64,000 bases of DNA from Deltaproteobacteria bacterium (lineage in GTDB: Bacteria > Myxococcota > Kuafuiibacteriia > Kuafuiibacteriales > Kuafuiibacteriaceae). Under the pieces are notes generated by a model. The model had not been told where the DNA came from, ran no database searches, and worked only from the letters and a program-made list of their open reading frames with translations. This document shows positions 1 to 64,000 of this stretch, in pieces. Both the position numbers and the translations under genes were made by a program. How positions within the stretch are numbered: the stretch's first letter is position 1; every line of letters begins with the position of its first letter. The stretch is taken from the NCBI GenBank assembly GCA_040218735.1, contig JAVJQW010000011.1, positions 224,001 through 288,000 of the forward strand, given 5' to 3'.

Positions 1-73
1 TTGATCTGGTACACCCACCTGCTGGGAAACTGGTTCACCGAGGTTCAGTTCGCTCGGATCCGTCCGATATGAC

Positions 74-1237
74 GTGACGGTGTCGAGCGAGCTGATCCTG
101 GGTATCGACTTCGGTACGTCGTTTTCGTCCGTGGCCGTGTGGCTGGACGGGAAGATGTACGTCGTTTCTGACCAACGCGGCGAGCCCTGCGTCCCGAGCA
201 TCGTCAACTACCCCCGACGCGGCGAACCGCTCGTCGGCGCCCGCGCCGAGCAGGTCCGCGCCAAGGACCCGACCAACACCATCTGCAGCGTCAAACGCAT
301 CCTCGGGCGCGCCTACGACAGCCCCGAGCTCCGGATCTTCGATGCGAACAACGCCGTCCGCACCAAGAAGGCCCCCCGCGGCGGTATCCAGCTCATCACC
401 GACGCAGGCCCCGTCTCGCCGGAGCAGGTCGCCGCCGACATCTTCCGCCACCTGAAGGCCCTCGCCGAGCGCCGCTTCGGCCGCTCCGCGAGCAAGGCCG
501 TCATCACCGTCCCCGCGTCCGCCACCCGCGCCGTCGAGGACGCCACACAACACGCCGCGAAGTGCGCCGGCCTCGACGTCGTGCGTGTGCTGAGCGAGCC
601 GTCCGCGGGCGCCATCGCAAACCAGCTCGATCGCTTCGAAGGCGAGCGCCGCATCCTCGTGTACGACTTTGGCGGCGGCACCTTCGACGTCACGATCCTC
701 GAGCAGCGCAACCAGGAGCTCTTCACCCGCGCCATCGCCGGCGACGCCTGCCTCGGCGGCGACGACCTCGACCACGAGCTCGCTTCGATCGTCTCCGGCC
801 ACATCTGGAAGAAGTCGCGCACCGACGTCACGAAGGACGCCGTCCGCTGGGAGCGCATCATCCGCACCGCGGAGACCGCCAAGCGCGGCCTGTCCGCACG
901 CGACGAGGTCCCGTTCCGCGTCGACGACGCCTACGCCTCACGCGGTCGCCCGACCCGGCTCGAGCTCAACCTCACCCGCAACGACGTGGAGCCGCGGTGG
1001 AAGCCGCTCGTCGATCGCGCGAACCGCCTCGCCGCGAAGACCATCATCCACGCGAACCTCCACCCCTCCGACCTCGACGTCATCCTCCTCGTCGGCGGCA
1101 CGACCTACGTCCCGCTCGTACGCCGAACCGTGCACTCCGTGCTCAAACGCCCCGGAATGCACGAAGGTGATCCGCTCACCGCCGTCGCACGCGGCGCCGC
1201 CCTCGTCGCCGCCCGCGCCCTGGACCTCGCCGCCTGA
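74..1237 (+). CDS. Hsp70/DnaK-family protein, nucleotide-binding domain only
   Basis: GIDFGT, AVITVPA, EPSAGA, YDFGGGTFDVT, LGGDDLD, LVGGTT and AVARGAA motifs. Ends at 387 aa with no substrate-binding domain. Confidence 0.9.
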   Translation: MTVSSELILGIDFGTSFSSVAVWLDGKMYVVSDQRGEPCVPSIVNYPRRGEPLVGARAEQVRAKDPTNTICSVKRILGRAYDSPELRIFDANNAVRTKKAPRGGIQLITDAGPVSPEQVAADIFRHLKALAERRFGRSASKAVITVPASATRAVEDATQHAAKCAGLDVVRVLSEPSAGAIANQLDRFEGERRILVYDFGGGTFDVTILEQRNQELFTRAIAGDACLGGDDLDHELASIVSGHIWKKSRTDVTKDAVRWERIIRTAETAKRGLSARDEVPFRVDDAYASRGRPTRLELNLTRNDVEPRWKPLVDRANRLAAKTIIHANLHPSDLDVILLVGGTTYVPLVRRTVHSVLKRPGMHEGDPLTAVARGAALVAARALDLAA

Positions 1238-1246
1238 GCACCGCGG

Positions 1247-2260
1247 CTAACGCAACCGTGTGGGGACCGGGACGGCGCGCCGGCGGCTCATCGCTTCGTG
1301 CGCCGCGTGCGCGAGGACCAGCGCCTGACGACCATCCTCGGGGCCCGTGAGGAGCGGGAAGCCGTCGGTGCGAACCGCGAAGAGGAAGTGCTCCAGCTCG
1401 GCGCGGTAGGCCTCGGCGTAGCGTTCGACGAAGAACCGCGGCGCGGGGTCGCGCTGCTGGCCGGCCTCGGTGAAGCGAAGGACGGTGTTCGTCGCGGCGT
1501 TCTCCGCGATCAACATCCCGGCCGCGCCGTGGGCCTCGACACGTTGGTCGTAGCCGTACGCGGCACGTCGACTGTTGGAGATCTGGCACAGCGCGCCGCT
1601 GTCCGTGCGGAGCGTGACCAGCGCCGTGTCGACGTCGCCGAGCTCCGCGATCGCCGGGTCCACCAGCGTGCTCGCGGTAGCGAAGATCTCGACCGGCTCC
1701 TCGCCGAGGAGCCACCGCGCCATGTCGAAGTCGTGGATCATCATGTCCGCGAACAGCCCGCCGGAGCGCGCGAGATAGTCCATCGTCGGCGGCGACGGGT
1801 CGCGGCTCGTGATCGTGAGGACCTCGAGGCGACCGATGCGTCCCGTCGCGAGCTGCGCCTTGAGACGCGAGAAGCTCGGGTCGAAGCGCCGGTTGAAGCC
1901 GACGAAGAACGGGACCTGCTGACGCTCGACGACCTCGAGCGCGTCGTCGACGCGATCGAGATCCAGGTCGATCGGCTTCTCGCAGAAGATGGCCTTGTTC
2001 GCCGCGGCGGCCTTCCCGATCAGCTCGACGTGGGTGGGGGTCGGCGACGCGATGATGACCGCGTCGACCGCGTCGTCATCGAAGACGCGCTGCGCCTCGG
2101 TCGTCGCCTGCGCCCCGTAGCGCTCCGCGACGGCCTGCGCGGCCTCCCGGTCGACGTCGACCACCCAGGCCAGGTGGGCAGCCTCCGACGCAGCGACGTT
2201 CTTCGCGTGGACCTGTCCGATGCGACCGGCGCCGAACAGCGCGATCCGTAGGCTGGCCAT
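1247..2260 (-). CDS. iolG: myo-inositol 2-dehydrogenase (Gfo/Idh/MocA family)
   Basis: GAGRIG Rossmann motif, CEKP, GFNRRFDP, SGGLFADMMIHDFD, YGYDQRVE. The iolBCDE operon lies in the same window. Confidence 0.88.
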   Translation of the reverse strand: MASLRIALFGAGRIGQVHAKNVAASEAAHLAWVVDVDREAAQAVAERYGAQATTEAQRVFDDDAVDAVIIASPTPTHVELIGKAAAANKAIFCEKPIDLDLDRVDDALEVVERQQVPFFVGFNRRFDPSFSRLKAQLATGRIGRLEVLTITSRDPSPPTMDYLARSGGLFADMMIHDFDMARWLLGEEPVEIFATASTLVDPAIAELGDVDTALVTLRTDSGALCQISNSRRAAYGYDQRVEAHGAAGMLIAENAATNTVLRFTEAGQQRDPAPRFFVERYAEAYRAELEHFLFAVRTDGFPLLTGPEDGRQALVLAHAAHEAMSRRRAVPVPTRLR

Positions 2261-2287
2261 GGGGCGCCGAGCCTAGCAGCAATACGG

Positions 2288-3853
2288 TTAGGCGACACCT
2301 TCGGCGGACGCCGGCGGGAGCTGGATGGAAGGCGGCTCTTCGCGGCGCTTCCACTCGAGCTTCACGTTGCGCTCGTCGCAGTGCTCCTCGAACTCTTCGA
2401 ACAGCTCTTGGATGTCCGGGTGGATGTACTCGGCGTTGCGGAGATCGAAGAGGACACGCGCGCCCTCCGGCACCGACCCGAGCACTTCCTTCACCTGCGC
2501 CTTCTCGAGGAACGTCAGGTCCTTCGTCGCGCGGATGGCGACGCGGTCGTCCTCGCGCGCCATGACGATGCTGTTCTTTCGCTGCTCACGGAGCGTGACG
2601 ATCACGCCGACCACGAGGCCGAAGAGCGTCCCGGTGAGCAGGTCCGTGAACACCACCGCGGCGACCGTGAGGCTGAACGGGATGAACTGAACCCAGCCGC
2701 CCTTCCACATCGTCACCCACAGCTGCCGGCTGGTGAGCTTGAGGCCGACGCCGATCAGCACCACGGCGAGCGCCGCGAGCGGAATCGTGTTGAGCACCGT
2801 GCCGAAGAACAGCACACCGAGCAGCAACAGGATGCCGTGCACGAACGCCGACAGACGCGTCTCCGCACCCGCGACCACGTTCGCGGAGCTGCGCACGATG
2901 ACCGCCGTCAGCGGGAGGCCGCCGATCGCACCCGACAGCATGTTGCCGGTGCCCTGCGCGATGAGCTCACGGTTCGGCGGCGAGATGCGGCGGTGCGGAT
3001 CGAGGCGGTCGACCGCCTCCAGCGACAGGAGGGTTTCGATGCTCGCGACGATCGCGAGCGTCACCCCGAGCTTCCACACCGCCGGGTCGAAGGCGGCGGT
3101 GAGCTCCGGCGCGACGATCGAATCGGCGACGGCGCCCACGCTGTTGAAGATCGGCAGCGCGACGAGGTGCTCGTCGAGGAGCGGCTTCACACCGAACAAC
3201 GACGGCGCCAAGAGCGCCCCGAGCGCACCGGTCACGACGACCATCAGCGGCCCGGGAATGAACTTGAGGAACCCGGCCAACTTCTGGATTCGGCCCCACG
3301 CGACCAACACCGCGACACACGCGAGCGTGATGCCGATGATCGTGATGTCGACCGCGCCGAACGCGTCGGCGAGCGCCGTGAAGGTGTTCGCGCCGTCCTC
3401 CTGGAAGAAGCTCGTGTCACCCTCGTAGTCGGCGTCGTAGCCGATCGCGTGGGGGATCTGCTTGAGGATGATCAGCACGCCGATCGCGGCGAGCATCCCT
3501 TTGATCACCGACGCGGGGAAGAAGTGCGCGATGCGACCGAGCTTCAGCACGCCCATCAGCAGCTGCAGCGCGCCGCCGATGACGACCGCGAGGAGGAACT
3601 GGCGAAAGCCGAGCCCCTCGATGCCGTTGGCCACGATCACCGCGAGGCCCGCGGCGGGCCCGCTGACGCTCAGCTCGGAGCGGCTGACGATGCTGACCAC
3701 CAAGCCGCCCATGATGCCGGCGATGAGCCCCGAGAGGAGCGGCGCGCCGGAGGCCTGCGCGATGCCCAAACAGAGGGGCACCGCGACCAGGAAGACGACG
3801 AGCCCGGCGGACACGTCGGCGGCGATGTTCTTGGGTTTCGGGGGATTGGACAC
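2288..3853 (-). CDS. SulP/SLC26-family inorganic anion transporter (possible bicarbonate transporter) with short STAS-like C-terminus
   Basis: AGLVVFLVAVPLCLGIA, SVSGPAAGL, NRELIAQGTGN and VIVRSSAN motifs with many TM helices. GTG start, GAGGAG SD 6 nt upstream. Confidence 0.92.
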   Translation of the reverse strand: MSNPPKPKNIAADVSAGLVVFLVAVPLCLGIAQASGAPLLSGLIAGIMGGLVVSIVSRSELSVSGPAAGLAVIVANGIEGLGFRQFLLAVVIGGALQLLMGVLKLGRIAHFFPASVIKGMLAAIGVLIILKQIPHAIGYDADYEGDTSFFQEDGANTFTALADAFGAVDITIIGITLACVAVLVAWGRIQKLAGFLKFIPGPLMVVVTGALGALLAPSLFGVKPLLDEHLVALPIFNSVGAVADSIVAPELTAAFDPAVWKLGVTLAIVASIETLLSLEAVDRLDPHRRISPPNRELIAQGTGNMLSGAIGGLPLTAVIVRSSANVVAGAETRLSAFVHGILLLLGVLFFGTVLNTIPLAALAVVLIGVGLKLTSRQLWVTMWKGGWVQFIPFSLTVAAVVFTDLLTGTLFGLVVGVIVTLREQRKNSIVMAREDDRVAIRATKDLTFLEKAQVKEVLGSVPEGARVLFDLRNAEYIHPDIQELFEEFEEHCDERNVKLEWKRREEPPSIQLPPASAEGVA

Positions 3854-3855
3854 TT

Positions 3856-3946
3856 CGATCTCCTCACGTCGGAGGCGACCGCGTGCGGACGCCCCACTCG
3901 AACTCGGTGACCGCCGTGGCGGTCGCGCTCAGACGTGAAGGGATCG
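3856..3946 (-). promoter_or_regulatory. Long mRNA hairpin sequestering the sulP Shine-Dalgarno sequence (putative translational attenuator)
   Basis: On the minus-strand mRNA, CGAUCCCUUCACGUC (3946-3932) pairs with GACGUGAGGAGAUCG (3870-3856) at 14 of 15 positions, one being G-U. The stem continues inward through GCGACCGC/GCGGUCGC. Confidence 0.7.
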
Positions 3947-4258
3947 CGGAGGACGGTGGGGCGGCGTACGGTGGACATCGGCGCCCCGGATGCGGACGGA
4001 CTCGCGCAGCGTCAGCGCGGCCGGCGGGCGGATGTCGTGCTGACCGGTGAGGGTCCCCTCCTCGGCCTCATCCGCCGTCTCCTCCGCCTCCGCCTCTCGT
4101 TCATCGACGGGCTCCGACGGTGCCTCATCCCGCTCGGGATGAGACGGATTCGGCGCGGTGCTGAGGCTCGGACCCGAGTCCGGTGCCACCCATGGAGCCG
4201 CCGCCAGGTTCAGCATCATCACGAGGACGAGCTGGATCGCGACTAGGAAGCGGCGCAT
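3929..4258 (-). CDS. Putative leader/arrest peptide (signal peptide, acidic linker, C-terminal RPPR)
   Basis: MRRF followed by a hydrophobic stretch ending AAA, a Glu-rich linker, and the ending HRTPPHRPPRSLHV. Co-oriented, 75 nt upstream of sulP. Confidence 0.7.
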   Translation of the reverse strand: MRRFLVAIQLVLVMMLNLAAAPWVAPDSGPSLSTAPNPSHPERDEAPSEPVDEREAEAEETADEAEEGTLTGQHDIRPPAALTLRESVRIRGADVHRTPPHRPPRSLHV

Positions 4259-4364
4259 TCCGGGGGCCTAGTCTCGACGGCTGGCACGGGGAGTCAACCA
4301 ACAATCGGCCCCGAACCGCCCAGGGGTCTTGCCAACGCTCGAAGCGAGCCCTAAGCCACGCCGC

Positions 4365-6395
4365 ATGCGATTCAAGGTATTCCTCGCCCTCTCTGCGCTG
4401 ATCCTGACCGCCTGTAAGAAGGATGGGGATCCCGCCGCGACGGATCAGTCCGCCGCCGGTGCGAAGCCCGCAGACGCGAAGCCGGTCACCTACGACCAGA
4501 TCCCGCGCGATGCGTTCCTCCGCCTCGCCGCCGCGCACGCGCTTCCGATCTTCTGGACGGCGGACACCAATGGCAATGACACGATCGACGCGGACGAGCT
4601 GGTCGAGATCTGGGGCGTGCCCGGACCGCGCGGCCAGTGGGTCGCGGACGGCAAGCTCACCCCGCAGTTCGACGAGGCCTACCGGACGCTGCTCGCCGAG
4701 CACCAGTCGGGGCCCGACCTGTCGAAGCTCGACGAGGCCGAGAAGACGCGCCGCAAGGCGGTGCTCAAGGAGCTCGCCCAGGGTCGCCCGACCCTCGTGA
4801 CCTCCGACTTCTCCGGCGCCTCCGAGGGTGACAAGAAGGTCGTCCGACTCGTCCTCGAAGCGGCCGAGCTCATCGAGCAGATCTTCGCGCGCCAGCAGGG
4901 CACGGCGGGGATGGAGAACCGAATCCCCGCGGACGACGCCGCGAGCCGGATGCTCTTCTACCGAAACCAGGGTCCGTGGTGTGAGGCGCCCGCGACCGAG
5001 AACGACGACAACTGCTCCGCGGTGTCCCCGCGGCCGAAGCGGATCTCGGGCCTCTACCCGGAGAAGATCCAGAGCGACGACAAGTTCTGCGACACACTCG
5101 CGAAGCACCCCAAGGCGGACGAGCTCATGCACCAGTTCCACGTGGTGCGCACGCAGGGCGACGAGCTGATCGCCGTCCCGTACACGGCGGCCTTCGACAA
5201 GAAGATGAAGGCGATCGCGGCCAAGCTCGAGGAGGCGGCGAAGCACGTCGGCGAGGGTGAGGAGGCGTTCGCCGCGTACCTGACGGCCGCCGCGAAGGCG
5301 TTCACGACCAACGACTGGGAGCCGGCGGACGAGGCGTGGTCGAAGATGAGCGTCCACAACTCGAAGTGGTACCTGCGCATCGGTCCGGACGAGGTCTACT
5401 TCGAGCCGTGCCGCCGCAAGGCCGGCTTCCACGTCAGCTTCGCGCGCATCAACCAGGACTCGCTCGAGTGGCAGAACAAACTCGACCCGGTGAAGACCGA
5501 CATGGAGAAGGCGATCGCGAAGCTCGCCGGCAAGCCGTACAAGGCGCGCGACGTCGCGTTCCACATGCCGGACTTCATCGACATCATCGTCAACGCCGGT
5601 GACTCGCGCAGCGCACACGGCGCGACGATCGGGCAGAGCCTCCCGAACTGGGGCCCGGTCGCGAACGAGGGTCGCGGGCGCACCGTCGCGATGACGAACC
5701 TCTACGCCGACAAGGACTCGATGGACGCGCTCGAAACGCAGGCGAAGTCGCTGCTGTGCAACGACACCATGACGCACTTCATCCGCGACCCGAGCGTGCA
5801 GGTCATGAGCACCGTGCTGCACGAGGCGGCCCACAACCTCGGCCCCGCGCACGAGTACAAGGTCGGCGGGAAGACCGCGCCGAAGATCTTCGGCGGCCCG
5901 ATGGCGAGCATGCTCGAAGAGCTCAAGTCGCAGACCGCGGCGCTCTACTACACCGACTGGCTCGCCGAGCGCGGCATCATCACCGCCGAGCGCGCGAAAC
6001 AAGCGCACGTGCGCGACATGATCTGGGCGTTCGGCCACATCTCGCGCGGCATGTACGGGTCCGACGGCCGCCCGAAGCCTTACAGCCAGCTCGCGGCGGT
6101 GCAGTTCGGTCACCTCGTGAAGTCGGGCGCGATCACCTACCGCCCCGACGAGCGCGCCGCAAACGGCACCGATGGAGGGTGCTTCGCCTTCGACCTCGAG
6201 AAGTTCCCGCCGGCCATCCTCGCGCTCATGACGCGCGTCGCGCGTATCAAGGGCAGCGGCGACAAGAAGGACGCGGAGAAGATCGTCGCGGAATTCGTCG
6301 ATGTGGAAGGCGAGCAGAAGCAGGCGCTCGCGATCATCACCGACCGCTGGCTGCGCGCTCCGAAGGCGAGCTTCGTGTACGCGGTGAAGGAGTAG
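4365..6395 (+). CDS. Dipeptidyl peptidase III (M49)-like zinc peptidase, lipoprotein
   Basis: Lipobox LTAC, GQSLPN, VLHEAAHNLGP, and LEELKS carrying the downstream Glu ligand. Start moved to ATG 4365. Confidence 0.78.
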   Translation: MRFKVFLALSALILTACKKDGDPAATDQSAAGAKPADAKPVTYDQIPRDAFLRLAAAHALPIFWTADTNGNDTIDADELVEIWGVPGPRGQWVADGKLTPQFDEAYRTLLAEHQSGPDLSKLDEAEKTRRKAVLKELAQGRPTLVTSDFSGASEGDKKVVRLVLEAAELIEQIFARQQGTAGMENRIPADDAASRMLFYRNQGPWCEAPATENDDNCSAVSPRPKRISGLYPEKIQSDDKFCDTLAKHPKADELMHQFHVVRTQGDELIAVPYTAAFDKKMKAIAAKLEEAAKHVGEGEEAFAAYLTAAAKAFTTNDWEPADEAWSKMSVHNSKWYLRIGPDEVYFEPCRRKAGFHVSFARINQDSLEWQNKLDPVKTDMEKAIAKLAGKPYKARDVAFHMPDFIDIIVNAGDSRSAHGATIGQSLPNWGPVANEGRGRTVAMTNLYADKDSMDALETQAKSLLCNDTMTHFIRDPSVQVMSTVLHEAAHNLGPAHEYKVGGKTAPKIFGGPMASMLEELKSQTAALYYTDWLAERGIITAERAKQAHVRDMIWAFGHISRGMYGSDGRPKPYSQLAAVQFGHLVKSGAITYRPDERAANGTDGGCFAFDLEKFPPAILALMTRVARIKGSGDKKDAEKIVAEFVDVEGEQKQALAIITDRWLRAPKASFVYAVKE

Positions 6396-6698
6396 TAGCG
6401 AGGCTGCGCCTCGAACGTTGGGGGCTCGGCCGAAACGCAGTGCGGCGCATCCTCGCGCTGGCAGCCACCAGCGGGCAGCCGACAGCTTGGTGCCACGATC
6501 GTCGCGCCGGCTATTTGGCGGGCTCGATGCACCGCGCGTGATGCGACTGCTGAGCATCGCCTCGATCGGGCCATCTAATCAGCGCGGATCAAGGCCTGAG
6601 CGATCTGCCGGCTGTCGGCTGCGACCTGCAGGCCCCGGCGGTCGATCAGCGCACGGTAAGTCGGCCCGTTCGTCACGGTTCTCGTGGAGCAAGACTCC

Positions 6699-7253
6699 CT
6701 AGAACGTCGCGCCGGCGCCGAAGACGAGGTCCCAGCGCACCGCGGTCGCGTCGCCGATCGCGATGTCGAGGTTGAACGGGCGGAAGAACACGAGGATGCG
6801 GTCGTTCAACACCGCCTTCACCTCCGCGCCGAACTGCATGTTGAAGCCGACGTCGGACGCGAAGCTGTTCGACGCGTAGACCAGCCCGAGCGTCGCGGTC
6901 GGCGCGATGTAGATGCCGAGCGACTCGTCGATCGCGAGGTCGTACCAAGCCTTCGGACCGATCTGGAACGCGAAGATCCCGCTCCCGAACGACTCCTGCA
7001 TCTCGCCGCCGACCGCGAAACCGCGGCCGTTCCCGTCGAGGTGCCAGCCGAACGTCTGCGTGAGCTTCAGCTGCGAGACCGCGTTCGAGATGTTGATCGC
7101 CGGCGACATCCCGAACGCCGCGTACATCGGGCGGGTGCTGGGGCGTATCAGCTCCAGCGTCGCGCCGGACGAGGTGGTCGCCGCGGGCTCCTCCGCGAAG
7201 GCGAGCGTCGGCGCGAGGACGATGAGGGAGACGGTGAGGATTTTCGTGTGCAT
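6699..7253 (-). CDS. Secreted small outer-membrane beta-barrel-like protein
   Basis: Signal peptide MHTKILTVSLIVLAPTLAFA, alternating amphipathic strands, C-terminal Phe (GAGATF). Confidence 0.65.
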   Translation of the reverse strand: MHTKILTVSLIVLAPTLAFAEEPAATTSSGATLELIRPSTRPMYAAFGMSPAINISNAVSQLKLTQTFGWHLDGNGRGFAVGGEMQESFGSGIFAFQIGPKAWYDLAIDESLGIYIAPTATLGLVYASNSFASDVGFNMQFGAEVKAVLNDRILVFFRPFNLDIAIGDATAVRWDLVFGAGATF

Positions 7254-7299
7254 GTCCTTGGGATGCACACCGCACGCGCCGATGCGCGTGTGTCCGCGC

Positions 7300-7746
7300 T
7301 CACCGCACGAGCTCCTTCGCCAGATGCGCCCCCACGATCTCGAAGCCCCTCGCGAGGAGCTGCTGCCCGGCGTCGGTCTCCAACAGGTCGAGCGCCTCAC
7401 CGCTGGAGCGCCCGGCGCCTCGGTCCACGAGGATCGAAAACGCCACCATCGCGCCCTCGTCCTTCGCGCGCCACGACGCCGACTTGAAGCGCTTCTTCTT
7501 CGCCGTCTTCTTGCGCACCCGCTCCACGATCTGCGTCTCGTCCTCGTCAGGGTGGTCGGCGACGAGCGCATCCCAGATCGCGTACTGCAGGCCCTCGATG
7601 AGCTGCAGATCCTTCAGCGCATCTTCGAGTCGATAGTACGCCTCGTTGAGGTCGAGGTTCTTCGCCTTCGCGTAGGTCGGCGTGACCATCTCCACGAGCT
7701 GCGCGCGCGAGGTCTGCGCAAAGAAGGCGGCGGGCGGACGACTCAT
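7300..7746 (-). CDS. Hypothetical helical protein
   Basis: ATG overlaps the kinase stop (ATGA). High-GC3 codon usage, normal globular composition. Confidence 0.7.
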   Translation of the reverse strand: MSRPPAAFFAQTSRAQLVEMVTPTYAKAKNLDLNEAYYRLEDALKDLQLIEGLQYAIWDALVADHPDEDETQIVERVRKKTAKKKRFKSASWRAKDEGAMVAFSILVDRGAGRSSGEALDLLETDAGQQLLARGFEIVGAHLAKELVR

Positions 7747-9521
7747 ACCGACTGAGTAACGCCGAAGCGGAGCGTGAAGGAAGCCCCACCCTCCGGATGG
7801 TCGCGGTACGACAGCTGCGCGCCCATGTCCTTCGCGAGCCGCTGCGACAACGCGAGCCCGAGCCCCACCCCCGGCGCCGACATCGCCGCGCGCTGCGCCG
7901 ACTTCGAAAACGCCGAGAACAACGAACGCCGCTCCTCGCCGTGGACGCCCGGCCCGTGATCCCACACCTCCACGAACACGTGGCGCGCGTCACCGCGCAC
8001 CTCGACGTGCAGCCGTTTGTCCTCCGCCTTCGCCGCGTACTTGCACGCGTTGTCGACGAGGTTGAAGAGGATCTGCTCCACCGCGGCCGGGTCGGCGCGC
8101 ACCGCGCAGTCCGACTCCGCCGGCGCGTACTCGATCGTCATCTTCGCCTGCGCCGCGCGTTCCTCGAGGCGCTCCAACATGCGCGCGAGGAGCTCGTCGG
8201 TGGTGATCGTCTCCACGCGCGACGTCGCGCTCCCGCGCTCGATGCGCGCGTACGCCAAAACGTTCTCGACGAGGTGCGCGAGTCGAATCGCCTCGCGCCG
8301 CAGCGTATCGAGGTAGCGCCGCTGCTTCTTCTCGTCCTTCACCTTCCCGTCGGAGAGCATCTCCGTGTACATCCGAAACGTCGTCAGCGGTGTCCGCAGC
8401 TCGTGGGTCACCGCGGACACGAACACCGCGCGCCGCTCCGACAGCGACATCGCGCCGACCACCAGCACCACCATCGCCGCGCCCGCCAACAAGAACCCCA
8501 TCCACACCGCCGCGAGCGACAACAGGGTCGACAGCGACGTCTCGATGCGCTCGTACGGCAGCGGCCCCGGCTCCAGCCGCACCGGGAGCGACGCGAGCAG
8601 ATTGAGCGACTCCACGGTATCGCCGCGAACGGGCTCCAGCTCCGCCGACGGCAGCAGGTCTTCCACGACGTCGCGGAGCGCAGCGTTCATCGCCGGCCAG
8701 TCCAACCAGATGCCCTGCACGTAGGTCTGCTGCCCGACCTGCACGCGCCGCGCGAGCACCAGCTCACCGTCGATCCACACCGGCAACAGCGCGTGCTCCG
8801 CGAGCGCCTTCGACAGACCACCGCGCTCGCCCAGCATTTCGTTGGCGACGCCGAGGTTGTTCGCCGCGTTGTATGTCGAGGCCTGCTGCACGGAGCGCGT
8901 GCGCTGCCAGTACTCCCCGACGTTCTTCACCTTCGACCGCAGCGCGTAGGAGCTCGACGACGGCGCGGGCGGCGGCACCTTCTCCACCGTCTGGTCGCGC
9001 GCCTCGTCGAGCGCGGCGAGTAAGGTCCCGCGCTTCACGAGCTTCTCGAGCCGCTGCCGTTGCTCCTCCGCCTCCTCGATCGCGCCCTCCCCCACGAGCT
9101 GTCGCGCGCGTCGTTCGAAGAGCTCCGGCGGCACCTGCGGCGAGCTCAACACGTCGGCGCGCGGCGCGTACTGGAAGTGCAGCCGCACGTACTTCGGACG
9201 CGCGAGCAGCAGCGGCGACGCCTGCACCGGCTCGTTCGCGCTGAGGTTGTCGACCATCGACGCGTACGAACGCTCCAACGATCGGAACGCCGCGTAGTCG
9301 AAGTACGGGCGCGCGTTCTCCGTCGCGATCAACGTCGCGACCTCCGAGTCGAGGCGCCACAACGCGAGCCGCACGTTCTCCTCGAGCACCGCCTCACGGC
9401 GCGCGAGGGCCTCGGCGTGGTCGCGATCGACGACGGTCCAGGACAGCCACGTCGCGCCGAGCCCGGCGAGGAGGAGGCACGCGGCGAACAGCGCGTACAC
9501 GATGGCGGGTCGTCGGGTCAT
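7743..9521 (-). CDS. Membrane sensor histidine kinase (HisKA + HATPase_c)
   Basis: Two TM segments, H-box VTHELRTPLT, N-box NLVDNACKY, DHGPG, GVGLGL. ATG overlaps the regulator stop. Confidence 0.95.
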   Translation of the reverse strand: MTRRPAIVYALFAACLLLAGLGATWLSWTVVDRDHAEALARREAVLEENVRLALWRLDSEVATLIATENARPYFDYAAFRSLERSYASMVDNLSANEPVQASPLLLARPKYVRLHFQYAPRADVLSSPQVPPELFERRARQLVGEGAIEEAEEQRQRLEKLVKRGTLLAALDEARDQTVEKVPPPAPSSSSYALRSKVKNVGEYWQRTRSVQQASTYNAANNLGVANEMLGERGGLSKALAEHALLPVWIDGELVLARRVQVGQQTYVQGIWLDWPAMNAALRDVVEDLLPSAELEPVRGDTVESLNLLASLPVRLEPGPLPYERIETSLSTLLSLAAVWMGFLLAGAAMVVLVVGAMSLSERRAVFVSAVTHELRTPLTTFRMYTEMLSDGKVKDEKKQRRYLDTLRREAIRLAHLVENVLAYARIERGSATSRVETITTDELLARMLERLEERAAQAKMTIEYAPAESDCAVRADPAAVEQILFNLVDNACKYAAKAEDKRLHVEVRGDARHVFVEVWDHGPGVHGEERRSLFSAFSKSAQRAAMSAPGVGLGLALSQRLAKDMGAQLSYRDHPEGGASFTLRFGVTQSV

Positions 9522-10216
9522 TCGCTCCTCTTGAACACGTAGCCGCGGCCACGCACGGTCTGGATGAGGGGTTGGTCGGGATCCTCGTCGCGCAGTTTGT
9601 CGCGGAGGCGTCCGACGTGGACGTCGATCGTTCGGGTGCGCACACCCGCCGACGGGATGCGCCACACGCGCTCGAGCAGCTCGTCGCGCGAAATGACGCG
9701 GCCGGCGTTGTTCGACAGGTACCTGAGCAGCGACACCTCGCGCTCGGAGAGCTCCACGCGATCACCGTCGTCGTAGCGGATCTCGTTCTTGGCGAGGTCG
9801 GCGGTGCCGCCGGGGAACGTGACTTCTGCGACGTCGGTCGGGCGCTCGGCGGAGCGGCGCAGGACGGCCTCCACGCGTGCGACGAGCTCCTTGAGCGAGA
9901 ACGGTTTGAGCACGTAGTCGTCTGCGCCGAGCTTCAGGCCGGTGACGCGGTCATCCTCCTGTCCGAGGGCGGTGAGGATGATGACCGGGAGGGTGGGCCG
10001 GGTGGAGCGGATCGTCTTCAGCACGTCGAGTCCGCTTCCACCCGGGAGGACGAGGTCCAGGAGCACGAGGTCCACGTCGGTCGAGACGGCGGCGCGGTTC
10101 GCATCCTCGAAGGTTCCGGCTTCGAACGTTTGGTAACCTTCGAAGTCCATCGCGTCGACGAGCCCCTCACGGACGGCTTCGTCGTCTTCCACCACGAGGA
10201 TGCGCTTCCTTGCCAT
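9518..10216 (-). CDS. OmpR/PhoB-family response regulator
   Basis: VVEDD, LLDLVLP, GADDYVLKPF, and the winged helix RTIDVHVGRLRDKL...TVRGRGY. Confidence 0.96.
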   Translation of the reverse strand: MARKRILVVEDDEAVREGLVDAMDFEGYQTFEAGTFEDANRAAVSTDVDLVLLDLVLPGGSGLDVLKTIRSTRPTLPVIILTALGQEDDRVTGLKLGADDYVLKPFSLKELVARVEAVLRRSAERPTDVAEVTFPGGTADLAKNEIRYDDGDRVELSEREVSLLRYLSNNAGRVISRDELLERVWRIPSAGVRTRTIDVHVGRLRDKLRDEDPDQPLIQTVRGRGYVFKRSE

Positions 10217-10228
10217 GACCGCCGCACT

Positions 10229-11425
10229 CTACTCGAAGGAGAGGCCCTTCGCCCCCGCCAGCTTCTTCACGGCGCCGAGCATCGCGACGTCGAGCGAGTC
10301 TTCCTGGCCGAGCTTCTTGCGCTCCGCCGCGACGAACGCCTCACGCTCCTTGGTCAGGTCGCGGATGCGCTTCTTCATCGTGTCGCGCTCCGCCTTCTTC
10401 GCCGCCACGTACGCGGCGCGCTCGCCCTTGGTCATGCCCTTCATGGCCGCGGGGAGGCCCGTCTCCTTCAGGTCGTCGAGCTTCACGCGGCCCTGGTCGA
10501 GCGCGTCGACCAGCTCCCAGCTGTCGTTTCGGTAGTTCGCCGAGGCCTTGAAGCTACCGCGGGTCGCGAGGTTCGCGAGGCCGTAGCCGCTGGAGTTCGC
10601 GTCCTGCGCGGCCTGGCGCTGAAAGCCCGCCGCACCCTCGACGCCGTACGGGATGTACGTGCCGTTGATGGCGGTGTTGAGCTTCGCGAGCTCCGCGTCC
10701 TGCGGCGCGGCGATCTGCGCGACGGCCTGGTTGTGATCGATCGTCAGGTAGAAGCCCCCCGCGAGCATCGCCGCCGTCTGCCAGCCCTGCGCGATGCCGG
10801 CCTGCTCGGCGCCGCAGAAGATCGGGTTCACGGTCACGCCCTGCTTCTTGGCGAGCGCGATGGCCTCCGCGGAGGCGACCGGGCCCTGGTTGAAGCCCTC
10901 GTTACCGGCGACGAAGATCAGCTTGAGCGCGTCCTCGTCTTCGGACCACGGCAGCGCGACCAGCGCGTTTCGAATCGCAAGGCCGGCGTACTCCTGGCCG
11001 CCGTTCGTCCGCAGCGCGAAGAGGGCTTCCGAGACGCGGTCGATTTCGCCGGTGAGCCCGACGACCTGGCGGATGTAACCCTCACCGGCCGGGAGGCCGT
11101 CGTTGCCGTATTCGTAAAGCGCGAGCTGGAGGCGCGGCGCCTTGCCGTTGCGCTTGCCTTCCGAGAGCTGGCCGACGATGCGCCACAGCTCGGAGCGCGC
11201 CTGGTCGATGAGGCCGTCCATGCTGCTGCTGGTGTCGAGCAGGAGCGCGACCTGCACGAGCGGGCGCTCGGCGTCGGTGACGGGCTTCACATCCGTGACG
11301 TGGATCGGGTGGGGGTTGGGGGGATTCGGTGCGGGGGTGTTCGGCTTCTCCGGGACGATCGCGGCGATCGCGACCATGCCGAGTGCGGCGGCGAAGAGTC
11401 CGAGGGTCTTGTGTTTGGCTTGCAT
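10229..11425 (-). CDS. Exported vWA-domain protein
   Basis: N-terminal hydrophobic segment, MIDAS motif DTSSSM, TNGGQE, IFVAGNE. Confidence 0.85.
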   Translation of the reverse strand: MQAKHKTLGLFAAALGMVAIAAIVPEKPNTPAPNPPNPHPIHVTDVKPVTDAERPLVQVALLLDTSSSMDGLIDQARSELWRIVGQLSEGKRNGKAPRLQLALYEYGNDGLPAGEGYIRQVVGLTGEIDRVSEALFALRTNGGQEYAGLAIRNALVALPWSEDEDALKLIFVAGNEGFNQGPVASAEAIALAKKQGVTVNPIFCGAEQAGIAQGWQTAAMLAGGFYLTIDHNQAVAQIAAPQDAELAKLNTAINGTYIPYGVEGAAGFQRQAAQDANSSGYGLANLATRGSFKASANYRNDSWELVDALDQGRVKLDDLKETGLPAAMKGMTKGERAAYVAAKKAERDTMKKRIRDLTKEREAFVAAERKKLGQEDSLDVAMLGAVKKLAGAKGLSFE

Positions 11426-11475
11426 GGGTTGGTTGCTCCTTCACCAACACAGTACGGACGGGCGCGACGTTCGTG

Positions 11476-11491
11476 TGTAACGCGCCTGTAA
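11476..11491 (-). promoter_or_regulatory. Putative OmpR/PhoB-type tandem binding site (TGTAA-N6-TGTAA)
   Basis: Direct repeat at 11-bp spacing in the divergent vWA/lspA intergenic region. Confidence 0.45.
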
Positions 11492-11509
11492 AGGGGTAAG
11501 CTCGGCGAG

Positions 11510-12016
11510 ATGCGTCGCCTGCTCACGTTCCTCGTCCTCTCCATCGCTTGTATCGGCTGTGACCAAGGCACGAAGCACATCGCGGCTTCGTCCCTACGCG
11601 GGCGGCCGACGATGTCGTTCCTCGCGGACACGTTCCGACTTCAGTACGCCGAGAACCCGGGCGCGTTCCTCGGCCTGGGATCGTCGATGCCGGAGGGCTG
11701 GCGCTTCGCGATCTTCGTCGCGGGGAGCGGGCTGCTCGTGCTCGGGACGATCGCCTTCATGTTCGCGCGACGAAACCTGGCGCGATCTCAGTTCATCGCG
11801 CTGACGCTGCTCGCGGCCGGGGGGATCGGCAACCTCATCGATCGCTTCGTCGGCGACGGGCGCGTGATCGACTTCATGAACGTCGGCGTCGGGCCGGTGC
11901 GCACGGGGATCTTCAACGTCGCGGACATCGCGATCATGGGCGGGATGTTGTGGATGCTGGTCGTGGGGTGGCGAGAAGACTCTAGAAACGCCAACCCACC
12001 TGCGCCGAGCCCGTGA
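11510..12016 (+). CDS. lspA: Lipoprotein signal peptidase II
   Basis: DQGTK, NPGAFLG, GNLIDR, VIDF and FNVAD catalytic motifs. Confidence 0.95.
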   Translation: MRRLLTFLVLSIACIGCDQGTKHIAASSLRGRPTMSFLADTFRLQYAENPGAFLGLGSSMPEGWRFAIFVAGSGLLVLGTIAFMFARRNLARSQFIALTLLAAGGIGNLIDRFVGDGRVIDFMNVGVGPVRTGIFNVADIAIMGGMLWMLVVGWREDSRNANPPAPSP

Positions 12017-12983
12017 CGCGTTCGGCGGCGAAGGTCTCTTCGGCTTCGACGAAGACGATCTCGTCGTCACCCTCGACCTGGTAGCGCGCGAACTCGAACG
12101 GGTACGCGGAGACTTCGACGCCTACGAAGAAGCTACCGATGTGCCAGTTGAAGCCCGCGCCGACCTTCACGTAGCCGGCGCCGCCCTGTACGTCCGCGTC
12201 TTCGTAGAGGATGTCGTAGCCGAAGTGCGACGCGCCGCCGAGGATGTAGGGGTCGAAGCTCGAGCGCGGGTTCAGGTGGATCGTCAGCGCCGCCTCCATC
12301 AGGTGCGCGATCGCGTCGCGCACTTCACCGGCGCGGTTCGGATTCGCCCACGCCGAGCCGTCGACACGATCGAACCTGACCTCCTGCCGGCTGCGACGAC
12401 GGCGACCGCCCTCGTCGAAGTCGGAGATGCCGTAGGTGCCGATGGCGCCGGAGAGGCGGAGGCCGATGACGTCGGTCATGTAGACCTCCGCGCCGAGCCC
12501 GCCGAAGCCGCCGGACGTGTGGCCGATCAGGTTGCCGAAGAGCATCAGGTCCGCCTGCCCAGGTTCGTCGTCGCCGAACCAGGAGAAGGAATCCCACTCC
12601 TCCTCGGCGGTGCCCGCGGGCGGCGCAGCGGGAGGCGCCGGCGGCGTCCGCGGAGCCACGGGGGGCGGCGGTGCTGCGGGCGCCGGCGGAGCCGCGGGGG
12701 GCTCGGTCTTCTGCTCGCCGCCGACCACGACGACGTTCACGATCTGGTTGTTCTTGTCGGAGGTCTGGACGTGGACCTTGCCGTGTTTGGCCTCTTCGCG
12801 CTCGAGCGCTTCGAACGCCTCGGCGGCGCGTCCGCGCACGGTGGCGGGCTTGGGATCCTCTTCGTCGTCGAAGAAGTCGTCCTCGTCCTCGACGAGGATC
12901 TTCACCTTCGGCGGCGCCGCAACGAGCGACGTCGAGAGGGCAGTGAACGTGATGAGGGTGGAGGTGAAGAGGAGAATCTTCAT
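11982..12983 (-). CDS. Secreted protein with Pro-rich linker and C-terminal beta-barrel-like domain
   Basis: Signal peptide MKILLFTSTL..., PAAPP linker, FDPYILGG strand, C-terminal GWRF. Confidence 0.65.
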   Translation of the reverse strand: MKILLFTSTLITFTALSTSLVAAPPKVKILVEDEDDFFDDEEDPKPATVRGRAAEAFEALEREEAKHGKVHVQTSDKNNQIVNVVVVGGEQKTEPPAAPPAPAAPPPPVAPRTPPAPPAAPPAGTAEEEWDSFSWFGDDEPGQADLMLFGNLIGHTSGGFGGLGAEVYMTDVIGLRLSGAIGTYGISDFDEGGRRRRSRQEVRFDRVDGSAWANPNRAGEVRDAIAHLMEAALTIHLNPRSSFDPYILGGASHFGYDILYEDADVQGGAGYVKVGAGFNWHIGSFFVGVEVSAYPFEFARYQVEGDDEIVFVEAEETFAAERVTGSAQVGWRF

Positions 12984-13960
12984 CGTCGCGCTCCCTTTTG
13001 GAGGTTGGGGTCGATGGAGAACCCACTCGCGAGCGAGCGGGCGATCTGGTCCGAGAACTGTTTCTGTTGGAAGGCCGTGGCGCGATCGGTGTCGAGGCGG
13101 CTCTCGATGGCGAACAGCCAGGCGCCGCGCTGCCACAACATGACGTAGCGACCGCGCGACTCGAAGAAGCGGTGCGCGCCTTCGCCGTGGTTCATCCCGA
13201 TGGAGAGCCCCGTCGGGACGGCGCGCGTCGCGTCGACGATCTGCCCGAAGAGCATCGCGGACGCCTCCGGCTTCACGAGGTGCACGCCGCTCACGCGCAC
13301 TCGCCCGCGGGCGCCGCGGTAGCTGCGCTGGAACGCGCCACGGATTGCGTCGTGCGCGAGCGACACGCGCGACACACCTCCGATGTCCATCGAGGGCGGG
13401 TCCTCGACGAACTTGCCGAGCCGGAGCCCGAGCCCGGGCGCCCAGCCGCGGAGGTCCGGCACCTCGACGCCGGCCGCCGGGACGGGCCGCTCGAACGGGA
13501 GCACCGCCTTGATCAGCGCGACCGAAGACGTCGAAACCGGCTCCGCGGAGAGCACGACCTTCGTCGCGCCCTGCCCCACGAACACCGGCGCCTTCGGGTC
13601 GGCGCGCTCACCGTCGGGGCCGAAGAACTCGGCGCCGCGAAGCTCGACGGTGGGCGGGAGGACCGCCCCGGCCGACAGGTGCAACGCACCGCCGGTGAGC
13701 GTGATCGACCCAAGGATCACGCCGCTCGGCCGGAGGACCACCTCGGAGTCGACGGCGTACACGTCGCCGCGCACGACGCCCTCGATTGCCACGCGCCCGT
13801 CGATGACCAAGAGGTCCCCGACCGCGCGTTCGAGCTCGATGGTCTTCTTCTCACCGGCGACGGTGAGGGCACCCGGCCCTACGGCCTCCGCGGTGAAGGC
13901 GAGGGAGGGCGCGAGCACCGCGAAGACCGTAAGGGCCGAAAATGCCGACAACTTCCTCAA
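12980..13960 (-). CDS. Secreted hypothetical protein with bactofilin-like/beta-helical N-terminal repeats
   Basis: Signal peptide and GDLLVIDG/GDVYAVDS/GSITLTGG repeats. Its stop overlaps the next ATG. TTG start with AGGGGG upstream. Confidence 0.55.
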   Translation of the reverse strand: MRKLSAFSALTVFAVLAPSLAFTAEAVGPGALTVAGEKKTIELERAVGDLLVIDGRVAIEGVVRGDVYAVDSEVVLRPSGVILGSITLTGGALHLSAGAVLPPTVELRGAEFFGPDGERADPKAPVFVGQGATKVVLSAEPVSTSSVALIKAVLPFERPVPAAGVEVPDLRGWAPGLGLRLGKFVEDPPSMDIGGVSRVSLAHDAIRGAFQRSYRGARGRVRVSGVHLVKPEASAMLFGQIVDATRAVPTGLSIGMNHGEGAHRFFESRGRYVMLWQRGAWLFAIESRLDTDRATAFQQKQFSDQIARSLASGFSIDPNLQKGARR

Positions 13961-14022
13961 GACGCCCCCTTTCGTTGCGGGGCGCCGGCGTTTTTATGAA
14001 ACGAAAGCTCGGGAGCCTCGAA

Positions 14023-14478
14023 TCACTCGACGCGGGCCAGCTTGCGCAGGTCCGAGGCCGCCTCGGGGAGGCGGTCGAAGTCCGGGTTCGAGGGGCCGAC
14101 CGACGACACGACCCAGCGCGCATCACCCGCGGTCAACGCGAGCGTGCGGTGGCTGGTCATGTGCCGGACGCTCCGGGTCTCGGTGTCCTTCACCTCGACG
14201 CGGAGGCCGACGAGCGGCACCCGGAACGGACGGCTCTTCCGCCGGAAGTCGATCACGAGGCCGGCCGAGAGCGCCGTCGCGATCGCGACGATGATCGCCA
14301 ACGTGAACCACCGGGGCGCGTCCGGCCCGACCCACCCGTAGGGGACCGAGGCGAACACACCGAACGCCCAGATCGCGACGAGCAGGCACATCACGTTCCG
14401 CTTCGAGCCCCGCGTCACCACCAGGTGGTCGTCGTCGACCGCGAACCGGGTGTCCAGGAGCGTCGGGAGCATCGTCAT
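14023..14478 (-). CDS. Hypothetical membrane protein (2 TM)
   Basis: Two hydrophobic helices. Start uncertain (GTG 14517 is possible). Confidence 0.55.
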   Translation of the reverse strand: MTMLPTLLDTRFAVDDDHLVVTRGSKRNVMCLLVAIWAFGVFASVPYGWVGPDAPRWFTLAIIVAIATALSAGLVIDFRRKSRPFRVPLVGLRVEVKDTETRSVRHMTSHRTLALTAGDARWVVSSVGPSNPDFDRLPEAASDLRKLARVE

Positions 14479-14547
14479 CGCAAAGAGAAACGTAGATCCC
14501 GGCGGCGCGGGGTCCACGGGAATCGGACCGCGCGATGACGATAGCGT

Positions 14548-15654
14548 TCAGCCGACGCCGAGCATGGTGTGGTCGAGGATGTCGTCGACGACCCGCTTCA
14601 TGTCGCCGGTCTCGTCGTAGACCTCGAGCTGGCGGTCTGCGCTGGTGCCCTCGCGGCAGATGCGTCGGATACCTTCGAGCGCGTCGCGGGAGTCGAGGTC
14701 ATCGACGACGTCGTCCACGAAGTCGAGCATCTCGTCCATGAGCTGCCCGAACGGCTGCTGCGTCTGTTTGCCGAAGTCGATCAACGTGCCCTTCACGCCG
14801 TAGCGCGCGGCGCGCCACTTGTTCTCGTCCATGAAACCTTCGCGGTGCATCTGGAACGAGAGGTTCTGGCGACGCAGCTTGGTGAGCTTCGCGACGATCG
14901 CCTGCACGAGCGCGGCGATCGCGATGACGTCGTCGACCCGCGTGGGGAGATCGCAGATGCGGAACTCGAGCGTGCTGAACGTGGGGTGCGGCCGGATGTC
15001 CCACCAGATGCGTCGTGCGTTGTCGATGCAGCCGGTCTTCACGAGCGTCTGGATGTAGTGCTCGTAGTCCGCGTACGTCTCGAAGCGCGTGGGGATGCCG
15101 GTGCGCGGGAGGCGCTTGAAGATCAGCGTGCGCGTGGAGCGCAGCCCGGTGCCGCGGCCGTTGAAAAACGGCGACGACGTCGACAGCGCGAGCAGGTGCG
15201 GCAGGAAGTAACGCGCCGAGTTGTAGACGGCGATGGCCTCCTCGCGATCCGGCACGCAGACGTGCACGTGCATCCCGAAGATGAGGTTCGCGCGGGCGAC
15301 GTCCTGCAGGTCATCGACGATCTCGTGGTAGCGCAGGTCTTCGCTGATGTTCTGGTCCTGCCACAGTGAGATGGGGTGCGTGCTCGCCGCGGCGATGCGC
15401 ATGCCGATGCGCCCCGCGATCGCCACTGCGGCGCGACGGTTCTTGATGACGTCGCGCCGCGCCTCGTGCACGTCGCCGCAGACGCCCGTCGCGACCTCGA
15501 CGACCGACTGGTGAAGCTCCTTCTGCAGCTCCACCTCGTCGATCGGCGTGCGCGCCTCCATCAGCTGGGAGATCAGACTCGACAGCTCCCGGGTCTCGGG
15601 GTCGACGATCTGGTACTCCTCCTCGATACCGAGGGTGAACTCGCGGTCGGGCAT
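14548..15654 (-). CDS. ybdK: Carboxylate-amine ligase (YbdK / glutamate-cysteine ligase 2 family)
   Basis: FTLGIEEE, FGMHVHV, LALSTSSPF, WWDIRP, TLEFRICD and ENKWRAARYG motifs. Confidence 0.9.
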   Translation of the reverse strand: MPDREFTLGIEEEYQIVDPETRELSSLISQLMEARTPIDEVELQKELHQSVVEVATGVCGDVHEARRDVIKNRRAAVAIAGRIGMRIAAASTHPISLWQDQNISEDLRYHEIVDDLQDVARANLIFGMHVHVCVPDREEAIAVYNSARYFLPHLLALSTSSPFFNGRGTGLRSTRTLIFKRLPRTGIPTRFETYADYEHYIQTLVKTGCIDNARRIWWDIRPHPTFSTLEFRICDLPTRVDDVIAIAALVQAIVAKLTKLRRQNLSFQMHREGFMDENKWRAARYGVKGTLIDFGKQTQQPFGQLMDEMLDFVDDVVDDLDSRDALEGIRRICREGTSADRQLEVYDETGDMKRVVDDILDHTMLGVG

Positions 15655-16793
15655 GCGCGACAGGAGGATAACTGGATTCGGACTTTCGAGCAGGGGGCTG
15701 GCCCTCGTCGCCCTCCTCTGTCCCGCCGTCGCCCACGGGCAGCTCACGGGAGACTGGGGCGGCCACCCGCACCGCACTGGCCGAGTCCGGCCTGACGCTC
15801 GAGGTCGAGTACTTCGGCGACGTGATGGCTGCGGCGGCGGGTGGTGTCGAGCGGGGCGCGGACCTGATCGGGGCCGTCGATGTCGTCGTCGGCGCCAACC
15901 TGGAGCGCCTCTTGGGCTGGTCCGGGGGCCGCTTGCTCGTCGATCTGCTCGGGATCCACGGTACGGCGTTCTCGCGGCGGATTGGCGACGTTCAGGTCAC
16001 CGACAACATCGAGGCGCCGCCGACGGTGACGCTCTACCGTGCGTACCTCGAGCAGCGTCTCCTGAACGACCGCCTCCGAATCGCCGCGGGCGTCTACGCC
16101 GTCGACTGGGAGTTCGATATCGCGCCGTCCGGGGATCTGTTCGTCCACAGCTCGTTCGGCACGGGCGGTGACCTCGGCAACGCAGGCCGCGGGGGCGCGT
16201 CGATCTACCCGGCGAGCGGGCTCGGCCTTCGGGTCTTGGTCGAACCCGTCGCGGGCTTCACGTTCCGCGCGGCGGTCACGGACGGCGTGCCACGTGAGAC
16301 CACCGACCCGTGCTGCGTGCACGTGTCCTTGTCCCGCGACGACGGCGCCTTCGTGATCGCCGAGGCCGCCTACGACGACGAGCGTGTGAAGGTGGCGGTC
16401 GGAGCGTGGCGCTTCACGACGCGCTTCGAAGAGCGGCGCGGCACCAGCGGCGTCTATGCGCTCGCGCAGGTCCCGGTCGCGGATCAATGGGGAGCCTTCG
16501 TCCGCGCGGGCGCCGCAGAGCCGGTCGGCAACCTCGTCGACATCTACATCGGCGGCGCGGTGGTGGGGCGCAACCTCGTCTTCGACGAGGATCGCATCGG
16601 CGCGGGGGTCGCCTCCGCGCGTCCCGTCGGACGGGCGCGCTGGGAGACGGCCTTCGAGCTGACTTGGCTCGTCCCGATCGTCCGGGGCTTCGGGCTGCAA
16701 CCTGTCTTGCAAGCCGTGACGAACCCGGGGTTCGCGCCCGTCGGCACGCGCGCCGCGCTGGTCGTCGGGGCCCGTGGGATCGTGTCGCTGTGA
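15653..16793 (+). pseudogene. OprB-family carbohydrate porin interrupted by a +1 frameshift (pseudogene or sequencing error)
   Basis: Signal peptide and LTGDWGG are in one frame. After one extra base near 15764 the protein continues TRTALAESGLTLEVEY...DNIEAP...FVHSSFG...ETAFELTW...LQP in another frame. Confidence 0.75.
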
Positions 16794-16865
16794 ACAGCGT
16801 GCTGGACCTGCGAAGGACGTCGGCCTCGTCGACGGGGACGAACGCCGCCTCGTCGAGTGGGCGCG

Positions 16866-18302
16866 CTAAGCCGCTTCCTTGAGCGCTGCGTTCAGCTCGA
16901 GGAGCGCCTTCTTCCCGTCGCCGAACAGCATCAATGTGTTGTCGGCCGCGAAGAGCGGGTTGGGGATGCCGGCGAAGCCCGGGGAGAGGGAGCGCTTCAC
17001 GACGACGACCGTGCGCGCTTTGTCGACGTCCAGGATGGGCATCCCGGCGATCGGGCTGGTCGGGTCGGTGCGGGCGACCGGGTTCACGACGTCGTTCGCG
17101 CCGATGACCAACACCACGTCGGTCTGCTCGAACTGCGTGTTCACGTCGTCCATCTCCAGGAGCTTGTCGTAGGGGATGTCGGCCTCGGCGAGGAGCACGT
17201 TCATGTGCCCCGGCATCCGGCCCGCGACCGGGTGGATGCCGAACTCGACGTTCACGCCGCGCTCGGCCAGCAGGTTCGAGAGGTCACGCACCGCGTGCTG
17301 CGCCTGCGCCACCGCGAGGCCGTAGCCCGGGACGATGACGACGTTCTGTGCGCCGTCGAAGAGCATCGCGACCTCGTCCGCCGAGGACGCCTTCACCTTG
17401 CCGGCGTACACGTCGTCCGCCGAGGGTCCGTCCGCGGACGCCTCCAGCTTGGCGAACAACACGTTCGTCAGCGAACGGTTCATCGCCTTGCACATGATCT
17501 GCGTGAGGATGAGCCCCGATGCACCGACCAGCGAACCGGCCACGATCAACACGTTGTTTTGCAGCACGAAGCCCGTCGCCGACGCCGCGAGCCCCGAGTA
17601 CGAGTTCAACAACGCGATCACCACGGGCATGTCGGCGCCGCCGATCGGGATGACCAACATGATTCCGAGCACCGACGCGACCCCGACGAGCACCCAGTAG
17701 TTCTGCACCGCGGTCGGCTCCATCGTGACCCACGCGCCGAGGCCGATCGACCCGGCCGCGAGCAACGCGTTGACGACCTGCTGCCCCGGCACGCCCCTCA
17801 GCTTGGAGATCGCCTTGATCTCCTTCAGCTTCGCAAACGCGACCAACGAGCCGGTGAACGTCACCGCACCGATGATCCCGGAGGCCACCGTCGCCACGAC
17901 CAGCGTCGTGCTCACGGACGTCACGCCCGTCTTCACCAGCGCGGTGTCGACGGCGTCGAGCCCGCTCATCCCCGTCGCGGTGTAGAGCGCGGCCCCCGCG
18001 ACCAACACCGAAGCGATGCCGCCGAAGCCGTTGAAGATCGCGACCAGCTCCGGCATCGAGGTCATCTCGACCTTCACCGCGAGCACGGCGCCGATGATCG
18101 CGCCCGCCGCGAGCCCCGCGACGATCCAGGTGGGGGACACGATCTCCTTGTTGAAGAGTGTCACCACCACGGCGATCAGCATGCCGATCGCCCCCATCAT
18201 GTTCCCGCGCACCGCCGTGCGCGGGTGGGTCAGCCCCTTCAGCCCGAGGATGAAGATGACCGACGCAACGAGATACGCACTATTGATGATCGTTTCGCGC
18301 AT
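16866..18302 (-). CDS. pntB: NAD(P) transhydrogenase subunit beta
   Basis: IGGADMPVVIALLNSYSG, VPGYG, IHPVAGRMPGHMNVLLAEA, GANDVVNP. Confidence 0.98.
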   Translation of the reverse strand: MRETIINSAYLVASVIFILGLKGLTHPRTAVRGNMMGAIGMLIAVVVTLFNKEIVSPTWIVAGLAAGAIIGAVLAVKVEMTSMPELVAIFNGFGGIASVLVAGAALYTATGMSGLDAVDTALVKTGVTSVSTTLVVATVASGIIGAVTFTGSLVAFAKLKEIKAISKLRGVPGQQVVNALLAAGSIGLGAWVTMEPTAVQNYWVLVGVASVLGIMLVIPIGGADMPVVIALLNSYSGLAASATGFVLQNNVLIVAGSLVGASGLILTQIMCKAMNRSLTNVLFAKLEASADGPSADDVYAGKVKASSADEVAMLFDGAQNVVIVPGYGLAVAQAQHAVRDLSNLLAERGVNVEFGIHPVAGRMPGHMNVLLAEADIPYDKLLEMDDVNTQFEQTDVVLVIGANDVVNPVARTDPTSPIAGMPILDVDKARTVVVVKRSLSPGFAGIPNPLFAADNTLMLFGDGKKALLELNAALKEAA

Positions 18303-18305
18303 CGC

Positions 18306-18590
18306 TCACTTCCTCTTGAACATGTCGAGCATGCGGTGGGTGACGAAGAAGCCCCCCACCACGTTGATGGTCGCGAACACCAGCGCCGCGAACCCGAGGT
18401 AGGTCGTCAGCGCGCCCTGGTCCGCGCCCGCCGAGATGAGCGCACCGGCGATCGTGATGCCGGAGATCGCGTTCGACCCCGACATCAGCGGCGTGTGCAG
18501 CGTCGGCGGGACCTTCGTGATGATCTCCACGCCGACGAAGATCGAGAGCACGAAGATCGTGATCCCGGTGACGAGAATTTCCAGCTCCAT
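18306..18590 (-). CDS. pntAB: NAD(P) transhydrogenase alpha subunit part 2 (membrane)
   Basis: LHTPLMSGSNAISG, INVVGGFFVTHRMLDMF. Confidence 0.96.
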   Translation of the reverse strand: MELEILVTGITIFVLSIFVGVEIITKVPPTLHTPLMSGSNAISGITIAGALISAGADQGALTTYLGFAALVFATINVVGGFFVTHRMLDMFKRK

Positions 18591-18593
18591 GCC

Positions 18594-19799
18594 CTACGCC
18601 TCCGCCGCCGCGGGCTCCGCGGCCTCGGCCGGCTTGTCCAACGCCGGCAGCCCCAACACGTCGCGCACGCGCCCGTGCACGATCTCTTTGTCCTTCGTCA
18701 TCACCACGCCCGACGTGATCTCGTCCGCCATGTCGAGGACCAGGTTGCCCTCCTTGTCGACGAGGTGCTGAAGGAGCGTCGTCACGTTCTTCGCGTACAT
18801 CTGCGACGCGTGGAACGGGATGGTCGCGGGCAGGTTCGTCGGGCCGAGGATCGTAACGCCGTCGGTGTGCACCGTCTCGTCCGCCTTCGACGGCTCGACG
18901 TTGCCGCCACGCTCCGCCGCGAGGTCGATGATCACCGAGCCGAGCGGCATGCGCTTCACCATCTCCGCCGTGACGAGCACCGGCGACTGCTTGCCGGGGA
19001 TCGCCGCCGTGGTGATCACCACGTCCGACTCCGCGACGACCTCGCCCATCAGCTCGCGCTGCTTCTTGTAGAACTCTTCGCCGAGCGCCTTGGCGTAGCC
19101 GCCCTTGTCCTCGGCCTCACCCGCGTCGACCGCGAGCTCCACGAACTTCGCGCCGACGCTCTGCACCTGCTCCTTCACCGCCGGCCGCACGTCGTACGCC
19201 TTCACCACGGCGCCGAGGCGCTTCGCCGTCGCGCAGGCCTGGAGGCCGGCGACGCCGCAGCCGATCACGAAGACGTGCGCGGGGGCGACCGTGCCCGCCG
19301 CGGTCATCATCATCGGGAACATCTTGGGCAGGTGCGACGCCGCGAGGAGCACCGCCTTGTAGCCGGCGATCGTCGCCATCGACGACAGCGCGTCCATGCT
19401 CTGCGCGCGCGTGATGCGGGGGATGAGCTCCATCGCCACGAGCGTCGCGCCGGTCTTGGCGATCGCCGCCGTCATCTCCGTCTTGGCGAGCGGGTCGGAG
19501 AACCCGACCACGAGCTGGCCCTCGCGGAACATCGCGACATCGTCGAGCCCGTGCTGCGCGTTCGCCCCCGGGGCACGCACCATGGCGAGGATGTCCGCCT
19601 TGTCGAAGATCGCCTTACGGTCGTTCTCGACCGTCGCGCCCTTGTCGACGTACTCGGCGTCGCTGTAACCGGCGCTCTCGCCGGCGCCCGCTTGGATCAG
19701 GACGTCGATCCCACGCTTCTTCAGGGCGGGGAGGACCGCGGGCGTCAGCGCGACCCGCAGCTCACCGGCGAACGTCTCCTTCGGTACACCGACATGCAT
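18594..19799 (-). CDS. pntAA: NAD(P) transhydrogenase alpha subunit part 1 (NAD-binding)
   Basis: PRITRAQSMDALSS, AGYKAV, GGYAK, DLAAERGGN, ASQMYAKN. Confidence 0.96.
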   Translation of the reverse strand: MHVGVPKETFAGELRVALTPAVLPALKKRGIDVLIQAGAGESAGYSDAEYVDKGATVENDRKAIFDKADILAMVRAPGANAQHGLDDVAMFREGQLVVGFSDPLAKTEMTAAIAKTGATLVAMELIPRITRAQSMDALSSMATIAGYKAVLLAASHLPKMFPMMMTAAGTVAPAHVFVIGCGVAGLQACATAKRLGAVVKAYDVRPAVKEQVQSVGAKFVELAVDAGEAEDKGGYAKALGEEFYKKQRELMGEVVAESDVVITTAAIPGKQSPVLVTAEMVKRMPLGSVIIDLAAERGGNVEPSKADETVHTDGVTILGPTNLPATIPFHASQMYAKNVTTLLQHLVDKEGNLVLDMADEITSGVVMTKDKEIVHGRVRDVLGLPALDKPAEAAEPAAAEA

Positions 19800-19863
19800 G
19801 CCGGCGCCGAGTTAGCCCCAATGCCCACCGCAGGCAAGTGCGCGCGACGGGTGTCGCAGGGCG

Positions 19864-20880
19864 TCAATCCGGGACGAGGACGACCTTTCCGAGGTTTTCA
19901 CGGTCGTGGAGGATCTGATGCGCGTCCGCCGCCCGCGAAAACGGCACCGCCGCGTGGACGCGCACGCGCAAGACACCCTGCGCCCACAGCTCGAGGAGGT
20001 GGCCGAGCCAGCCGCTCAGGCGGTCCGCCTCGTTCCACATGCGGCCCATGTTCACGCCCATGATCGCCTTGTTCTCGTTCAACAGCGCGATCGGGTTGAA
20101 CTTCAGCCAGGGGATCTTCGCAGCGCTCGACACGTAGTCGACGAGGTTTCGCGTCGTGCCCTTCGCCGCCGCGGAGAACCCGAAACACACGAGCTTCCCG
20201 CCGGTGCGGAGGAGGCGGAAACCCTTCGCCCAGGACTCGCCGCCGATCGGGTCGAGCACGATGTCGAACGGCGGATCGTCGGCGAGCGCCCGCTCGTAGT
20301 CCTCGGTCGTGTAGTCGACGACTTTCGAATAGCCGAGCTCCATCAACATGTCGTGTTTCCACCGCGACGCGGTGCCGACCGCGATCGCGCCGCGCCGACG
20401 GATCAGATCCAACGCGGCGAGTCCGACGCCGCCGCCCGCGGAGTGCACGAAGACCCGATCACCCTCGCGGACACGCGCCATCTCCTCGAGCATCATCCAC
20501 GCCGTCAGCCCCGTGACCGGGATGGCGGCGGCGGTGACCGCGTCGAGCCCCTCGGGGCGCCGGACCGCCTGCACCTCGCTCACCACGACGTGGGACGAGT
20601 AACCGCCGAAGCGCGTCGCCGCGACGACCGGCGTCCCGACCTTGCCGCGCTCGACGCCGATGCCGACCTCGTCGATCACCCCCGCGACCTCGTAGCCGAC
20701 GACCGCCGGCAGCGGCGGCGCGTCCGGGTAGACGCCGATGCGGGTCATCAGGTCCGCGAAGTTCACGCCGGCGGCCTCGACGCGCACGCGCACCTCGCCG
20801 ACGCCGGGCATCGGGTCGGCCTTCTCACGAACCTCCAGGACGTGTGGTTCGCCCGTGCGCGGGATCCAGACCTGCTTCAT
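19864..20880 (-). CDS. Medium-chain dehydrogenase/quinone oxidoreductase (VAT-1-like)
   Basis: AAGVNFAD, GYEVAG, HSAGGGVG, RENLGKVVL. ATG overlaps the nth stop. Confidence 0.9.
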   Translation of the reverse strand: MKQVWIPRTGEPHVLEVREKADPMPGVGEVRVRVEAAGVNFADLMTRIGVYPDAPPLPAVVGYEVAGVIDEVGIGVERGKVGTPVVAATRFGGYSSHVVVSEVQAVRRPEGLDAVTAAAIPVTGLTAWMMLEEMARVREGDRVFVHSAGGGVGLAALDLIRRRGAIAVGTASRWKHDMLMELGYSKVVDYTTEDYERALADDPPFDIVLDPIGGESWAKGFRLLRTGGKLVCFGFSAAAKGTTRNLVDYVSSAAKIPWLKFNPIALLNENKAIMGVNMGRMWNEADRLSGWLGHLLELWAQGVLRVRVHAAVPFSRAADAHQILHDRENLGKVVLVPD

Positions 20881-21563
20881 GACGCCTTCTTTCGCTTCGT
20901 CTTCAGACGGGTGTTGTTCTTCGCCTCGTCGGCGATGCGCTTCTTCGACGCGGCCCAGCCACAGATCGGGCACGCCGCGAGGTCGTGGTAGAGCGCCGGG
21001 CAATGCTCGCGCCCGAAGTAGATGATCTGCAGGTGCAGCTTCGACCACGTGTCGCGCGCGAAGATCTTCTTGAGGTCGACCTCGACGTGGTCCGCGGTCT
21101 TGCCCGACGACAGCCCCCACCGGTGCGCGAGGCGATGGATGTGCGTGTCGACGGGGAACGCCGGCTGCCCGAAGGCCTGCGCCATCACGACGTTCGCCGT
21201 CTTGCGCCCGACGCCGGGGAGCTTCACGAGCGCGTCGAAGTCCGCGGGGACCTCACCGCCGTGCTCCGCTTCGAGCATCGTCCCGAGCCCCTTGAGGGAC
21301 TTCGCCTTCTGCGGCGCGAGCCCGATCTGACGGATGATCTGCCGGATCTGCTCGACCTCGAGCGCGGCCATCTTCGCGGGGGTGGGCGCCACCGCGAACA
21401 GGTCGGGCGTGACCTCGTTGACCTTTTTGTCGGTGGTCTGCGCGGAGAGCACCACGGCGACGAGGAGCGTGAACGGATCCGCGTGATCCAGGGGGATCGG
21501 CGGCTCGGGGTAGAGCGCCTCCAGGGTCTCGAGGATGCGCGCCGCCTTCTCCGCCCGCTTCAT
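20877..21563 (-). CDS. nth: Endonuclease III
   Basis: LSAQTTD, HhH motif LPGVGRKTA, FPVDTH, Cys cluster CPA...CPIC. Confidence 0.95.
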   Translation of the reverse strand: MKRAEKAARILETLEALYPEPPIPLDHADPFTLLVAVVLSAQTTDKKVNEVTPDLFAVAPTPAKMAALEVEQIRQIIRQIGLAPQKAKSLKGLGTMLEAEHGGEVPADFDALVKLPGVGRKTANVVMAQAFGQPAFPVDTHIHRLAHRWGLSSGKTADHVEVDLKKIFARDTWSKLHLQIIYFGREHCPALYHDLAACPICGWAASKKRIADEAKNNTRLKTKRKKAS

Positions 21564-21703
21564 GACCGCCCCTCTTAGTTCGGGGCGCACGCCAAGTCGA
21601 CCCGCGTCGTCCTTCGAATGATTTCGGCACCTTGCCCCACGAAATGACCGCCCCTGAAACATGTCGCAACATGTACGACATGTAGCCGATAAGCATACTA
21701 GCC

Positions 21704-22189
21704 ATGCGTACCGGAGACCGCTTCGACCCCACCCCTCGCGTCGAGGGCGTCCACCTGCACATGTTCGTCGGAGGTTCCTTCGACGCGCAGCGGGTCGGCC
21801 GCATGGTCGGCACCTACCAGGCGGGGATGGGCTGCGCGACGCACCACGTCTTCGACATCCCGGTCGCGAAGCTGAAGCCGGTCGTCCAGAAGAGCATCCC
21901 GGACTCGATCGCCTCGAACCGCGACGGGAGCATCATCCGCATCTACGTCCCGATCTCCAAGAACGGGCAGGTCGGCGAGATCGGCCTGATGAACGGCGTC
22001 TACAAGGCGCCCGCGCACCCCTTCGTGCCGCGCGACGGCGGCCCGATCTACTGCGCGCCGAACGACGCGGCCAAGTACCTCGCGCGCGGCGAGACGCGGC
22101 AGAAGGGCTCGCTGATCAACCCCTGGTCCGACAACGACACCTGGCAGCCCGGCCCCGGTGACCGTTTCCGCGTCACCGAGCACACCTGA
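21704..22189 (+). CDS. Hypothetical protein
   Basis: Strong GC3 bias and globular composition. No recognised motif. Confidence 0.7.
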   Translation: MRTGDRFDPTPRVEGVHLHMFVGGSFDAQRVGRMVGTYQAGMGCATHHVFDIPVAKLKPVVQKSIPDSIASNRDGSIIRIYVPISKNGQVGEIGLMNGVYKAPAHPFVPRDGGPIYCAPNDAAKYLARGETRQKGSLINPWSDNDTWQPGPGDRFRVTEHT

Positions 22190-22228
22190 GCCGCCCCCCG
22201 CGACGTGCGGTAGGCTCGGCGCATCGCC

Positions 22229-23134
22229 GTGCGCCGCTCGCTCCCCCTCCTCGCGTTCACGCTCGTCGCCTGCGCGACGACGCCGAAGCCCGCCCCCGAA
22301 GACACCCGGATCGAAGCGACGATCTACGACGGCCGAACGGGCGAAGTGATCTCGCGCGACGTGCTCTTCGAACGGCTCGCCGAAGCGCGCGTCGTCTACG
22401 TCGCCGAGCGGCACGACAGCGCCGATCACCACGACGTGCAACTGCAGGTCCTCGAAGCGCTCGCGGCGCGCACCGCGACGATCGGCATCGGGCTGGAGAT
22501 GGTGAAGCGCCCGTTCCAGAAGTGGCTCTCCGACTACGTCGCCGGGCGCATCGACGAGGCGAAGTTCATCGAGCGCGCCGAGTGGGAGCGACGGTGGGGC
22601 TTCGACTTCGCGATGTACCGTCCGCTGTTCGAGGTCGCGCGCGACAAGGGGATGCCGGCGTTTGCGCTGAACGCTCGGGACGAGATCACCCGCGCGGTCG
22701 CGCGCGAGGGGCTCGACGCGCTCGACCCGGTCGACCGTGAAGCGCTCCCCGAGCTCGACCTCACGGTCGAACGGCACCGCGCGATGGTGAAGGCGGTCTT
22801 CGACACCCACGACATGGGGAGCATGAAGTTCGAGGACTTCTACGCGGCGCAGACGATCTGGGACGAGACGATGGCGTTCGAGGTCGCCGCCGCGCTCGAG
22901 GGTGAAGGCGCCCCGAAGCAGCTCGTGGTGTTCGCGGGCTCCGGACACATCCGGTACGGCTACGGCATCCCGGACCGCGCGGCGAAGCGGGGCGCGACGC
23001 CGCACGCGACGGTGCTGCCGATCCTCGAGGACGAAGAGACCTCGGTGAAGCAGCTCGTGGAGGACGGCGCGGCCGACTTCCTGTGGATCATGCGGAAGGT
23101 GCCGGCGCGACCAGCACCGCGCCCTGCGGGTTGA
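22229..23134 (+). CDS. ChaN-family (haem-uptake/Tiki superfamily) lipoprotein
   Basis: Lipobox LVAC, VYVAERHD, GLEM, YRPLF, AQTIWDETMA, AGSGH. Confidence 0.88.
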   Translation: MRRSLPLLAFTLVACATTPKPAPEDTRIEATIYDGRTGEVISRDVLFERLAEARVVYVAERHDSADHHDVQLQVLEALAARTATIGIGLEMVKRPFQKWLSDYVAGRIDEAKFIERAEWERRWGFDFAMYRPLFEVARDKGMPAFALNARDEITRAVAREGLDALDPVDREALPELDLTVERHRAMVKAVFDTHDMGSMKFEDFYAAQTIWDETMAFEVAAALEGEGAPKQLVVFAGSGHIRYGYGIPDRAAKRGATPHATVLPILEDEETSVKQLVEDGAADFLWIMRKVPARPAPRPAG

Positions 23135-24137
23135 AGCGAACGCGGACGGCGGCCTCCTTCGTGAACGGCTTCGCGGTCACCGGCGCGGTGACGAACCACG
23201 TGCCGTGCTCGGTCTTCACGACGTACTCCTGGTGATCGCCGAGGTAGGTCGACGTCACGACGGTGCCCGCGATGCCGTCGCCCTCCGCGTGTAGCTCGAT
23301 CGCGTGTGGTCGCACCGCGAGCACGGGGCTGGCGAGGTCGCGGTGCGGCAGGGACAGCTCGAGCCCGCCGACACAAACACGCGCGACCTCGCCGTCGCGT
23401 TCCACTTCGACGTTCACGATGTTCGCTTCGCCGATGAACTCCGCGGCGAAGGCGTCCGCGGGGCGTTCGTACAGGTCGTGGGGTGTGGCGTCCTGCGCGA
23501 TGCGCGCGCGGTTCATCAACACGATGCGGTCGGAGATCGCGAGCGCTTCGTCCTGGTCGTGGGTGACGTAGACGGCGGTGAAGCCGACCTCCTGCTGCAA
23601 CGCGCGGATGTCCTCGCGCATCTGTCGCCGAAGGCGCGCGTCGAGGTTCGACAGCGGCTCGTCGAACAGCAGCACCTTCGGCTCCAGGACCAAGGCGCGC
23701 GCGACGGCGACGCGCTGTTGTTGCCCGCCGGAGAGCTCCGAGGGGAGGCGCGCCCCGAAGCCGGCGAGGCCGACGCGCTCGAGCCCCGCCTCCGCGGCGC
23801 GGTGCGCCGCGCCGCGTTCCTGCCGAGACATCACGAGCCCGTACGCGACGTTGTCGAGCACGGACATGTGCGGGAACAAAGCGTAGGACTGGAACACCAT
23901 CGACACGTCGCGCGCGGTGGCGGGGAGGTTCGTGACGTCCTGGCCGTCGATGCGGATCGTCCCTTCGGAGGCGAGCTCGAGCCCAGCGATCATCCGTAGC
24001 GTCGTGGTCTTGCCGCACCCCGACGGGCCGAGGAGCGTGACGAGCTGCCCGGCGTCGATGGCGAGGCTGGTCTTCTCGACCGCGGTGACCTCGCCGTAGC
24101 GTTTGACGACGTCGACCAGCTCGACGGCGAAGGTCAC
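23088..24137 (-). CDS. ABC transporter ATP-binding protein, AfuC/FbpC type with TOBE domain
   Basis: GPSGCGKT, VFQSYALFPHM, LSGGQQQR, FDEPLSNLD, YVTHDQ. GTG overlaps the upstream stop. Confidence 0.95.
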   Translation of the reverse strand: MTFAVELVDVVKRYGEVTAVEKTSLAIDAGQLVTLLGPSGCGKTTTLRMIAGLELASEGTIRIDGQDVTNLPATARDVSMVFQSYALFPHMSVLDNVAYGLVMSRQERGAAHRAAEAGLERVGLAGFGARLPSELSGGQQQRVAVARALVLEPKVLLFDEPLSNLDARLRRQMREDIRALQQEVGFTAVYVTHDQDEALAISDRIVLMNRARIAQDATPHDLYERPADAFAAEFIGEANIVNVEVERDGEVARVCVGGLELSLPHRDLASPVLAVRPHAIELHAEGDGIAGTVVTSTYLGDHQEYVVKTEHGTWFVTAPVTAKPFTKEAAVRVRFNPQGAVLVAPAPSA

Positions 24138-24925
24138 GGCGCGGCCCCGGTCGGCCGAACGAAGCCGTTCGACATCCACGACCGGCGCGCGCCCTCGAAC
24201 GCACGTTCGTAGCGTTCGATGACGATCGCGGCGTGGCGCCCGTCGGGGCTCTCGAAGACGCGGGCCTCGTCGATCGCGTAGCGGACCACGCCGGAGCGGC
24301 GGCGGGTCCCGGGTTCGATGGTCTGTCCGCCGATGACGAGGTGATAGGCGGCGCCCTTCTCCGCCTCGGGTGAGTAGGGATCGTCGACGGTGTGTTTCAC
24401 TTCGAACGCGAGGTCCGAGGTGCTCCCGTCGGACCACGTGATGCGCCACTTGTCGCCGACCTTCGTCGGTTTCACAGGGGCGCGGAAGTTGCCGACGACG
24501 ACGCCGTGTTGGCTGAGGAGCGTCGAACGTTGGGCGTCCGCGAGGGGCCGAAGCTCGGGCGGATCACACGGGTGGGTGTCGATTTGATCGCGCCGCACCA
24601 ACACGTCGCCCCCGTCGACGAAGCGGTCGGCCGCGGCGTCGACGACGCGGACGCGGAACATGTCGGAGCACTCGGCGCCTTCGGCGGGGACGTCGATCTG
24701 CAGCGCGTACCGCGCGCCGTCGGCGGACCAACCGTAGAACGTGAGCGCGTCGGGGATGTTCGGCGGCGTGAAGCTCTTGCGGTCCAGCTTCCAGGGGGGC
24801 CCCTGCGTGACCGCCGGCCCGGCGTCGCGCGCAGGCGGCGGAGGCGGTGGCGGTGGCGGCTCGGGGTCCGGCTTCTTGGTCTTGCAGGCCACGAGGCAGA
24901 GCGCGAGGAGCAAGAGGCGACGCAT
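24134..24925 (-). CDS. Lipoprotein resembling DUF2259 secreted proteins
   Basis: Lipobox LVAC, poly-Pro linker, GWSADG, C-terminal AFEG. An alternative coupled ATG lies at 24961. Confidence 0.6.
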   Translation of the reverse strand: MRRLLLLALCLVACKTKKPDPEPPPPPPPPPARDAGPAVTQGPPWKLDRKSFTPPNIPDALTFYGWSADGARYALQIDVPAEGAECSDMFRVRVVDAAADRFVDGGDVLVRRDQIDTHPCDPPELRPLADAQRSTLLSQHGVVVGNFRAPVKPTKVGDKWRITWSDGSTSDLAFEVKHTVDDPYSPEAEKGAAYHLVIGGQTIEPGTRRRSGVVRYAIDEARVFESPDGRHAAIVIERYERAFEGARRSWMSNGFVRPTGAAP

Positions 24926-24957
24926 CGGCGCCCTTGTCGCACGAACGTAATCGTCCG

Positions 24958-27090
24958 TCATGCCAGGCTGCGGCGTCCGACCTCGCGGCGCCCGACGACC
25001 CATTCGATGGACGCGATGGCGAGCATCATCAACGCGATGAGCACGGAGCTGTAGGCGATGGCGGGGCCGTAATCGCCGTTTTCCACGCGGCCGAGGATGT
25101 ACGTCGTCGCGAGGTTGTGGTCCGCGCTGACGAGGAAGATGACGGCGCTGACCGCCGTCATCGCGCGGACGAATCCGTAGACGAGCGCGGCGACGAGCGC
25201 GGGACGTAACAGCGGGAGCACGACACGCCGCACGGTGCCGAACGCCGTGGCGCCGAGCGTGAGGGAGGCTTCGTCGAGGCTGCCGTCGATCTGCGAGAGC
25301 GTCGCGAGCCCGGCGCGCACGCCGACCGGCATGTTGCGGAAGACAAAACACGCCACGAGGATGACGGCGCTGCCGGTGAGCTCGATCGGCGGCACGTTGA
25401 ACGCGAGCACGTAGCTCACGCCGATCACGGTGCCGGGGATCGCAAACGAGAGCATCGTGCCGAGCTCGAACGCCGCGTGTCCGGCGAAGCGCTGACGCGC
25501 GAGGAGGTACGCGGTCGCGAGGCCGATGAGCGCGGTGAGCGGCGCGGCGACCGCGGCGATGCCAACGGTGGTGAACAGCGAGTCCCAAGCGCCGCCGACG
25601 AGCTGCAGGTCGTTCGTCACCGCGAAGACGTCAGCGTAGTGCTCGAACGTCAGCGTGTGGTCGCGACCCCAGATGCGAACGAAGCCGCCGAACACGATCA
25701 TGCCGTAGACGATCGCCGTGAAGACGGTCCACGGGATCGCGACGCCGCGGACGAGCGCATCGAGCGGGCGCGGGAGCGGGCACGGCGCGCCCGCGTCGGC
25801 CTTGCCGGTGACGGTGGTGTACGACTTCTTCCCGACCCAACGACGCTGCAGGAAGAAGGCGGCGAGGGTGAAAGTGAGGAGCAGGATCGCGAGGGCCGCC
25901 GCACGCGACAGATCACTCTGCGCGCCGGCGACCGCGAAGTAGATCTCGGTGGCGAGCACGTCGTCGTCGCCGCCGAGCACGAGCGGGTTGCCGAAGTCGG
26001 CGAGGCTCTCGATGAACCCGAGCAGGAACGCGTTTGCGAGTCCCGGGCGCATCAGCGGGAGCGACACGGTGCGGAAGGTCGCGAAGCGGTCGGCGCGGAG
26101 GGTCTGCGCGGCTTCCTCCATCGACGGGCTGACGCCCTCGACGACGCCGATGAGCACCATGAACGCGATGGGCGTGAACGACAGGATCTGCGCGAGCAGC
26201 ACGCCCGCGAACCCGAAGATGTAGCGCGTGGGCGGGACGCCGAACGTCTCGGCGACCCAGGTCGTGACCGCGCCCGCGCGGCCGAAGAGGAGGATCAACG
26301 CCAGCCCGATCACAAACGGAGGCGTGATCACCGGCAGCACCGTCAGCGCCCGCATGATTCGTTTGAAGCGAAAGCTGGTGCGCGTCACGAGGAGCGCGAA
26401 GCAGAAGCCGAGGAGCGTGGAGCCGAACCCTGCGCAGAGCGCGAGGAGCAGCGAGCGGAGCGCGACGCGCCAGACGCGTGCCGAGGCGAGGTTGTCGAAC
26501 AGGAGCAGCGGGGACACGACGCCGTCCGAGGTCTCGAACGCGCGCGCGAGGATCTTCACGACGGGGAAGAAGACGAACACGCCGACGGAGGCGACGATCA
26601 GGAGGAGCGTCGTGACGACGAAGGTGTCGCCGCGGACGAAGCCGCGCGCCGCGAGCCCGTACGCGACGTAGCAGACGAACACGGTGTGCACGACGAGCGC
26701 GCCGGCGCCCATGCCGTACTGTTTGACGCCGAGCGGACCGAGCCACGCGTCGAACGACTCGGGGCCCCACCCGAGCGGACCGATCAAGACGCCCTGCCCC
26801 AACCCGAGCGCGAGCCCCAGCGCGCCGCTCGCGAGCCACACGCGCGCGGCGCGTGCTTCCGAGCGTGGACGCTTCACGACGAACAGCGGCGCGAGGATCG
26901 GCGGGAGGAGGACGACCAACCAGGTCTTGCCGAAGTGCACGACCTGCCACGGCGCGGGCGCCAGCTCGTGGTCCACGGGATAGAACGCGAGGAGCGCCGG
27001 ATCGAAGAGCCCGTCCTCGACGGCGTACCAAGGCAACAGCGCGTAGGCGACGATCGCGACCAACACCAGGGGTAGCGCGCGCGCCCGCAC
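24958..27090 (-). CDS. ABC transporter permease with two BPD_transp_1 domains, AfuB/FbpB type
   Basis: ITPPFVIGLA, MEEAAQTL, LADFGNPLV, LDEASLTLGA. Start is approximate. Confidence 0.92.
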   Translation of the reverse strand: MRARALPLVLVAIVAYALLPWYAVEDGLFDPALLAFYPVDHELAPAPWQVVHFGKTWLVVLLPPILAPLFVVKRPRSEARAARVWLASGALGLALGLGQGVLIGPLGWGPESFDAWLGPLGVKQYGMGAGALVVHTVFVCYVAYGLAARGFVRGDTFVVTTLLLIVASVGVFVFFPVVKILARAFETSDGVVSPLLLFDNLASARVWRVALRSLLLALCAGFGSTLLGFCFALLVTRTSFRFKRIMRALTVLPVITPPFVIGLALILLFGRAGAVTTWVAETFGVPPTRYIFGFAGVLLAQILSFTPIAFMVLIGVVEGVSPSMEEAAQTLRADRFATFRTVSLPLMRPGLANAFLLGFIESLADFGNPLVLGGDDDVLATEIYFAVAGAQSDLSRAAALAILLLTFTLAAFFLQRRWVGKKSYTTVTGKADAGAPCPLPRPLDALVRGVAIPWTVFTAIVYGMIVFGGFVRIWGRDHTLTFEHYADVFAVTNDLQLVGGAWDSLFTTVGIAAVAAPLTALIGLATAYLLARQRFAGHAAFELGTMLSFAIPGTVIGVSYVLAFNVPPIELTGSAVILVACFVFRNMPVGVRAGLATLSQIDGSLDEASLTLGATAFGTVRRVVLPLLRPALVAALVYGFVRAMTAVSAVIFLVSADHNLATTYILGRVENGDYGPAIAYSSVLIALMMLAIASIEWVVGRREVGRRSLA

Positions 27091-27237
27091 GCCAGCACGG
27101 GTACCACCGCGCACCGCCGCAAGCGAAGCGCGCAGCGCGCCGAAGGCGCGCGAAGGGGCCGCGGGACCGGCTTGCCGGACCGCGAACGGCCCAGACCGGC
27201 CGTTGACGGCGCGTGTTGCGCCGCGGAGGCTGATTGC

Positions 27238-28131
27238 GTGAGGACACTCTCGATCGCCGCCGCCCTGCTCTTTACGGTCGCCTGCCAGCGCGTGCAGGCC
27301 GAGACCCGGTTCCCTTCCTCGACGAAGGCCGACTTCGGCGCGTACTGGAACCAGGGCAAGGCGGAGGTCACCAGCTACGCGCTGTCGCAGGCGCGGTACG
27401 GCGAGCTGCACGAGGGGCACGCCGTCCTCGTCTTCGTGACCGAGCCGTTCTCGGCCGACAAACAGGTGAAGTTGGATCGCCCAGGTCCCGGCGCGGTGCC
27501 GGTGCTGAAGCTGAACTTCACGCGTAAGTTCAACACCGGCGTGTACCCGTACTCGATGATGACCTCGGTCTTCTCACCGACGTCGGGCGAGCGCGCGATC
27601 AAGGTGACGTCGTCGTCGCAGGAGTGGTGCGGCCACACGTTCTTCCAGCTCAACCAGCGCCCGAAGGGGTACGCGGGGCGGTTGTTCTCCTACTTCGAGA
27701 GCGAGGGGGACCAGACGTTCGAGGTGCCCGTCGATCTGATCGAAGACGAGCTCTGGACGCGTATCCGGATCGCGCCGGAGCGTTTGCCGCAGGGTGAAGT
27801 GACGGTGTTGCCGGGCGCGACGCACCTTCGCTTGCGACATTTGTCTGCGCGGCCCGCGAAGGCGATCGCGAGCGTCGAGGACGGTCCAGACGGAACGCGC
27901 GTCTTTCGTTTGAAGTACACGTCGATCGATCGCGAGCTCGCGATCACCTTCGAGGCGGCGGCTCCGTACCAAATTCAGGGGTGGACGGAGCGCTACGTCA
28001 GCGGCTGGGGTCCCTCGGCGGAGACGCTCACAACGACCGCGAAAGTGAAACAGCGCCTGATGTCCGACTACTGGAACCGACACGGAAACGCGGATCGCGG
28101 GCTGCGAAAGCAGCTCGGCCTGCCCGAGTAA
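27238..28131 (+). CDS. Conserved hypothetical lipoprotein
   Basis: Lipobox TVAC. YWNQGKAE, QARYGE, FVTEPF, QEWCGH and YFESEG look like conserved blocks. Function unknown. Confidence 0.75.
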   Translation: MRTLSIAAALLFTVACQRVQAETRFPSSTKADFGAYWNQGKAEVTSYALSQARYGELHEGHAVLVFVTEPFSADKQVKLDRPGPGAVPVLKLNFTRKFNTGVYPYSMMTSVFSPTSGERAIKVTSSSQEWCGHTFFQLNQRPKGYAGRLFSYFESEGDQTFEVPVDLIEDELWTRIRIAPERLPQGEVTVLPGATHLRLRHLSARPAKAIASVEDGPDGTRVFRLKYTSIDRELAITFEAAAPYQIQGWTERYVSGWGPSAETLTTTAKVKQRLMSDYWNRHGNADRGLRKQLGLPE

Positions 28132-28169
28132 CGCGTAACGCTCTCGCTGACCGCCGTACTTCACATGAA

Positions 28170-29966
28170 GTGACGGTGGAGCGCATCGTCGATGGGAAGT
28201 ACCGCGTCGGCCCACTCGTGGGTCGCGGCGCGATGGGATCCGTCTACCGCGCCCGGCACGTCCTTACCCAGGTCGAGGTCGCGCTCAAGCTCGTCCCGCC
28301 CAACGTCGCGCTGACGCCGCAGGGGCAGGAGCGCTTCAAGCGCGAGGTCGCGATCGCGGCGCTCGTCGGGCACCCGGGGATCGTTCGTGTCCTCGACGCG
28401 GGCGTCGACCCGGCGGACCAGACCCACTACGTGGTGATGGAGCACCTCGTCGGTGAGGACCTCGCGGCGCGTGCGCTGCGCGATGACTTCACGGTCGCCG
28501 ACGGCGTCACCGCGGTTCGCACCGCGCTCGACCCGCTCGCCGCCGCCCACCAACACGGCGTCGTCCACCGCGACCTGAAGCCGGAGAACATCTTCCTGCA
28601 CGCGGCCGACGACGGGCCGATGCAAGTCAAGTTGCTCGACTTCGGCATCGCGCGCGATCGCAAGTTCACGAACACCGTCACCGCCGAAGACGTCGCGCTC
28701 GGGACGCCGAACTACATGAGCCCCGAGCAGGCGACGAACGCACGCTCGGTGACCCCCGCGAGCGACGTGTGGTCGATGGGTGTCCTGCTCTATTGGCTCC
28801 TCGCCGGGCACCTCCCCTTCGAACGCGACAACGCCTTCCTCACGCTACGCGCGGTCTGCTCCGAGGCGCCCCGACCGATCGCGATGGTGGGCGGCCCCGC
28901 GACGCAGGCGCTGGTCGACCTGACGTTGCGGTGCCTCGACAAGGATCCGCTGCGCCGTCCGCAGGACGCCGCGGCGCTCGCCGCCGCGCTCGACGAGGTG
29001 CTCGGCATCTTCCGCGCGGCGTCGTCCCAGGAGTCAGCCGGGTATCGCGAACCGACGACGACGCTGGAGATGACGCCCGGCCCGGCCGCCGACCGCGCGC
29101 CGACCGGAGAACGCCCGCCCGCCGCGCCGATCCTGAACGCACCGACCGAGCCGAGCGCCGCGCCCCTGCTGCTCGCGACCCCGCAGCCCCCCGCGCCAAC
29201 GCGGCGCGCGGCTTCGTTCGCGGCGATCGCGGTGGTGTTGTTCGCGACGTCGACGGGGCTGGGGTGGTGGTGGGTGCAGGCGCCAAAGACGGAGGTCGCG
29301 GCGATGGAGACCCAGGTGACGGCGTTCCCGCCGGGTGGGGCGTCCGGGTCCGGGTCCGGGTCCGGGTCCGAATCCGCGTCCGCGTCCGCGTCCGAGTCGG
29401 AATCCGCGTCTGAATCCGAGTCCGCGTCCGAGTCGGAATCCGCGTCCGAATCCGAATCCGCGTCGGCGTCCGCGTCCGAATCCGAATCCGAGTCGGAGTC
29501 CGCGTCCGAAGCCGGGACCCGGACCGGAACCGGGACCCGGACCGGAACCGGGACCGAAGCCGGGACCCGGACCGGAACCGGGACCCGGACCGGGAGGGTC
29601 TCTCGGGAGGTCGAGCTCGTCCCGCCCCGCAAGCGCCGCGCGCGCCGGCGACGCCGTCAGCCCCAGCCTGCCCCGATAACGGTGATCGAGCCCGTCGCGA
29701 TCGCCGAGCCCGTCGCCGTCGAGGACGACGCCCCCGCGCTCGACGTGCCCGCGCTCGACGTGCCCGCGCCCGAGGAGACGCGCGAAGAAGCCGCCGTCGA
29801 GCCCGACGCGGGGCAGCGCGCCGAGGTCGAGCCGCCGCGCGACGCCGGCGCTCCGCCGAAGAAGATCGCCCCGCCGCCGCCGAAACCCGCCGCCGCGCCC
29901 CGCGATGCGGGTCCCCCCGCGAGGGCCGCACCCGTCGAAGACGACAACCCGTTCGTGACGTTCTGA
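28170..29966 (+). CDS. Membrane Ser/Thr protein kinase with low-complexity extracytoplasmic tail
   Basis: [37 protein letters not shown], one TM segment. Confidence 0.93.
29343..29592 (+). repeat. Intragenic hexamer-based tandem repeats encoding (SG)n, (SE/SA)n and (GTRT/GTGT)n
   Basis: TCCGGG x4, then TCCGAA/TCCGCG/TCGGAA units, then GGGACCCGGACCGGAACC units. Confidence 0.9.
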
Positions 29967-29970
29967 TCCC

Positions 29971-31038
29971 ATGCGCCGCTCGATCCTCACCGCCCTCACC
30001 CTCGCCATGGCGTTCTCGAGCGTGCGCGCACAGGCCTCCCCGTGGACGCTCCCGCAGGGCCACGCCGTGCTGATGGGCGGCCTCGACTTCGCTGTGACGA
30101 GCCGCGAGTTCATCGACCGCGGCCCCGAGCGTAACTTCCCGCTCGCCGGTCGCTACACCGGGACGTCGCTGCGCATCGGCGGGCGCTTCGGGCTCACGGA
30201 TCGCCTCGAGCTCGAAGCGTCGCTCCCGTTCCGCTTCGTCGCGTACACGTCCGACCCGATCATCCTCGTGCCGCGCCCGGCGGGCGTCGAGGACGAGCTC
30301 GACTACTACCAACGCAACGTCGTGGACTTCTCCCGCTCGGGCGCGGGGATCGGCGACCTCGACCTGTCGGGTCGCTACCGCTGGACCACGGGTCGCTTCG
30401 CGCTCGCGACCGAGGTCCGCATCAAGACCCCGACCGGCTACCGCGGACCCGAGGGCACGTTCGGCACCGAGCCGACGACGACGGAAGACTTCATGGCGCA
30501 GGCCGGCGACCTCGTTCGCCCTTCGAACGTCCGCGACGACGTCACCCTCGGCGACGGCCAGATGGACGTGTCGGCCTCGATGCTCGCGGGCGTCGCGACC
30601 TCGTTCGGCCTCTTCGCGCGCGGCGCCGCCGGTTACAAACTACGCCTCGGCGGCGCTGGTGATCAGGTGATCGGCGACCTGCGCGTCGGCCAAGCGATCG
30701 GCCGACGGTTCCTCCTGTACGTGTCCGGCACCGTCGCCTACAGCGTGCAGCGCGGGCGCGTCGTCGGCATCAGCGCGAGCGCGGTGGATCCGGATCTACC
30801 GGCGACGGCCTACGCCGACAACGACAACATCCTGCTCATCGAACGACGCCTCGAGTTCGACGCCGTGGACGTCGGCGCCGGGTTCATCTGGCGCATGGCG
30901 GACACCGTCGAGCTCAACGCCGGGTATCAGCGCACGGTGTGGGGGCGGTTCCTCGCGGCGTCGAACGTGCTCGCGGTGAGCGTCGCGCTCCGGATGGATC
31001 TGACGAAGGACGCTACCGACCCGAACAGAACGCGTTGA
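29971..31038 (+). CDS. Secreted outer-membrane beta-barrel (transporter/MetA-like) protein
   Basis: Signal peptide ending AQA. GIGDLDL, KTPTG and LGDGQMD are typical of this barrel type. Confidence 0.6.
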   Translation: MRRSILTALTLAMAFSSVRAQASPWTLPQGHAVLMGGLDFAVTSREFIDRGPERNFPLAGRYTGTSLRIGGRFGLTDRLELEASLPFRFVAYTSDPIILVPRPAGVEDELDYYQRNVVDFSRSGAGIGDLDLSGRYRWTTGRFALATEVRIKTPTGYRGPEGTFGTEPTTTEDFMAQAGDLVRPSNVRDDVTLGDGQMDVSASMLAGVATSFGLFARGAAGYKLRLGGAGDQVIGDLRVGQAIGRRFLLYVSGTVAYSVQRGRVVGISASAVDPDLPATAYADNDNILLIERRLEFDAVDVGAGFIWRMADTVELNAGYQRTVWGRFLAASNVLAVSVALRMDLTKDATDPNRTR

Positions 31039-32482
31039 TCTGCGCGTCCGGCATACCGCGTTCGATGCTCGGCAGGTTCGGCGTGCGGCGGCACCGCCAC
31101 GACGTCGCGTCGCGCGGCGGCTGCGTGCACTTGCCGAGCACGACCGGCGTCTGATCGCGGAACGCACCGTCGGAGGCGCGCAGACACATCGACGGATCGC
31201 GCTCGGAGCGAATCACGCCGTTGCGCGTGTCGAACACGAAGCGTTTGTCGTCGGGGTTGCTCTTGTTGCGGCACGTATCGAAGTACACGAGCCCCGCCCG
31301 CGACGCCCACAGGCACTTCGTCGGATCGTCGTAGGCGCGAATCACGTTGCGACCGCGGTGATAGATGAACCCCTGCGCCCCGCCGCGGTTCGGCATGCAG
31401 CGCTTCACCATCAGCGACTGACTCGGTCCCCAAGCGCGCGGGCGCTTGTGCAGACACACGCCCTGCTTCGCGATCGCCTGAATCTGAATGGGCCCGAAGC
31501 GCTCACCCTTGCCGCGGCGCCCCTCACGACGCTCGCGTCCGTCACGGTTGTCATCACCGGGGTTGCCGCTCGCGCCCGGGTCCACCGGGCGCCCCTTACC
31601 GGGGACCGCCCCCGGGAGCTTGAGACCTACGGTCGGGCGACCCGTCGGCGCGTTGGGCGCGTACATCTGCGCGGGGTCGACGGACAGGACGTTGATGAGG
31701 AGCCCGTCGGGCAGCTCCGCGCGGCTCTCGTTGAAGACCCACCACTCGCCGCGATCGAACCAGAGTCCGATGTCGTTGGTGTTGTACGGCGTGCCCTTGC
31801 CGTAGGCCTGGGTGACAAAGAGCTTGGCGTTGTTGTTCTTCAGCCCGAGCGCGCTGATGTGTTTGCCCGCGTTGTGCCGCTTCGTCGCCCCGGTCACCTT
31901 GTGCACGCGGACGTCCCACGCCGCGGGGGAGCCTCCGCGACCGGCGACGAGGACGTTGAACAACGCGCCGGCGCGCATCGCCTTGCGGTCCTGGTTGTAG
32001 ATCGTCCACTGGCTGCCGTTCCACCACACCCCGAGCGGGTCGCTCTGGCGTGGACCGAGGACCGGCGTCACGATCGGCATCACCCGCGGGTTGCCCTTGA
32101 TCGCGGGGTGCTCGAGCACCGTCTGGTTGGCGCGGATGTTCGCCTTCGTAGCGCGGTGCTGGAACGCACCGGGAGCGTCGGGCGGCAGCACGAGGACGTT
32201 GAACTGCGTGCCGTGCGGGATCGGCTTCTTGTTCATCGTCGCGATGGACCAGCGCCCGTTCCGGAAGACGACGCCGACCGGCGCCGGGAGATAGCTGCCG
32301 TACACCTGAGACACAAAGACCCGCGCGTCACGTTGGCCGTCCACGGCGGGGTGCCTGAGCTGGGTCTTGTCACCCTTGGTCACCCCCGGCGAAGCGGTGT
32401 GGACGAAGACCTGGGCGGCGAAAGCGTCGGTCGAAGCAAACGCGGTGACGAGGAGGAGCGCGGCTGGGCAGCGATGGAGCAT
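31013..32482 (-). CDS. Secreted protein with three internal repeats and a C-terminal ricin-B-like lectin domain
   Basis: Signal peptide ending AFA, three (G.W...W.I.N....P.G..FNVL) repeats, Cys-containing beta-trefoil-like C-terminus. Confidence 0.7.
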   Translation of the reverse strand: MLHRCPAALLLVTAFASTDAFAAQVFVHTASPGVTKGDKTQLRHPAVDGQRDARVFVSQVYGSYLPAPVGVVFRNGRWSIATMNKKPIPHGTQFNVLVLPPDAPGAFQHRATKANIRANQTVLEHPAIKGNPRVMPIVTPVLGPRQSDPLGVWWNGSQWTIYNQDRKAMRAGALFNVLVAGRGGSPAAWDVRVHKVTGATKRHNAGKHISALGLKNNNAKLFVTQAYGKGTPYNTNDIGLWFDRGEWWVFNESRAELPDGLLINVLSVDPAQMYAPNAPTGRPTVGLKLPGAVPGKGRPVDPGASGNPGDDNRDGRERREGRRGKGERFGPIQIQAIAKQGVCLHKRPRAWGPSQSLMVKRCMPNRGGAQGFIYHRGRNVIRAYDDPTKCLWASRAGLVYFDTCRNKSNPDDKRFVFDTRNGVIRSERDPSMCLRASDGAFRDQTPVVLGKCTQPPRDATSWRCRRTPNLPSIERGMPDAQINAFCSGR

Positions 32483-32637
32483 GAGGAACCTCGAGTCTGG
32501 GCCGTTCGAGCGGGCCCGACATCGTCTAGAGCAGAAGTTGGGCTTTTCGTGAACCGTTGGACGGGTCCTCGGGCAGGACATTCATCGTCCGACGTTTCGC
32601 GATGACGACGCGCAGCAGGTGTGCGACCTTTCGCGCC

Positions 32638-32985
32638 ATGTCCCGGCTCGCGCTCGCCGCCGCCCTGATGCTCGCCGTCGTCGCGTGCTCGACCAAGACG
32701 CTCGAGGAAGAGTGCATCGACCTGTGCGACCGCGCAGAGCGGTGCGTCGAGGAGTACGACCAGGCGCGCTTCGACACCTGCGCCGAGGGGTGCCGCGCCG
32801 CGAGCGAAGAAGGGATGGCGTTCGTCGCCGACGGGACGATCACCCAGGCGTGTTTCGACACCAACACCGACGTCCTCAGCTGCTTCAACCGGCTCGACTG
32901 CCTCGAGCTGCAGATGTCCCTCACCTCCACGCCCGCGCGCTGCCGAGACGAGTTCAGGACGCGCGAAGAGATCTGCTCGGAGTAG
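32638..32985 (+). CDS. Small Cys-rich lipoprotein
   Basis: Lipobox VVAC followed by 10 further Cys in about 100 aa. Confidence 0.75.
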   Translation: MSRLALAAALMLAVVACSTKTLEEECIDLCDRAERCVEEYDQARFDTCAEGCRAASEEGMAFVADGTITQACFDTNTDVLSCFNRLDCLELQMSLTSTPARCRDEFRTREEICSE

Positions 32986-34005
32986 TCACTCGGCGCCGCG
33001 TACGTCGCGCTCGAAGCGCGACAACAGACGGCTGCGCTCCGACGCCTGACTGAAACGCTCGAAGTCGAAGTCGATCAGCTGCTCCGCCGGCACGATCGGC
33101 GCCTCCTTCGGCACGCGCGCCGTCCGGTTCGACGGGATCTGAAACGCCTTCACGCCCGCCCCCAGCTCCTGCGCCTCCTTCGACAACGCCCAGTCGAAGA
33201 ACGCCTTCGCCTCGTCCTCGTGACGCGCGCCGCGGACGAGGCTCATACACCCGATCTCGTAGCCGGTGCCCTCCTCGGGGACGACCATCTCGATCGGGAA
33301 GCCCGACGCGATCTGCGTCGCGACGTCGTGCAGGAAGACCACCCCCACGCCCGTCTCGCCCCGCGCGGCGGCGCGGATCGGGGCGGCGCCCGACTTGGTG
33401 TACTGGTTTACGTTGCGGTCGAGCTTCGCGAGGTAGTCGAAACCTTCGTCTTCGCCGAAGAGCTGAACGATCGTCGCGAGCGCGGTGTACGCGGTGCCCG
33501 AAGAGCTCGGGTTCGCGATCTGGATCTCCTTGTCGAGCTCCGGACGCAGCAGGTCCGCCCACCCGCGGGGCGGCGTGATGTTCTTCTTCGCGAGCCACTC
33601 GCGGTTGTAGCCGAACCCGAGCGCCCCCATGTAGACGCCGGTCGTCCGGTGCTCGCCGTGACCCGCGGGATCGACGGCCCAGGGGTGGAGCTCCGCGAGG
33701 CGCGGGGAGCGGTAGGTTTCGGTGAGGCCGGCGGCGGCGGCCTGGAAGTGGGTGTCGCCGGTGCCGCCCCACCACACGTCCCCCTTGGGGTTGCGGCGCT
33801 CGGCCACGAGCTGCGCGTAGGCCTCCCCGCTGCTCTTGCGGATCATCGAGACCCGCACGCCCGAGGTCTGCTCGTACGCCGACGACAGCGCTTCGCACCA
33901 CTCGTGCTGCGCGCTGCAGTAGAGGACGAGCTTCTTGGGCCGCGGCCGGTCCGACGGTTTACACGCCACGACGAGCAGCAGCGCCAAGAGCCAGCGTCTC
34001 ACCAC
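32986..34005 (-). CDS. ABC substrate-binding lipoprotein, AfuA-like (sugar-phosphate/Fe3+ family)
   Basis: Lipobox VVAC, DVWWGGTGD, ANPSSSGTAYT, YTKSG, FLHD, GTGYEIG. Confidence 0.9.
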   Translation of the reverse strand: MVRRWLLALLLVVACKPSDRPRPKKLVLYCSAQHEWCEALSSAYEQTSGVRVSMIRKSSGEAYAQLVAERRNPKGDVWWGGTGDTHFQAAAAGLTETYRSPRLAELHPWAVDPAGHGEHRTTGVYMGALGFGYNREWLAKKNITPPRGWADLLRPELDKEIQIANPSSSGTAYTALATIVQLFGEDEGFDYLAKLDRNVNQYTKSGAAPIRAAARGETGVGVVFLHDVATQIASGFPIEMVVPEEGTGYEIGCMSLVRGARHEDEAKAFFDWALSKEAQELGAGVKAFQIPSNRTARVPKEAPIVPAEQLIDFDFERFSQASERSRLLSRFERDVRGAE

Positions 34006-34832
34006 GTGACCTCGTCGAGCGACGTCACGACGGTGACCCGCTCGGGCGCGGGCGCGGTCTTCCTGCGCAACACCCAGAAGCCGCGCGAAGCCCCGAGCGC
34101 GAAGAGCGGCGCGATGTCGTCGGCGTAGCTGTCCCCCACCGCCCAGATCGTCTCGGGGGGGACGGGGTCGCAGCGTACGTCGGCGAGCACACGTTCGAAG
34201 AACGCGACGTGCGGTTTGCCGACCGGGTCGCCGATCGTGATGTCCTCGGGCGCCACCCCCGCGGCGACGACGCAGTCGAGGCGCGACATCTTCGTGCGAC
34301 GCGCGTGCTCCGAGTCGTAGCGGAACGTCCGCGCGGCGGCGTCGAAGGTGAGGTTGCCGTCGGAGTTCGTCGCAAGGTGCGCGTGCGCGCCCGCGTCGCG
34401 GACACGGCGCAGCGCGCGCGCGGCGTCGTCGAAGACCCGGCTCTCGTCGCGGAGGACGGCCCAGTAACGACCGACGGCCTCGTGCACGAACGCACCTTCG
34501 ACCTCGATCCCCTCCCGCTCGAGCGCAACCGCGAGCATCGTCTCGCGCGACCAGATCTTCAGGTCGTGACCGGCCTCGAGGACGCCGCGCTGCCAGCGTT
34601 GGATGTCGGCGACGAGCGCATCGAATTCGGCCGCGTCGTGCGCGGGGCCCGCGCGGAGCTTGGCGCGGAGGATGTCGTAGTGGGCGTCGAACCGCGCGGC
34701 GGCGCGTGCGCCGCGATCGCCGAAGGTGTCGACGAGCGTCGCCGTCACCGCTTCGACGGCGCGAGCCGCGAGCTGGTCCATGTCGACGAAGACGTCGTCG
34801 ACGTCGAAGATGACGAGTCGCGGCGGCGTCAC
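33999..34832 (-). CDS. HAD-superfamily hydrolase (phosphatase)
   Basis: Motif I FDVDD, motif II ATNS, GKP, motif IV VGDSYADD. GTGA overlap with the iolE stop. Confidence 0.85.
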   Translation of the reverse strand: MTPPRLVIFDVDDVFVDMDQLAARAVEAVTATLVDTFGDRGARAAARFDAHYDILRAKLRAGPAHDAAEFDALVADIQRWQRGVLEAGHDLKIWSRETMLAVALEREGIEVEGAFVHEAVGRYWAVLRDESRVFDDAARALRRVRDAGAHAHLATNSDGNLTFDAAARTFRYDSEHARRTKMSRLDCVVAAGVAPEDITIGDPVGKPHVAFFERVLADVRCDPVPPETIWAVGDSYADDIAPLFALGASRGFWVLRRKTAPAPERVTVVTSLDEVTW

Positions 34833-35707
34833 TTCACCTCCGCGAGCCGCTCGCTCACGAACGTGTGCCCCATCTTCGCGAACTTCGCGGGCGGCGCGCG
34901 CTCCGGATCCTGGTCGGCCTCCACGACCCACCACCCACAGTAGTCGCGGGCTAGCCCCTCGAAGACCGGCGTGAAGTCGATGGCGCCGTCGCCGGGCACG
35001 GTGAACACGCCGTCGACGACCGCGTCGAGGAACGACGAGGACGCAGCGCGACACCGCGCGAGCGCGTCGGCGCGGACGTCCTTGAGGTGCACGTGCGCGA
35101 CGCGATCGCCCCACCGTTGCACGACCCGCGCGAGGTCACCTCCCGCGAACGTGAGGTGCCCGGTGTCGAGCAGCAGCTTCACGTGGGGCGACGACGACGA
35201 CAGGAGGCGATCGATCTCGTCCTCGGTCTCGATCACCGTCCCGGCGTGGTGGTGGTACACCAGGGTCAGGCCGCGCTCGGCGAGGTGGGCGCCGACCCTC
35301 GAGAGATCCTCCGCGAGCTTCGTGAGCGCGGCGGGGTGCATCGCGGGGCGCGAGCTCACCGACGCGCGCCGATCACCGTGCACCGCGCCGCCGACCTCGG
35401 CGACGATCATGACGTCAGCGCCGAGCGCGACGAGGAGGTTTCGGTGCGCCTCGAGGGCGGCGAGCTCGGCCTCGACGCTCCGCTCCAACAGGCGCGTCCC
35501 GTACCAGCCGGAGATCAGCGCGAGCCCGTGGTCGTCGAGCATCGAGCGGAGCCGCAACGGGTCACGCGGGAACTTGTGGCCGAGCTCGATGCCCGTGTAC
35601 CCCGCGGCTGCGGCCTCCGCGAGGCAGACCTCGACGGGGGTCTGCCCGCCGAGCTCGGGGAGATCGTCGTTGCTCCAGACGATCGGGTTGACGCCGATGC
35701 GGTTCAT
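34829..35707 (-). CDS. iolE: myo-inosose-2 dehydratase
   Basis: WSNDDLPELGG, YHHH, DTGH, HLKDVR, FTVPGDG, EADQDP. Confidence 0.95.
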   Translation of the reverse strand: MNRIGVNPIVWSNDDLPELGGQTPVEVCLAEAAAAGYTGIELGHKFPRDPLRLRSMLDDHGLALISGWYGTRLLERSVEAELAALEAHRNLLVALGADVMIVAEVGGAVHGDRRASVSSRPAMHPAALTKLAEDLSRVGAHLAERGLTLVYHHHAGTVIETEDEIDRLLSSSSPHVKLLLDTGHLTFAGGDLARVVQRWGDRVAHVHLKDVRADALARCRAASSSFLDAVVDGVFTVPGDGAIDFTPVFEGLARDYCGWWVVEADQDPERAPPAKFAKMGHTFVSERLAEVK

Positions 35708-37473
35708 CGCTGGGTCTTGGACACCGGCACGTCCCACCATGCGCCCCCCTCGGAGGTTCCACGCTCCGGATCCGTCTCGATCACCACGACGGCCGTTCGG
35801 TCCGCGGCCCGCGCGCGCTGCAGCGCCGCCGGGAGCTCATCGATCGAAGGAACGTGCTCGGCCGCCGCGCCCATCGCGCGGGCGTGCGCGGCGAAGTCCA
35901 CCCGCGGCACGTCCTCGTCGAGGAGGTTGTTGAACTTCGCGCCGCCCGTCGCTTGCTGCAGCCGGTTGATGCAGCCGAAGCCCCGGTTGTCGAGCAGCAC
36001 GATGATCAGCTTCTTCGCGAGCGCGACGCTCGTGACGATCTCCGCGTTGAGCATCAGGTAGCTCCCGTCGCCGACCATCACCACGACCTCGCGCTCCGGC
36101 CTCGCCATCTTCACGCCGAGACCGCCCGCGATCTCGTAGCCCATACACGAGTAGCCATACTCGACGTGGTAGCTACCGGGTTCCGTCGCTCGCCAGAGTT
36201 TGTGTAGCTCGCCGGGGAGGCCCCCCGCGGCGCACACGACCGTCGTCGCCTGCGTCGCAAACGTGTTCACCGCGCCGAGGACCTGCGCGTCGGTCGGCAC
36301 GCCTTCGGACGGCGCCGTCACCCGCTCCACCGCCGCCTCCCACGCGCGCGATCCGGCGGCGAGGCGCTCCTGCCACTTCGACGAAGCGCTCCACCCCTCG
36401 AGACCGTCGGCGAGCATCGCCAGGCCGACGTCCGCGTCCGCGACGAGCGGGTGCGTCCGGTGTTTGACGGCGTCGAACGCCGCGACGTTGAGCCCGACGC
36501 GGACGAGGTCATCGCGCGTGAACAACGTCCGCGACGCACTCGTGAAGTCCGACAGGCGCGTCCCGACGAACAGCACCAGGTCGGCCTTCGCCGCGAGGTC
36601 GTTCGCGACCGCCGTCCCGGTGACACCGATGCCGCCGACGGCGAGCGGGTGATCGTCCGGGATCGCGCCCTTCCCGGCCTGGGTCACGGCGACCGGCACG
36701 CCGAAGCGCTCCGCGAACTCCACGAGCCGCGCCGTCGCGCCCGCGTAGAGGACGCCGCCCCCCGCGACGATCAGCGGGCACGCGCTCGCGCCGATCTTCC
36801 CGATCGCCTCGGCGAGCTCCCAGTCGTCCGGCGCCGGACGACGGAGGCGCCAGGTCCTCCGCCACAGGAACGACGCGGGCATCTCGACCGCCTCCACCTG
36901 GACGTCCTGCGGGAGCGCGAGCGTCGCGGGCCCGCAGCGCACCGGGTCCATGAGGGTCTCCATCGCCGCCGGGAGCGCCGCGAGGATCTGCTCGGGGCGC
37001 GTGATCCGATCGAAGTACCGCGACACCGGCGCGAGGCAGTCGTTCGCCGTCACGCCGGGCGCGCCGAAGTCCTCGATCTGCTGCAGCACCGGATCCGGCG
37101 CGCGCGTCGCGAAGACGTCGCCGGGGAGCAGCAGCACCGGGAGCCGGTTGGCGTGGGCGGTCGCCGCCGCGGTGACGAGGTTGGTGGCGCCCGGCCCGAT
37201 CGACGTCGTCGTCGCCATCATGCGCCGCCGAAAGGTCGCCTTCGCAAACGCCACGGCCGCGTGGGTCATCGACTGTTCGTTGTGGCCACGGAACGTCGGG
37301 AGCTGATCGCGCTTCGTCGCGAGCGCCTGGCCGATCCCCGCGACGTTGCCGTGCCCGAAGATCGCGAACACCCCGCCGAACGCCGGCGCGACCGTCCCGT
37401 CGAGCTGCTCGCTGTCCTGCGCAGCGAGGTACGCGACGATCGCCTCCGCGACCGTCATCTTCACGGAGACCAT
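35704..37473 (-). CDS. iolD: 3D-(3,5/4)-trihydroxycyclohexane-1,2-dione acylhydrolase (TPP-dependent)
   Basis: IFGHGNVAG, HNEQSM, PDPVLQQIE, YGYSCMGYEIAG, GDGSYLM, WWDVP. Confidence 0.97.
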   Translation of the reverse strand: MVSVKMTVAEAIVAYLAAQDSEQLDGTVAPAFGGVFAIFGHGNVAGIGQALATKRDQLPTFRGHNEQSMTHAAVAFAKATFRRRMMATTTSIGPGATNLVTAAATAHANRLPVLLLPGDVFATRAPDPVLQQIEDFGAPGVTANDCLAPVSRYFDRITRPEQILAALPAAMETLMDPVRCGPATLALPQDVQVEAVEMPASFLWRRTWRLRRPAPDDWELAEAIGKIGASACPLIVAGGGVLYAGATARLVEFAERFGVPVAVTQAGKGAIPDDHPLAVGGIGVTGTAVANDLAAKADLVLFVGTRLSDFTSASRTLFTRDDLVRVGLNVAAFDAVKHRTHPLVADADVGLAMLADGLEGWSASSKWQERLAAGSRAWEAAVERVTAPSEGVPTDAQVLGAVNTFATQATTVVCAAGGLPGELHKLWRATEPGSYHVEYGYSCMGYEIAGGLGVKMARPEREVVVMVGDGSYLMLNAEIVTSVALAKKLIIVLLDNRGFGCINRLQQATGGAKFNNLLDEDVPRVDFAAHARAMGAAAEHVPSIDELPAALQRARAADRTAVVVIETDPERGTSEGGAWWDVPVSKTQR

Positions 37474-39335
37474 GCCCCACTCCCTTCGTACCGCCGCACG
37501 AGATCCACGAACCGCGACTCGACCTCGGCGACGAGCGTCGCGTCGTCGATCGCGCCCTCCAGCCAGCGCTTCGCCGCGGCGAAGAAGATCGTGCGCCCGA
37601 CCGCGAAGCCCCGACACCGCCGCGAACGACGCCCCGTCGCCATCGCGCGACCGAGCGCCTCGGGCGGACGGTCGAAGCCCAACATCATCACGCCCTGACA
37701 GTGCGGATCGAAGCGATCGATCACCGCCTCCACCTCCGTCCACCACCCGGCGTCGTCCGGCGCGGCGAGCTTCCACAGCTCGGGCCGCACGCCGAGCTCG
37801 TAGAGGCGCGTCATCGCCGCGGGCGCGGCCGATTCATGCAATTCACCGTCGTCGTCGAGCGGGAGGATCTCGAGCATCAGCGCGCGGTCCAACGACGCAC
37901 ACGCGCTCGCGAGGCGAACGATCTGTTCGTCCTGCCGTGCGCGTTTCTCGCTCGGCCCGAGGGTGTCCCGGACGAGGCACTTCACCACGTGGTGACGCGA
38001 CCACCGACGCAGCTCCAGCTCCACGTTCGGCGCACCGACGAACGCGAGCTCGGGGCCCGGCGCCTCGATCGGCCGCGCGAGCCAACACCTCCCGGTGAAG
38101 CGGTCGAGGACCTCCCGACCGAAGCGCCCGTCGACGATCATGCCGTCGGCCTCCCCCGCCGTCGCCGCCTCCGCGATCAACACCTTGAGGCGCTCGAGCT
38201 TCTGGGCGTCGGACGTGAGCGCGGCGAGCTGTGTGCGGTGGTCGAAGGCGAGCACACAGAGCGACTGGGGCATCGACCTGCGCGTCGTCGTCCGGTGGAG
38301 CACGGCGATGCGCTCGTCCCGATCGATCCGCGGGACTTCAGCCGCGCGCGCGAGGTAGTCCTCGAGCTCCTCGGCGGTGGGCATCGCCGGAGCACACGCA
38401 TGGCGCGACACCACGAGCGCCCCCGCCGCGTTCGCGCGACGACAACATTCGGCGATCGGCGCTCGTTTCGCCCAGCCGGAGAGGAACCCGGCGAGGAACG
38501 CGTCCCCCGCGCCGAGCACGTTGAGGACCTCGACCTCGGCGCCGGTCGAAACGAATCCGTCCTCCACGCTGTCGCCGATTGCCCCCTCGTAGACCACACA
38601 CCCGAGGGGCCCGCGCTTCATCACGATCGTCGCGTCCGACACGGCGCGAATCGAACGCAGCGCCGCGAGCGGCTCGGTGTGCCCGCCCGCGATCTGGATC
38701 TCCTCTTCCGTGCCGACGATCAGATCGCAGTCCGGCAACACCGTCATCAGGTGCTCCGTGACACGCCCGCTCTCGACGTAGCGCTCCTCGCCGAGGCCGT
38801 GCCCGGTGAGGCCCCAGAGCACGGGCCGGTAGTCGACGTCGAGGACCACGCGCACCCCGGCTGCCTTTGCGGCGCGGATGGCCTTTCGGCACGCGGCGTC
38901 GACCTTCGGCGTCGACAGGTGCGTCCCGGTCAGGTGGAGCACGCCGACCTTCGCGACGAAGGCGGGGTCGACGTCGTCCTCGCACAGCGCCATGTCGGCG
39001 CAGTCGGTGCGGTAGAAGATCAGCGGGAAGGTGTCCTTGTCGCGGATCGACAGCAGCACCAACGCGGTGAGGCGCTCCGGATCCGTCACCACCTGCGAGA
39101 CGTCGACGCCCTCGCGCGCGAGGGTCTGCCGCACGAAGCGGCCCATGTGCTCGTCGCCGACGCGCGTCAGCATCGCGACCTTCAGCCCGAGCCGCGACGC
39201 ACCCACCGCGACGTTCGCGGGTGAGCCGCCGAGCGACTTCTCGAACGACTGGACGTCCTCCAAGGGCGTGCCGATCTCCGCGCCGTACAGGTCGACGGCG
39301 GCGCGCCCGACGGAGAGCAGATCGATCTCACTCAC
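37461..39335 (-). CDS. iolC: 5-dehydro-2-deoxygluconokinase with C-terminal DUF2090 (aldolase-like) domain
   Basis: GGSPANVA, DYRPVLW, GAGDAF, then AFDHR, VKCL, WKL and GFAVGRTIF. Confidence 0.95.
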   Translation of the reverse strand: MSEIDLLSVGRAAVDLYGAEIGTPLEDVQSFEKSLGGSPANVAVGASRLGLKVAMLTRVGDEHMGRFVRQTLAREGVDVSQVVTDPERLTALVLLSIRDKDTFPLIFYRTDCADMALCEDDVDPAFVAKVGVLHLTGTHLSTPKVDAACRKAIRAAKAAGVRVVLDVDYRPVLWGLTGHGLGEERYVESGRVTEHLMTVLPDCDLIVGTEEEIQIAGGHTEPLAALRSIRAVSDATIVMKRGPLGCVVYEGAIGDSVEDGFVSTGAEVEVLNVLGAGDAFLAGFLSGWAKRAPIAECCRRANAAGALVVSRHACAPAMPTAEELEDYLARAAEVPRIDRDERIAVLHRTTTRRSMPQSLCVLAFDHRTQLAALTSDAQKLERLKVLIAEAATAGEADGMIVDGRFGREVLDRFTGRCWLARPIEAPGPELAFVGAPNVELELRRWSRHHVVKCLVRDTLGPSEKRARQDEQIVRLASACASLDRALMLEILPLDDDGELHESAAPAAMTRLYELGVRPELWKLAAPDDAGWWTEVEAVIDRFDPHCQGVMMLGFDRPPEALGRAMATGRRSRRCRGFAVGRTIFFAAAKRWLEGAIDDATLVAEVESRFVDLVRRYEGSGAWSP

Positions 39336-40128
39336 CCGAGGGCCACCACCCGTCGGCGCCGGGTTTCATCGTCCAGGTGTGCGCTTCCGTGAAGTCCGGG
39401 ACGTCGTAGCGGCGCTCCGGCAGGTGCCGAATCACCCACGCGTAGTACATCCCGTACCCCGGCGCGGCGCACTGCGAGTGATCGAGGCCGCCCTGGATCT
39501 TGATCGTGTCGTTCGGGCGGACCTTCTTCACGTCCTCGCCCAGCTCCGCGTGCCCGTAGCCGCGCGGGTCGGTGAAGCGGTAGTGATAGATCTCGTTCTG
39601 CGGGTGGTGGTGCGGCGGGTAACTCGACCAGCGCCCCGGGAGGTTCACGACCTCGCCGAGCACGAGCTGCGCGTTCTTCGAGGTGTTCGTGTCGTCGAAG
39701 ATCGTGCGCACGAACCGAAACGATGCATCGCGCAGCGCACCCTTGCCGCGACGTTCGTTGCGGACGTCGTCCGGACCGTAGAGCACCGGGTCGAAGCGCT
39801 CGCGGTTCGCCGCGCCGTACTCGGTGACCTCGACGTCCGTCTCACACACGAAGACCACCGCTTCGCCGGCCGCGACGTGCAGCGCCCAGGGGAGCTCGTC
39901 GAAGAGTGAGTCGCGGGAGATCGTGTGGGTGTCCCCGCCGAACGTCACGCGCAAGCGACCTTGCATCAGCAACCACGCGGTCTCTTGCTCCGTGGTCAGC
40001 TCGACGCGCTCGCCCGCGGCCCAGCGGACCACGGCGAAGTCCATGCCGCTGTCGTCGTCACCCGCCGAGACGACGGTAGTGCGTCCCGGCCCGAATCCGT
40101 CCCGGTGCGAGGTGATGTGCGCGCCCAT
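39328..40128 (-). CDS. iolB: 5-deoxy-glucuronate isomerase
   Basis: PGRWSSYPPHHH, EIYHYRF, APGYGMYY. First gene of the iol operon. Confidence 0.92.
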   Translation of the reverse strand: MGAHITSHRDGFGPGRTTVVSAGDDDSGMDFAVVRWAAGERVELTTEQETAWLLMQGRLRVTFGGDTHTISRDSLFDELPWALHVAAGEAVVFVCETDVEVTEYGAANRERFDPVLYGPDDVRNERRGKGALRDASFRFVRTIFDDTNTSKNAQLVLGEVVNLPGRWSSYPPHHHPQNEIYHYRFTDPRGYGHAELGEDVKKVRPNDTIKIQGGLDHSQCAAPGYGMYYAWVIRHLPERRYDVPDFTEAHTWTMKPGADGWWPSGE

Positions 40129-40222
40129 GAGGGGGTGGATACCACCGAAGCCTCGAACGCGACCAGCGTAGGTGGGGCCACGAAGAGGCGGCCCGGCGCG
40201 GACCGTGCTTCAATGCGCGGCC

Positions 40223-41152
<930 letters not shown>

Positions 41153-41757
41153 CCGGCGTAGTACAGCGGTAGTCCGAAGACCTTGTTCGTGAAGCCGGAC
41201 ACCACGAACCGCTCGCGCGCGACGAACAGATCCGACAGGTAGAACAGCAGCGCGCCGCCGAAGATCGGCCAGGTGTCGGTTTGGTAGGACGTCGCGATCG
41301 CGGCGGCGAGCATCCAGGAGATCGTCGCGATGTACGCGAGCACGGGGACGCGCATCTTCGACTTCACGTGCGGACCGAGCCAGCGCCACACCACGGATGC
41401 GACGCCGAACAACGCGGCGACGAGCAAACCGACGTGGCGGTGGTTCACGCCGCGCGTCGTGAACGCGACGCCGTACATCACGTGCGCGATCAGGAACGCG
41501 ACGAGCCCGCAGAGGAACCAGTGCTTCGCCTTGGAGAGGAGGAAGGCGTCCCCGACCAGCGACAGCACGAGCCCCGCGAACACCAACGTGCCGTGTAGCG
41601 TGGAGAACGCGTCGTTGACGTAACCGAAGATGCAGAACGCGATCGACGCCGCGGTCTTTGCGACCGCCTTCAGCGTTCGGTTGTGTGTCCTCTCCGCGAA
41701 CAAGAGCGCCGCGACGAAGACGACACAGACGACGGCCCAAACCACGGGCGGAGGCTA

Positions 41758-42276
41758 CTACCGCGCGACGGCGGACCGCCACTTGGATCGAACGAGCGGC
41801 CACACCGCGTAGACGATCAGCGGTGACAAGAGCAGGACTTCGGTGAGCGCGACCGTCAAACCGCGCCCGGAGAGGAAGCGGTGCCCGATCGGCGCGACGG
41901 GGAGCGGTCGCCACGGGAAGAAGAAACGCTCGCTCGACAGCGGCCACAGGAGCGCGACGCCGAGCCCGCCGTCCGTGAACGCGTCGAGGACCGCGTGACT
42001 CGCCGTGACGAGACCCGCGGCGACCGCAAGCCGATGGCGCCCACTCCACGCCCACGTGATGCAGCCCACGATGATCGCAAACGCGAAGGAGTGGGTTGCG
42101 CCGCGGTGTCCGAAGTCGTGCGCGTAGGGGATGCCGAACGCAAACGCCACAACGTCGAGATCCGGCAAGAAAGACAGCGCCGTCAGGAAGAGGAACGTCC
42201 GCCCGACACGTTGATCAGGAGGACCGTACAGACGGGTCGCGGCCGCGGAGGCGACCAGGTGTCCGATGCTCGCCAT
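41758..42276 (-). CDS. YdjM-family metal-dependent membrane hydrolase
   Basis: GH, LPDLD, HRGATHS, SHAVLD, LLWP, RFFFPW. Confidence 0.9.
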   Translation of the reverse strand: MASIGHLVASAAATRLYGPPDQRVGRTFLFLTALSFLPDLDVVAFAFGIPYAHDFGHRGATHSFAFAIIVGCITWAWSGRHRLAVAAGLVTASHAVLDAFTDGGLGVALLWPLSSERFFFPWRPLPVAPIGHRFLSGRGLTVALTEVLLLSPLIVYAVWPLVRSKWRSAVAR

Positions 42277-42376
42277 GTTCACCTACGACAACGCCCTACG
42301 TCGGCTCCAGCGTTCCGTAGGGACGTTCTGGTACGCTTTTCGTCAAGTCACTGCTCGACGATCCGAAGGAGGTAAC

Positions 42377-42952
42377 ATGCGGCGACGCGCCGGAATCGTT
42401 CTCGCGCTCTGGGTGCTCACTACGGGTGATGCGCTCGCCTCCGATCCCGCCCCCTCCCTCGCGAAGCTCGCGGTCGACAAACCGAAGGGCTTCGTCGAGA
42501 TGTACGTCGCCGCCGTGATCACCACGGACGGAGGGCCGGCGGTCGTGCTGCAGGACGCCGACAAACGACGCCTCCTCCCGATCTGGGTGGGCATGAACGA
42601 AGCGCACGCGATCCAGCTGCGCCTCGAGAACAAGAAGTTCGTTCGACCGTTGACCCACGATCTCCTCGACGCGGTCCTCGCGCGACTCGGCGGCGAGCTC
42701 GTCAAGATCCACGTCTCCGATCTGAAGGGCGACACCTTCATCGGGACGATCTTCGTGCAGACCGGCGGCAAGGTCGTCGACCTCGACGCGCGGCCCTCGG
42801 ATTCGATCGCCCTCGCGCTCGGCAACCACGCACCGATCTTCGTCGCCGAAGATCTGCTGGTCGAGATGGAGCGGGACGAGGCGGAGCCGGAGGACGAGAT
42901 CGTCCCGGAGTACAGCGTCGAGCACCCGCCCGACGGCATCGCGACGATGTAG
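42377..42952 (+). CDS. Bifunctional nuclease (DUF151) domain protein with an N-terminal signal-like sequence
   Basis: LPIWVG..EA, RPLTHDL, DARPSDSIALA. AGGAGG SD precedes the ATG. Confidence 0.88.
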   Translation: MRRRAGIVLALWVLTTGDALASDPAPSLAKLAVDKPKGFVEMYVAAVITTDGGPAVVLQDADKRRLLPIWVGMNEAHAIQLRLENKKFVRPLTHDLLDAVLARLGGELVKIHVSDLKGDTFIGTIFVQTGGKVVDLDARPSDSIALALGNHAPIFVAEDLLVEMERDEAEPEDEIVPEYSVEHPPDGIATM

Positions 42953-43069
42953 CGGGTGCACTCGGGCGCCGACTCGCACCTCGACCGGTGCGACGCGTCC
43001 GCAGGTGCACACGATTCGCCGCGCCCCGGCGGCCGAAGAGCCGGCACGTCGATTGCTCCTGCGTCCCCC

Positions 43070-43873
43070 ATGATCAACGCCATCACCGCGGGGAGCGCCA
43101 TCGCGTTCGAAGACAACCTCTACGAAGCGCCCGCCGCGCAGCCCGAACCCGTCGCCGTCGACACCTTCCAGATGAACGCACCCGTCGCGGCCCCCGCGAC
43201 GCTGCAGCCCGACCCGCAGGACGAGATCGACGGCCTCATCTCGGCGATCGAGACCGAGTTCCCCAACGTGGAGGTCGACCCCGGCGGGAGCTGGCGAACC
43301 AACGGCCCCGACGAGTGGACCGCGGACGAGCTCCGCGCCCTGCAGACCGCGCTCCACTACGTGCGCGACGCCGTGGGTGACCAGGACACGTTCGAAGCGA
43401 TGTTCCCCACGCTCGAGTTCGAGCGCCACGACGAGGGCCCGCACGCGACCGGCGCCGGCGTCGTCAACCCGTGGCAGAGCGGCGTCGTCCACCTCAGCGA
43501 GATGAGCGAGAGCGGCGACGCGGCCGGGTTCGTCTCCACGATCATCCACGAGATGGGGCACGTCCTGCACTTCGAGAACACCGGGCTCGGCGACTTCCTG
43601 AGCGAGACCGGGAGCACGTGCGGCGTCGAGGTGCTCGGCGGCGTCCTCCCGACGTTCCTCATCGGCGGCGGCTGCGCGGGCGACTACTTCGCGGGCGGCA
43701 CCACGACCTCCTACGGCGAGACCGCGCCCGCCGAGGACTTCGCGGACTCGTTCAACTACTGGGTCTACACGACGGTCGGCCAGCCCGCCGACTACAACTA
43801 CCGAAAGACCCCGGTCGACCAGACGCGCCTCGACTACATGGCGGACGTGGTCGACGACCACGACGGCGACTGA
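43070..43873 (+). CDS. Acidic zincin-type metalloprotease
   Basis: IIHEMGH plus SYG....EDFAD carrying a third ligand. Confidence 0.75.
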   Translation: MINAITAGSAIAFEDNLYEAPAAQPEPVAVDTFQMNAPVAAPATLQPDPQDEIDGLISAIETEFPNVEVDPGGSWRTNGPDEWTADELRALQTALHYVRDAVGDQDTFEAMFPTLEFERHDEGPHATGAGVVNPWQSGVVHLSEMSESGDAAGFVSTIIHEMGHVLHFENTGLGDFLSETGSTCGVEVLGGVLPTFLIGGGCAGDYFAGGTTTSYGETAPAEDFADSFNYWVYTTVGQPADYNYRKTPVDQTRLDYMADVVDDHDGD

Positions 43874-43874
43874 A

Positions 43875-44294
43875 TCACTCCGCGGGGGCGGCGCGCAGCT
43901 CGCGGGCGCGCGGGCTGAGCATCGACTCCGGGACGGCCCACGCTTCGATCTGCTCCAAGCCGTCGTACCCCTGCGCGATCGCCTCGAGCATCAGCTCCGT
44001 CGCCTTGGCCTTCTTCAGCATGGACTCGACCGGGTCGTCGGCCTTCAGCTCCGCCTCCGCGGCGAGGAGGCTCGCGACCGCCGCGACCCGCTCCTTGCTC
44101 GCGAGGATCGAGGCCATGGTGCGCGCGTCGGTGTGGTCGAGGAGCGCGCGGTGCTCGGCGAGGACGTCGTCGTAGAGCCCGCCGAGCGCCTGCAGCGCCA
44201 TCGTCGTGTCGCCCTCGCGATGTTTGCGGAGGACGGCGGCGATGCCGTCGAGCATCCGCTTCAGCTCCCGCATCAGGAAGTCACGCTGGAACAC
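43875..44294 (-). CDS. Hypothetical helical protein (DUF6483-like)
   Basis: N-terminal MFQRDFLMREL pattern, all-helical composition. Confidence 0.6.
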   Translation of the reverse strand: MFQRDFLMRELKRMLDGIAAVLRKHREGDTTMALQALGGLYDDVLAEHRALLDHTDARTMASILASKERVAAVASLLAAEAELKADDPVESMLKKAKATELMLEAIAQGYDGLEQIEAWAVPESMLSPRARELRAAPAE

Positions 44295-44343
44295 GGCGGC
44301 CCTCCGAGATTTTGGCTTGGACTTCGTCGGCCGCTCTGGCTGT

Positions 44344-45663
44344 ATGGCCGGCGCGTTGAGCTACTACGTGCACACCTTCGGCTGCCGGGTGAACCAGGCC
44401 GACTCCGCGGGCATCGCGGCCGAGCTCGAGAAGAAGGACCTCGAGCGGACGTCCTCGCACACCGACGCGAAGATCGTCGTCCTCAACACCTGCACGGTCA
44501 CACATCGCTCGGATGCTGACGTACGCAAGGCGGTCCGCCGGGTCAAACGCGAGAACCCGGGCGCGAAGGTCATCGTCACGGGGTGTTACGCGCAGCGCGA
44601 GCCGGAGGCGTTGGTTCAACTCGGCGGCGTGAGCGCCGTCGTGGGCAACGCTCACAAACACGACCTCCCCGGCGTGGTCGACCGCGTCCTCGCCGAAGAC
44701 GACGCGACGCTCGTCGTGCACTCCCCGATCGACGGCGTGGACCCGGCCGAGCTTCCGCCGGTCGACACCGTGACGACGGTGCTCGATCGCACGCGCCCGT
44801 TCGTGAAGATCCAGGACGGCTGCGACGCCGCCTGCACCTACTGCATCATCCCCGCCGTCCGCGGCCGCGCGCGCAGCGCCCCACCGGAGCAGATCGTCGA
44901 CGCCGTGAAGAAGCTCGTCGACGACGGCTACGTGGAGGTCGTCCTCGCCGGCGTGCACCTCGGCACCTACGGCGCCGCGCTCGAGTCACCCGCCACGCTC
45001 GTGGAGCTCGTGGAGCGCGTGCTGGAGATCGAGGAGCTGCAGCGCCTGCGGATGTCGTGCATCGAGCCGATGGCGTTCCCGGTCGAGCTCGCCGCGATCG
45101 CCGCGCGCGACGCACGCCTCGCGCCGCACTTCCACCTCCCGCTGCAGTCGGGCTCGGACGCGGTGTTGAAGCGGATGGTGCGGCCGTACCGCGCCGTCGA
45201 GTTCCAGGCGATCCTCGACGCCATCCGCGCCGAGGTTCCGCACGCGTGCATCGGCACGGACGTGATCGTCGGCTTCCCCGGCGAGACCGACGCGCAGTTC
45301 GAAGAGACGCTCCGCTTCGTCGAAGCCTCCGGCCTCGACTACGTGCACGTGTTCTCCTACTCGGACCGCAGCGGCACCCCCTCCACCCGCCTCGGCCCGA
45401 AGGTCGATCCGCGCATCATCAAGGCACGCGCCGCCGCGCTCAACGCGCTCGGCTTGGACGCGTGGCGCCGCTTCCTCGACCGTCAGATCGGCGCGACGCT
45501 CAGCGCGGTCACGTTGGAGCGCAACGGCGGCCAGCTCGAGGCGCTCGCGGACAACTACAGCCCGGTGCGCCTCGACGACGACGTCCCGTCGAACCGACTC
45601 GTGAATGTCGAGGTACTCGCGCGCGTCGGCGACAAACTCACGGGGCGGCTCGCGCGCGCCTGA
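44344..45663 (+). CDS. mtaB: tRNA t6A37 methylthiotransferase (radical SAM)
   Basis: TFGCRVN, NTCTVT, VTGCYAQ, KIQDGCDAACTYC, HFHLPLQSG, DVIVGFPGE, HVFSYS. Confidence 0.92.
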   Translation: MAGALSYYVHTFGCRVNQADSAGIAAELEKKDLERTSSHTDAKIVVLNTCTVTHRSDADVRKAVRRVKRENPGAKVIVTGCYAQREPEALVQLGGVSAVVGNAHKHDLPGVVDRVLAEDDATLVVHSPIDGVDPAELPPVDTVTTVLDRTRPFVKIQDGCDAACTYCIIPAVRGRARSAPPEQIVDAVKKLVDDGYVEVVLAGVHLGTYGAALESPATLVELVERVLEIEELQRLRMSCIEPMAFPVELAAIAARDARLAPHFHLPLQSGSDAVLKRMVRPYRAVEFQAILDAIRAEVPHACIGTDVIVGFPGETDAQFEETLRFVEASGLDYVHVFSYSDRSGTPSTRLGPKVDPRIIKARAAALNALGLDAWRRFLDRQIGATLSAVTLERNGGQLEALADNYSPVRLDDDVPSNRLVNVEVLARVGDKLTGRLARA

Positions 45664-46995
45664 TCAAGGGAAGTCGGGCGCGGGCACGGTGATCTCGATG
45701 ATCGCCGGATCCGCGTCGCCGTCCGAGCTCGCGACCGTCCAGGCGATGCGTCCGCTGGGCGCGGCGCTCACGGAGCGGAAGGCGCCGACGGCGCGATCCA
45801 GGATCGACAGGTCACACCACTGCGTGCCGGTCCACGCGGCGATCGCTCCGCCCTTACCCACCGCGACGAAGCGGCCGTCGCCGAGGCCCGTCACCGCCTT
45901 GAAGTCGGCGCCCACGTCGAAGGGGATCGGGAGGTCGCGCCACGCGCGCGTGATCGGGTCGCGCACGTACACCTGCTCGCGGTTGCCGACGGCCCCGATC
46001 GTGTCCTCGTCAGCGAACACGGCGTTGAGGGATTCGAAGAGCGCGGCGTCGAGCTCGGGGGTCCACATGCGGCCGTCGTAGAAGACCGCGCTGTCGCCGA
46101 TGAGCGCGATGGTGCGGTCCGCGCGCGCGATCGACATTCCCAGGACGCCCTGCGGGACGTCGGTGCGCTCGACGAAGATCTGTCCTCGGCTGAGGAGCTC
46201 CGTCACGCGCATGTCGTCGAAGGCGAGCACCGTGCCGTCCGGCCCCGCGGCGACGCCGATGATCGTCCGCGACTCGGGGAGCGCGACCGGATCGCCGTCG
46301 ATGTCGAACGCCACGAGCAGGTCCTCGCCGTTGCGCGCGTAGAAGATGTCGCCGTCCCAGGCCAGCGCCTGCACGAAGTCGAGCCGCTCGGGGTGCGGGT
46401 CGAGGACACGCACCGTGCCGCTCTCGATCTTCGCGAGCATCATCTCGCGCCCCGGCCCGGGGTGGATGTCGCCGCCGACCATCGCGAGCGCATCACTCAC
46501 CGCGGCGACCTGGTACGGCCGCAACCCCGCCGGCACCTCGAGCTCTCGCGCGGCGAAACCTCCGCAGCCCCGCTCCTTGGGGAGGCATCCGCCGTACCGA
46601 AGGTCGAGCTCGACGAGCTCCCCCGTCACGCGCTCCAACCCCGGCACCGGCGTCCCCGGCTCGACCGGCGCGGTGCGCCAGGCGGTGAGCGGCGCAGGGA
46701 CGAGCGGACCGTCGCCGCCGAGCACCACGGGGCAGTCGCCGATCGGCATCCCGTTCGGGGCGCGCTCCGTCATCGCGTACGTGCGGACGAAGATCCGGTA
46801 CGGACCGTCGGCTTCGAAGTCGAAGTCGATCGCCTGGCCGAGCGACGACATCACCGGCGCCGTGAGCGGCGTGCCGGACGCGTCCGTCACGACCGCGATC
46901 GCGACGTGGTCCGCGGGCCACTCCGCCGGCACGAAGACGTCGCCCGAAGCGCATCCCAGGAGCGTGCCGAGGAGGCATGGAACGGCGCGGCGCAA
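45664..46995 (-). CDS. Lipoprotein with probable beta-propeller C-terminus
   Basis: Lipobox LLGC and repeated (AVG..G......G..W) blades. Confidence 0.65.
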   Translation of the reverse strand: MRRAVPCLLGTLLGCASGDVFVPAEWPADHVAIAVVTDASGTPLTAPVMSSLGQAIDFDFEADGPYRIFVRTYAMTERAPNGMPIGDCPVVLGGDGPLVPAPLTAWRTAPVEPGTPVPGLERVTGELVELDLRYGGCLPKERGCGGFAARELEVPAGLRPYQVAAVSDALAMVGGDIHPGPGREMMLAKIESGTVRVLDPHPERLDFVQALAWDGDIFYARNGEDLLVAFDIDGDPVALPESRTIIGVAAGPDGTVLAFDDMRVTELLSRGQIFVERTDVPQGVLGMSIARADRTIALIGDSAVFYDGRMWTPELDAALFESLNAVFADEDTIGAVGNREQVYVRDPITRAWRDLPIPFDVGADFKAVTGLGDGRFVAVGKGGAIAAWTGTQWCDLSILDRAVGAFRSVSAAPSGRIAWTVASSDGDADPAIIEITVPAPDFP

Positions 46996-47009
46996 CGCCT
47001 AGGATTCTA

Positions 47010-48812
47010 TCACGTGATCTCGAACGACGCGGTGCGCCGCGCGGCTTCGACCGCCTCCGTGTAGGCGTCGGAACCAAAATGTTTCACGAGGCGGTCCGCG
47101 ACCGGGAGCACGTGGTCCGACGGCGCCCAGGCGTAGGGCGCACCGGACTCCAGGATCTTCCCCTCGTCGACGAGCTGGGTCGCCGTGGCGAGCGGGAGGT
47201 CGTCGAGGGCGTCGACCAACGCGAGGAAGCGGCCCTGCTCCACCGGGTCCACGAAGAAGTAACCGGACCGCGCGACGTAGGCGTTGTGATAGTGCGCGGG
47301 CCGATCGAGCAGCCCCGCCAAGCCGAGGCGCTCGGCGGAGAGGATCAGGAGCGCGCGCATCTGGCGCGCGATGCCGAGCCCGGGGTGCTCCTGCCCGGGG
47401 AGCGGCGGTCGCTCCAGCGAGAACGACGCGGTCGGGTCCTGCAGCAGGAGCCAGAGGATCTCGAGCATCCAGATCTGATCCCCCTGCACGTCCGGCGCGG
47501 GCCAGGAGCGACGCCGCACGACGAGCTCCACGAGCAGGTGCCGGTCACCGTGGTGTTTGCGTCCGTGCACGCGTACCACTTGGCGCGAGGGATCTTCGAC
47601 CTCCATCTCCAGGTCGAAGTCGACGAAGCCGCGGCGCCGAACGGCTTCGTACAGACCATAGCGTTCGAGGACGAGCGCGACCCCGTGGCGCGAGTAGTAG
47701 TCGAGCAGCCGCGACGCGCGCGGGCGACCAACCAGCTCGCCGAAGAGGTCGGCCTCCGACAGCTCGGTGTCGAGGTCCTGCGAACGGGTCAGGTCCATCG
47801 GGTCGATCGTCTTCGCGATCGCCGTGAAGCGCGCCTCGAGGTTCGGCGGGTCGGGCCGCCACACCCGCGGGCGCCCGGAGATCGCGTAGCGCGCGAGGTT
47901 GTAGAACGCGACCCACGCCTCCTTCGAGTAACCGCCCGCCATCGTCACTACGGTCGGCACTTTGCGGACGTGTTCGAGCACGAAGCGGTCCCGCGCGAAG
48001 ACGCCGTCGAGCGTGAGCTCGAAGGTGCCGAGGCGGTCGACGCGGAGGACGTCCATGCCCGCGATGTAGAACACCAGCTCCGGGTCGAAGCGTTCCAGCG
48101 CCGGCGGGAGATAGTAGCGGAGGCTCGCGAGATAGCGCAGGTCGTCGACGTGCCCGTCGAGGTGAATCTCGTGCGCCGGGTGATCCGTGTGGCGCCAGAC
48201 GGAGCCGTGGATCGAGAACACGAGGACGTCGTCGTCGTCTTCGAACGCCGCGCTGTTGCCGTTCCCCTGGTGGAAGTCGAGGTCGATGATCGCGACGCGC
48301 CCGCTCCACCCTTCGTCGCGCAGGAGGCGAATCGCGACGCCGACGTCGTTGTAGATACAGAACCCCGCGCCGCGATCCGGCTCGGCGTGATGAAAGCCGC
48401 CGCCGAGGTTGAGCGCGAGGCGGCCACCGCGCGTCACTTCACGCGCGGCCGCGACGGTACCGCCGACGGCGCGTTGCGCGCCGTCGAGGAGTGGGTCGAG
48501 ATCGATGTCGCCGGCGCTGAGCCCGAAGATCGCTGCGGCGTTCTCGGCGCGCGCGACGTCCGCGAGGTACTGCGGCGTGTGGAACGTGAGGAGCTGCCGG
48601 TAGGTCGCCTGCGGCGAAGGCCGAACGTCGGACGCGCGGAGCAACTTGTCTTGCACGAGCCGCGTCAGGACGTACTCGCCGCGTTTTGGCTCCAGGTGTT
48701 TGACGCGCGCCGTCTTCGTCAGCTGATGCGGCGCGTACGCCGGGTGGTACCAGACGCTGACGTCCCGGCCGAGGCGCCGCCGCGCCCGGAGGCGTTCGAA
48801 GATGCGACGCAC
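47010..48812 (-). CDS. Histone deacetylase-family protein with ~290-aa C-terminal extension
   Basis: GGGFHHA, GFCIYND, DLDFHQGNG, SIHG, AGMD, AGGY. Confidence 0.88.
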   Translation of the reverse strand: MRRIFERLRARRRLGRDVSVWYHPAYAPHQLTKTARVKHLEPKRGEYVLTRLVQDKLLRASDVRPSPQATYRQLLTFHTPQYLADVARAENAAAIFGLSAGDIDLDPLLDGAQRAVGGTVAAAREVTRGGRLALNLGGGFHHAEPDRGAGFCIYNDVGVAIRLLRDEGWSGRVAIIDLDFHQGNGNSAAFEDDDDVLVFSIHGSVWRHTDHPAHEIHLDGHVDDLRYLASLRYYLPPALERFDPELVFYIAGMDVLRVDRLGTFELTLDGVFARDRFVLEHVRKVPTVVTMAGGYSKEAWVAFYNLARYAISGRPRVWRPDPPNLEARFTAIAKTIDPMDLTRSQDLDTELSEADLFGELVGRPRASRLLDYYSRHGVALVLERYGLYEAVRRRGFVDFDLEMEVEDPSRQVVRVHGRKHHGDRHLLVELVVRRRSWPAPDVQGDQIWMLEILWLLLQDPTASFSLERPPLPGQEHPGLGIARQMRALLILSAERLGLAGLLDRPAHYHNAYVARSGYFFVDPVEQGRFLALVDALDDLPLATATQLVDEGKILESGAPYAWAPSDHVLPVADRLVKHFGSDAYTEAVEAARRTASFEIT

Positions 48813-48903
48813 CGCGTCGCCGATGATGCGAGAAGTCGAGGCGCGAGGGAAGCGCGCCGTCCGTGGTTGCGTGGGACCTCGCCGCGTGCCACCGAACCCG
48901 GCG

Positions 48904-49644
48904 ATGCGATCGACCTTTCGTCGCGCGGCGTCGCTGTCCGAGTCTCAGCTCCGCGCGTTGTGGCGGCTGCGCCGGAGCCTGATCGACATCAAACCGTCCG
49001 TAGACCCGGAGGCGGACTTCGCGGCGTTCGCCGAGGACTTCTCCTGGGGGATCGTGTGGACGCTGTGGGAAGGCGCGGACGTCGTCGGCTTCTTCCTGCA
49101 GCGCGGGCTACCGCTCACGTGGCGCGGCCGCCGCGTATTGTGCCTGACGCCCGAGTACGGGTTCACGGCGCCCCACGTCCGCGGACGCCCCGAGCTCCCC
49201 GCCGCCGTGACGCTGATGACCGTGGCCTGCGTGCTTCGATGCCCGCTTCGCCCGACGTACCTCGCGGGCGCCGCCTATCCGCCGTCGTTCATCTCCCTCG
49301 TCCGCGCCATCCCGCCGGTGTGGACCGTGGGCGATCCGGACGTGCCCGACTGGGAGCGGAGCCTCCTCGATCACCTCGGCGAGCGCATCGCCAAAAGCCA
49401 CTACCGCGCGGCGGACGGAACGGTGTTCATGCGAACGCTCCCCACGTCTCGCGCGACGCCGACCACCCCGGAGGGGCGACGACTGTTCGAGGCCTATGAA
49501 CAGGCCAACCCCGAGTGGCGCGAAGGGCGAGGTCTGTTCCTGCTGTGCCCGGTGACCGTCGGGACGCTCCTGCGGGGGATGCGCACCGCGCTGGCGCGGC
49601 GGTCGCGACGCTCCGGGCCGCGCCGGCCCATCGTCCACCGCTGA
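48904..49644 (+). CDS. Hypothetical protein, possibly GNAT-like fold
   Basis: Coding-like bias. VVGF strand and PHVRGR resemble GNAT motif A. Confidence 0.55.
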   Translation: MRSTFRRAASLSESQLRALWRLRRSLIDIKPSVDPEADFAAFAEDFSWGIVWTLWEGADVVGFFLQRGLPLTWRGRRVLCLTPEYGFTAPHVRGRPELPAAVTLMTVACVLRCPLRPTYLAGAAYPPSFISLVRAIPPVWTVGDPDVPDWERSLLDHLGERIAKSHYRAADGTVFMRTLPTSRATPTTPEGRRLFEAYEQANPEWREGRGLFLLCPVTVGTLLRGMRTALARRSRRSGPRRPIVHR

Positions 49645-49662
49645 GTCATCGGAGTCGCGCGA

Positions 49663-50541
49663 TCACCCGGAGGCGCGCGCGGCCACCACGGCGGCGACCG
49701 TCTGAACGAGCGGGTCGTCCGCGCGCCGGCTGAGGTAGCCGAACAACACGCGGACCTCCGCGTCGGCCCGGCAGACGAGCTCCAGCTCGCCGTTCGCTTC
49801 GGCGACCTCGGCGATGTCGGCATGCAGCAGGCCCACCCCGACGCCACCGGCGACGAGGGCTCGGGTCGCCGAGACGCGGTCGACGTTCACGATCCGGCGC
49901 GGTCGTATCCCGTGTTCCGCGAAGAGCCGATCCACCGCGCGACCGCAGCACGAATCGGCGTCGGGACGGATCCAGGGGACGTCCTCCAAGGCGCGCCAGT
50001 CCGGCGGCGAGCTCGCCAAGCCGACGGGCGCCGCGAGGTACACGCCGAACCGCGCCACTTCGATCGTCGTGAGCCCAGGCTCGGGGTGCTCGCCGGCGTT
50101 GTAGAATCCGGCGTCGAGTGTCTCGTCCCGGATGCCGGCGACGACCGCGTTGGAGTCGGCGTGCACCAACCCGATCTCGACTTCGGGGTGGCGCTCCGAG
50201 AGCGTGGTGACGAGGCGCCCGACGAGAGCCTCCGTGCTCGAGTTCGCTCCGCCACCAATCCGGAGGCGACCGCGGATGCGCCCTTTGATGCGGGCGGCTT
50301 CGTCGAGGAGCCCGCGGTGGGCTTCCAGCGCGAGCTGTGCCTTGTCGAGGAGTCGCCGCCCGTCATCGGTCAGGCTCATCCCGCGCGACGTCCGTTCGAA
50401 CAACGCGAGCCCGAGCTCCTCCTCGATCGCCTTGACGTGCGCGCTCACCGCGGGCTGCGAGAGGTGCAGCTCCTCCGACGCGCGCGTGATGCTGCCGGCG
50501 CGGGCTACGACGACGAAGGTCTCGATTTGGTGGATCTGCAT
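49663..50541 (-). CDS. LysR-family transcriptional regulator
   Basis: SITRASEELHLSQPAVSAHVKAIEEELG..LFER HTH. Confidence 0.96.
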   Translation of the reverse strand: MQIHQIETFVVVARAGSITRASEELHLSQPAVSAHVKAIEEELGLALFERTSRGMSLTDDGRRLLDKAQLALEAHRGLLDEAARIKGRIRGRLRIGGGANSSTEALVGRLVTTLSERHPEVEIGLVHADSNAVVAGIRDETLDAGFYNAGEHPEPGLTTIEVARFGVYLAAPVGLASSPPDWRALEDVPWIRPDADSCCGRAVDRLFAEHGIRPRRIVNVDRVSATRALVAGGVGVGLLHADIAEVAEANGELELVCRADAEVRVLFGYLSRRADDPLVQTVAAVVAARASG

Positions 50542-50624
50542 CGGCCCCGCTCCAGGAGACTACGGCGAAGGCCGGATGACCAGCGCCGGCCGATCGACCT
50601 CGTCACGTCGGTACCCGCGAATCC

Positions 50625-51461
50625 TCATCCCGCGGGCCGTTCCGCCGTGACGATGTGGACCCGCGCCTCGAGCGCCACCCCGCCGTCGTGGACGTGCTGG
50701 GCGAACGCCTCCGTGAGCGCGCGGCGCGCTCCCGCGACGACCGCTTCTCCCGCGGCGTTCAGCAGGACGGCGAACGACGAGAAGGCGCCCAGCGCGAACT
50801 CGGCCGCAGTCGCGGGCGTGGCGCCCAGCGGGAGACGCCCACGCCAGGCTTCGGCGTGGACGGACTCGAACCCGGCGCCGTCGAGCAGCGCCGTCAGCGC
50901 CGACACGTCCGCGTACCGGAACGGGCCGGGCGCGTCGGGGAGCGGAGCGGGGAGCTCGACGCGCTCGGCGACGACGTCCCGGACGACGCCGGCCCAGCGG
51001 TTGTCCGCTATCGGCCCCCACACCGCGAACGCGAGGCGCCCGCCGGGTCGCAGCCATCGCGTGAGGTTCGAGAAGGCCTGCGGCGCATCCGCGAAGAACA
51101 TCACGCCGAAGCGAGATACGAGGCGGTCGTACAGCACCGGCGCGTCGCTCGTCGCCACGTCGCGGACGAAGAACTCGACGCTCGGCACCCGCTGCCGCGC
51201 CGCAGCGACGAGGGCTTCGGACACGTCGAACCCGTGAACCGTGCTCCCCGGGCGCGCGGCGGCGATGACCGCGCGGCTCGCACCTCCGCCGCCGCAGCCG
51301 ATGTCCGCGACGGCGTGCGGCGCGTCTAGCCGTAGCGCTTCCACGAGCGGCGCGTTGATCGACGCGAGCAGGGCCTCGAGCCCGTCGACGTGGACACACC
51401 AGCTCTCACCGCGTGCGCCGCGCCAGTCGAGGGATGCGTTGTAGTCTTCGGTCGTCGTCAC
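50625..51461 (-). CDS. Class I SAM-dependent methyltransferase
   Basis: DIGCGGG, GFDVS, SRFGVMFF, LRPGGRLAF. Confidence 0.92.
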   Translation of the reverse strand: MTTTEDYNASLDWRGARGESWCVHVDGLEALLASINAPLVEALRLDAPHAVADIGCGGGGASRAVIAAARPGSTVHGFDVSEALVAAARQRVPSVEFFVRDVATSDAPVLYDRLVSRFGVMFFADAPQAFSNLTRWLRPGGRLAFAVWGPIADNRWAGVVRDVVAERVELPAPLPDAPGPFRYADVSALTALLDGAGFESVHAEAWRGRLPLGATPATAAEFALGAFSSFAVLLNAAGEAVVAGARRALTEAFAQHVHDGGVALEARVHIVTAERPAG

Positions 51462-51516
51462 GCGGCGAGCATGAGCCGGGCGGCGTCGACCTTTCCAATC
51501 GATTGTTCGAAGGTCA

Positions 51517-51537
51517 CACCTCAGCGAACGTGAGGTG
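51517..51537. promoter_or_regulatory. Putative LysR recognition site (CACCTCA-N7-TGAGGTG, containing T-N11-A)
   Basis: Perfect 7-bp inverted repeat about 55 bp upstream of the methyltransferase-lysR pair. Confidence 0.55.
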
Positions 51538-51547
51538 AGAGGAAGGG

Positions 51548-51575
51548 GCGCGCCCCCGGGGGGACGGGGGCGCGC
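51548..51575 (-). terminator. GC-rich stem-loop downstream of the cytochrome c gene (probable terminator)
   Basis: 11-bp perfect stem GCGCGCCCCCG/CGGGGGCGCGC with a 6-nt loop, 10 nt after the stop. The pyrimidine tail is weak. Confidence 0.6.
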
Positions 51576-51585
51576 GAAGCCTCGA

Positions 51586-53571
51586 TTACAGAGACTTCAG
51601 GTACGTGACGAGGTCATCCATCTCGGCGTCGCTGAGCGCCGAGGTGTTGCCCATCGAGCCGTCGCGCGAACGCTCCAGGACGTCGCGGAGCGTGGGCGCC
51701 GAGCCGTCGTGGAAGTACGGGGCCGTCATCGCGATGCCGGTGAGCGGGCGGACCTTGGCGGCCTCCAGTTCGAACATCGGGACGACCGCGTTGTTCGTGT
51801 ACGCCGGGCCGCTGTGGCAGCTGACGCACGCGACGTCGGGGCGCTCGAAGACGGCCTTGCCGCGCGCGATGGCGGAGATGTCGTCGGTGAAGGGGTTGTC
51901 GACGTCGCGCGTCGAGTTCACGAACGCCGCGATGTCGAGCGCGTCCTGCTCGGTGAGGCCGTCGCCGCCCATGAGGCCCTGGCTGGTCATCATCGCGTCC
52001 TCCGCGACGGTCGGACGGTCACCCTGCCAACCCACCGGCTCGGCGAGCGAGACGTCGCCCGCGAGGGACGGGGTCTGGCGGAGGCCGCGACCGAACGTCC
52101 AGGTCAGGCCGTCGGTGCGCCCGTTGAAGTGGCACGTCGCGCAGGAGACGCCGGCGCCGTCGGCCGACATCTGGCGGTTCTTCGTGGAGAAGAAGAGGCG
52201 GCGGCCGCGCTCGATGTGCGCCGGGAAGCGGTTCGACTCGACCTGGTACTTCGACAGCGTCGTCAGCTGCTCGGGGACCTCCGGAGCCTCGCCGGGGCCG
52301 ACCGGCTCGGTCGAGCCGCCCGTGTTGCGCAGGCGCGCCTCGATGGCGGTCATGTCGATGTGCTCGATGGTGTTGTCGAAGAGCGCGTGCACGTAGGCGC
52401 GGCCGTCGTCGAAGATCGCGAGGCCGTCCGGGCCGGCGCCCGCGCTGACCGCGACGTTCGGGAGGAACATGAAGCCGCGGCCACCGGGATCGATGAAGCC
52501 AGGCGCCGCGTCGCCCGCGTTGCGCTGGGCGAAGCCTTCGGAGTCGAGGTCGAGCGCGACGACCGCGTCGGCGCCCTTGAGCGAGACGAGCATGATGCCG
52601 TTCTTCGAGATGGAGACCGCGACGGGGTACGCGTTGACCTGGCGCGCGTTGAAGCCGCCGACGTCCTCGAAGACCTCGAAGCTCTGCGCGGAGACCGCGA
52701 CGGCCTCTTCGATCACAGGCTGGCCGTTCTCGTCGACCGGCGCCACGACGACCGTGGGGTTCATGCGGTCCTGGTAGCCGCCGCCGGGGCCGCCGGGGGG
52801 CACGCGGGCGTCGTCTTCACCGGGCGGCGGGGCGGCGCCGGTGTCGGGCTCGTCGTTCGGGTCGAAGATCGTGGAGTGGTTGTCGACGTACAGCGCGGGG
52901 ATCGCGACCTGCGTGCCGTCCGGCGAGTACGTGGGGTCGCCGGTGATGCGGCGCGAGAACGAGAACTCTGCGCCGGTCTCGAAGTCGAAGCCCTTGGCTT
53001 CGGGGAGCTCGATCATCCGAAGCTCGCCGCTGTCGAGGTCGATGCTCGCGAACTGGCCGCCGTACGTCTGCGCGACGAGGAGCGTCTTGCCGCTCTCGTG
53101 CAGCGTGAGTCCGCGCGGCTCGCCTTCGATCGACCAGGCGCGGAGGCGAGCGTGAGACTGGGCGTCGTACTCGATGACCTCGCCGGAGACGGACGCGGAG
53201 ACGTAGACGCGGTCCTTTGTGGCGGCGACGCCGAAGGGCTCGGCGCCGGTGCGGATCTCACCCGCGAGCTGGAGGCGGTCCCCGTCGTCGACGAGGATCG
53301 CGACCTTCCGCTCGGCGCGGTTCGTCACGTAGACGGTGCCCTCGAACTGAGCGATGCGCGTGGGCTCCTGGCCGACCTGGATCTTGGACCAGGCGCCGGT
53401 CTTGGGGTCGAGGCGGGTGAGGGTGTCGTGGTCGGGGTTGGCGACGTAGAGGCCGGCGAAGCTGCCGTTGGGTTGAACGGTGCCGCCGCCCTTGCCGAGG
53501 TCGCGTCCCTGGCAGCCGGCCAGAGCGAGCGACGTGAAGAGTGCGCCGAAGGCGAAGTCTCGAATGCGCAT
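51586..53571 (-). CDS. Lipoprotein with YVTN-type beta-propeller fused to a di-heme cytochrome c peroxidase-like domain
   Basis: Lipobox LAGC, VG.EP propeller blades, CATCH and CVSCH, RQTPSL, TAPYFHDGS. Confidence 0.88.
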   Translation of the reverse strand: MRIRDFAFGALFTSLALAGCQGRDLGKGGGTVQPNGSFAGLYVANPDHDTLTRLDPKTGAWSKIQVGQEPTRIAQFEGTVYVTNRAERKVAILVDDGDRLQLAGEIRTGAEPFGVAATKDRVYVSASVSGEVIEYDAQSHARLRAWSIEGEPRGLTLHESGKTLLVAQTYGGQFASIDLDSGELRMIELPEAKGFDFETGAEFSFSRRITGDPTYSPDGTQVAIPALYVDNHSTIFDPNDEPDTGAAPPPGEDDARVPPGGPGGGYQDRMNPTVVVAPVDENGQPVIEEAVAVSAQSFEVFEDVGGFNARQVNAYPVAVSISKNGIMLVSLKGADAVVALDLDSEGFAQRNAGDAAPGFIDPGGRGFMFLPNVAVSAGAGPDGLAIFDDGRAYVHALFDNTIEHIDMTAIEARLRNTGGSTEPVGPGEAPEVPEQLTTLSKYQVESNRFPAHIERGRRLFFSTKNRQMSADGAGVSCATCHFNGRTDGLTWTFGRGLRQTPSLAGDVSLAEPVGWQGDRPTVAEDAMMTSQGLMGGDGLTEQDALDIAAFVNSTRDVDNPFTDDISAIARGKAVFERPDVACVSCHSGPAYTNNAVVPMFELEAAKVRPLTGIAMTAPYFHDGSAPTLRDVLERSRDGSMGNTSALSDAEMDDLVTYLKSL

Positions 53572-53747
53572 GAAGCTGGGTTCCTTCCTGAAAGTGTCGG
53601 GTGACGGCCCTCTCGCTTTACACCCCGTGCGCCCCTCGAAATCGTTGAGGAATTCGCACGATGACCCGGGGCGCGATTCAGATATCTGAAGGCCGGCGCC
53701 GGACGTGCCCCGGTTTTCGGGATGCGGTAGAAGCCCCCTCGCAACCC

Positions 53748-55370
53748 ATGCGCGCCGAAGACCAGACCAAGATCCTGGACCTGCTGGAGCAGCGCGTCAC
53801 GGCGACCCGCTCCCAGGTGAAGGCCCCGCTCTCGGAGGTCCTGGAGGACAGCCTCTACCACGAGCGGCGGCGGCTGAAGGAGGACCGGGGCAAGAGCCCC
53901 GCTTTCAAGAAGGACTCGGCGTTCTGGGAGCGCGTCCAATCCGAGCTGCGCGGCGCGTCCGAATCACAGCAGACCCGACTGATCGAACGCACGGTGCGCC
54001 ACTACGGCGAGGAGATCGCGGGCAACTTCGACGACCGCGTCTACCAGGTCGTCACCCGCGCGATGCCGCCGGCGCTCGGGCTCCTGCTCAACGCCGTCTC
54101 ACCGATCAAGCTCGCGAAGCGCCTCCCCGACCTCCCGAGCATCGACGACGCGATCGTCGTGCAGGGTGAGGTCGAGCAGCTCCGCACACTCCACGAGAAG
54201 GGCACCGTCGTCCTGGTCCCCACGCACGTCAGCAACCTCGACTCGATCGTCGCAGGGTACGCGCTCTACCGCATCGGGCTGCCGCCGTTTTTGTACGGCG
54301 CGGGCCTCAACCTGTTCACGAACCCGCTGCTGTCGTTCTTCATGCACAACCTCGGCGCGTACACGGTGGACCGCAAGAAGCGCGACCCGCTCTACAAGGA
54401 CGTGCTGAAGGCGTACGCGCAGCTCACGCTCGAGCACGGCTACGACAACATCTTCTTCCCCGGCGGGACACGCTCGCGCTCGGGCGCCATCGAGAAGAAG
54501 CTGAAGCTCGGCCTCGCCGGGTGCGGGCTGCAGGCGTACATCGAAAACCTCAAGGCCGACAAAGCGCGGCCCAACCTCTACGTGGTCCCGTGCACCCTGT
54601 CGTTCGAGCTGGTGCTGGAGGCCGAGACGCTGATCGACGACTTCCTGAAGGAGGTCGGCAAGGCGCGGTACATCATCGACGACGACGAGTTCACCAAGCC
54701 GTCGCGCCTGTACGAGTTCATGACGCAGCTCGTGAACCTCGACTCGAAGATTCACGTCACGATCTCCCGCGCCGTGGATCCGTTCGGCAACGACGTCGAC
54801 GACGCCGGCGTGAGCCTCGACCCGTGCGGCCGCTCGATCGACACGTCGCGCTACGTGCTCACGCGCGACGGCCCCGGCCCGGTGTACGACCGCGACCAGG
54901 AGTACACGCGCGAGGTCGGCGAGCGCATCGTCGACGCCTTCCTGCGCGACAACGTCGTGGAGTGCACCCACGTCACGGCGTACGCGATCTTCTCTCTGCT
55001 GAGGGAGTACAACCCGCGCATGAACGTCCTGCGCGTCATTCGCACCGGCGGCGAGGACGACCTCGCGCTCGCCGATCTGTACCGCCGGACGGAGTCGATC
55101 GTCGGGCGCCTCCGCGAGCTCGACGCCGACCGACGCATCCGGTTGGGCCCGAGCGTGAAGAAGAGCGCCGAGGACATCGTCGCCGACGGCCTCAAACACT
55201 TCTCGATCTACCACACGCGCCCCGCGGCGCAGCGCAAGGGCGACCGCGTCGTGCCCACCGACCGGACGCTCCTGCTCTACTACCAAAACCGGCTCGAGGG
55301 TTACGACCTCGACGCGGTCGGCGGCGCCACGTCGCTGTCCGACGACCACCGCGAGCTCGCGGACCAGTGA
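53748..55370 (+). CDS. Glycerol-3-phosphate acyltransferase (PlsB-like)
   Basis: HX4D motif HVSNLD, AGLNL, LGAYTVDR, FPGGTRSRSG. Confidence 0.87.
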   Translation: MRAEDQTKILDLLEQRVTATRSQVKAPLSEVLEDSLYHERRRLKEDRGKSPAFKKDSAFWERVQSELRGASESQQTRLIERTVRHYGEEIAGNFDDRVYQVVTRAMPPALGLLLNAVSPIKLAKRLPDLPSIDDAIVVQGEVEQLRTLHEKGTVVLVPTHVSNLDSIVAGYALYRIGLPPFLYGAGLNLFTNPLLSFFMHNLGAYTVDRKKRDPLYKDVLKAYAQLTLEHGYDNIFFPGGTRSRSGAIEKKLKLGLAGCGLQAYIENLKADKARPNLYVVPCTLSFELVLEAETLIDDFLKEVGKARYIIDDDEFTKPSRLYEFMTQLVNLDSKIHVTISRAVDPFGNDVDDAGVSLDPCGRSIDTSRYVLTRDGPGPVYDRDQEYTREVGERIVDAFLRDNVVECTHVTAYAIFSLLREYNPRMNVLRVIRTGGEDDLALADLYRRTESIVGRLRELDADRRIRLGPSVKKSAEDIVADGLKHFSIYHTRPAAQRKGDRVVPTDRTLLLYYQNRLEGYDLDAVGGATSLSDDHRELADQ

Positions 55371-55380
55371 GGAGGACGGC

Positions 55381-56334
55381 GTGGCGAAGTTGACGTTGAT
55401 CGGCGGCGGAGCGATGGCGCGCGCCGTCGCGCGCATCCTGGTGAAGTCCGGCGTGGACGTGCACGTCTACGCGCGCAACACGGCGCTCGTCGAAGAGGTC
55501 GAGGGCATCGTCCTGCACGACGAGATGGGGCCCGCGGTCGAAGGCGCGAGCGTGGTGTTCCTCGCGGTGCCCGCCGACAGCCTCCTCGAGGCGTCGGAGC
55601 AGTACGGCGAGTTCGCGCGCGGCGACCATGTCGTGCTCACTGCGACGCGCGGCGTGACGGACCGCTTCATGCTCCCGCACGAGATGATCCGCGCGATGAC
55701 CTGCGTGCGGAAGATCGGCTACCTCGGCGGCCCGATCCACGCGCGCGAGCTGACGACGGGGCGGCAGATCAACCTCGTGCTCGCGTCGCGCTACGGCGAG
55801 GTCGTCAACGGCATCCGCGCGCTCATCCAAGGGACGCCGATCGCCCTGCACCGCTCCGCGGACATCGTCGGCGTGCAGGTCGCGGGCGCGATCGCGAACG
55901 TCGGCTCCATCGCGAGCGGTATCGCCGCCGCGCTGGACTTCGGCGACACCGCGCGCGGGGTGCTGCTCACGCACGGCCTCGTCGACGCGACGCGCCTCGG
56001 TGTGGCGCTCGGCGCCTCGGCGTCGACGTTCTCCGGCCTCGCCGGCGTCGGCGAGCTCATCCCGCGCCACGTCACGAGCATGGACCGACACGTGGACCTC
56101 GGGCGCCGCGTCGCGGAGGGAGAGAAGCTCGCCAACGCGCTCGTCGCGTGTGACGGGCACGTCGAGGGCGTGAAGACCGCCGAGGAGGCCGTGAAGGCGG
56201 CGGATCGGTTGGGCCTCGAGCTGCTGCTCGTCCCCGCGGTGCACGACATCCTCCTCGGCCGCGCCGACCCGCGCGAAGCGCTGGAGGCGGTGCTCCACAA
56301 GTCCTTGGATCTCGATCACGCGATCAACTCGTGA
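55381..56334 (+). CDS. GpsA-like NAD(P)H glycerol-3-phosphate dehydrogenase homolog with a degenerate active site
   Basis: GpsA blocks (AVP, GP, DIVGVQ, TFSGLAGVG, VEGVKT) are present, but GAxKN reads GAIAN and SRN reads DRH. Confidence 0.82.
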   Translation: MAKLTLIGGGAMARAVARILVKSGVDVHVYARNTALVEEVEGIVLHDEMGPAVEGASVVFLAVPADSLLEASEQYGEFARGDHVVLTATRGVTDRFMLPHEMIRAMTCVRKIGYLGGPIHARELTTGRQINLVLASRYGEVVNGIRALIQGTPIALHRSADIVGVQVAGAIANVGSIASGIAAALDFGDTARGVLLTHGLVDATRLGVALGASASTFSGLAGVGELIPRHVTSMDRHVDLGRRVAEGEKLANALVACDGHVEGVKTAEEAVKAADRLGLELLLVPAVHDILLGRADPREALEAVLHKSLDLDHAINS

Positions 56335-57209
56335 AGTTCATCAGCCGCAGCAACGACCGCACCCTCCCCGCCGACTACACGGGCGACGTGTTGGTCTGGG
56401 ACATCGACAAGACGTACCTCGACACGCACTTCTCCTCGTGGCGCGGGCTGATGCGCATCCCGTTCGAGCTCGCGATCGACAAACGCGCGATGGCGGGCTC
56501 GGTGCCGCTGCTGCGCGGGTTGCGACACGGCGGGACGGAGCAGTCGTCGATCGTCCCGCTCTACTTCATCAGCGGCAGCCCGATTCAGCTCCGCAAGACG
56601 ATCGAACGGAAGATGGTGCTGGACGGCGTCGACTTCGACGGCATCACGTTCAAGGACCAGTGGGGCCTCGTCCGCGCGGGCCGCGCCAAGGACGTGAAGG
56701 CGCAGATCGGCTACAAGCTGAAGTCGCTCCTCGCGCTCAAACGCGACGTCCCCGGACCGTCGCGGTTCTTCCTGTTCGGCGACGACGTCGAAGCCGACGC
56801 CGAGGTGTTCGTGCTGTTCGGTCGGGTGTGCGCGGGGGAGCTGCGCGACGAAGTCCTCACGCGCCACCTCGCCGACAAAGACGTGCACCCCGTCGACATC
56901 GCGGAGATCCGCACGCTGTGCGACGACGTGCCCGTCACCGAGGACCCGGTGGAGCGTGTCTTCATCCTGCTCTCCGAGGGCGGCGACCCGAACCGGTTCT
57001 CGGACGACAAGGTCGTCGCGACGCACTCCTATCTTCAGACCGCGCTCGTGCTCGCCGAGCTGGGGCGCGTGCGGCCTCAGATCGTCGGCGCGGTGGCCAA
57101 GGACCTGCGCCGCCGTCAGGTCCCGGAGTTCACGATCCGGCGCGACATCGACGACGCCTCGAGGAGGCTCGGCGTCTCCGCGGAGATCTGCGCGCACGCC
57201 GAACGCTGA
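56331..57209 (+). CDS. HAD DxDxT phosphatase (App1/LNS2-like, possible phosphatidate phosphatase)
   Basis: WDIDKT, FISGSP, YKL, FGDD. GTGA overlap with the upstream stop. Confidence 0.72.
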   Translation: MKFISRSNDRTLPADYTGDVLVWDIDKTYLDTHFSSWRGLMRIPFELAIDKRAMAGSVPLLRGLRHGGTEQSSIVPLYFISGSPIQLRKTIERKMVLDGVDFDGITFKDQWGLVRAGRAKDVKAQIGYKLKSLLALKRDVPGPSRFFLFGDDVEADAEVFVLFGRVCAGELRDEVLTRHLADKDVHPVDIAEIRTLCDDVPVTEDPVERVFILLSEGGDPNRFSDDKVVATHSYLQTALVLAELGRVRPQIVGAVAKDLRRRQVPEFTIRRDIDDASRRLGVSAEICAHAER

Positions 57210-57258
57210 GCTCGGCCTGACTTGCGCCGCGCGCGCGGCACGCGCACGCTCCGCGCCG

Positions 57259-58215
57259 ATGTTGGACACGCTGTCGCTCGCGACGATCGAAGCCGCCGCC
57301 GAACGCATCGCCCCGTACGTATTGCGCACGCCGACGCTGGTGCACGAGGAAGCGCACGGGACGCTGTATCTGAAAGCCGAGTCGCTCCAGCCGATCGGCG
57401 CGTTCAAGATCCGCGGCGCGTTCTCGATGATGACCACGCTCGGCGGCGCGCCCGGCGTCGTCGCCCACTCGTCCGGCAACCACGCGCAGGCCGTCGCACG
57501 CGCGGCGAAGGTGCTCGGTATCCCGGCGGTGATCGTGATGCCGAGCGACGCGCCGCCGATGAAGCTCGAACGCACGAAGGCGGACGGCGCCGAAGTGATC
57601 ATCGTGAGCCCCGACAGCGACGAACGCGAGCAGCGCGCCGCGGCGATCGCCGAAGAGCGCGGCTACGTGCCGGTGCCGCCGTTCGATCACCCGCTGGTCG
57701 CGGCCGGTCAGGGCACCGCCGCGTTGGAGCTGCTCGCCGACGCACCGGCGCTGGATCGGTTCTACGCGCCCGTGAGCGGCGGCGGCCTGATGGCGGGCTG
57801 CGCGACGGTCTTCGCCGCGAAGTCGCCGGGGTGTGAGATCGTCGGCGTCGAGCCGGAGGACGCGGACGACACGAAGCAGTCACTCGCGGCCGGCGAACGC
57901 AAGAAGGTCGCGCCCCCCCAGACGATCGCCGACGGGCTGCGCGTGCGCACACCGGGGCGCGGGACGTTCGAGGTGATCAAGAAACACGTCGCCCGCGTCG
58001 AGCTGGTGACCGACGACGAGCTGCTCGATTCGATGCGCTTCGCCGCGGTTCGCCTGCGCCTGGTGCTGGAGCCTTCGGGGGCCGCTTCGCTCGCCGTCGC
58101 TCGGCGCGAGCTGCGCGAGCACGGGGGGCACGCCGGCGTGTTGCTGTCCGGCGGGAACGCGGACCCGGCGGTGTTCGCGCGGTGCCTCAGCGCGCCGGAT
58201 CCGACGCGACGATGA
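57259..58215 (+). CDS. PLP-dependent threonine/serine dehydratase family enzyme (no regulatory domain)
   Basis: LKAESLQPIGAFKIRGA, SSGNHAQ, GQGT, SGGGL, EPSGA, SGGN. Confidence 0.92.
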   Translation: MLDTLSLATIEAAAERIAPYVLRTPTLVHEEAHGTLYLKAESLQPIGAFKIRGAFSMMTTLGGAPGVVAHSSGNHAQAVARAAKVLGIPAVIVMPSDAPPMKLERTKADGAEVIIVSPDSDEREQRAAAIAEERGYVPVPPFDHPLVAAGQGTAALELLADAPALDRFYAPVSGGGLMAGCATVFAAKSPGCEIVGVEPEDADDTKQSLAAGERKKVAPPQTIADGLRVRTPGRGTFEVIKKHVARVELVTDDELLDSMRFAAVRLRLVLEPSGAASLAVARRELREHGGHAGVLLSGGNADPAVFARCLSAPDPTRR

Positions 58216-59959
58216 CGCGATTGTAGAGCGGGTCGTGGAAGAGCATCACGCTCTCCCCCGACGGCCGTATGAACAGCTCGCGGTTGTCGAGGAACCGCGT
58301 GCCTCCCCGGCGACGCATCACGCGGTGCTCCCGCGCGACGCCGCTCTGCCACCGGACCACGAACACCTCGCCGGCGTTTTCGTAGCTCATCCGTCGGTAG
58401 CCCTCGGACGTGAACGCGACGACACCGTTGTCCTCCCAACCGCCGCCCGGGTCGTAGGCGTAGACGCTCCACGCGCCGGTGCCGTTGTCGGTGGCGTAGC
58501 GGATCTCGTACTCGCTGTAGCCGACCCAGAGCGCGCCGTCGGGCGCGCGGGTGAGCGCGGGGCGGCGCTTCGGTCCGCCGTCACTGTCCACGGTCTGCAC
58601 CGCCCAGCTCCCGTCCGGTTGGCGGGTCGCGGCCTTCAGCCGCGGATAGAAGTCTTCGTGGAAGAACGCGACGACGGGCTGGCCGCTCGCGGCGATGGCC
58701 ATGGACGTGCCCGCGGCGACCTTCGCGTAGCCGGTGACCTGAATCGTGACGTAGCTGCCGTCGGGCTGCTCTTCGACGACCTCGAGCCGCCCGCTCTGGG
58801 ATCCGGTGTGGCGGACGTACGCGATGACTTCGAGGCCATCGACGATCGCGAGCGAGACGTTGGCGACGAGGCCCGCCGCGACCTCGGTCTCGACGTACCC
58901 GCCCTGCCCGTCGGGCCGCGCGACGAAGAGCGTTCGTTGGTCGCCCGTCCCGCGCGTGAAGAGGAAGCGGAGCGGCTCGACGGTCAGCGCGACGGCGATG
59001 TCCGAGACGTCGTCGGCGACGAGCTCCTCTTGCCAGACGCCGCGCGCCGTCTCGTAGACGTGCCGCAATCGAATGACGTCGTCGGCGCCGCGGTACGGGT
59101 GAATGAAGTGCGCCGGGCCGGCCGCGTCGCCGCGCATCGTCGCGGCGTAGATCGTGCCGACGCGGTTTGCGTCTTCGTGCGACAGCTCGAACTCTTGAAC
59201 GACGGCGACCCCGTCGAGCGTGCACGCTTCGACGTCGGTGGTGCAGTCTTCGTAGCAGCCGACGTCGTCACCCGCGTCGAACCCGAAGGTCGCGCAGCTC
59301 GGCGACGGCACGTCGCTCCCGTCGCACTGCTCCTCGGTGCCGCGTTGGTAGACGCCGTCGCCGCAGCCCGTCTGGCGACCCGGCACGCTGCGACATCCCG
59401 GTCCGCACACGTAGCAGGATTGGCCGTAGGGGCAGACCTCGATCTCGGCGTTGCCGTCGTCGCAGTCCTCTTCGTCGGGCTGCACGATGAGGTCGCCGCA
59501 GAACGTGCCGACGACGGTTCGTGTCGTGCAGTTCGAAGCGCAGACCTCGCAGGAGGCCTCGCCGTACGCGCAGGACTCGGTGACGGTGTTCGTGTCGTCG
59601 CAGGCCTCGTCGCCCTCCACGACGCCGTCGCCGCAGACCGGCTCGCGGACGATCGTACAGTCGGCGGCGCAGGCCTCCCCGCCGTCGCACGCCTCCTCCG
59701 GATCGACGATGCCGTCGCCGCAGAAACGCACGGCGCCGGCGACGAGCTGGCAGCTTCGGCACCGGGTGCACTCGGTCTCGCCGTAGAGGCAGACCGGGGG
59801 CTCGTCGACGATCCCGATGTCGCAGACCTCGCCGACGTCGACCACGGCGTCGCCGCACACGGCGGCGACGTCGGGTTCGGAGGCGCAAGCGAGCAGGAGG
59901 AGGAGGGGCAGCGCGCGACGCGTGGGCCTTGGTACGCATGCGACCCTCGCGGTATTCAC
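58187..59959 (-). CDS. Lipoprotein with Myxococcus Cys-rich (CGDG..E.CD) repeats and a C-terminal propeller-like domain
   Basis: Lipobox LLAC and five CGD..V...E.CD repeats. Start uncertain. Confidence 0.8.
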   Translation of the reverse strand: MNTARVACVPRPTRRALPLLLLLACASEPDVAAVCGDAVVDVGEVCDIGIVDEPPVCLYGETECTRCRSCQLVAGAVRFCGDGIVDPEEACDGGEACAADCTIVREPVCGDGVVEGDEACDDTNTVTESCAYGEASCEVCASNCTTRTVVGTFCGDLIVQPDEEDCDDGNAEIEVCPYGQSCYVCGPGCRSVPGRQTGCGDGVYQRGTEEQCDGSDVPSPSCATFGFDAGDDVGCYEDCTTDVEACTLDGVAVVQEFELSHEDANRVGTIYAATMRGDAAGPAHFIHPYRGADDVIRLRHVYETARGVWQEELVADDVSDIAVALTVEPLRFLFTRGTGDQRTLFVARPDGQGGYVETEVAAGLVANVSLAIVDGLEVIAYVRHTGSQSGRLEVVEEQPDGSYVTIQVTGYAKVAAGTSMAIAASGQPVVAFFHEDFYPRLKAATRQPDGSWAVQTVDSDGGPKRRPALTRAPDGALWVGYSEYEIRYATDNGTGAWSVYAYDPGGGWEDNGVVAFTSEGYRRMSYENAGEVFVVRWQSGVAREHRVMRRRGGTRFLDNRELFIRPSGESVMLFHDPLYNRVIVASDPAR

Positions 59960-60132
59960 CTGAAACCGCCCGAATTCAGGCAACTTCAGGCACGCTCGGC
60001 GTCGATCGCGGCCGTGGGCTGGACCAACGTTCGATTGACTCCGAGGCCGTATCCGCCCAAAGGGTGACCCCGGACGTTGGGGGCCCCGTGCTAAGGTCCT
60101 GAACGCCCGTTTTCGGCCGGGTGGGCCGCGCC

Positions 60133-61821
60133 ATGGACAGGGAAGAAACACTGGTGATCCAGGGCTTCGACATCGTCACGAAGCTGAGCTCTGGAGGTAT
60201 GGGGGACGTCCTCCTCGCCCGCCGCAAGGGGGTCCACGGCTTCGAGAAGCTGTTGGCGGTGAAGACGATCCGGGGTGACCTCGCCAAGCGGGAGGACATC
60301 CGCTCCATGTTTCAGGACGAGGCCTCCCTCGTCGCCCGCCTCGCGCACCCGGCCATCGCGCAGGTCTACGACTTCGGTGAGGAGGACGGCGCGCTCTACC
60401 TGGCGATGGAGTACGTGCCGGGCATCGCCCTCAACAAGCTCCTGGTGAAGCGGCAGCGCGCCCTCCCCCCCTATGTGGCGGCGCGGATCATCGCGGAGGT
60501 GTGCCGGGGCCTCCACGCGGCGCACGAGCTGACGAACCTCGACGGTGACCCGCTCGGCGTGGTGCACCGTGACGTGAGTCCCGGAAACGTCATCCTGACG
60601 TTCGACGGGCACGTGAAGATCCTCGACTTCGGGATCGCGTTCATGGCCGAGCGCGAGTCGCCCGACACGCAGCTCGGTGAGCTCAAGGGCAAGCCTTCCT
60701 ACATGGCGCCCGAGCAGCTGCGCGGCGAGCGCGTGGACCGGCGCTCGGACCTGTACTCGGCGGGCGTCGTCTTCCACGAGATGCTGACGGGGCGGAAGCT
60801 GTTCTCGAAGCAGAACGTGGTCGCGACCGCGCTCGCGGTGGAGCGCGGCGAGGCGCCGGCGCCGTCGACGATCGTCGACCTGCCGGACGGCTTCGACGAG
60901 ATCGCGATGAAGGCGCTCGAGCGCCACGCGCACAACCGCTTCGAGGACGCGCGCGCGATGGCGCACGCGCTCGACGAGCTCATCCAGCGCGAGCCGACGT
61001 CGACGCTCGAGCAGTTCGTCGAGGACGAGCTCGGCGAGGAGCAGGCCTCGCACAAGGAGTGGCTGCACGAGGTGCTCTCGGGCTCGTACACGACGTCGGG
61101 CACCTACGAGCAGTACGCGGAGGAGAAGTCGCGCGCCTCGTTGGTCCCGGCGGCGATCCCGGAGCCGGATCCCTCGGCGGCCGAGGCGCACCCGCTCGTC
61201 GACTCCACGACGCTGATCCCGCCGTCGCAGACCGAGGAGAGCCCGGCGGTTCCGATCCGTCGCAAGGGCCCGAACCCCGCGCTGGTCGCGGTGGGCATCT
61301 TCATGCTCGCGGTGCTGCTGTTCTTCGGCGTGCGCCAGCTCGGCGCGCCGGGGCCGGAGGCGATTCAACCGATCGCCCCCCTCGAGGCGGCGCCCCCGCC
61401 GATCGAGGTCGCGCGCAGCGAGGCCACGGGAACCGAGGTCGCCGAGGCGTTGCCAGAGGGCGATGCGCCGCCGCCCGAAGTCGAGGTCCCGGAGGTCGTC
61501 AAGACGCCGGAGCCGGAGAAGCCGGAGCCCACGAAGAAGAAGCGCCGGCGCATCAAGAAGCGCCGCACGGCGACGCCGCCGGCCCCGCCCCCGACGAAAA
61601 CCGTGGTGGCCGACACGTACGGCTACGTGACGATCGGCGCGAACCCGTACGCGCTGGTACGCATCAACGGGAAGGAGATCGGCTCGACGCCGGTGGTGCG
61701 GAAGCGCCTGCCGGTGGGTGACTACAAGGTGGAGCTGATCGGCCCGGACACCGGGGACGTGCGGATGACGAAGAAGCTGACGCTGCGCGAGGGGGCGCAT
61801 GAGAGGATTATGCAGAGGTGA
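60133..61821 (+). CDS. Membrane Ser/Thr protein kinase with C-terminal PEGA domain
   Basis: GGMGDV, AVK, HRDVSPGN, DFGIA, GKPSYMAPEQ, TM segment, PYALVRINGKEIGSTP. Confidence 0.93.
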   Translation: MDREETLVIQGFDIVTKLSSGGMGDVLLARRKGVHGFEKLLAVKTIRGDLAKREDIRSMFQDEASLVARLAHPAIAQVYDFGEEDGALYLAMEYVPGIALNKLLVKRQRALPPYVAARIIAEVCRGLHAAHELTNLDGDPLGVVHRDVSPGNVILTFDGHVKILDFGIAFMAERESPDTQLGELKGKPSYMAPEQLRGERVDRRSDLYSAGVVFHEMLTGRKLFSKQNVVATALAVERGEAPAPSTIVDLPDGFDEIAMKALERHAHNRFEDARAMAHALDELIQREPTSTLEQFVEDELGEEQASHKEWLHEVLSGSYTTSGTYEQYAEEKSRASLVPAAIPEPDPSAAEAHPLVDSTTLIPPSQTEESPAVPIRRKGPNPALVAVGIFMLAVLLFFGVRQLGAPGPEAIQPIAPLEAAPPPIEVARSEATGTEVAEALPEGDAPPPEVEVPEVVKTPEPEKPEPTKKKRRRIKKRRTATPPAPPPTKTVVADTYGYVTIGANPYALVRINGKEIGSTPVVRKRLPVGDYKVELIGPDTGDVRMTKKLTLREGAHERIMQR

Positions 61822-61842
61822 GTGCGGGACGAAGTCCCAGCA

Positions 61843-62040
61843 CCCCTTGCCCCAGCCCTCACCCCAGCCCCTGCCCTCGTGGGCACTGATCCCGACCGAA
61901 GAAGCCGACGAGCGCCAGGGCAAGGGCCGCTCGCGCGTACCTGCGAACCTCTGGTTCTCTAGGCCTCGCGCGACGCTTCACAACGGAGCGACAGGAATCT
62001 GTTCCGTCCAGGGCAAGGGCTCGGGCAAGGGCTCGGGCAA
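61843..62040. repeat. Intergenic element bounded by complementary C3- and G3-hexamer repeats
   Basis: CCC-NNN units at 61843-61876 and GGGCAA/GGGCTC x5 at 62011-62040, between convergent genes. Confidence 0.7.
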
Positions 62041-62057
62041 GTTCACGCTGAGGTTCG

Positions 62058-63827
62058 TCAGTCCTTGGTGCCCATCGAATAGATCTCCACCCTCGCGTCC
62101 CCACCCAAGATCCCCGACGCCGAGCGCTCCACGATCACGATGTCGTCCGCGCCGTCCTGATCGATGTCGACCAACAGCAGCTCCGGATCCACCAGCTCCG
62201 GCATCGGCAGGTCGAAGTCCCCCGCTACCCGACGGCCGCGCGCCTCTCTCCCCAGCACGCCCCACACCGCGTAGCGCGGGGGCTCGAAGGCGTCGACGCG
62301 TGGGCGCGTGAAGAGCGAGATGACGTCGAGCGTTCCGTCGCCGTCGACCTCGCCGCCCCGGTTGCGTACGGGCGGCGCGGGCGGCGAGTCGAGGCCCGCC
62401 ATCACCAGCTCGAAGGCGCCCGGGCCGGTGCGCTCGATCTTGAGGCGCGACACGACGAAGTCGTTCACGGAGAGCTGCGTGCCGAGCAACAGCCGCTCGC
62501 TCCCGTTGATGCTCGGGGCGAAGCTCATGCCGCTCGCGATCGCGTACCACTCGCGCAGCGCGTACTGCTGCGGCGTGAGCTCCGCCGCGACGACGAGGCC
62601 GATGTTCTGCTGGTTGAGCACGAGCATCCGCACCAGCCCGCCCTTCTCGTCGCTGACACACCCCGCGGAGATCGTGTCGAGGCGACCGCCGAACTCGCCG
62701 CGTTCCATGCCGGTCGCGTCGAAGATCGCGGCGTTCGGGGCGTCGTAGCTCACGATGACGTACGGGCCGTTGGCGTCGTCGGTGCAGGGGCCGGCTTCGT
62801 GGATCGCGAGCGGCGCGGCGCCGAGCGCGCCGGGGGGCGGTTCGTACGCCGTGGAGAACAACGGCGCGCCGTCGGTGGTGAACTCGTACCACTCACTCTC
62901 GGTGATCACGACGGGACGATCGCGGCCCGTCGTCGGCGAGAGCAGACCGAGCGCCGCGACCGACCCGTTGATCGCCTGCGACGTCCGCATCTGCAGCGCG
63001 CCGCCCGGCACCTGGTAGACGAACACCACGCGGCGCGTGCGCGGGAGGTCGCCGTCCTTCAACGCGACGAAACCCGGTTCGCCGTTCGGGCCGATGCGTC
63101 CGGCGCGGACGTCGAAGACGCGGCCTTCGATCGCGTCGATCGTCGGCGGCGGGACCACGAAGCCGGGGATCGCGGCGGCGTCGCCCTCCGCCCACCGCAC
63201 GCGGACGTCGAGCACGAAGGGGCCGGCGCGCGTGGGGAGCTGCGCGTCGATCGACACACGCCCTTCCCCGTCGCTCGTACCGCGGCCGATCGGTCCCTCG
63301 CCGGAGGCGCCGACGACCTGCCACCGGACGTCCGCGCCCGGGAGCGGCTCGCCGAGGAAGTCGACGATGGTGACGACGACCGGCGCCGTGAGCGCGTCGC
63401 CGAGGGTCTGTTGGATCGACGAGGCGATCGTCGTCGTGCGGGTCACGGGCCGCCCTTGGATCGCGACCTCCGTGTCCGAGCCGATCTCACCGACCTCGGC
63501 GCAGCCCACCACGAGCCGCTGCCCGATCGCGTCGACCCCCTCCGCGACGAACACCTTCGGCGCGACGCGATCGATGTCGGCGAGCGGCGCGACCTCCAGC
63601 TCCCGCTCGGCGATCGAAGCCACGCGACTCGCACGCACGAGGTCGTCGTCGATCTGCGCGAACGCGAGGTCGTCGCAGGTGAACGGTGCACCCGCCGGCG
63701 GGAGATAGATCGCGAGCGAGGTGTCGTCGACGAACGGGCGGTACGCAGCCGGTACGTCGAACCGGACGTGCACCTCGGGCTCCCCGCACGCCGCGAGGAT
63801 CAGCGCGAGCGGGAGCAGCCGCTTCAT
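62058..63827 (-). CDS. Lipoprotein with an Ig-like segment and FG-GAP-like Ca-binding loops
   Basis: Lipobox LAAC, DVRW...TSDGEG Ig-like pattern, EVDGDGTLD and DIDQDGADD loops. Confidence 0.72.
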   Translation of the reverse strand: MKRLLPLALILAACGEPEVHVRFDVPAAYRPFVDDTSLAIYLPPAGAPFTCDDLAFAQIDDDLVRASRVASIAERELEVAPLADIDRVAPKVFVAEGVDAIGQRLVVGCAEVGEIGSDTEVAIQGRPVTRTTTIASSIQQTLGDALTAPVVVTIVDFLGEPLPGADVRWQVVGASGEGPIGRGTSDGEGRVSIDAQLPTRAGPFVLDVRVRWAEGDAAAIPGFVVPPPTIDAIEGRVFDVRAGRIGPNGEPGFVALKDGDLPRTRRVVFVYQVPGGALQMRTSQAINGSVAALGLLSPTTGRDRPVVITESEWYEFTTDGAPLFSTAYEPPPGALGAAPLAIHEAGPCTDDANGPYVIVSYDAPNAAIFDATGMERGEFGGRLDTISAGCVSDEKGGLVRMLVLNQQNIGLVVAAELTPQQYALREWYAIASGMSFAPSINGSERLLLGTQLSVNDFVVSRLKIERTGPGAFELVMAGLDSPPAPPVRNRGGEVDGDGTLDVISLFTRPRVDAFEPPRYAVWGVLGREARGRRVAGDFDLPMPELVDPELLLVDIDQDGADDIVIVERSASGILGGDARVEIYSMGTKD

Positions 63828-64000
63828 CGGTTCACCTCGAACGTACCGCCGACGGTCGGGGGCGGTTCGTTGGTCGCGGCGAACACCGCGGCGCCCGCGC
63901 CGGCGGCGACGACGGTGCCGGCGATGGCCCACACCCACCACTTGCCGTACCAGGGCTCGGGCGGCTCGTACTGCAAGCTGACTTGCCGCGGACGCCCCTC
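63824..64000 (-). CDS. 3' end of a membrane protein (partial; C-terminal PWYGKWWVW + TM, typical of myxobacterial PEGA/TPR proteins)
   Basis: Reads ...EPPEPWYGKWWVWAIAGTVVAAGAGAAVFAAT...FEVNR*. Its stop overlaps the next ATG. Confidence 0.65.
   Translation of the reverse strand, partial: EGRPRQVSLQYEPPEPWYGKWWVWAIAGTVVAAGAGAAVFAATNEPPPTVGGTFEVNR

Follow-up and report, generated by a model that had tools for sequence, protein, structure and literature searches.

A conserved leader ORF upstream of a sulP anion transporter gene and its possible role in translational coupling

Organization of the sulP locus

The DNA considered here is a window of 64,000 nucleotides from a bacterium deposited as Deltaproteobacteria bacterium (GenBank assembly GCA_040218735.1, contig JAVJQW010000011.1, positions 224,001 to 288,000 of the forward strand), and all coordinates are positions within that window. 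The sulP gene occupies 2288-3853 on the minus strand, starts with a GTG codon at 3853, and encodes a SulP-family anion transporter of 521 amino acids that matches PF00916 with an E-value of 1.1e-55. The Sulfate_transp domain (PF00916) covers residues 11-386, and no STAS domain match was reported for the protein. A Shine-Dalgarno (SD) sequence, GAGGAG, is located at 3860-3865 on the minus strand, 6 nt ahead of the GTG.

The first cistron before sulP is a leader ORF of 109 codons at 3929-4258 on the minus strand (ATG at 4258, TGA at 3929-3931), and the spacer between the two genes is 75 nt. ORF calls bear out the preliminary description of this region in that the ORF (4258-3929) has a hydrophobic N-terminus, an acidic middle, and a C-terminal HRTPPHRPPRSLHV. 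Codons 1-25 (4184-4258, minus strand) encode a basic N-terminus and then a hydrophobic segment that is a putative signal peptide or signal anchor as judged by hydropathy, the top 15-residue stretch beginning at residue 4 with a score of 2.5. An acidic spacer (codons 42-68; 4055-4135, minus strand) is found about 36-62 residues ahead of Pro104. It is succeeded by a fast-evolving spacer (approximately codons 71-95; 3974-4048, minus strand), corresponding to alignment columns 70-95, which is constant in length and has diverged beyond alignment in related contigs. Next comes the proline block H-R-T-P-P-H-R-P-P-R (codons 96-105; 3944-3973, minus strand), in which the R-T-P-P codons 97-100 are at 3970-3959 and the second Pro-Pro is at 3952-3947. 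The first of these proline pairs is RAPP-like (R-T-P-P) and had been overlooked in the preliminary description.

The divergent intergenic region at 4259-4364 probably holds the promoter for the leader ORF and sulP. A scan for sigma-70-like promoters gave no match, and a terminator-like stem is present at 4318-4306 on the minus strand. The spacer between the leader ORF and sulP is G+C-rich and has no U-run, and a consensus scan between 3929 and 3853 found no terminator-like site. A scan of 3500-4700 against Rfam returned only a chance match to a snoRNA (E 3.5), and a search of sequencing runs listed none from RNA.

Conservation of the leader ORF

Three homologues of the leader ORF were found, each exactly 109 amino acids long and with 78-81% identity. 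Residues 1-69 and the block R-[T/A]-P-P-[H/D]-R-P-P-R are kept among the homologues, and columns 70-95 are variable. The N-terminal segment is identical across 4/4 homologues save for an F4C exchange, and R97, P99, P100, R102, P103, P104, and R105 are invariant in 4/4 homologues. Position 98 is Thr in three homologues and Ala in P0003, which thus has an exact R-A-P-P. The leader ORF of the window lacks Cys; some homologues have one, either within the variable spacer or as residue 4.

The substitution pattern in related contigs indicates that the leader ORF is a real, translated gene under protein-level selection. Third codon positions account for 12 of the 16 variable places listed inside the ORF and for 11 of 11 between 3986 and 4118, where 10 of the 12 alleles are synonymous and the other two are D/E exchanges. 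The antisense ORF at 3935-4246 is not the conserved frame because the variable places sit on its first codon positions. A weaker point for the leader ORF as a real gene is its GC3 of 0.80 versus 0.92-0.94 in the adjoining genes.

Relatives of the leader ORF are not readily recovered by similarity searches. Pfam and NCBIfam gave no family match (0 Pfam families at E<=0.1), and when the ORF was compared in six frames with 41 related genomes, nothing significant turned up beyond its own genome (best E 0.01). A profile search of 20 genomes from the family to which the window belongs recovered nothing but the three genomes that had contributed to it and a single weak match, which lay on another contig than the sulP of that genome, and a metagenome scan with the ORF alignment did not find relatives. 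The leaders of genomes G011 and G009 came to light only through reading upstream of sulP orthologues. In a genome of the same genus, the sulP match begins at the contig end, so the upstream region is absent.

A predicted hairpin at the sulP Shine-Dalgarno sequence

The preliminary description held that the last codons of the leader ORF pair with the sulP SD region at 14 of 15 positions and that the stem extends inward by about 11 more pairs, and the minimum free energy structure computed with RNAfold for 3965-3840 confirms both statements. The resulting hairpin of 25 pairs (3856-3946, minus strand) has a 5' arm that runs from the last five codons through the stop to 10 nt beyond it, and a 3' arm that holds the sulP SD. 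In the RNAfold structure the outer helix consists of five pairs between 3946-3942 and 3860-3856 and nine pairs, one of them G-U, between 3940-3932 and 3870-3862, with 3941 and 3861 left unpaired. The 11 inner pairs (3 + 8) join 3930-3928 with 3874-3872 and 3926-3919 with 3882-3875. The SD bases are predicted to pair with the end of the ORF at a probability of about 1. The fold energy of 3965-3840 is -55.5 kcal/mol compared with -45.97 +/- 4 for shuffled sequences (z -2.38), and 4 of 200 dinucleotide shuffles fold equally well. By itself the hairpin is therefore moderately unusual, and it is the ORF that is clearly beyond chance.

The helix between the ORF end and the SD fails the covariation check, which the preliminary description had itself proposed, in the nearest sampled relative. 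Since genome-contig and metagenome scans based on sulP found no relative of more than 56% identity, DNA-level covariation in the clade of the window rests on Logan contigs only. Contigs from runs X3 and X5, together with one minor contig from run X2, represent a related lineage in which 4 of the 14 outer pairs are lost to five substitutions at 3933-3943, and the two changes in the 3' arm, at 3856 and 3871, are not compensatory. The SD of this variant, which is partly reconstructed because differences near the ends of the contig alignments go unlisted, is predicted to lie instead in a local hairpin of -13.3 kcal/mol. A corresponding local hairpin can form in the window (3856-3881, minus strand), where CCUC at 3875-3872 pairs with GAGG at 3865-3862, with an energy of -14.2 kcal/mol when folded alone.

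These alternatives bear on the earlier proposal that a paused ribosome covering the 5' arm frees GAGGAG. Sequestration of the SD by the last codons is upheld by the fold, but when a ribosome is modeled by masking the RNA to 3934 or to 3919, the SD is still paired locally at equilibrium. Since the equilibrium fold with a masked ribosome still hides the SD, release by covering the 5' arm could at best be a kinetic effect.

Leaders of the same build at other SulP loci

In many bacteria, ORFs of this architecture are found again ahead of genes for SulP and carbonic anhydrase. The search that the preliminary description had recommended, for signal-type upstream ORFs with C-terminal prolines ahead of other sulP genes, recovered unannotated ORFs of the same build, in which a hydrophobic N-terminal part and an acidic spacer are followed by prolines clustered 2-9 codons short of the stop. 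With a leader defined as a same-strand ORF of 60-200 amino acids that has PP within its last 12 residues and terminates under 450 nt ahead of sulP, candidates were found at 38 of 80 sampled genome loci and at 25 of 80 sampled metagenome loci, at least two of the latter being doubtful. As background, PPP occurs in the last 8 residues of 41 of 1074 ORFs of 60-200 amino acids in the genome set, leaders counted in.

The geometry of 41 leaders was compared. All 41 have a hydrophobic N-terminal segment, the tail beyond the last Pro is 2-9 amino acids, and the distance from the hydrophobic center to the last Pro is 75-117 amino acids, mostly 80-94. Acidic content is maximal 35-60 amino acids ahead of the prolines in these leaders, and the acid-rich zone is at -39 to -60 in 142 representatives of the larger set described below; the position of the acidic spacer in the window agrees with both. 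In the same geometry table the leader of the window has a hydrophobic start at residue 4, a tail of 5 amino acids, and a distance of 93 amino acids. It shares with the other leaders the N-terminus, the acidic zone, the prolines near the stop, and the location on the same strand directly upstream of SulP.

A profile built from the leaders matched 906 cluster representatives at E<=1e-3. PPP lies within the last 14 residues in 142 of the best 150 of the 906, and the consensus of those representatives is [VI]-P-T-P-P-P-[NED] followed by 2-3 residues. The residue preceding PPP is Thr in 124 of the 142 and otherwise Ser, Leu, Ala, Ile, or Lys. Scoring of columns anchored at the C-terminus (-60 to +5, 50%-identity representatives), a range that leaves the hydrophobic N-terminus outside, shows high information in only the last 11 or so residues. 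In 56 leaders each PPP position uses all four Pro codons, which argues for selection on the amino acids rather than on the RNA. Members of this set occur in 43 of 301 sampled Bacteroidia genomes. The gene following the 50 Bacteroidia members is SulP in 36 cases (two SulP subtypes), a small secreted Peptidase_S74 protein in five, beta-carbonic anhydrase in three, an ABC membrane protein in two, a Na/H exchanger in one, and unassigned or missing in three.

For 12 of 14 Bacteroidota pairs, those in which dS was unsaturated, dN/dS is 0.07-0.37 for the leader versus 0.04-0.11 for sulP. By eye, a Lys is conserved within the hydrophobic segment of the Sphingobacteriaceae-type leaders. The constraint along the whole peptide exceeds the needs of a generic export signal. 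An AF2 model of a leader predicts a transmembrane helix at residues 2-30, a second helix at 35-53, and then low-confidence coil, with no globular domain. The leader of genome G009 matches the Bacteroidota-type profile (E 3.7e-5). The leader ORF of the window scored 6.2 bits against the same profile (E 0.17 among 250 sequences), which is above all 245 decoy ORFs from the window and is not significant, so the ORF is tied to the large family by architecture and position and not by demonstrated homology.

Promoter and RNA features at other loci

SD sequences are seldom used by Bacteroidota, and SD-like motifs near the sulP start were found at 5 of 38 loci with a leader and at 7 of 42 without one. 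The motif TAnnTTTG, which we take to be the Bacteroidota -10 element, lies in the 200 nt ahead of the leader at 28 of 38 loci, and a single locus of the 38 has it in the spacer before sulP, the background being 0.63 per kb; this distribution of a predicted element argues for an operon layout.

Pairing of the sulP SD near the leader stop is predicted at two other loci that use SD sequences and are high in G+C. In genome G011 the partner is 3-7 nt past the leader stop (p about 0.95), and in a metagenome locus (L158) it is the PPP codons (p 0.5-0.76), and these partners beside the leader stop differ in sequence between the loci. Spacer folds at 38 loci are heterogeneous, with a mean z of -1.8 and 16 of the 38 below -2 (mononucleotide shuffles). 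Comparison of own with cross duplexes gave a Wilcoxon p of 0.0002 for loci that are not independent and include one (L063) with a probably mis-assigned sulP start, and start regions with and without a leader were alike (p 0.053). Direct pairing of the PPP codons with the sulP start region is strong (-15 to -19 kcal/mol) at only 5 of the 38 loci and was rejected as a general feature. Terminator-like stems were counted in 16 of 38 Bacteroidota spacers by loose criteria that are too permissive to interpret.

Relationship to known arrest peptides

In SecM, MifM, and VemP, an export or insertion signal is followed by a spacer and a C-terminal arrest element, and the stalled ribosome opens a structure that hides a downstream start. 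The feedback in these systems depends on the target (Sec or YidC) acting on the nascent monitor itself. Since a SulP transporter cannot act directly on a nascent monitor, the input of the leader in the window must be something other than the target.

The known systems closest to the leader are the RAPP-type arrest peptides and CutF. The latter, a DUF2946 protein of Rhodobacter capsulatus, resembles the leader in that its gene is small and comes first in the operon and that the product starts with an export signal; mature CutF is reported to be undetectable (10.1101/2022.11.11.516240, 10.1101/2025.02.05.636593). According to the first of these reports, CutF has a signal peptide and carries a PPP motif at its C-terminus, and a stem-loop with a CTTC anti-SD shields the SD (10.1101/2022.11.11.516240); the 5' arm in the window likewise presents CUUC against GAGG. 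The pairing of a proline-rich C-terminus with an SD-shielding stem-loop, by which CutF is recognized, is found in silico in the window. CutF differs from the leader in having a CxxxC motif, since the leader has neither CxxxC nor any other metal motif, and in its target, which is a copper oxidase rather than an anion transporter. Unlike CutF, the leader ORF has no match to DUF2946, CzcI, or DUF6769, and these three were also absent among the 25 most-matched families listed by a Pfam search of 59 leaders at E<=10. In a language-model search the nearest named neighbors were DUF2946/CzcI clusters (0.90-0.92) with few shared features, which is a lead only.

PMC10987492 and PMC12992588 describe small proteins, secretory or membrane-bound and encoded upstream of diverse genes, that carry RAPP or RGPP close to their C-termini. 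Peptides of this class stall the ribosome with Pro codons in the P and A sites, and their stall is resistant to EF-P. In these accounts, small residues are tolerated at x of RxPP, those reported as permissive being Gly, Ala, Ser, Asp, and Pro, with Ser, Asp, and Pro partly so. ApcA, ApdA, ApdP, and CruR have R-x-P-P near the C-terminus upstream of a regulated gene in the same accounts, which compares with R-T-P-P in the window and R-A-P-P in P0003, but Thr is not among the residues that they report as permissive. The size and location of the leader are those of the RAPP class: it has 109 amino acids (<300), a hydrophobic N-terminal segment by hydropathy, and a motif that ends 9 residues before the stop. 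It differs from RAPP-type peptides in having an additional R-P-P-R after the first core, and a stall at R-T-P-P would place the stall site 18 nt ahead of the hairpin. The candidate uA_LPPP leaders upstream of secA share a C-terminal xPPP with the leaders described here and have a different target gene, and their stalling in vitro may, according to PMC10987492, merely reflect missing EF-P. The main texts of PMC10987492 and PMC12992588, taken apart from Fig. 4 and the appendix gene lists, do not mention SulP. A literature search, supplementary gene lists aside, found nothing that links SulP with arrest peptides and no description of a TPPPN or PTPPP motif in bacteria.

How strongly the prolines of the leader would stall a ribosome is called into question by E. 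coli reporters, in which TPPP is the weakest XPPP context, SPPP, APPP, and LPPP are weak, and RPP is described as non-stalling. PPN serves as a standard EF-P-dependent arrest motif. The proposal that the ORF is an arrest leader is favored by the CutF/RAPP-like architecture, the conservation of the ORF, and the sequestered SD, and is weakened by the reported lack of stalling at RPP and the low activity of TPPP in those assays. The uncompensated loss of pairing in the nearest sampled relative, the local hairpin that still covers the SD, and purifying selection on the whole peptide also count against the specific gating model.

A model for the leader ORF and alternative explanations

The reading preferred here, with a probability of about one half, is that the ORF is a translated, membrane-targeted leader gene that shares an operon with sulP and acts in cis to control its translation. 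In the resting state, the SD of sulP would be locked in the 25-pair helix with the last five codons and stop of the leader. A ribosome at the R-T-P-P-H-R-P-P-R block and the stop would unzip the outer pairs, so that initiation at sulP would be coupled to translation of the leader and scale with the dwell time of the ribosome. Such coupling is likely, and regulated arrest at the leader is plausible. We infer further that proline pausing and export-based regulation contribute: the proline block would slow the ribosome, and while the ribosome is on the block the hydrophobic segment and acidic spacer would engage the membrane insertion or export machinery, an engagement that might provide a route for modulating dwell time.

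It is possible, though somewhat doubtful, that the ORF instead specifies a small protein, either periplasmic or spanning the membrane once, that has its own function, for example as a partner or regulator of SulP or of bicarbonate or pH homeostasis, in which case the prolines would be a binding epitope and the hairpin would provide stoichiometric coupling or mRNA stability. Purifying selection along the entire peptide (dN/dS 0.07-0.37), conservation of the hydrophobic segment and the next helix in Sphingobacteriaceae-type members, co-occurrence of the family with SulP (36/50), and loss of the pairing between the ORF end and the SD in the nearest relative are all in keeping with such a protein. 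In addition, Thr, Ser, Leu, and Ala before PPP make for weak stalling, and these contexts are over-represented among the ordinary proteins of E. coli, so their preference looks like selection to avoid stalling. A dedicated SulP partner is harder to reconcile, however, with the occurrence of the family ahead of unrelated genes (Peptidase_S74 proteins, ABC membrane proteins, and carbonic anhydrase), and a protein with its own job would not readily account for high information in only the last 11 or so residues of the scored columns (-60 to +5) or for a spacer between the acidic zone and the prolines that cannot be aligned even in the clade of the window. The AF2 model, which predicts no folded extramembrane domain, and the constant location of the motif 2-9 residues from the stop, as is typical of arrest leaders, point the same way.

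A quite improbable explanation is that the leader acts on transcription in the manner of CruR or TnaC, a ribosome pause near the stop controlling termination in the spacer, whether intrinsic or dependent on Rho. CruR is described in 10.1101/2022.11.11.516240 as triggering Rho-dependent termination, and G009 has a terminator-like stem and U-run between its leader and sulP. SD-like motifs are few near the sulP start (5 of 38 leader-bearing loci), and the loose-criteria stems in 16 of 38 Bacteroidota spacers would fit as well, a count that is weak evidence because A+T-rich spacers often contain U-rich tails by chance. Against termination control in the window is its spacer of 75 nt, which is G+C-rich and has neither a U-run nor a terminator-like site. 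That the ORF and hairpin are chance features of an intergenic region of 69.5% G+C can hardly be entertained. Long ORFs are common locally, the antisense frame at 3935-4246 being open too, and the GC3 of 0.80 versus 0.92-0.94 in adjoining genes and the hairpin z of only -2.38 would suit a chance origin. The substitutions on third codon positions and the length-conserved homologues of 109 amino acids effectively refute that origin for the ORF, and the architecture recurs in low-G+C genomes, where ORFs of 100 codons do not arise by chance.

Possible implications

The cis-acting leader preferred above could belong to something broader. In this extended form, which is rather unlikely, the leader of the window and the [VI]-P-T-P-P-P-[NED] family would constitute a broad, previously unrecognized class of membrane-inserted, proline-pausing sensor leaders, in which an acidic zone senses membrane potential or periplasmic pH or bicarbonate and sets downstream synthesis. 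The acidic zone would sit in or just beyond the translocon while the ribosome is on the prolines, and membrane potential or periplasmic pH or bicarbonate would alter the pull on the nascent chain, thereby changing dwell time and downstream translation. The regulated targets would be bicarbonate or anion transporters, carbonic anhydrases, and some other envelope proteins.

To our knowledge, known nascent-chain sensors govern protein-export machinery or metal homeostasis. If the sensor reading is true, nascent-chain sensing would extend to inorganic-carbon and ion homeostasis by way of SulP (probably bicarbonate) transporters and beta-carbonic anhydrases, and a function would be available for many "hypothetical" proteins of 90-135 amino acids (906 cluster representatives). 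The family would offer a natural series of xPPP[NED] contexts for the regulatory use of EF-P-sensitive pauses, and because its acidic zone is fixed, the long-standing idea of a membrane potential that pulls on acidic nascent chains can be tested directly in a native setting. If the ORF encodes a protein with its own job, the outcome would be a new, still unannotated family of small membrane proteins tied to SulP. By eye, a Lys is conserved within the hydrophobic segment of the Sphingobacteriaceae-type leaders.

A putative leader ORF upstream of sulP

In the window, which has a G+C content of 69.5%, a gene for a SulP protein of 521 amino acids (PF00916, E = 1.1e-55) starts on the minus strand with GTG at 3853 and carries a GAGGAG Shine-Dalgarno (SD) sequence at 3865-3860. 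An ORF of 109 codons on the same strand (ATG at 4258, TGA at 3931-3929) lies 75 nt before sulP and specifies an N-terminus that is basic and then hydrophobic, an acidic middle region and the C-terminal sequence HRTPPHRPPRSLHV. The preliminary description proposed that this ORF is a secretion-coupled arrest leader gating sulP through an anti-SD hairpin, and the observation as a whole is confirmed in that the ORF and the hairpin are present as described. A consensus promoter scan of the leader-sulP locus found no promoter. In the divergent intergenic region, about 50 nt 5' of the leader ATG, the minus strand carries at 4306-4318 a stem that resembles a terminator and is followed by a T-rich tail. 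The divergent plus-strand gene (4365-6395) encodes a 676-amino-acid lipoprotein-like protein with a HEAAH zinc-peptidase-like motif and only a sub-threshold match to DUF7897 (E = 4.4e-4). A Gfo/Idh/MocA-family oxidoreductase gene (1247-2260, minus strand) starts 27 nt past the sulP stop codon and may be on one transcript with sulP.

Base composition is equivocal as evidence that the leader ORF is a gene, G+C at the three codon positions being 0.78/0.53/0.80 versus approximately 0.67/0.42/0.93 in the neighbouring genes. The comparative evidence is clear. No Pfam or NCBIfam family matches the ORF, and a large protein collection contains three homologues, each exactly 109 amino acids long and 78-81% identical, in which residues 1-69 and the motif R-[T/A]-P-P-[H/D]-R-P-P-R are conserved and columns 70-95 are variable. 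When Logan contigs from four DNA runs were aligned to window positions 3700-4400, 16 variable places were listed within the ORF, 12 of which are third codon positions. Third positions account for all 11 variable places at 3986-4118, where 10 of 12 alleles are synonymous and the other two are D/E exchanges; the remaining four of the 16 places all fall within the last five codons. Since the variable places are first codon positions in the antisense ORF, the antisense frame is not the conserved one. The stretch 3974-4048 keeps its length in the contigs, with a sequence too diverged to align. The homologues and third-position substitutions bear out the 109-residue ORF that had been described and show that it is translated, with its product or nascent chain under selection; on these alignments, it is almost certainly a real gene.

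Leader-type ORFs in other genomes

None of 41 related genomes gave a hit in sequence searches with the leader ORF; inspection of the DNA upstream of sulP orthologues revealed similarly built ORFs in two genomes. G011, whose sulP is 64% identical to that of the window, has a 92-amino-acid ORF with Pro-Pro-Arg three residues before the stop, and G009 (48% G+C) has a 136-amino-acid ORF ending in PTPPPNR. Leader-type ORFs, defined as same-strand ORFs of 60-200 amino acids that end less than 450 nt upstream of sulP and have PP in the last 12 residues, occur at 38 of 80 loci in a set of species-representative genomes, most of it from Bacteroidota (44-56% identity). An independent set of metagenome loci gave 25 of 80, at least two of them doubtful and three identical to genome-set peptides.

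The geometry of 41 leader-type ORFs, that of the window included, is fixed. All 41 have a hydrophobic N-terminal segment, whose centre lies 75-117 residues (mostly 80-94; 93 in the window) from the last proline, and the tail past this proline is 2-9 residues long. Acidic residues make up 0.25-0.36 of the zone 35-60 residues ahead of the prolines, against about 0.1 in other parts. Sphingobacteriaceae-type leaders (e.g. loci L062, L067, L073 and L118) have a conserved Lys within the hydrophobic segment, followed by a conserved A-P-V and, within the helix that comes next, by Q-L-E; a generic membrane anchor would not require so much sequence constraint.

With a profile made from 59 leaders, 906 cluster representatives (clusters at 50% identity) match at E<=1e-3 and 82 at <=1e-10; 142 of the best 150 representatives have PPP within the last 14 residues. 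The consensus is [FY]-[YHF]-P-x-[VI]-P-T-P-P-P-[NED] followed by 2-3 residues, and high information content is confined to the last 11 or so positions. All four Pro codons occur at each of the three PPP positions, which indicates that prolines rather than C-rich RNA are selected. Values of dN/dS are 0.07-0.37 in 12 of 14 close pairs, namely those in which dS is not saturated. Neither Pfam nor NCBIfam has a model covering this family. The window ORF has the architecture and position of the family, but its score of 6.2 bits against a profile of Bacteroidota-type leaders is not significant.

Structure of the leader-sulP spacer

Folding of 3965-3840 with RNAfold reproduces exactly the anti-SD hairpin of the preliminary description: of 15 outer positions, 14 are paired, one of them as G-U, and 11 pairs follow inward (-55.5 kcal/mol, z = -2.38). 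The predicted probability that GAGGAG at 3865-3860 pairs with the last leader codons is about 1. No Rfam family was found at the locus. RNA evidence for an SD gate is mixed. The nearest sampled relative has five substitutions in the 5' arm (3933, 3936, 3938, 3942 and 3943) which break four of 14 outer pairs with no compensating change, though the reconstruction is incomplete near the alignment ends, and covariation of the pairing is thus contradicted there. Upon refolding, the SD of this relative is taken up by a local CCUC-GAGG hairpin of -13.3 kcal/mol, which is present in the window too (-14.2 kcal/mol). The proposal that a ribosome on PP frees the SD fared no better, as the equilibrium fold of the window mRNA, masked for a ribosome on Pro104 or the stop codon, keeps the SD in the local hairpin. 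Repeated GACCGC/GCGGUC elements in the spacer (3875-3926, minus strand) permit alternative pairings: a single GACCGC has two GCGGUC copies as potential partners, and the outcome is either the long hairpin or a pair of local ones, of which one conceals the SD. The layout resembles an attenuator, and a kinetic switch of that kind is possible.

In favour of a gate, in G011 CCACC at 3-7 nt past the leader stop pairs with the sulP SD (p about 0.95), and at L158, a high-G+C metagenome locus, the PPP codons themselves pair with the SD (p 0.5-0.76). Five Sphingobacteriaceae loci add to this side, with pairing between PPP codons and the start region of sulP (-15 to -19 kcal/mol). Against a gate, the other 33 of 38 loci lack such pairing, and spacer structures are heterogeneous.

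Proline motifs and known arrest peptides

Starosta et al. (2014) give TPPP as the weakest XPPP context in E. coli, with SPPP, APPP and LPPP weak and RPPP strongest, and describe RPP as not stalling, which argues against strong intrinsic arrest in the large family and at R-P-P-R in the window. On the other hand, PPN serves as a standard EF-P-dependent arrest motif. RAPP/RGPP arrests, as reported by Fujiwara et al. (2025, PMC12992588), resist EF-P and are partly retained with a small residue at the second motif position; according to the same authors, the motifs lie close to the C-terminal end of small proteins, secretory or membrane-bound, that are encoded ahead of a variety of genes. The first proline pair in the window is R-T-P-P, and the homologue P0003 has exact R-A-P-P. 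The window leader matches RAPP-like peptides in its size, its localisation signal and the place of its motif; Thr at the core position is only a candidate permissive residue. A ribosome at R-T-P-P (P-site 3964-3962) would halt 18 nt short of the hairpin, and one at R-P-P-R would invade it.

The closest known system is CutF of Rhodobacter capsulatus, whose published account describes an export signal, a PPP motif close to basic residues at the C-terminus, an SD-shielding stem-loop with a CTTC anti-SD, and a need for its own translation and export in cis. The same account has the CutF motif not a strong staller alone, yet giving a conditional stall that overrides EF-P. On paper the window leader has a like design, yet it falls outside DUF2946 and lacks a metal motif. 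In a language-model search, the named clusters nearest to the window ORF and to a family member were DUF2946/CzcI (scores 0.90-0.92, few shared features), which is a lead only. A literature search of main texts found no paper joining SulP with arrest peptides and no description of the PPP-ended family.

Leader or membrane protein

The ORF may act in cis as a leader, tying sulP translation to the passage or dwell of ribosomes at the proline-rich end, a reading to which we assign a probability of roughly 0.5; within it, a genuinely regulated arrest is less likely than not. It is possible instead that the ORF encodes a small membrane protein that has a function of its own. The AF2 model from a 59-row alignment (mean pLDDT 67.5) has a transmembrane helix at 2-30, a helix at 35-53, a low-confidence coil at 54-91 and no globular domain. 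A reverse search of 301 evenly drawn Bacteroidia genomes with the family profile gave 52 matches in 43 genomes, and the ORF was located for 50. The next same-strand gene is SulP, of two subtypes, in 36 of the 50, beta-carbonic anhydrase in three, a small secreted Peptidase_S74-domain protein in five, an ABC membrane protein in two and a Na/H exchanger in one (gap 451 nt), with no assignment or no gene in three. Two genomes with a leaderless sulP have no family member anywhere. A module found mostly before SulP or carbonic anhydrase, but before other genes as well, is in its behaviour closer to a leader acting in cis than to a dedicated SulP subunit.

The motif TAnnTTTG, which we take to be the -10 element of Bacteroidota, is present in the 200 nt ahead of the leader at 28 of 38 Bacteroidota loci and in the leader-sulP spacer at one (background 0.63 per kb). 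This placement fits a single transcript with the leader as first cistron; control by the leader at the level of transcription termination is an improbable alternative to coupled translation. Four of 200 shuffled sequences fold as well as the window hairpin, and a chance origin of both ORF and hairpin, set against the conserved 109-residue homologues, is very improbable. For a cis-acting leader, the input signal, be it a pulling force exerted on the acidic zone, the membrane potential, pH or bicarbonate, is pure speculation, which the conserved position of this zone makes testable.

Neighbouring genes

Non-SulP genes lie 62-149 nt 3' of PPP-ended leaders at L227 (genome G041), L259, L267, L269 and L275, and at L258 and L265. 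Five loci have the Peptidase_S74 (endosialidase chaperone) domain, of which L227 and L259 were scanned against Pfam, and two have ABC-transporter membrane proteins. Pro_CA directly follows the leader at L245 and L252 (scanned) and L254 (by eye). In leaderless Dyadobacter-type loci (L098, L115, L119 and L121), an ORF of about 215-238 amino acids directly before sulP resembles beta-carbonic anhydrase by eye. These carbonic anhydrase neighbours point to bicarbonate as the SulP substrate. In twelve leaderless Bacteroidota loci (L081, L088, L090, L093, L100, L104, L106, L120, L123, L128, L136 and L139), an ORF of about 446-460 amino acids, sensor histidine kinase-like by eye, is the immediate same-strand neighbour 5' of sulP, and leader or kinase at this position may be alternative control solutions.
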